From a virus (taxonomy: Duplodnaviria > Heunggongvirae > Uroviricota > Caudoviricetes): a stretch of DNA of 6,381 bases. Below are positions 1-6,381 of the stretch, one piece after another. The stretch lies in IMG/VR virus record IMGVR_UViG_2693429623_000004. The stretch is one strand, 5' to 3'. Position numbers and translations under genes: made by a program. Positions within the stretch are counted from its first letter, which is position 1; every line of letters begins with the position of its first letter. Under the pieces are notes generated by a model. That model ran no database searches and had not been told where the DNA came from. It saw only the letters and a program-made list of their open reading frames with translations.

Positions 1-19
1 AAACCTCGGTTTACAGGAA
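1..19 (+). other. Serine DNA-invertase crossover site (gix/cix/pix/mix type), left half cut by window edge
   Basis: Bases 1-19 read AAACC-TC-GGTTTACAGGAA: partial left half-site, 2-bp core TC, full right half-site. The reverse complement TTCCTGTAAACCGAGGTTT matches the Mu gix 26-bp site as I recall it (from memory, not searched). It lies in frame with the fibre ORF (NLGLQETVN). Confidence 0.75.
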
Positions 20-1030
20 ACGGTAAACAAGGCTGGTAACGCCGTGCAAAAAAATGGCGATACGTTGTCCGGTGGACTTACTTTTGAAAACGACTCAATC
101 CTTGCCTGGATTCGAAATACTGACTGGGCAAAGATTGGGTTTAAAAATAATTCGGATGCAGACACCGATTCCTACATGTGGTTTGAAACAGGCAACAACG
201 GCAATGAATATTTCAAATGGAGACACCGCATCATTGGCACCCGGCCTAAAGACCTGATGAATCTTAAATGGAATGCTTTGTCTGTTCTTGTTGAAGCCCT
301 TTTCAGCAGTGAAGTGAAAATATCGACAGTCAATGCACTGAGGATATTTAATTCATCTTTTGGTGCCATTTTTCGTCGTTCTGAAGAATGCCTGCATATC
401 ATCCCTACACGAGAGAATGAAGGGGAAAATGGTAATATAGGGCCACTACGCCCCTTTACGCTTAATCTCAGAACTGGCCGGATAAGCATGGGGCATGGTC
501 TTGATGTTACAGGGGATATATTTGCAAACCGTTTTGCAATTAACAGTAGTACCGGCATGTGGATTCATATGCGTGACCAGAATGTTATTTTGGGACGTAA
601 TGCGGTATCCACTGATGGTGCTCAGGCTTTGCTCCGTCAGGACCATGCCGACCGCAAATTTATGATTGGCGGTCTGGGAAATAAGCAATTTGGCATCTAC
701 ATGATTAATAACTCAAGGACAGCCAATGGCACCGATGGTCAGGCGTACATGGATAATAACGGGAACTGGCTTTGCGGCTCGCAAGTTATTCCCGGCAACT
801 ATGGCAATTTTGATTCCAGATATGTGAAAGATGTTCGACTTGGTTCACAGCAATATTATGGAGTGAACAACTGGCAAACATGGAATTTTCAGTGCCCGTC
901 AGGCTATGTACTGACGGGGATTAACGTACAGGATACCGGAAAAAACTCTGCCGATAATATTGCAGGCGTTCATTACAGGCCAGTGCAAAAGTATATAAAT
1001 GGCACTTGGTATAATGTGGCGAGTATTTAA
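2..1030 (+). CDS. Tail-fibre protein, variable C-terminal region (cassette A); 5' partial, constant part upstream of window
   Basis: Frame is open from base 2 through the crossover site ([25 protein letters not shown]...); the ORF track starts it at 44, which is a GTG. Stop TAA at 1028-1030. The C-terminus ...GYVLTGIN...[13 protein letters not shown] recurs as a motif in the other cassettes and is followed directly by a tfa gene, the typical fibre-chaperone arrangement. Confidence 0.85.
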
Positions 1031-1031
1031 T

Positions 1032-1559
1032 ATGATGCACTTAAAGAACATAAAAGCAGGTAATGCTAAAACAGTGGAGCAGTATGAGTTAACAAAGAAG
1101 CACGGAGTCATCTGGCTTTACTCTGAGGACGGAAAAAACTGGTATGAGGAAGTGAAGAACTTTCAGCCAGACACAATAAAGATTGTTTACGATGCAAATA
1201 ATATTATTGTCGCCATCACCAAAGATGCCTCCACGCTTAACCCTGAAGGTTATAGCGTCGTTGAGGTTCCTGATATTACAGCTAATCGTCGTGCTGATGA
1301 TTCCGGTAAGTGGATGTTTAAGGACGGAGCTGTGGTTAAACGGATTTATACGGCTGACGAACAGCAACAACAGGCCGAATCACAAAAGGCCGCATTGCTT
1401 TCCGAAGCTGAATCAGTCATCCAGCCGCTGGAACGCGCTGTCAGGCTGAATATGGCGACGGACGAGGAACGCACACGACTGGAAGCATGGGAACGCTACA
1501 GTGTTCTGGTCAGCCGTGTGGATACGGCAAAGCCAGAATGGCCACAAAAGCCTGAGTAA
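1032..1559 (+). CDS. tfa: Tail-fibre assembly chaperone (Tfa family, lambda Tfa / Mu U / e14 TfaE-like), copy 1
   Basis: ATG at 1032 sits 1 nt after the fibre stop (TAATATGATG). The product [11 protein letters not shown]...EWPQKPE is about 175 aa and paralogous to three other ORFs in the window. The ORF-track start at 999 is an upstream in-frame extension that overlaps the fibre. Confidence 0.9.
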
Positions 1560-1575
1560 AAATTAAGGCCCGATA
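1364..1575. repeat. Direct repeat, copy 1 (3' end of tfa1 plus tail through half of the terminator hairpin)
   Basis: Matches 2389-2600 at offset 1025 with only a handful of mismatches by eye (e.g. ggcaaagccagaatgg vs ggcaaatcctgaatgg). Confidence 0.85.
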
Positions 1576-2055
1576 NATCTTTATAAAGATATTGAATCTA
1601 ATGGCAGCAATTTTAGATTAAAAAGTAATTACCGCCACCACATTACATTCGCCAACGAAGACGGAAGAATTCGTATGTTTTTGTGGAAAGATAACGGTGG
1701 TGATGGTGTTCATATTAATAACGGTTCAGATGGTGGTGGTGATTTCATTTTTAAAACAGATGGGGGATTTGCGCTGGGAAGTGGTGCGCAAGTTGCGTCT
1801 AGTGGCGATATTTATGGTTCAGTGTGGGAAAACAACTGGTTAAGCACATGGCTGCATAATCATGTCGTTCGGGATATTCGTCTTGGCAGCATTGAATATA
1901 AAAACGTATGGCGCGACTACGGCTTTGGCGATGCGTCAGGTTATGTTTTAACAGCCGCAATTAACAGCAATGCGGATGATATTGTCGACACTGTTGCCAG
2001 AAGGCCAATTCAGAAATTGATTGGGGGAATATGGTACAACGTGGGGAGTGTTTAA
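1567..2055 (+). CDS. Tail-fibre C-terminal cassette B, 5'-truncated and without a crossover site; possibly silent
   Basis: Frame is open from 1567, immediately after an in-frame TAA at 1564-1566, and reads [45 protein letters not shown]...[38 protein letters not shown]. First in-frame ATG is at 1675 (the ORF-track start). Stop TAA at 2053-2055. No AAACC-NN-GGTTT site lies upstream. Confidence 0.7.
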
Positions 2056-2056
2056 G

Positions 2057-2584
2057 ATGATGCACCTGAAAAATATTAAGGCCGGGAATCCGAAAACACC
2101 GGAACAATACCAGCTAACTAAAAAAGCGGGCGTGGTATGGCTCTTTTGCGAAGATGGCAAAAACTGGTATGAGGAACAAAAGAATTTTCAGCCAGACACC
2201 ATAAAAATTGCTTACGATGAGAACAACATCATCGTTGCTGTCAGTAAAGACGTTTCAACTATTAATCCTGAAGGGCTAAGCATAGTTGAAGTTCCTGATA
2301 TTACGGCAAATCGTCACGCAGACAATAACGGAAAATGGATGTTTCTGGATGGTAAAGTAGTAAAGAGGGAATATACAGAACAGGAACTGCAACAACAGGC
2401 CGAATCACAAAAGGCCGCATTGCTTTCCGAAGCTGAATCAGTCATCCAGCCGCTGGAACGCGCTGTCAGGCTGAATATGGCGACGGACGAGGAACGCACA
2501 CGACTGGAAGCATGGGAACGCTACAGTGTTCTGGTCAGCCGTGTGGATACGGCAAATCCTGAATGGCCACAAAAGCCTGAATAA
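2057..2584 (+). CDS. tfa: Tail-fibre assembly chaperone (Tfa family), copy 2
   Basis: ATGATG at 2057 follows the cassette B stop by 1 nt. Product [23 protein letters not shown]...EWPQKPE. The ORF-track start at 2021 is an upstream extension. Confidence 0.9.
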
Positions 2585-2600
2585 AAATTAAGGCCCGATA
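2389..2600. repeat. Direct repeat, copy 2 (3' end of tfa2 plus tail)
   Basis: Near-identical to 1364-1575. Confidence 0.85.
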
Positions 2601-2609
2601 GCGGGCCTT
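2590..2609. terminator. Palindromic hairpin between convergent tfa2 and tfa3; likely intrinsic terminator
   Basis: AAGGCCCG-ATAG-CGGGCCTT is an 8-bp GC-rich stem with a 4-nt loop. On the - strand it is followed by AATTTTTAT. The A-run before it on the + strand gives a U-tract for transcripts reading in the - direction. Confidence 0.7.
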
Positions 2610-2960
2610 CTCTCATTCTGGTTGTTCGGGAAACGTTACTGGCAGGCTGGAGGTGTCTGTGGATTCAACCTTCTGCGCATAGAGCATCCACTCGGTTAAT
2701 TTTTGTTTATTCTCATCGGAAATGATGCCCAGCTGTAGCTGAGAGTCCCACAGCTGGGTTTTATCCCTGACGAGCTGCAGCAGGCTCTGCTTTTCATTTT
2801 CCGCTTGTTGCCTTTGCTCTTCCTCGGTATAAGTTCGCTTTATCACCGCACCATCTTTGAACATCCAGTTGCCCGAAATATCAGCCCGGCGATTTGCTGT
2901 AATATCAGGCAACTCAACGACACTTAAACCTTCTGGATTAATTGCTGATACATCCTTGTC
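2590..2960. repeat. Direct repeat, copy 1 (hairpin plus 3' part of tfa3)
   Basis: Matches 3580-3950 at constant offset 990 with scattered point mismatches by eye; similarity drops toward the 5' halves of the genes. Confidence 0.8.
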
Positions 2961-3146
2961 TATAGCAATAATTATTCCCTCAACTGTGTAAGCCAGTTTT
3001 ATTGTATCCTCCTGAAAGTTTTTTAATTCCTCATGCCAATTTTTTCCATCTTCGGACCATAACCAGATAACATCAAAATTCTTTGTTAGCTGGTATTGTT
3101 CAACGGTTTTTGGATTACCTGCGACAATGTTTTTTAAATGCTGCAT
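2613..3146 (-). CDS. tfa: Tail-fibre assembly chaperone (Tfa family), copy 3
   Basis: Product [30 protein letters not shown]...[11 protein letters not shown]. The N-terminal part is conserved with copies 1 and 2; the C-terminal part belongs to the second class shared with copy 4. ATG at 3146 sits 2 nt after the stop of fibre fragment C. Confidence 0.9.
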
Positions 3147-3148
3147 GA

Positions 3149-3568
3149 TTATACCTGCGATACGTTATACCATGTTCCGTTAATTAACTTTTGTATTGGT
3201 CTGAATACTGCCGGATCATCACCATCGACTTCACCGATAATACCAAGCCCCGTGATTACATGGCCTGATTTTTCATACATCACGCCTTTCTTCATGGTCT
3301 AAACAACTCGTGTGCCAAGTCTGACATCTCTCACATAGCGGGAATCAAAGTTACCGTAATCCGAGGGATTAACACGTCCCGTAATATTTATGGTTTTATT
3401 ACTTTGAATGCTTCCGGAGACAAAGCGCATAACATGGACGTTATTAGCATAAACATCCAGATTACCATCGCCTTTTTGTTTAAAGCCCGTGTCATTATCA
3501 CCCAATACAATCGAATTACCGCCAAGAGCACTGGATGTTCCGATACCCAGTGCACCAACATCTCCTGC
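3149..3568 (-). pseudogene. Tail-fibre C-terminal cassette C: 5'-truncated, no crossover site, interrupted by an in-frame TAG
   Basis: The - strand reads [89 protein letters not shown], then TAG (3299-3301), then in the same frame [49 protein letters not shown] and TAA (3149-3151). Region 3362-3568 duplicates 5176-5415 of cassette E apart from a 33-bp deletion. The 5' end runs into the N-run at 3569-3579. Confidence 0.7.
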
Positions 3569-3579
3569 NNNNNNNNNNN

Positions 3580-3599
3580 AAGGCCCGATATCGGGCCTT
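3580..3599. terminator. Second copy of the palindromic hairpin, downstream of tfa4 on the - strand
   Basis: AAGGCCCG-ATAT-CGGGCCTT. It is the same stem as 2590-2609 and is flanked on one side by the 11-nt N-run. Confidence 0.6.
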
Positions 3600-3950
3600 G
3601 TTTCATTCTGGTTGTTCGGGAAACGTTACTGGCAGGCTGGAGGTGTCTGTGGATTCGACCTTCTGCGCATAGAGCATCCACTCGGTTAATTTTTGTTTAT
3701 TCTCGTCGGAAATAATGCCCAGCCGTAGCTGTGAGTCCCATAGCTGGGTTTTATCCCTGACGAGCTGTAGCAGGCTTTGCTTTTCATTTTCCGCTTGTTG
3801 CCTCTGCTCTTCCCCGGTATAAGTTCGCTTTATCACTACGCCATCTTTGAACATCCATTTACCTGAAATATCAGCCCGGCGATTTGCTGTAATATCAGGA
3901 ACCTCAACGACGCTTGCGCCTTCCGGATTAATTGCTGAAACATCCTTTTC
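3580..3950. repeat. Direct repeat, copy 2 (hairpin plus 3' part of tfa4)
   Basis: Partner of 2590-2960. Confidence 0.8.
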
Positions 3951-4136
3951 AATACAAATAATAACGCCGTTGTGGTCATAGACCATTTTCAACGTATCAG
4001 GCTGAAAGTTCTTTTGTTCCTCATACCAGTTTTTCCCATCCTCTGTATAAAGCCATTTGATGTTAAATTGTTTCGTTAGCTGGTATTGCTCTTTTGTTTC
4101 AGGATTACCAGCAGAAATGTTTTTTAAGTGCATCAT
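3603..4136 (-). CDS. tfa: Tail-fibre assembly chaperone (Tfa family), copy 4
   Basis: Product [40 protein letters not shown]...[17 protein letters not shown] at 4136 sits 2 nt after the cassette D stop (TAA 4139-4141). Confidence 0.9.
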   Translation of the reverse strand: MMHLKNISAGNPETKEQYQLTKQFNIKWLYTEDGKNWYEEQKNFQPDTLKMVYDHNGVIICIEKDVSAINPEGASVVEVPDITANRRADISGKWMFKDGVVIKRTYTGEEQRQQAENEKQSLLQLVRDKTQLWDSQLRLGIISDENKQKLTEWMLYAQKVESTDTSSLPVTFPEQPE

Positions 4137-4138
4137 CG

Positions 4139-5090
4139 TTAAATACTCCCCGCGTTATACCACGTCCCATTAATGCAATACTGAATTGGCCTTGCCTGAG
4201 TTGTATCAATTAGTTCATCTCTGTTTGAGTTAACGGAACCGGTAACAACATAACCTGACCTGTCAGACCATCCGGGACCATTCCATGTCTGAACAGATAA
4301 CAGACCACCAAGGCGAATACCTGTAATAAACCTTGAGTTACATTCTGCCTGCGTATATGCACCAACATCTCCCGCAGAGGGTTTGCGGGTTGTGGTGTAA
4401 AACTCTGACCAGTCAGCTTCAAAGCCATAACCATCACGCGCTGAACGATAAAAAATACCGCCGTTCCTGTAATTCACGCGGAACTGTACAGCAGGGCAGC
4501 TCCCCGTATTCATATTGAAGTGGAGGATTAATGTCGATGCGCCACCAATGTTTGCGTTATAGACCCCGCTATTCCAGTTCCAGCCAACAGCTTTATCATT
4601 TCCGACAGTGCTTCCTGTTTGCCCTAAAGCAAATGCAGGTTGTTGATTTTTCGTGTTGTAGTCTCGTCGCCAGCCAGGAGCGTAAGCATCACCATGATTA
4701 ATATAAGTGAATTGAGCGTTAGTAATTCCGCCACCGCTGGACGTGCTCGGCGTGGTAACGCGTATGGTCATTGCGCCGCGAGTGCCAATAACTTCCACCA
4801 CAGCACCTGCAAGACAAATATTTCCGCAACCTGTATCTGTAATGACCTTATTATTTGCATAAGCCCATGAGCCTTTGCACATCCAGTAAGGATGGTTAAA
4901 TGCTCCCTGACTCTCCAGCCACGAAATAAATTGCGCGGTTGTCCAGACCTGACTATCGCCACCAATATTCAGCCATGAGCTATATGCGCGGCAGGCACCA
5001 ATATTTTTGGTGAAGGTATCTTTCCCCGGAATATCTGCGCCGTTCTGGTTTTTCTGTAATGCGCCAGAAGCCTGATTTACCGTTTCCTGT
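4139..5090 (-). CDS. Tail-fibre variable C-terminal region (cassette D), alternative to cassette A; 5' end runs into crossover site and N-run
   Basis: The ORF-track entry 4139..4882 stays open upstream to 5090 in the same frame: ...QETVNQASGALQKNQNGADIPGKDTFTKNIGACRAYSSWLNIGGDSQVWTTAQFISWLESQGAFNHPYWMCKGSWAYANN... It begins with the same QETVN encoded by site 1 and ends ...GYVVTGSVNSNRDELIDTTQARPIQYCINGTWYNAGSI. Confidence 0.85.
4357..4640. repeat. Diverged direct repeat, copy 1 (shared fibre module in cassette D)
   Basis: Aligns with about 5397-5680 in cassette E at roughly 80-85% identity by eye. It encodes AFALGxTGSTVxNDKAVGWNW...GSCPAxQFRxNYxNGGIFYRSARDGYGFEADWSEFYTT..RKPSAGDVGA. Confidence 0.7.
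5084..5090 (-). other. Crossover site, visible edge only (TTCCTGT...), remainder masked by N-run 5091-5175
   Basis: Bases 5071-5090 (CCTGATTTACCGTTTCCTGT) match the reverse complement of window bases 11-32 apart from a few substitutions; the remainder AAACC-GA-GGTTT... is predicted inside the Ns. Orientation is inverted relative to site 1. Confidence 0.65.
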
Positions 5091-5175
5091 NNNNNNNNNN
5101 NNNNNNNNNNNNNNNNNNNNNNNNNNNNNNNNNNNNNNNNNNNNNNNNNNNNNNNNNNNNNNNNNNNNNNNNNNN

Positions 5176-5888
5176 CGAGGGATTAACACGTCCCGTAATA
5201 TTTATGGTTTTATTACTTTGAATGCTTCCGGAGACAAAGCGCATAACATGGACGTTATTAGCATAAACATCCAGATTACCATCGCCTTTTTGTTTAAAGC
5301 CCGTGTCATTATCACCCAATACAATCGAATTACCGCCAAGAGCACTGGATGTTCCGATACCCAGTGCACCATTCAGTTGACCACCAGATAACGGCAGTGC
5401 ACCAACATCTCCTGCTGAAGGTTTTCTGGTGGTGTAAAATTCGGACCAGTCGGCTTCAAAACCATAACCATCACGGGCTGAACGATAAAAAATACCGCCA
5501 TTTTTATAATTAATCCGAAACTGAGCTGCAGGACAACTTCCTTCTCCCATATAAAAATGAATAATTAACGTTGATGCACCACTAATAGTTGCGTTATAGG
5601 CTCCGCTACTCCAGTTCCATCCAACTGCTTTATCATTCGCAACGGTGCTTCCTGTTTTCCCTAAGGCAAACGCACCAACATGACTTGCTTTTAATGTGAT
5701 ATCGGAGGAACCATCAAAAGCCACATTGCTTATTTTCCTGGCAGTTTTTAATTTTGCAGCTGTAGAAGCATTGCCGGATAGTTCACCAGAAAGGCCACCG
5801 CTGAATGTTTGTCGATTAGTCCAGGTATTCGCTGTACTGAGTAACGGTATTTTCTCCCCGCTTGTGCCGAGTTCTCGTAAACCGAGGT
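5176..5888 (-). CDS. Tail-fibre variable region (cassette E), third alternative; both ends in N-runs
   Basis: The - strand reads LGLRELGTSGEKIPLLSTANTWTNRQTFSGG...AFALGKTGSTVANDKAVGWNW...GYGFEADWSEFYTTRKPSAGDVGALPLSGGQLNGALGIGTSS...NKTINITGRVNPS. The 5' LGL is encoded by the crossover site at 5872-5888. The central block is shared with cassette D. Confidence 0.8.
5397..5680. repeat. Diverged direct repeat, copy 2 (shared fibre module in cassette E)
   Basis: Partner of 4357-4640. Confidence 0.7.
5872..5888 (-). other. Crossover site: TTCTCGTAAACC-GA-GGT then Ns
   Basis: A full left half-site TTCTCGTAAACC, core GA and the start of the right half-site are visible before the N-run. Orientation is the same as the 5084 site and inverted relative to site 1. 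It lies in frame with cassette E. Confidence 0.7.
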
Positions 5889-6300
5889 NNNNNNNNNNNN
5901 NNNNNNNNNNNNNNNNNNNNNNNNNNNNNNNNNNNNNNNNNNNNNNNNNNNNNNNNNNNNNNNNNNNNNNNNNNNNNNNNNNNNNNNNNNNNNNNNNNNN
6001 NNNNNNNNNNNNNNNNNNNNNNNNNNNNNNNNNNNNNNNNNNNNNNNNNNNNNNNNNNNNNNNNNNNNNNNNNNNNNNNNNNNNNNNNNNNNNNNNNNNN
6101 NNNNNNNNNNNNNNNNNNNNNNNNNNNNNNNNNNNNNNNNNNNNNNNNNNNNNNNNNNNNNNNNNNNNNNNNNNNNNNNNNNNNNNNNNNNNNNNNNNNN
6201 NNNNNNNNNNNNNNNNNNNNNNNNNNNNNNNNNNNNNNNNNNNNNNNNNNNNNNNNNNNNNNNNNNNNNNNNNNNNNNNNNNNNNNNNNNNNNNNNNNNN

Positions 6301-6381
6301 GTCACTGTATGCGGCATCTTGTCGTGCTGGTGGTGGAAGCCTAGAAAAAGTATCGGGTGTTGCTGAACCGTGTTGATACAT
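6301..6381 (-). CDS. Partial ORF of unknown identity reaching the right window edge
   Basis: Only 27 codons are visible (MYQHGSATPDTFSRLPPPARQDAAYSD) before the 412-nt N-run. The ATG at the window edge may be coincidental and the frame may continue beyond the window. Its relation to the fibre cassettes cannot be decided. Confidence 0.2.

Follow-up and report, generated by a model that had tools for sequence, protein, structure and literature searches.

Does a stretch of viral DNA with several crossover sites and several tail-fibre cassettes hold one multi-site switch, or does its arrangement have a simpler origin? This is the question raised by the window analysed here, a stretch of 6,381 nt that is probably the whole record and for which the original prediction was a single multiple-inversion region of the Min or shufflon kind. 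Our comparison with related contigs and scaffolds (L numbers below) leads to a different answer: the window is very probably a draft scaffold that braids two separate two-site tail-fibre inversion loci from a single enterobacterial (E. coli-type) genome. Taken alone, either locus is a classical two-site switch of the Gin/Pin type, and the apparent multi-site switch would be ordinary biology plus an assembly artefact, the underlying systems being already known.

Five pieces and three partial crossover sites

The window consists of five sequence pieces linked by N only (runs of 1, 11, 85 and 412). Below, locus Y stands for pieces 1 and 3 (A-tfa1 / tfa4-D), and locus X for pieces 2, 4 and 5 (B-tfa2 / tfa3-E). 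The features, in window order, are:

1..19, + strand: site 1, partial, locus Y; outer AAACC (5 nt), core TC at 6-7, complete 12-nt inner half-site GGTTTACAGGAA
2..1030, + strand: cassette A, Sv-type variable C-terminal tail-fibre part; open frame, matches the Mu/SfMu S variable part
1032..1559, + strand: tfa1, U-type tail fibre assembly protein; Pfam Caudo_TAP, E 2.5e-37
1576: scaffold join, single n, after half of the inter-tfa terminator hairpin (AAGGCCCGATA, 1565..1576)
1577..2055, + strand: cassette B, tip only, piece 2; starts mid-ORF, Pfam gp37_trimer
2057..2584, + strand: tfa2; Pfam Caudo_TAP, E 7.9e-37
2613..3146, - strand: tfa3; Pfam Caudo_TAP
3149..3568, - strand: C-terminal tip of cassette E (cassette C of the original prediction); shares 196 nt with piece 4
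3569..3579: N11 scaffold join, locus X (piece 2) to locus Y (piece 3)
3580..3599: terminator hairpin preceding tfa4
3603..4136, - strand: tfa4, U'-type tail fibre assembly protein; Pfam Caudo_TAP, 100% identical in L017, L018 and L023
4139..5090, - strand: cassette D, S'v-type variable fibre part; open frame, 5084-5090 being the first 7 nt of its crossover site
5084..5090, - strand: site of D, remnant, locus Y; 7 nt (TTCCTGT) of the inner half-site, then an N-run
5091..5175: N85 scaffold join, locus Y (D site) to locus X (mid-cassette E)
5176..5888, - strand: N-terminal part of cassette E, piece 4; open frame plus partial crossover site
5872..5888, - strand: site E, partial, locus X; ACCTCGGTTTACGAGAA, inner half TTCTCGTAAACC, core GA at 5884-5885
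5889..6300: N412 gap between pieces 4 and 5, locus X
6301..6381: piece 5, a flank without function, lying between the invertase remnant and the gene of a SAM methyltransferase

The N-runs (1576, 3569-3579, 5091-5175 and 5889-6300) make up every transition between cassette groups, which undoes the tacit assumption that the window is one contiguous DNA. Cassettes D and E, taken to be in tandem, are placed side by side by scaffolding across 85 N, and the supposedly separate cassettes C (3149-3568) and E (5176-5888) cover overlapping stretches of a single cassette: the end of piece 2 (3362-3557) equals the start of piece 4 (5176-5371) over 196 nt at 100%, and this stretch is single-copy in the contigs that join the two pieces (L005, L007, L009 and L010). 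Likewise, the end of piece 1 equals the start of piece 3 (3580-3590) over 11 nt, and an exact 168-nt repeat is shared by the tfa1 3' end (1364-1531) and tfa2 (2389-2556). Piece 2 ends in 11 deviating nt (3558-3568) that skip 33 nt relative to piece 4; this variant, seen nowhere else, could be a gap-closer error or a genuine second allele. Because the B of the window opens in mid-ORF, its N-terminal part and crossover site are absent here; the full B ORF with its site lies at 6387-7293 in L009. An ATG-led ORF running from piece 5 into the N-run was rejected as spurious.

A Gin/Cin/Pin-type site is about 26 bp long, with two 12-bp half-sites flanking a 2-bp core, and an inverted pair of such sites bounds the invertible segment. 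All three of the predicted partial sites are present in the sequence, and the fibre frames stay open through each of them (NLGLQETVN... on the + strand at site 1, QETVNQ... on the - strand at the D site and LGLRELG... on the - strand at site E), which supports the placing of Gin/Cin/Pin-type sites within tail-fibre frames. Site 1 matches exactly the Mu gix-type sequence AAACCTCGGTTTACAGGAA at the G-segment boundary. The 17-nt pattern ACCTCGGTTTACRRGAA has exactly two occurrences, inverted (none in 200 shuffles), and the coding flank ACAGGAAACGGTAAA forms an inverted repeat at 13-27 and 5076-5090 (0 expected). Of the outer half of site E, 3 nt (GGT) are left before the N-run, and a full crossover site follows position 5090 in contigs that are 100% identical there. 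The window holds partial inverted sites and relatives hold complete pairs—L017 for locus Y, and L007, L009 and L010 for locus X—as in a two-site Gin/Cin/Pin-type segment. In L017, an IS600 end replaces the outer arm of the A-side site. The sites of the two loci have the 12-bp core region in common, and those of A and B a further 45 nt: the first 45 nt of the window also match, identically, the start of cassette B in relatives.

Two probable loci in different prophages

The pieces resolve into two two-site loci, each contiguous elsewhere, in different prophages. For locus Y, pieces 1 and 3 run together N-free and 100% identical in L017, L018 and L023, forming a Mu-G-like segment of 3,075 nt. 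Their junction is found in L011, L012, L016, L017, L018 and L023, and the same adjacency in Mu, SfMu, P1, P7 and the listed complete E. coli genomes; cassette A is 100% identical in L011, L017 and L023, and also in L018 from window position 201. Cassette D is in frame with a P2-like H constant region in L017 and L023, giving a full-length fibre of 656 aa in L017. L017 shares synteny with L001 over the P2-like baseplate and H genes. Judged from this synteny, locus Y appears to sit in a P2-like prophage. An intact 195-aa invertase (Resolvase plus HTH_7) lies by the P2-like locus, at 4542-5126 in L009 and also in L001 and L002. A serine invertase would recombine two inverted 26-bp gix-type sites at the central dinucleotide, and inversion would leave the constant N-terminal fibre part (..IEYLGL) fused to A, paired with tfa1, or to D, paired with tfa4. 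The original prediction had site 1 inverting against either distal site: with the site at about 5090, the event stands as the classical G-segment swap of A/tfa1 and D/tfa4, and with site E (5872-5888) it is unsupported, the latter belonging to the other locus. Relatives carry AAACC as the outer half-site on the invertase side, and every related locus has ATACC (..IEYLGL) next to the constant region; the AAACC at 1-5 is of the non-constant-side type. Cassette A is probably silent because it bears this half-site, which, with the fusion of the constant region to D in L017 and L023, leaves the earlier view of A as the expressed combination unsupported.

For locus X, pieces 2 and 4 are joined at 99.8-100% in L005, L007, L009 and L010, with piece 5 next in L007, L009 and L010, and tfa2 is contiguous with B and tfa3 in L005-L007, L009 and L010. 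The N-terminal part of E is 100% identical in L005, L007, L009 and L010, where it continues directly into the tip at 3361..3149, and L010 encodes a full-length fibre of 932 aa combining the constant part and B. L007 and L010 show synteny to the lambdoid J-lom-stf region that lies by ompW/trp in NCTC86, which makes locus X the probable side-tail-fibre switch of an ompW/trp-integrated lambdoid prophage. The locus is visibly decaying: the E tip carries an amber codon at 3299-3301 and the invertase is truncated. At both loci, the cassette layout is that of a Gin/Cin/Pin-type segment, the four Caudo_TAP genes forming convergent pairs and relatives carrying in-frame fusions of constant region and cassette. 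Cassettes clearly reassort between loci, a B-like one being paired with a D-like one in L002 and L011.

In segments of this type, one site adjoins the gene of a serine invertase with a Resolvase N-terminal domain and an HTH, and in gin, cin and hin a Fis-dependent recombinational enhancer lies within the 5' ~200 nt of the gene. No invertase gene is visible in the window, which stops at site 1 on one side and has 412 N beyond site E. Both the invertase and the inversion isomers called for by the original prediction were found in relatives: the gene is intact by one locus and truncated by the other, and locus X occurs in both orientations. The 412-N interval corresponds in relatives to 262 nt (exactly so in L007, L010 and NCTC86) made up of the remainder of the crossover site and a serine-invertase gene cut to its first 66 codons; this remnant, adjoining locus X, retains the opening ~200 nt of the gene. 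E adjoins the remnant in L007 and L010 and B adjoins it in L009, all N-free across the segment; of the Y-type loci, those of L017 and L023 have D towards the constant region, and that of L020 has it towards the invertase. Both orientations of a Gin/Cin/Pin-type segment therefore occur across assemblies, the comparison being between assemblies rather than reads of the source strain. Locus X has kept both sites and occurs in both orientations despite its own truncated invertase. Because that gene is cut to 66 codons, we infer that flipping must come in trans, from a co-resident invertase, and the findings are consistent with the invertase of a co-resident P2-like prophage in this role.

A probable origin of the interleaved order

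No single place in 5,426 complete E. coli genomes, 72,556 plasmids and 50,697 phage records covers at least 80% of the window; the best coverage is 66-69%, essentially pieces 1 and 3. The two loci occur as separate contigs of one IMG genome (L023 for locus Y, L009 for locus X), and L009 and L011 themselves show similar single-N chimeric joins between the loci, at the same repeats; these sister IMG/VR scaffolds display the artefact too. From these relatives, a scaffold artefact may be reconstructed as follows. The loci share long exact repeats (168-nt tfa 3' ends, terminators, and site plus 45 nt), at which short-read contigs would have broken, and a scaffolder or gap-closer would then have interleaved the pieces; the 168-nt tfa1/tfa2 repeat is the likely cause of the tangle. 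Since the pieces re-pair into two loci, the "third site" and "extra cassettes" would be juxtaposition and not a Min-like region, cassettes B, C and E belonging with that site to a different prophage locus interleaved through N. On the other side, the order chosen by the scaffolder was presumably backed by some read pairs, the deviating end of piece 2 may be a real allele, true multi-site regions such as Min are known, and the reassortment of cassettes between loci also counts against this reading.

Three other explanations deserve discussion. The one that survives best, although we consider it very unlikely, is that the N-runs deliberately mask real contiguous DNA, a decayed fibre-gene mosaic downstream of a G-type segment and not a working multi-site switch. 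P1 and p15B-type regions reportedly hold partial duplicated fibre fragments (Sandmeier et al. 1992), and the amber codon in E and the truncated invertase would fit such decay. However, the 412 N stand for an interval of exactly 262 nt elsewhere, and therefore N length does not track real sequence; a 26-bp site cannot fit into runs of 1 and 11 N; the 11- and 196-nt overlaps of alternate pieces are the signature of unmerged contig ends; and the sister scaffolds have the same single-N joins at the same repeats.

Still less probable is that the window order is real, as one Min-like multiple-inversion region with five cassettes, at least three crossover sites and one invertase. In its favour are three gix-type partial sites, inverted, within 6 kb, four tfa genes and five fibre fragments, and the existence of multi-site systems in the Gin/Pin recombinase family, as with the p15B Min system cited in PMC5903667. 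Against it, each junction that it requires is an N-run, B would be siteless, opening in mid-ORF one base past half a terminator, and C would be a fragment repeating 196 nt of E; furthermore, the pieces re-pair perfectly as two loci that are intact elsewhere, and among the complete genomes, plasmids and phage records there is no single place that covers 80% or more of the window. A genuine braid, in which an inserted lambdoid B/E module separates the convergent tfa genes of a G-type segment and an extra E lies beyond the D site, has the same slim chance; if true, the braided order would amount to a Min-like region on the chromosome, in which one invertase serves at least three gix-type sites and five fibre cassettes. 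Least probable is that the loci are separate but that inter-prophage invertase recombination in culture (large chromosomal inversions) gave hybrid read pairs that misled the scaffolder: the sites of X and Y do share the core region (A and B the 45 further nt) and invertases of the Gin/Pin family reportedly act on one another's sites (Kutsukake and Iino 1980, cited in PMC5903667), but the joins at 1576 and 3569-3579 lie in terminators or mid-ORF, away from crossover sites, and therefore site-specific recombination cannot account for them, and plain 168-nt repeats are enough.

Two braided loci thus remain the preferred reading, and they carry a caution: short-read scaffolds can braid two ordinary two-site switches into a seemingly rare multi-site shufflon, because co-resident prophages have long exact repeats in common across their invertible fibre regions (at tfa 3' ends, terminators and sites).

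Comparison with known systems

The R64 shufflon, which uses the tyrosine recombinase Rci, sfx sites and the adhesin PilV, resembles the window in having several alternative C-terminal cassettes for a single surface protein. We rejected an R64-type shufflon: the sites are gix-type, the recombinases of relatives are serine recombinases (Pfam Resolvase), and the cassettes are fibre parts with tfa genes. The Min system of p15B reportedly has a Pin-like serine invertase, gix-like sites in fibre frames and several alternative fibre 3' ends (Sandmeier et al. 1990, cited in PMC5903667). In Min, six sites and overlapping invertible segments lie within a single region verified as contiguous, whereas the contiguity of more than two sites in the window comes through N-joins alone and is contradicted by relatives; a Min-type system was rejected, the three sites being linked through N-runs only.

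The P1/P7 C segment (Cin) and the e14 P segment (Pin) are alike in recombinase family, site type and cassette layout, and the C segments of P1, P7 and D6 match pieces 1 and 3 at 86-89%. The differences are another replicon and another constant region, and the window is without P1-specific content. Pieces 2, 4 and 5 correspond to the invertible side-tail-fibre segment of the ompW/trp lambdoid prophage, found in E. coli NCTC86 and many draft genomes, with which they share the flank, the truncated recombinase and the E-type N-part; they are 92-100% identical to NCTC86, and to L005, L007, L009 and L010 the figure is 99.8-100%. NCTC86 differs in that both its cassettes have E-type N-parts and an A-like tip stands where the B tip is expected. 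The cassettes are mosaics of N-part and tip.

Finally, pieces 1 and 3 align over their full length with the whole 3-kb G segment (Sv-U / U'-S'v) of Mu, inverted by Gin and present also in SfMu and D108, with 89% identity to Mu and 92% to SfMu. The logic of locus Y is Mu-like: a constant N-terminal fibre part is completed by either of two C-terminal parts, which have separate assembly proteins. Unlike in Mu, the segment lies in a P2-like prophage in the 100%-identical contigs, and the constant region is H-like and ends in ..IEYLGL; the constant-side half-site is therefore ATACC, versus AAACC in Mu. Host-range switching through Gin/Pin-type inversion has been known since the 1980s.

Five pieces and three partial crossover sites

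The 6,381 bases of the window comprise five stretches of sequence with N alone between them, as listed here.

Pieces (p1-p5) and joins of the window; (-), reverse strand
1-1575: p1; partial site, cassette A, tfa1
1576: join p1/p2; single n
1577-3568: p2; B tip and tfa2, then tfa3 (-) and fibre tip (-)
3569-3579: join p2/p3; 11 N
3580-5090: p3; tfa4 (-), cassette D (-), final 7 nt part of a site
5091-5175: join p3/p4; 85 N
5176-5888: p4; N-terminal part of cassette E (-), partial site
5889-6300: join p4/p5; 412 N
6301-6381: p5; flank

Pfam assigns all four tfa ORFs to Caudo_TAP and matches the fibre parts to gp37-type domains. Perfect GC-rich hairpins, presumably bidirectional terminators, lie between the convergent tfa genes at 2590-2609 (AAGGCCCGATAGCGGGCCTT) and 3580-3599 (AAGGCCCGATATCGGGCCTT), and p1 ends in half a terminator hairpin (1565-1575).

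The site fragments are real and well above chance, and lie where the original prediction had put them: ACCTCGGTTTACRRGAA is found at 3-19 (+) and 5872-5888 (-), with no occurrence in 200 shuffles, and ACAGGAAACGGTAAA at 13-27 (+) and 5076-5090 (-), with an expectation of 0. Fibre reading frames run open across the sites as proposed (NLGLQETVN.., QETVNQ.. and LGLRELG..), and the core dinucleotides fall at the expected positions 6-7 and 5884-5885, the third being placed by homology at about 5096-5097. In every locus examined, ATACC is the outer half-site on the constant side and AAACC that on the opposite side.

The pieces re-pair into two loci

Two internal overlaps indicate that every piece runs on into the next-but-one piece: p1 ends and p3 begins with one and the same 11 nt, AAGGCCCGATA, which is half a terminator hairpin, and the end of p2 (3362-3557) matches the start of p4 (5176-5371) at 100% over 196 nt. 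This pairing is confirmed by contiguity in related assemblies. Pieces p1 and p3, each 100% identical, are directly contiguous in the N-free IMG/VR contigs L017, L018 and L023, forming a segment of 3,075 nt (locus Y), while p2 (99.8%) and p4 (100%) are contiguous in contigs L005, L007, L009 and L010, where the 196-nt stretch occurs once. Piece p5 (100%) follows p4 in L007, L009 and L010, completing locus X; the p4-p5 interval is 262 nt in these three contigs and in E. coli NCTC86, but 412 N in the window. Since L023 and L009 are separate contigs of one IMG genome, a close relative has loci Y and X apart. Unbraided, locus Y comprises 1-1575 and 3591-5090 of the window, and locus X 1577-3557 and 5372-5888. 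In exact searches, a 32-mer of cassette B matched relatives only among viral and metagenome contigs, and nothing among genome contigs. The stretch at 3149-3568, which had been read as a separate cassette C, is the tip of cassette E in four contigs and was therefore rejected as a cassette of its own.

Taken at face value, the order of the window would braid these loci together. The junctions that it implies (tfa1 terminator/mid-B, E tip/tfa4 terminator, D site/mid-E) occur in none of the fetched loci, and at least 80% of the window is covered at zero places in 5,426 complete E. coli genomes, 72,556 plasmids and 50,697 phage records, the best cover there being 66-69%, essentially p1 and p3. We consider the braided order very unlikely to be genuine.

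The assembly was probably tangled by a 168-nt exact direct repeat common to the 3' ends of tfa1 and tfa2 (1364-1531 and 2389-2556), which explains tangling in a short-read graph. The 5' parts of these genes are only about 72% identical, and the repeat suggests that the assembly-protein genes of two prophages underwent gene conversion or exchanged modules. Further tangling would come from the 3' ends and terminators of tfa3 and tfa4, which are 94% identical, and from the site plus 45 nt that cassettes A and B have in common. Sister IMG/VR scaffolds contain the same class of chimeric join, P2-like prophage sequence being joined to the lambdoid locus by a single N (at 5233 and 10309 in L009 and at 3141 in L011) that falls at shared sites and repeats. 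The end of p2 (3558-3568, ACATCTCCTGC) skips 33 nt (11 codons, LPLSGGQLNGA) that are found in p4 and all relatives and are flanked by two CAGTGCACCA decamers. This variant is present in no other fetched locus, and its 26-mer has no exact match in viral or genome contigs; either gap closing went wrong here or the variant is a private allele with an in-frame deletion.

A switch in each of two prophages

Locus Y is the counterpart of the entire Mu G segment (Sv-U / U'-S'v), with 89% identity to Mu and 92% to SfMu, and the annotated boundaries of the Mu segment correspond to window positions 1 and 5090. Its setting in the 100%-identical contigs is a P2-like prophage: L017 shares synteny with the related locus L001 over the baseplate V/W/J/I-H region, and the L017 fibre ORF of 656 aa fuses an H-like constant region (..VIEYLGL) across the site to cassette D. 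Cassette A with tfa1 had been taken as the expressed combination, a view that is not upheld: the outer half of site 1 (window 1-19) is AAACC, that of the non-constant side, so A is probably the silent cassette in the window. The 62 nt just beyond site 1 in L017 (7236-7297) are an IS600 end (terminal inverted repeat), which takes the place of the usual outer arm of the crossover site (TTATCTA). The switch in this contig may be locked with D expressed, and the IS600 end may be the reason several contigs, the window included, stop there. Inversion heterogeneity as the origin of the contig break at site 1 was discarded, since the L017 flank is an IS600 end instead; H135, a match to this flank, is an unrelated IS600 copy only.

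In locus X, the invertible segment belongs to the side tail fibre of a lambdoid prophage; L007 and L010 are syntenic with the J-lom-stf region of NCTC86, adjoining a disrupted ompW and the trp operon.

Order of locus X and position of the invertase remnant
Elements 1-4: constant region, site, cassette B, tfa2
Elements 5-10: tfa3 (-), cassette E (-), site, invertase remnant, p5, SAM methyltransferase gene
Invertase remnant: 6143-6343 in L009; 10904-11083 in L003 (NCTC86)

The remnant, a serine invertase cut short after its first 66 codons (Pfam Resolvase, E 4e-15), is annotated in NCTC86 as an incomplete recombinase. Together with the outer half-site, it occupies the 262-nt interval of the relatives that is hidden under the window's 412 N. 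In gin, cin and hin, the equivalent part of the gene contains the Fis-dependent enhancer, and the fact that the remnant spans this part could matter for flipping in trans. Near-identical assemblies, N-free across the segment, present both orientations: L007 and L010 have E beside the remnant, with the constant region and B forming a 932-aa ORF, and L009 has B there. An intact 195-aa invertase (Resolvase+HTH_7) lies beside the P2-like locus in L009, L001 and L002. Because cross-activity among Gin, Cin, Pin and Hin is established, we infer by analogy that such an enzyme would flip locus X in trans; for this cross-activity, PMC5903667 cites Kutsukake and Iino 1980.

Locus X is partly decayed, as indicated by an amber codon in cassette E (3299-3301 (-), TAG for CAG) about 50 codons before its end. 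The amber is common to L005, L009 and L010, but the codon is CAG in L006, L007 and NCTC86, so this is a real polymorphism, which truncates the receptor-binding tip in some strains. In NCTC86, both cassettes have the E-type N-terminal part, a 716-nt inverted repeat (L003 7869-8584 and 10125-10840), and the tips alone differ; in L002 and L011, the partner of a B-like tip is a D-like cassette. Cassettes are mosaics whose N-parts and tips reassort. Piece p5 (81 nt) lies between the remnant and the SAM methyltransferase gene, and overlaps a fragment annotated in NCTC86 as a tail-fibre-assembly gene. An ATG-led ORF starting from 6381 (-, MYQHGSATPDTF..), considered as a fibre constant region leading through the N-run into E, is spurious, since p5 is junk flank past the truncated invertase in NCTC86 and L009. 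L007 and the window end at the identical base (6381), which suggests a repeat boundary.

Mechanism and comparison with known systems

Each locus would work like Mu G. A serine invertase would pair two inverted 26-bp sites and exchange strands at the central TC/GA, and the flanks keep their outer half-sites through inversion, as the ATACC/AAACC pattern shows. The fibre gene's constant 5' region is thereby joined to either of two 3' parts, and each of these is co-transcribed with an assembly protein of its own, as the ORFs show. By analogy, the outcome would be a change of host range, which is established for such inversion in Mu and P1.

A shufflon requires a tyrosine recombinase and sfx sites, which the window does not show. 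For a Min-type region, the defining feature is verified contiguity of more than two sites. The multi-site Min-like architecture of the original prediction is not upheld: the pieces resolve into two loci that are contiguous elsewhere, and N-runs are all that link the three sites in the window. The Min system is cited in PMC5903667, the source of some of the Min features compared here. What stands is an invertible tail-fibre switch, the underlying biology of which is already known: loci X and Y have the sites, layout and isomers of the Gin/Cin/Pin type, with the invertase seen in relatives only.

Follow-up and report, generated by a model that had tools for sequence, protein, structure and literature searches.

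Four genes for tail fibre assembly proteins (Tfa) follow one another in a 6,381-nt stretch of viral DNA (the window, meaning that whole stretch), two on each strand, and the 3′ end of each is repeated in the other gene on its strand. This locus raises the question of whether it is a natural array of four tail-fibre cassettes, and why the 3′ ends of the genes should be so alike when the fibre tips that they accompany differ. The explanation that we favor, with a probability of about 0.9, combines a chimeric scaffold of two Mu-type invertible segments with a two-domain Tfa protein whose core is conserved throughout the family.

Two classes of tfa genes and their 3′ repeats

The window contains four Caudo_TAP/Tfa ORFs. 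Tfa1 (1032–1559, plus strand) is a U-class tail fibre assembly protein and the orthologue of Mu U, with all 175 residues (1–175) aligned to 5YVQ_B (Mu U; E=5.2e-102). Tfa2 (2057–2584, plus strand) belongs to the same class with an N-domain subtype unlike that of Tfa1. Tfa3 (2613–3146, minus strand) and Tfa4 (3603–4136, minus strand) are U′-class proteins; the N-domain subtype of the former is that found in NCTC86, and the latter shows 100% nucleotide identity to SfMu U′. The exact sequences of Tfa1 and Tfa2 carry PF02413, as do their adjacent 177-aa partners. Whole-protein identity to Tfa1 is 85% for Tfa2 and 58% for both Tfa3 and Tfa4, and the U-class proteins end in (K/N)PEWPQKPE, whereas the U′ class has a different ending. 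A shared N-terminal region followed by two classes of C-terminus, as the preliminary description had it, was confirmed with its positions, and the two classes are the known U and U′ genes of Mu/P1-type invertible tail-fibre segments.

Each tfa starts 2–3 nt past a tip ORF that ends in ...RPIQ..ING.WYN... (4/4). Sv (tip1; 1–1030, plus strand) is the variable C-terminal part of a Mu S-type tail fibre (E=1.8e-132 to PDB 5YVQ_A, Mu tail fiber protein S) and is 100% identical to the loci L013/L015/L017. Tip2 (1577–2055, plus strand) is a 3′ fragment of a different fibre gene, 99.2% identical to pHN68-3, in which the fibre sequence extends further upstream; the tip2 sequence thus starts within a longer gene. 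Tip3 (3149–3568, minus strand) carries an in-frame TAG at 3299–3301, and its last 21 nt skip 33 nt relative to the closed genomes, in which tip3 is likewise split, into ORFs of 48 aa and 203 aa. S′v (tip4; 4139–5090, minus strand) is the variable part of an alternative fibre and is 100% identical to L013/L017.

The two plus-strand copies of the U-class repeat (1364–1575, covering the C-domain of Tfa1 and half of a terminator, and 2389–2600 for Tfa2) differ by 3 mismatches in 212 nt and share a 168-nt perfect run. The two minus-strand copies of the U′-class repeat (2590–2960 for Tfa3 and 3580–3950 for Tfa4) are ~93% identical over ~370 nt. The 5′ parts of the tfa genes are ~71–77% identical (56–82% per 45-nt block), and the last 125 residues of the fibre tips reach 26–41% protein identity, so the claimed near-identity of 3′ ends within a class despite differing tips was borne out. 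Synonymous differences fall from 0.895 in the N-part to 0.047 in the C-part for Tfa1/Tfa2, and from 0.529 to 0.187 for Tfa3/Tfa4. The excess of 3′ identity over the N-part is far beyond chance.

Two prophage loci in one scaffold

Four N runs, at 1576 (a single N), 3569–3579 (11 N), 5091–5175 (85 N), and 5889–6300 (412 N), divide the window into five blocks, and all of them fall exactly on block boundaries, between two different genomic loci. Block A (1–1575), from a P2-like prophage, holds Sv and Tfa1 and ends in the middle of a 20-nt palindrome. Block B, from a lambdoid prophage, starts at a 14-nt palindrome (ATCTTTATAAAGAT) and runs from tip2 to tip3, with a bidirectional terminator hairpin (AAGGCCCGATAGCGGGCCTT; 2590–2609) between its convergent tfa genes; in D108, rho-independent terminators are annotated at the equivalent spot. 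Block C (3580–5090) holds Tfa4 and S′v and begins with a perfect 20-nt palindromic terminator (AAGGCCCGATATCGGGCCTT; 3580–3599), the first 11 nt of the block repeating the end of block A. Block D (5176–5888, minus strand) belongs to the lambdoid locus and contains the upstream part of its tip3 variable region. Block E (6301–6381, plus strand) consists of 81 nt with 100% identity to 8281–8361 of the lambdoid locus L006, beyond a truncated invertase remnant; no fibre gene starts here.

Closed genomes arrange these blocks differently. Blocks A and C are contiguous and 100% identical in L013, L017 (S. sonnei 53G, HE616528.1), and L018, where they overlap by 11 nt and position 1575 runs straight into block C. 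Blocks B, D, and E are collinear in L006 (5518–7501, 7306–8018, and 8281–8361, respectively), with B (99.85%) and D at ~100% identity. Blocks B and D overlap there by 196 nt (3362–3557 = 5176–5371); thus, the apparent 100% direct repeat in the window is a single sequence written twice. The 412-N gap corresponds to a real spacing of 262 nt (L006 8019–8280), which contains the remainder of the crossover site and a truncated pin-like invertase gene, with a 60-aa Resolvase fragment at L006 8082–8264. The P2-like (A + C) and degraded lambdoid (B + D + E) prophage loci lie ~550 kb apart in closed Shigella sonnei genomes, and a single closed chromosome, CP032523.1, has the pair at 3.72 Mb and 4.27 Mb.

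From the closed relatives and the positions of the N runs, we infer a misjoin. The window is very probably a short-read scaffold of five contigs, with N gaps of 1, 11, 85, and 412 nt, in which pieces of two distinct invertible tail-fibre segments of the Din-invertase type, both from a Shigella sonnei-like genome, alternate. One of them, the complete Sv-U / U′-S′v segment of the P2-like prophage, consists of blocks A + C; the other, B + D + E, is the equivalent segment of the degraded lambdoid prophage near trpA. Four tfa genes thus appear in a row because the draft scaffold stitched two prophage loci together. In draft assemblies, the exact Tfa2 protein lies mostly on 2–5 kb contigs (2,735/4,270 index blocks), suggesting that this region routinely fragments. 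As a caution, what looks like a four-cassette array with strand-specific repeats can be two ordinary Mu-type segments threaded together via shared repeats, and the give-away of such a misjoin is an N run wherever the best-matching source changes. One point counts against this reading: an 11-nt contig overlap and contig ends at 14–20-nt palindromes are unlike the usual k-mer behavior of common assemblers. In addition, a 434-aa minus-strand ORF (5077–6381, 'MYQHGSATPDTF...') was considered as the constant part of a fibre and discarded as an artefact of N translated as X, block E mapping beyond the invertase remnant.

Of crossover sites, the window holds only halves, at contig ends. A Din-family (gix/cix-like) half site, AAACCTCGGTTTACAGGAA, lies at the left end of block A (1–19, plus strand), where it matches TTATCCAAAACCTCGGTTTACAGGAA of Mu and TTATCTAAAACCTCGGTTTACAGGAA of L013 and was also recovered by pattern search; a second (...TTTCCTGT; 5083–5090) lies at the end of S′v, where L017 reads TTCCTGTAAACCGAGGTTTTAGATAA; and a third (TTCTCGTAAACCGAGGT; 5872–5888) ends block D. 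In Mu and in L017, the closed-genome locus with identical sequence, full inverted 26-bp crossover sites flank the segment. The invertase lies outside the window: a 195-aa Resolvase+HTH_7 gene adjoins the A + C locus in L013–L018, and at the B + D locus only the truncated 60-aa fragment does. Both orientations are seen at each locus. In the P2-like one, L014/L017 have Sv attached to the constant part and L013/L016 have it detached; in the lambdoid one, L006 has the tip2 side joined and L012 the tip3 side, with block E mapping opposite. Taken over the closed-genome loci, inverted sites, a serine invertase, and both orientations, which mark a Din-family invertible segment, were thus all found. 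A site-like sequence at 4328–4341 has 2 core mismatches, with 0.53 hits expected by chance, and was treated as a chance match. In each real segment, two fibre-tip cassettes face each other in the standard Mu G / P1 C layout, each followed by its own tfa, with one U and one U′ gene converging on a shared palindromic terminator. With two loci interleaved, the 'strand-specific' classes of the preliminary description keep only this sense, namely one U and one U′ tfa per segment, convergent on a palindromic terminator; a further link to strand and a single four-gene locus were not confirmed.

We also weighed a real four-cassette array of the p15B Min kind, in which block B, a second U-U′ core with two truncated tips, would have been inserted in the central terminator of the P2-like segment. 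In favor of it, scaffolding put B between A and C and estimated the gaps at just 1 and 11 nt, and multi-cassette inversion systems do exist, p15B Min being mentioned in PMC6906374. However, every junction carries an N run, closed genomes have A next to C at 100% identity with the 11-nt overlap, and B overlaps D by 196 nt there, yet C separates B and D in the window. Pattern search of the window gave no match for a crossover site beside tip2 or tip3, and without such a site these tips could never be joined to a constant part. The A/B junction had 0 matches in 185,579 representative genomes and IMG/VR, and the B/C junction pattern had 0 matches in the 185,579 representative genomes, collections from which the source may be absent or in which it may be masked. 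Among the best matches listed from 5,426 complete E. coli genomes, all align as two separate pieces and lack the junctions. A real array therefore has almost no probability in our estimate. A nested insertion with an 11-bp target duplication (AAGGCCCGATA) was ruled out by the A–C contiguity and the B–D overlap in closed genomes. The chimeric scaffold also removes the proposal that the repeats serve as substrates for RecA-mediated deletion or duplication of cassettes, as the array does not exist and the copies lie in two prophages ~550 kb apart.

Exchange of fibre tips around a conserved core

The excess of 3′ identity is family-wide (90–100% at the nucleotide level in all pairs) and not peculiar to these copies. 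We compared the genes by identity matrices, synonymous differences with triplet tests, and a segment-by-segment profile of block B. The N-part of Tfa2 is 99.4% identical to pHN68-3 and its C-part only 91.4%, while block B from the Tfa2 C-part onward is 98–100% identical to NCTC86 (Fisher p about 1e-16). The mosaic breakpoint lies at the Tfa domain boundary, at ~codon 115, and recombination at the N/C boundary is clear. The histories of the N- and C-parts are incongruent (Fisher p about 1e-16); congruent trees and a lack of 3′ excess were not found, and so the core idea of the preliminary description survives. Its surviving content is textbook Mu/P1 biology and was already known.

All four pairings of the two U N-types and the two U′ N-types occur naturally around the same core. 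On these alignments, a fibre tip and its Tfa N-domain are exchanged as one unit, and the C-domain and terminator form the conserved core around which this takes place. For Mu Tfa, PMC9608196, citing North 2019, describes a non-conserved N-domain that binds the fibre tip and a conserved C-terminal helical domain proposed to drive trimerisation; the same paper states that the C-domain is not resolved in 5YVQ, which makes the oligomerisation role a proposal. Likewise, the N-domain here would bind the fibre tip and be inherited together with it, and the C-terminal helical domain may perform a tip-independent job, a function proposed in the literature. Together with the terminator, that domain makes up the core, which shows 90–100% DNA identity across Mu, D108, SfMu, P1, P7, P88, and prophages. 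Such near-identity would allow homologous recombination inside the core, presumably acting as the joint, to re-assort cassettes of tip and Tfa N-domain. The suggestion of a role for the C-terminal part that does not depend on a specific tip thus gains support from the four N-type combinations around one core and from the published two-domain model. Because the natural breakpoint lies at ~codon 115 of tfa, swapping tip-plus-chaperone modules there could be of use in engineering phage host range.

The near-identity could stem mainly from recent gene conversion between the copies of the two prophages that share this genome; in favor of it are the 168-nt perfect run of Tfa1/Tfa2, their synonymous difference of 0.047 in the C-part against 0.895 in the N-part, and the presence of both loci on one chromosome. 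However, the C-part of Tfa2 is no more distant from P1, P7, and NCTC86 (98.9%) than from co-resident Tfa1 (98.4%), Tfa3 is 98.5% identical to NCTC86 and Tfa4 100% to SfMu in this part but 95.6% to each other, and the 3′ ends are equally conserved between phages that were never co-resident in this genome. We consider conversion of this local kind improbable. The original proposal of gene conversion between same-strand copies holds only broadly: recombination does occur at the N/C boundary, but it extends across the family and is not a local event.

A DNA- or RNA-level function of the 3′ ends, such as transcript stability or termination of convergent operons, might also constrain synonymous sites. 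Conservation continues through the stop codons into the shared palindromic terminator, and the synonymous difference of the U-class C-part goes down to 0.047–0.09 among many phages. Other within-class pairs, however, differ by 0.23–0.35 at synonymous and by ≤0.04 at non-synonymous sites, the signature of protein-level selection with episodic exchange, and we regard such a function as very improbable. In the U′ class, where the C-part synonymous difference is still 0.19–0.35, protein-level constraint, not recent exchange, may lie behind most of the identity.

A further reading concerns why the C-part exists in two versions. U and U′ share ~32% protein identity and 31–49% DNA identity, and each version is 90–100% identical across phages. 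In every segment of the Mu/P1 type, the center might be kept as two deliberately different DNA versions of one homologous C-domain, a reading that we find doubtful. If true, the divergence would avoid a ~400-bp near-perfect palindrome, unstable in enterobacteria, which identical convergent C-parts ~30 bp apart would form, and each version would offer a strand-specific joint for homologous recombination, through which left and right cassettes are swapped independently. No same-class convergent pair was found in about 70 segments, all of them close relatives, for which shared ancestry accounts equally well.

Comparison with known invertible segments

The Mu G segment (Sc, gix, Sv-U / U′-S′v, gix, gin) and the P1/P7 C segment (cin) have the same gene order, the same crossover-site sequence, the same U and U′ proteins, and the same convergence on a central terminator as the loci described here. 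Positions 1–5090 of the window align for 76–83% of their length, at 87–92% identity, to Mu, D108, SfMu, P1, P7, and P88, but to only ~3.07 kb in each of them. Unlike those of Mu and P1, the segments here lie in a P2-like prophage and a degraded lambdoid prophage, and the lambdoid copy differs further by a truncated invertase, an in-frame stop in one tip, and an IS-truncated tip2 in some strains. Every reference segment with both genes intact has one U and one U′ gene, and their convergence on a palindromic terminator is common to Mu, D108, SfMu, P1, and P88.

A survey of 80 IMG/VR loci, covering close relatives of Tfa1 (at least 91% identity) and therefore saying nothing on the age of the U/U′ split, found a clean U/U′ pair in 59 and a same-class pair in none. 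The IMG/VR locus L054, with three Tfa genes, was considered as a natural multi-cassette array and rejected: it is such a pair with a third Tfa behind a single N, located at 3032 exactly where the homology to block D stops, and is probably another scaffold join.

The likeness to p15B Min and to shufflons, with more than two fibre cassettes in both orientations, is superficial. Min has several crossover sites in one contiguous region, whereas the extra cassettes here lack sites and belong to another locus; a contiguous segment of more than two cassettes, each with a site in front, was not found. The two-domain model of TfaMu (PDB 5YVQ), in which the N-domain accompanies the tip and a conserved C-domain is independent of it, does not differ in substance from what we describe, and our analysis adds DNA-level evidence for the tip and N-domain as a unit. 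Haggard-Ljungquist in 1992 and Sandmeier in 1992–94 reportedly described mosaic, modular evolution of tail-fibre genes among unrelated phages. The present loci agree with that picture without difference, as P2-like, Mu-like, P1-like, and lambdoid backgrounds share the same cassettes, which are also present in a phage-plasmid.

Composition of the four-gene stretch

ORF listing and translation place four tail fibre assembly (chaperone) genes in the window, Tfa1 (1032-1559, +), Tfa2 (2057-2584, +), Tfa3 (2613-3146, -) and Tfa4 (3603-4136, -), and all four are preceded at 2-3 nt by a fibre-tip ORF (tip1-tip4) ending ...RPIQ..ING.WYN.... N runs lie at 1576 (1 nt), 3569-3579 (11 nt), 5091-5175 (85 nt) and 5889-6300 (412 nt), and local blastn resolved the window into five blocks with boundaries exactly at these runs. 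A P2-like prophage in closed genomes (L013, L018 and L017, the last being S. sonnei 53G, HE616528.1) matches blocks A (1-1575) and C (3580-5090) at 100% identity and has them directly adjoining, with an 11-nt overlap, AAGGCCCGATA, that is half of a 20-nt palindromic terminator. A degraded lambdoid prophage near trpA (L005-L012) matches blocks B (1577-3568), D (5176-5888) and E (6301-6381) at 99.85-100% and carries them in the order B, D, E. Blocks B and D overlap there by 196 nt; thus, the "100% direct repeat" 3362-3557 / 5176-5371 is a single sequence present twice. Both loci occur on one closed chromosome, CP032523.1, at 3.72 Mb and 4.27 Mb, and neither the A|B nor the B|C junction had a match elsewhere in the collections searched. 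In megablast searches of phages, plasmids and E. coli genomes, Mu, D108, SfMu, P1, P7 and P88 covered ~75-83% of positions 1-5090 with only ~3.07 kb of each subject, because a normal segment comprises two cassettes, not four. Contig ends 1, 5090 and 5888 lie in crossover sites, end 1575 is the stop of the A/B-internal repeat, and ends also fall at palindromes; within the window, neither tip2 nor tip3 has a crossover site. The exact Tfa2 protein is found in draft assemblies mostly on 2-5 kb contigs, so the region routinely shatters in such assemblies. These sequence comparisons indicate that the four-Tfa array is very probably (about 0.9) a scaffolding artefact. The orientation of block B relative to the rest of the scaffold carries no biological information. 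RecA-mediated deletion or duplication of cassettes, proposed in the preliminary description, presupposes this probably artefactual array and falls away, as closed genomes hold two separate loci.

Several details of the contig ends were also observed. Breaks at 1565-1577, 2590-2609 and 3580-3599 fall at or within perfect palindromes, i.e., the 20-nt terminator AAGGCCCGATATCGGGCCTT and the 14-nt ATCTTTATAAAGAT. The A/C overlap of only 11 nt is at odds with the k-1 overlap that common de Bruijn assemblers usually produce. At the end of block B, the final 21 nt (3548-3568 vs 5362-5415) skip 33 nt found in block D and the closed genomes, equal to 11 codons (LPLSGGQLNGA); the skip falls between two occurrences of a 10-nt repeat, CAGTGCACCA, and reflects either an assembly slip at the contig end or a genuine in-frame deletion variant. 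For the 5889-6300 gap, the scaffolder's estimate of 412 N exceeds the true distance of 262 nt in closed genomes; concealed inside the gap are a crossover site's second half and the 5′ end of a truncated pin-like invertase. An in-frame TAG at 3299-3301 (- strand) splits tip3 into a part ending ...RLGTRVV and a 48-aa tail (MKKGVMYEK...WYNVSQV). Since the same split is called as 203-aa and 48-aa ORFs in closed genomes L007, L009 and L012, the TAG is not a sequencing error but either a genuine pseudogene lesion or a site of read-through. The IMG/VR viral contig L054 (IMGVR_UViG_2693429508_000014) carries blocks B and D naturally contiguous, a single N at 3032 and then an unrelated U-type tfa; its apparent three-Tfa array probably reflects a similar scaffold misjoin in this database record.

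Architecture, inversion and decay of the two segments

Tfa1 is an orthologue of Mu U (PDB 5YVQ_B, E=5e-102), and tip1 is Mu S (5YVQ_A). Among tfa genes extracted from Mu, D108, SfMu, P1, P88, two E. coli prophages, plasmid pHN68-3 and Shigella loci, one U and one U′ (ending TEWML(Y/F)...) converge on a terminator wherever both genes are intact; in P7 the second gene is annotated as split, and in L015 an insertion sequence cuts U′. A clean U/U′ pair was present in 59 of 80 IMG/VR loci, L054 has the pair plus a third Tfa past the N join, the rest are single or truncated, and a same-class pair occurred in none of the 80. Because this convergent pairing recurs across reference segments and IMG/VR loci, the "strand-specific classes" described earlier are the ordinary Mu G / P1 C-type segment architecture, seen twice.

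Both real segments behave as invertible elements, each with alternative orientations among closed genomes. The P2-like segment has full inverted crossover sites at its flanks and an adjoining 195-aa serine invertase. For the lambdoid segment, L006 has the tip2 side joined to a 918-aa phage_tail_N fibre, and L012 has the tip3 side joined to one of 875 aa. The invertase belonging to this segment is reduced to a truncated fragment of 60 aa. The P2-like prophage has an intact 195-aa invertase, and the crossover sites of the two prophages are nearly identical (TTCTCGTAAACCGAGGTTTTAGATAA in the lambdoid one). The coexistence of both orientations with these features suggests that the lambdoid segment is inverted in trans by the P2-like prophage's enzyme. 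Both fibre segments are decaying in an IS-rich lineage. IS3-family elements truncate tip2 in L005 and L007-L011 (upstream of Tfa2, locus ~4490-5646), and window homology in these genomes begins at 1767, not 1574; another (L015, 6731-7887) interrupts U′ of the P2-like prophage in CP032523.1.

Similarity of the tfa 3′ ends

DNA alignment of the four genes and register plots bear out the preliminary description of two C-terminal classes with near-identical 3′ ends and differing tips. Positions 1364-1575 and 2389-2600 show 3 mismatches in 212 positions, with a 168-nt perfect run, and 2590-~2960 is ~93% identical to 3580-~3950, whereas the 5′ parts share 56-82% per 45-nt block and the four tips only 26-41% over their last 125 residues. 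The 3′ repeats are real and well past chance expectation. From the 5′ portion (N-part) to the 3′ portion (C-part), synonymous difference falls from 0.895 to 0.047 for Tfa1/Tfa2 and from 0.529 to 0.187 for Tfa3/Tfa4. The two classes are homologous yet distant (20 of the last 63 columns are invariant; DNA identity of 29-49% per block). Selection against a long palindrome at the centre might conceivably maintain their divergence at the DNA level, an only mildly new thought, and common descent accounts equally well for this difference.

Co-resident copies are not special in their 3′ identity. In identity matrices, C-parts are 90-100% identical in every within-class pair regardless of phage, and N-part subtypes share 71-77%. 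The Tfa2 C-part shares 98.9% with P1, P7 and NCTC86 vs 98.4% with Tfa1; the best matches of Tfa3 and Tfa4 are NCTC86 (98.5%) and SfMu (100%), respectively, vs 95.6% between the two. Of the gene conversion proposed earlier, recombination in general holds, but local conversion between copies of one array does not, as C-parts are at least as close to copies in other genomes. In the U′ class, C-part synonymous difference still reaches 0.19-0.35 against ~0.006 non-synonymous, so protein-level constraint may be enough to explain the identity.

Mosaicism and the two-domain model

N-part and C-part histories are incongruent and the 3′ excess is present, the reverse of congruent trees with no such excess. 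Along block B, identity to pHN68-3 vs NCTC86 runs from 99.2% vs 41.3% (tip2) and 99.4% vs 71.9% (Tfa2 N-part), through about 91.3% vs 98.9% (Tfa2 C-part), 96.4% vs 100.0% (terminator) and 92.6% vs 98.5% (Tfa3 C-part), to 76.7% vs 99.7% (Tfa3 N-part) and 45.5% vs 98.3% (tip3). Informative sites in the triplet Tfa2 / pHN68-3 / P1 divide 98:1 in the N-part and 2:16 in the C-part (Fisher p ~1e-16). All four combinations of two U N-types with two U′ N-types exist, in the S. sonnei P2-like prophage (types 1 + 4), the S. sonnei lambdoid prophage (2 + 3), NCTC86 (1 + 3) and pHN68-3 (2 + 4), so recombination occurs in the central core. We read the tip plus the Tfa N-domain as the mobile cassette, and the C-domain and terminator as a generic core doubling as a homologous crossover point; we infer that this core acts as a recombination joint.

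As summarised in PMC9608196, North et al. (2019) describe a variable Tfa N-domain that binds the fibre tip and a conserved C-terminal helical domain with a proposed tip-independent role in trimerisation. A tip-independent role of the C-terminus, raised in the sequence-only reading, is therefore upheld and, according to that summary, already published. Mu/P1 U and U′, modular Tfa and mosaic fibre genes are likewise already known. The N/C mosaicism seen here agrees with the published two-domain model, and in both Shigella segments, as in Mu G and P1 C-type segments, U and U′ converge on a terminator.

Follow-up and report, generated by a model that had tools for sequence, protein, structure and literature searches.

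The analysed stretch of viral DNA, hereafter the window, spans 6,381 nt and contains the tail-fibre cassettes A to E and the genes tfa1 to tfa4, which are arranged around two hairpins and interrupted by runs of N (Table 1). Its sequence was assigned to two segments, here termed X and Y, which are interleaved in the block order X5-X4-Y3-X2-Y1. The pieces of segment X are 6381-6301, cassette E (5888-5176) and 3568-1577, and those of segment Y are 1-1575 and 3580-5090. Parts of crossover sites are visible at 1-19, 5085-5090 and 5874-5888, with the remainder either under N or beyond the end of the window, and neither cassette B nor cassette C has a crossover site at its 5' end. Runs of N were found at all three X/Y joints (1576, 3569-3579 and 5091-5175), and a fourth (5889-6300) lies inside segment X. 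An initial annotation of the window, made from the sequence alone, had described cassette C as an internally stopped, truncated copy of cassette E placed after the tfa4 hairpin, and cassette B as its mirror image on the other strand, so that both convergent operons would end in a relic cassette beside a terminator. In the window as written, cassette C does adjoin the tfa4 hairpin and the 11-nt N-run, and the in-frame TAG at 3299-3301 is present when read on the minus strand.

Table 1. Features of the window. E+C denotes the single cassette of which cassettes E and C appear to be the two ends.
Feature	Position	Strand	Remarks
Crossover site	1-19	+	opens segment Y arm 1
Cassette A and tfa1	within 1-1575	+	segment Y arm 1
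Left half-hairpin	1565-1575	+ side	end of segment Y arm 1, followed by N at 1576
Cassette B, 5'-less, 3' 479 nt	1577-2055	+	segment X
Cassette B and tfa2	1577-2584	+	other arm of segment X
Central hairpin of segment X, imperfect palindrome	2590-2609		between tfa2 and tfa3
tfa3	2613-3146	-	tail-fibre assembly chaperone paired with cassette E+C
Cassette C	3568-3149	-	
Tip of the variable tail-fibre cassette E+C, final 213 nt	3149-3361	-	segment X
Amber codon TAG	3299-3301	-	cassette C
Second showing of 5176-5371, one 196-nt stretch of cassette E+C	3362-3557	-	
11-nt tail ACATCTCCTGC	3558-3568	-	borders the N-run; makes the apparent 33-nt in-frame deletion
N-run, 11 nt	3569-3579		unsequenced joint (scaffold gap) between segments X and Y
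Segment Y hairpin, perfect 20-nt palindrome AAGGCCCGATATCGGGCCTT	3580-3599		between tfa1 and tfa4; right after the tfa4 stop; resembles a bidirectional terminator
tfa4	4136-3603	-	segment Y
Cassette D	up to 5090	-	segment Y
Segment Y arm 2 (hairpin, tfa4, cassette D, crossover-site start)	3580-5090	-	
N-run, 85 nt	5091-5175		joint between segments Y and X
Cassette E, opening 713 nt of cassette E+C	5176-5888	-	starts in a gix-like crossover site
Partial gix-like crossover site	5874-5888		5' end of cassette E; remainder under N
N-run, 412 nt	5889-6300		at the crossover site inside segment X
81 nt of segment X	6301-6381		right end of the window

The match of 3362-3568 in cassette C to 5176-5415 in cassette E, on which the annotation was founded, was borne out. 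Positions 3362-3557 and 5176-5371 are identical over 196/196 nucleotides, which is far beyond chance, and the full alignment contains a single 33-nt gap flanked by GGTGCACTG direct repeats. Cassette E has 33 additional nucleotides, TTCAGTTGACCACCAGATAACGGCAGTGCACCA, ahead of the 11-nt ACATCTCCTGC that is found in cassette C, where the deletion junction reads GATACCCAGTGCACCAACATCTCCTGC. This junction returned no exact match in IMG/VR, the species-representative genomes or the metagenome contigs and was likewise absent from the 26 related loci that were fetched, the 11-nt tail at 3558-3568 thus being unique to the window. The 33 nt missing from cassette C of the window are present in the NCTC86-type loci L001 and L002.

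Cassette E (5888 to 5176) was joined in silico to the tail of cassette C (3361 to 3149) to give a 926-nt query with the TAG included, which was found verbatim and contiguous in 16 N-free loci, namely six IMG/VR contigs and ten NCBI chromosomes of 4.8-5.0 Mb. The chromosomes include S. sonnei CP026802, and most of the ten loci contain IS1- or IS3-type transposase genes. When IMG/VR was scanned with a pattern that accepts both alleles (TAG/CAG), 13 contigs were obtained, 6 of them with TAG. In every N-free relative, the base that follows window position 5176, the last of cassette E, is position 3361 of cassette C. The block 5176-5888 was 100% identical in L005, L007, L009 and L012-L015, with the C tail contiguous to it, and in the IMG/VR contigs window positions 1574/1767-3557 and 5176-5888 fall on overlapping parts of a single stretch. 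In L009, these blocks map to 696-2678 and 179-891, respectively, and the duplicated 196 nt correspond to 696-891. The adjoining tfa3 matched Pfam Caudo_TAP (E=4.8e-34), and its exact protein occurs in 4,765 blocks of a public assembly index, downstream of E+C in 10 of the 10 places shown. The tip encoded by cassette C is homologous to residues 424-502 of the C-terminal domain of the Mu tail fibre S (PDB 5YVQ). Taken together, these sequences indicate that cassettes C and E are the two ends of a single tail-fibre cassette, E+C, and the proposal that C is a separate, truncated relic of E found no support, given that 5176 runs directly into 3361 in N-free relatives. As to the question raised in the initial annotation, whether cassette E has a stop-free version of the tip, E shares the tip with its stop, the two being one gene. 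A crossover site hidden in 3569-3579 was also considered and rejected: the 11 N and their flanks are too short for a 26-bp gix-like site, and the position corresponds to the interior of cassette E+C in relatives. None is needed or expected there, the site of the cassette being located at the 5' end of E (5874-5888 onwards).

As a separate observation, the NCTC86-type segments (L001, L002 and L010) carry the E module on both arms, with C-like and A-like tips. The tips are joined at the same point, between GRVNPS and (D/N)YGNFDSRYV (window 5176/3361 and window ~800), which looks like a natural mosaic site for exchanging tips.

In relatives, segment X is ordered as crossover site, E+C, tfa3, hairpin, tfa2, cassette B and crossover site. 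The segment runs without a break in L012, L014, L015, L018 and L026 and was encountered in defective lambdoid and P2-like prophages. The segment X merged from the window (2,498 nt) differs from L015 at 2 bases only. Cassette B extends in relatives for a further ~420 nt to its own crossover site and is joined in L011, L012, L014 and L015 to upstream sequence ending in GGATTAC, immediately before ATCTTTATAAAG, so the view of B as a relic mirroring C was not supported. The orientation of the segment varies: in L014 and L026 the constant part continues into E+C, and in L012 and L018 it continues into B, the latter fusion giving a 918-aa product. The hairpin of segment X has one mismatch and is read through in the window.

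The window shows cassette E in the non-expressed orientation, because the side with the open reading frame (ORF) from position 6381 is that of the invertase and methyltransferase. This ORF (MYQHGSATPDTF...; window 6301-6381) was evaluated as the constant part of the fibre and rejected, as it gave no Pfam hit, is located on the invertase/methyltransferase side of segment X and runs antisense to an annotated tfa pseudogene remnant (L014 6037-6330; L001 4617-4744). On this side, a class I SAM-dependent methyltransferase gene separates segment X from the invertase or what is left of it (within 5191-6434 in L014, at 3894-4562 in L001/L002 and at 1960-2628 in L017-L026), and tfa remnants are found close to it. 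In L014, the gene is flanked by two identical direct repeats (5191 and 6390), each comprising a crossover site and ~24 nt of a cassette start, and it looks like a moron captured in a former cassette position. In the IS-rich chromosomes L017, L019-L023 and L025, an IS3-family element interrupts cassette B ~315 nt ahead of the stop codon (about 5400-6600), and both arms of segment X are defective in these chromosomes. L026, the only one of the chromosomes with segment X that was identified as S. sonnei, is outside the IS3-interrupted set.

Segment Y is ordered as crossover site, cassette A, tfa1, hairpin, tfa4, cassette D and crossover site, and resides in P2-like prophages. Window positions 1-1575 and 3580-5090 are 99.94% and 100% identical, respectively, to the P2-like prophage segment of E. 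coli FDAARGOS_943, in which the two blocks adjoin without a gap and have the 11 nt AAGGCCCGATA in common. When joined through this overlap, the resulting segment Y (3,075 nt) is present verbatim in contig L028, and in both L016 and L028 the hairpin joins window position 1575 straight to 3591. The block 3580-5090 was further found to be 100% identical in L016, L028-L030, L032-L034, L036 and L037, including S. sonnei 53G HE616528. The placement of cassette C after the tfa4 hairpin is therefore not supported as a genomic position, because that hairpin is contiguous with tfa1 in other genomes. The segment Y hairpin is a perfect 20-nt palindrome and lies exactly where segment Y is broken in the window, and the segment X hairpin is intact; perfect palindromes may act as assembly break points here.

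None of the X/Y joints of the window was found in N-free sequence. The hairpin-C and hairpin-B junctions were absent from 5,426 complete E. coli genomes, and the hairpin-B junction gave 0 matches in IMG/VR, in which sequences with literal N may escape matching. Block 1 stops exactly at the last base common to the X and Y hairpins, with the lone N at the point where the two sources diverge. Cassette B starts directly after this N (1576), which itself follows half of the 3580-3599 hairpin (1565-1575), and both apparent truncations, of B and of C, coincide exactly with N-runs. The 412-N run corresponds to 262 nt in seven of seven relatives (L002, L003, L010, L012, L015, L018 and L024). Since 412 N stand for 262 nt, the lengths of the N-runs are size estimates, and their reading as exact-length masks was rejected for 5889-6300. 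At positions 2482 and 2485, within tfa2, the window reads G,G as opposed to A,A in all segment X relatives. G,G is the state of tfa1 in segment Y, and creates a 168-nt exact repeat (1364-1531 = 2389-2556). These are the only mismatches to segment X, they are of the Y type and they fall inside this X/Y repeat, which argues for repeat cross-talk in assembly; the substitutions reflect either such cross-talk or gene conversion between two prophages. Finally, the ends of the window match contig ends in independent drafts, with L012 beginning at window position 6381 and the 1.4-kb Logan contig L027 equalling window 1-1393 and ending 30 nt into the tfa1/tfa2 repeat.

With gaps at every joint, other verbatim partners for either side of each joint and a mismatch in gap size, the window is very probably a chimeric scaffold of two ordinary invertible segments, and the relic cassettes beside terminators would not be a real feature. 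The X/Y joints appear to be scaffolding errors, and we infer that segments X and Y reside in one genome. The record would probably be a gapped scaffold from an S. sonnei-type draft genome, in which contigs of the two segments became interleaved. Mixed segment orientations within the culture, along with shared repeats, would cause contigs to break at crossover sites, and the truncation of cassette C, its placement beyond the tfa4 hairpin and the 196-nt duplication would most likely be products of assembly and gap closing. Three observations do not fit this scenario smoothly. Two overlapping contigs of one locus do not normally share 196 nt, simple interleaving leaves the 11-nt tail and its 33-nt deletion unexplained, and the 412-N run preserves the reading frame, as expected of an exact mask, although this happens by chance in one case out of three. 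The 196-nt duplication plus the 11-nt tail would be explained by an error of the gap closer, by a minority variant or by a further copy of segment X.

The third of these possibilities was weighed in its own right. Here, the scaffold would still be chimeric, but 1577-3568 would derive from a second copy of segment X with a real 33-nt in-frame deletion produced by slippage at GGTGCACTG, and the strain would possess two E/C-type cassettes. A single locus does not readily yield the 196-nt overlap and the deletion tail, and segments of the X type occur in both lambdoid and P2-like prophages, so two copies per genome are possible. However, the deletion junction was met in none of the collections searched nor in the 26 related loci, and the support comprises only 11 nt that border a gap. 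We thus regard a second copy as unlikely.

It is quite improbable that the window is contiguous, as originally annotated, with a B'-tfa2-hairpin-tfa3-C' module inserted in the palindrome of segment Y, cassettes B and C as relics and a separate cassette E upstream of D. Such an arrangement would agree with the block order as written and with the 11-bp direct repeat AAGGCCCGATA (1565-1575 and 3580-3590), which brackets the 2-kb block like a target duplication. The three lesions of cassette C (5' truncation, 33-nt deletion and TAG) would fit a decaying copy, and L001, L002 and L010 do contain two E modules that differ in their tips. Nevertheless, at least three illegitimate joints would be required, all of them under N's and in no database searched, whereas intact loci elsewhere match both parents at 99.9-100% identity. 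Moreover, the N-run length is not exact (412 versus 262), and the TAG, present in the full-length cassette of 16 loci, is no peculiarity of a relic. Contiguity of the window was additionally contemplated in the form of an Sv-tfa/tfa-Sv' module inserted in the palindromic terminator of a P2-type segment, giving a ~5.9-kb composite in which the site-less cassettes B and C would constitute a silent archive. This is very improbable; were it true, B and C would reach an expressed gene only by homologous exchange with cassette E. The notion that the TAG, one base away from CAG, is a sequencing error of this record can practically be dismissed, as it is refuted by the recurrence of the same TAG in the same context in 6 IMG/VR contigs and 10 NCBI chromosomes.

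The TAG at 3301-3299 is in frame, 49 codons ahead of the natural stop, and corresponds to a single C-to-T change of CAG (Gln). Alignment with orthologous cassettes, the check suggested by the initial annotation, revealed that its conservation is partial: TAG is present in 16 loci (L005, L007, L009, L013-L015 and L017-L026) and CAG is found in L001-L004, L006, L008 and L010-L012. As L011 and L012 have the same segment X at 99.8% identity and keep CAG, TAG arose within this lineage. The 71-nt context of the TAG had no match at 100% among the 5,426 complete E. coli genomes, and the allele pattern had none in the one-genome-per-species contigs, in which the Shigella/E. coli representative is probably devoid of the segment. 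The codon falls within the tip domain, which shares homology with the C-terminal domain of Mu S, and costs the protein its final 49 residues, the conserved end among them. A stop codon in place of the sense codon of close homologues, recurring within an identical 926-nt sequence in 16 loci, points to a genuine pseudogenising mutation, one of the options first put forward, and not to a one-off sequencing error. The truncated E+C fibre would be non-functional. In L014 and L026, the amber cassette is in the expressed orientation. Shared by an entire lineage of these prophages, the CAG-to-TAG change would leave the E+C fibre variant dead in either orientation of the segment. The prophage carrying the amber cassette is decaying.

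A 48-codon ORF (3295-3149, minus strand) starts at an ATG two codons past the TAG and was called as a gene in several chromosomes, e.g. at 3852-3998 in L019, L021 and L026. By eye, no Shine-Dalgarno-like sequence was found upstream of it in the window sequence, and the ORF is probably a by-product of the nonsense mutation. Reinitiation at this ATG was considered, but no ribosome-binding site is evident.

The chimeric scaffold carries a caution for the analysis of such loci. Scaffolding easily goes wrong in mosaic invertible tail-fibre loci, with their shared crossover sites, common tfa 3' ends and palindromic terminators, and N-bounded chimeras can mimic exotic multi-cassette or relic-cassette systems. 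The biology that remains is a lineage-wide amber codon in one arm of a Mu-type segment in S. sonnei-type prophages, where one of the two switch positions leads to a truncated fibre that is presumed to be non-functional. This fits the general gene decay of IS-rich, S. sonnei-type genomes, and the amber mutation is a routine prophage pseudogene.

The C tip and tfa3 are 93% identical to H/G of the P2-like Yersinia phage L-413C and 98.5-98.7% identical to the 3' end of stf from E. coli NCTC86-type lambdoid prophages. The gene is annotated as intact in the L-413C and NCTC86-type records, of which the NCTC86-type L001 and L002 read CAG, whereas this CAG is replaced by TAG in the window and in the S. 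sonnei-type loci.

The multiple-inversion region Min of p15B has six crossover sites, and the window resembles it superficially, with more than two tail-fibre cassettes and three visible crossover sites. Unlike in Min, cassettes B and C of the window lack crossover sites, and the N-bounded blocks resolve into two two-site segments; more than two sites and cassettes in contiguity were not found, as the contiguity of X and Y rests on N's only.

The G segment of Mu (Gin/gix), the C segment of P1/P7 (Cin/cix) and the P segment of e14 are invertible tail-fibre segments. Segments X and Y are like the Mu G family in having two inverted 26-bp crossover sites, which read TTATCnAAnACCTCGGTTTACnnGAA compared with TTATCCAAAACCTCGGTTTACAGGAA in Mu. 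One plus-strand and one minus-strand site matching Mu gixL/gixR were found for segment X in L012, L015, L018 and L026, and for segment Y in L016 and L028. As in Mu G and P1 C, two convergent modules, each with a fibre C-terminus and a tfa (Caudo_TAP) gene, surround a terminator-like hairpin, such that inversion swaps the C-terminus on a constant 5' part. A serine invertase gene is present in relatives, outside the region covered by the window: L014 4539-5144, beside the segment, matched Pfam Resolvase (1.5e-50) and HTH_7, and L016 8147-8734 is an annotated recombinase. L018, L022 and L024 have only a Resolvase remnant of 60 aa. At the DNA level, segment Y is 87-92% identical to the segments of Mu, SfMu and P1/P7, whereas the tips of cassettes B and E+C differ from the Mu/P1 types and are of the P2 H/lambdoid Stf type. 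In further contrast to Mu G, the invertase of segment X in the lambdoid context is the 60-aa remnant, a SAM-methyltransferase gene and tfa remnants lie in between, and E+C bears the amber codon. Inversion in trans by the invertase of another prophage is established for Gin, Cin, Pin and Hin, and the inversion of segment X could be driven in the same way. Segments X and Y are thus ordinary members of the Mu G/P1 C family, with nothing outside the known kinds.

Follow-up and report, generated by a model that had tools for sequence, protein, structure and literature searches.

Cassettes D and E, two tail-fibre gene endings in a 6,381-nucleotide stretch of viral DNA (IMG/VR record IMGVR_UViG_2693429623_000004; hereafter the window, meaning the whole stretch that was analysed), share one central module and are unlike on both sides of it. 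We consider it very probable that D and E carry one and the same knob-like domain, that they belong to separate loci, and that they are mosaics generated by homologous recombination.

The open reading frames of the window encode tail-fibre C-terminal cassettes and tfa genes of the Mu G, P1 C and P2 H kind. From the list of open reading frames and their translations, cassette A (1-1030) and fragment B (1577-2055) lie on the plus strand and are followed by tfa genes at 1032-1559 and 2057-2584, respectively. On the minus strand, fragment C (3149-3568) is followed by tfa at 2613-3146 and cassette D (4139-5090) by tfa at 3603-4136, and cassette E occupies 5176-5888. Runs of N occur at 1576, 3569-3579, 5091-5175 and 5889-6300. 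One further open reading frame, beginning MYQHGSATPD at position 6381, was discarded as a wrong-frame reading of the fibre constant region.

The first-pass annotation had described a D/E block of about 280 bp, running from AFALG to GDVGA, at 80-85% identity. The block is real. It covers 4358-4636 (minus strand) in D, with 93 residues (AFALGQTG...SAGDVGA) in 279 nt, and 5398-5673 (minus strand) in E, with 92 residues (AFALGKTG...SAGDVGA) in 276 nt, one Thr codon shorter; its identity of 79-80% falls at the low edge of the range first given. Comparison of the window with itself, by self-repeat search, MAFFT alignment and blastn alike, returned one common block. The single significant blastn match pairs cassette positions 454-733 of D with 215-491 of E (79.6% over 280 columns, one gap, E = 4e-69), and the second-best match has E = 0.08. 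In frame, 221 of 279 nt are identical (79.2%, or 80.1% without the one-codon gap, an indel at TTT versus TT), corresponding to 85% amino acid identity; the codon differences comprise 31 synonymous and 13 non-synonymous changes. Identity in successive thirds is 84%, 69% and 85%, and the longest exact runs are 23, 15 and 14 nt. Over the adjoining 90 nt, D and E are 30% identical upstream and 26% downstream, and the drop to this chance level (25-30%) takes place within a few bases on either side. Divergence between the cassettes is therefore not uniform, and the module borders are sharp.

Outside the module the two cassettes are built from different parts. The D head (4637-5090, minus strand; QETVNQ...NTKNQQP) is specific to the Mu S' type and unrelated to the head of E, and the D tip (4139-4357, minus strand; YTQAECNSRF...INGTWYNAGSI) has 72 residues and leads into tfa at 3603-4136. 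Cassette D is 95.7% identical in DNA to Mu, for whose tail fibre S' (gp52) a structure is available as PDB 8JU3 (Mori et al., 2024, Virology 593:110017, as cited in PMC11821841). Residues 1-316 of D match residues 173-488 of 8ju3_A at 98% protein identity (E = 3e-218), and E matches 8JU3 over the module only. The E head (5674-5888, minus strand) runs from LGLRELGTSGEK to GNASTAAKLKTARKISNVAFDGSSDITLKASHVG, and its sequence is also found behind the P2 H constant part in two other loci (L001 and L005). The portion of E after the module (5176-5397, minus strand; LPLSGGQLNGALGIGTSS...RVNPS), which is cut by the N run at 5175, resembles the trimerisation region of gp37 (PDB 6F45; PF20744 in its continuation). 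D is a cassette of the Mu S'/P1 S' type, consisting of a specific head, the module and a 72-residue tip, and E is a cassette of the P2 H/lambda Stf type, consisting of a GNA-repeat head, the module, a gp37-like linker and a P2 H-type tip.

We asked of the module whether its borders coincide with those of a domain, and they do. Pfam PF12604 (gp37_C; curated gathering threshold 22.5 bits) passes in both cassettes, at 25.1 bits over residues 156-249 of D and 32.7 bits over residues 77-152 of E, envelopes that agree with the module limits of 152-244 and 72-163, respectively. Many homologues also carry the PF12604 label in precomputed annotation. NCBIfam gave no match for D or E, and PHROGs gave only generic 'tail fiber protein' families. 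For the whole of cassette D, AlphaFold2 (AF2) gave a poor model (mean pLDDT 51), and the only confident block in it (pLDDT above 70), residues 157-231, may partly mirror a deeper alignment over the module. Modelled alone, the module reached pLDDT 76 and pTM 0.68 and was predicted to form a five-strand beta domain at residues 7-66, with a low-confidence tail that covers the region of FYTTRKPSAGDVGA. The module is whole in 224 of 224 matching phage records, among them Mu, P1/P7, P2-like, Felix O1-like and T5-like phages, and a search of 1.84 billion representatives placed it in 223 clusters at 50% identity. It lies at varying positions within proteins and in up to four copies per protein. Given the domain match, the confident block and the occurrence in whole and multiple copies, we regard the module as a discrete, autonomous and repeatable fibre 'bead', a small, beta-rich, knob-like domain of the shaft. 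PF12604 and the knob-like domains of R-type pyocin and phage fibres are among the closest known systems.

Five fibre-ending pieces and four tfa genes in 6.4 kb, together with cores of crossover sites at 1-19, 5080-5090 and 5872-5888, give the window the look of a true multi-cassette inversion locus, such as Min of p15B or a shufflon, in which a single fibre gene could end in any of A to E and the module and linkers would aid shuffling. The first-pass annotation had likewise treated D and E as cassettes of a single locus. We think this very improbable, and already largely refuted, as the window falls apart into two separate two-cassette segments when compared with other genomes. A P2-like prophage of E. 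coli FDAARGOS_943 (L004) matches window positions 3-1575 at 99.9% and 3580-5090 at 100%; there the two pieces are contiguous, with an 11-bp overlap (AAGGCCCGATA), and constitute an ordinary 3.07-kb invertible segment, A|D, adjoining an invertase gene. Beyond D, this prophage has a crossover site and then the annotated invertase gene, not E. Window positions 1574-3557 (99.8%) and 5176-5888 (100%) are matched by four other loci (L005, L006, L009 and L011), in which these pieces are contiguous with an overlap of 196 nt. In this second locus the P2 H constant part is followed by a crossover site, the E head, the module, the linker, the 'C' tip and tfa, and the opposite half comprises tfa, B at full length and a crossover site; window positions 6301-6381 fall within that constant part, 263-343 nt upstream of E. 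No single record in the plasmid, phage and complete E. coli collections spans at least 80% of the window, the most being about two-thirds. An N run stands at every junction between the supposed cassettes, and B and C both begin mid-gene at such runs and have no crossover site.

Window positions 1-19 and 5080-5090 form an inverted repeat with a Gin/Cin/Pin-type core, the latter being half of a Gin-type site cut by the N run; its full version lies at 6066-6093 of the FDAARGOS_943 prophage. Systems of this type have two sites in inverted orientation, each about 26 bp long and containing the core AAACC(G/T)(A/C)GGTTT, at the 5' ends of oppositely oriented cassettes, and such pairs were found, complete, in L004 and L005. 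Each of the L004-type and L005-type loci has just two sites, and the window does not have what defines a multiple-inversion system, namely more than two cassettes, each with its own site, in one contiguous locus. The window itself holds no invertase gene; a 'recombinase family protein' adjoins the segment in L001, L002 and L004, as gin does in Mu. The window starts with AAACCTCGG, the invertase-side half-site, where the L004 counterpart has ATACCTCGG. Cassette A would accordingly lie in the opposite orientation to that in L004, a hint that inversion takes place.

From these piecewise matches, the window is most likely a gapped scaffold mixing contigs of two distinct invertible segments with two cassettes each, A|D and E|B, both of which appear to be ordinary Gin-type segments of P2-like prophages. 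D and E would stand side by side because a gapped short-read scaffold interleaved the contigs, the gap at 5091-5175 being the point where the two different loci join. The A|D segment, as seen in L004, shares its layout with the Mu G and P1 C segments: cassette, tfa, convergent tfa, second cassette, inverted crossover sites and invertase gene. It differs from Mu in what precedes it, which is a P2-type H constant part in this P2-like prophage in place of Mu Sc. More generally, gapped short-read scaffolds over invertible fibre regions can mix prophage contigs and so imitate a multi-cassette shufflon.

The same comparison accounts for fragment C. Positions 3362-3557 are an exact duplicate (100%) of 5176-5371 in E, and the in-frame TAG of C at 3296-3298 is the codon at which a homologous protein (P0165) also stops. 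Judged by its sequence, fragment C is the true 3' end of cassette E, a P2 H-type tip. Past the equivalent of position 3557, E has 33 more nt between two GGTGCACTG repeats that are missing from C, whose end thus has the form of a 33-nt deletion between these repeats (GALGIG junction). This C-type junction was not found in IMG/VR, in GTDB representative genomes or among 247 homologous proteins, and it was absent from 5,426 complete E. coli genomes, in which 404 records agree with its first 28 nt but not beyond. The likeliest origin of the junction is an artefact at the contig end or a rare deletion.

We next consider the string at the downstream border of the module, which the first-pass annotation had proposed as the boundary. 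The 14-mer GCACCAACATCTCC, read on the plus strand, is the complement of the GDVGA codons and lies there in both cassettes, at 4359-4372 in D and at 5399-5412 in E. It occurs exactly three times in the window, against 0.04 expected. The copy reported in fragment C is present (3552-3565) and does not count as a third instance, C being the 3' end of E; it is created only by the final, suspect 11 nt before the N run (3558-3568). All three copies belong to homologous stretches and so cannot be taken as independent events. A 10-nt version, GCACCAACAT, is repeated at the upstream border of the E module (5671-5680), coding SHVGA, and a synonymous variant, GGAGATGTCGGTGC, is used by a third lineage (35 of 81 loci). 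At the protein level, a short (D/H/N)(V/I)GA motif recurs at domain junctions across related fibres. We also considered whether the 14-mer is conserved beyond the needs of the protein and rejected the idea, since synonymous differences persist in the last third of the module and distant members of the family often have no such motif, many profile matches stopping at position 86 of 93.

To see whether parts have been exchanged, we turned to 282 homologues collected with whole-cassette searches, because the 92-residue module query by itself gave only short fragments. Classified by head and tip, H_D heads were joined to T_D tips in 116 cases, T_E in 4 and T_short in 3; H_E heads to T_D in 13, T_E in 13 and T_short in 3; and H_Stf (lambda Stf-type) heads to two tip classes, T_E in 12 and T_short in 3, counts that are not frequencies because E. 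coli, Shigella and Salmonella, and the best-scoring matches, are over-represented in the set. Examples of the combinations are P0163, P0214, P0188, P0224, P0170 and P0164. Irrespective of the tip, modules behind H_D heads share 96-99% identity with the D type and those behind H_E heads 93-98% with the E type. The module variant follows the head, and the downstream border is therefore the frequent exchange point.

Breakpoints were placed using the 132 positions that differ between D and E. Two related loci (L027 and L032) are purely E-like through head and module and D-like right after GDVGA; in a third (L030) the parent switches inside the last part of the module. In L036 the parent changes at the upstream border, and part of the module is duplicated in tandem, with the junction at DVGA|FALG, beside an IS1. 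In another locus (L037), a single cassette contains two modules. The N-terminal 100 residues encoded by the downstream tfa vary together with the tip type, whereas the C-terminal 70 do not, and in every locus scored a D-type tip goes with a D-type tfa N-terminal domain, so the exchanged unit seems to comprise the tip and half of the chaperone gene. The data thus support shuffling at the borders of the module, mainly at the downstream one, and the exchange looks like homologous recombination rather than a new mechanism. The suggestion of recombinational shuffling holds in that heads and tips recombine around the module; the exchange is not symmetrical, as the module variant travels with the head, and it is not confined to the 14-mer.

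It is very unlikely that no recombination took place, with D and E descending from one ancestral fibre in which the module is still recognisable because it is more constrained than head or tip. The excess of synonymous over non-synonymous changes in the module (31 versus 13) does point to purifying selection, as such a history would have it. However, the flanks differ in length, domain content and Pfam matches as well as falling to chance identity within a few bases, and a given head can be found joined to different tips, with 97-100% identity on both sides of the junction, which differential divergence cannot account for. Near-identical recombinants (P0214, P0188, P0224, L027, L030 and L032) refute it.

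We give equally little credence to the idea that GCACCAACATCTCC mediates tip exchange as a secondary site of site-specific recombination, for example by a Gin-family invertase. The string is identical in D and E, L027 and L032 switch parents exactly at it, and ancient stf exchanges have been ascribed to invertases (PMC3945230, a secondary source citing Sandmeier, 1994). Nevertheless, by eye the string is unlike the crossover sites (TTATCGAATACCTCGGTTTACAGGAAAC), it is in direct orientation within coding sequence and merely ends a longer conserved stretch, L030 switches upstream of it, inside the module, and the synonymous variant stands in its place in 35 of 81 loci. The 14-mer therefore has neither the likeness to a crossover site nor the confinement of breakpoints that a site-specific recombination site would show, and it does not appear to be a special site. 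Least probable of all, and refuted, is recent gene conversion between two co-resident prophage copies: both apparently reside in a single genome, with exact matches as long as 23 nt between them, but the E module is equally like D-type modules of unrelated sources (78-80% for L002, L003, which equals Mu, L004 and the window's own D), D is 100% identical to L004 and E to L005, no conversion tract is visible, and there is no sign of D-E exchange within the window's own genome.

We therefore return to homologous recombination between the fibre genes of different phages or prophages, possibly assisted by phage recombinases, as the pathway that we infer from its products, which are what is observed. 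A first crossover would fall within the module's conserved 3' third (KNGGIFYRSARDGYGFEADWSEFYTTTRKPSAGDVGA; D and E have exact runs of 23, 15 and 14 nt), and a second farther downstream, at about the middle of tfa. With two crossovers so placed, the receptor-binding tip and the N-terminal half of the chaperone would be replaced together while head and module stay, and the functional consequence would be an altered host range. Unequal exchange, leading to duplication of the module, could also be supported by the short VGA-coding strings at its two ends. In the 8JU3 trimer, residues 322-414 would form a separate domain, with TTTRKPSAGDVGA as a putative inter-domain connector. Rad52-like phage recombinases have been shown experimentally to carry out relaxed homologous recombination between lambda and defective prophages, yielding stf-tfa recombinants (PMC3945230), which makes a recombinase-assisted pathway plausible.

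A more speculative extension, which we think unlikely, is that the VGA-coding strings ATGTTGGTGC and GGAGATGTTGGTGCA at the module ends are selected at the nucleotide level as micro-homology 'splice points'. The switches of L027 and L032 exactly at the junction and the DVGA|FALG duplication junction of L036 are consistent with such points, and the GGTGCACTG-flanked deletion at the end of fragment C also points in this direction. If this were true, co-resident prophages could duplicate, delete or swap fibre domains in frame, and the VGA motif would serve the evolution of host range as a built-in signal for recombination, beyond its role as a structural linker.

Short conserved motifs, known as 'His boxes', are reportedly used by T-even phages to swap and duplicate adhesin domains, as described in 1996 and 1998 by Tetart and colleagues. 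The likeness is that short conserved strings at domain borders are found at swap points and at the junction of a tandem duplication (L036). The cassettes described here are not members of that system: their motif is (D/H/N)(V/I)GA, not GXHXH, and both the phages and the domain are others. The mosaic fibre genes P2 H, P1 S, Mu S, lambda Stf and p15B Min (Haggard-Ljungquist et al., 1992; Sandmeier et al., 1992; Sandmeier, 1994; as cited in PMC3945230) also have discrete blocks of similarity common to the fibres of unrelated phages, for which the accepted explanation is that C-terminal parts are exchanged together with assembly genes, and the window adds one example with no essential difference.

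The observation is thus real and ordinary, an instance of a phenomenon already known since the early 1990s. Because the principle has been known for that long and the structure of the D-type fibre is solved, it opens no new question. What it offers is a clean and well-delimited case of enterobacterial phage fibres being assembled from exchangeable parts: head, knob module, tip and chaperone. P2 has reportedly been retargeted by engineered fusions at fibre homology regions (PMC9594776). Since all head-by-tip combinations of the D and E types exist, the GDVGA junction is naturally tolerated as a fusion point, and it may serve the design of chimeric fibres for host-range engineering.

The window is made up of interleaved contigs contributed by the invertible segments of two P2-like prophages, one pairing fibre cassettes A and D, as in the prophage locus L004, and the other pairing E/C with B, as in the locus L005. 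Its runs of N (1576, 3569-3579, 5091-5175 and 5889-6300) are scaffold gaps. At the far end, an open reading frame start (MYQHGSATPD; 6301-6381, minus strand) is only apparent, being read in the wrong frame. This stretch is the repeat-rich constant part of the P2-type fibre gene H, and because it sits 263-343 nt upstream of E in that gene, the 412-N gap is over-estimated.

At its other end (1-19), the window starts with AAACCTCGGTTTACAGG, the invertase-side half of a crossover site joined to A, whereas the corresponding place in L004 (2996-3020) holds the H-side half-site, ATACCTCGG. These differing half-sites suggest that in the sequenced strain the segment carrying A and D is either inverted relative to L004, with D expressed, or present in both orientations.

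The four tail-fibre assembly (tfa) genes (1032-1559, 2057-2584, 2613-3146 and 3603-4136) are themselves mosaic. Their C-terminal ~70 residues fall into two types, one identical between 1380-1559 and 2405-2584, and the other shared by 2613-2889 and 3603-3879 at 94% identity. The N-terminal ~100 residues are about 70% alike among the four genes and, across about 60 related loci, co-vary with the type of fibre tip. Between convergent tfa genes lies a GC-rich hairpin, AAGGCCCGATA(G/T)CGGGCCTT, found at 2590-2609 and 3580-3599 with a truncated copy at 1565-1575; it is probably a bidirectional terminator. The first 11 nt of this hairpin constitute the overlap between the A-side and D-side contigs in L004.

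The tip shared by E and fragment C carries an in-frame TAG (3296-3298, minus strand; RLGTRVV*TMKKG) where homologues have glutamine. The same stop codon is present in L005 and terminates a Shigella sonnei protein, P0165. Lacking the final 49 residues of its tip, the E/C cassette is probably non-functional. The H gene that precedes cassette E in L005 (420-1814), the closest relative, is frameshifted and contains an N, which together with the TAG suggests a prophage in decay. Fragment C also lacks 33 nt (LPLSGGQLNGA) that E carries between two GGTGCACTG direct repeats (3558-3568 versus 5372-5415). The resulting junction was not found in IMG/VR, the GTDB representative genomes, 5,426 complete E. 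coli genomes or 247 homologous proteins; it would stem either from an artefact of gap closure or from a rare deletion by slippage.

In the homologous locus L036 (427-2025), the PF12604 module common to D and E is partly duplicated in tandem, with DVGA abutting FALG at the joint, and an IS1 element interrupts the fibre gene immediately upstream of the duplication. The long fibres P0283 (1186 residues) and L037 2255-3640 contain the module two to four times, its copies alternating with GNAxTAxKLKTAR...FDGxSDI repeats, so that repeat and module together form a reiterated unit. The Salmonella enterica protein P0273 (445 residues), annotated as a 'recombinase family protein', is an in-frame fusion of the first ~180 residues of a serine invertase to a complete fibre cassette, with ...IYDVGL meeting GETIN at the joint; this suggests that, in that lineage, the 3' end of the invertase gene holds a crossover site. 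In the window itself, it is the interleaving of contigs that imitates a five-cassette shufflon.
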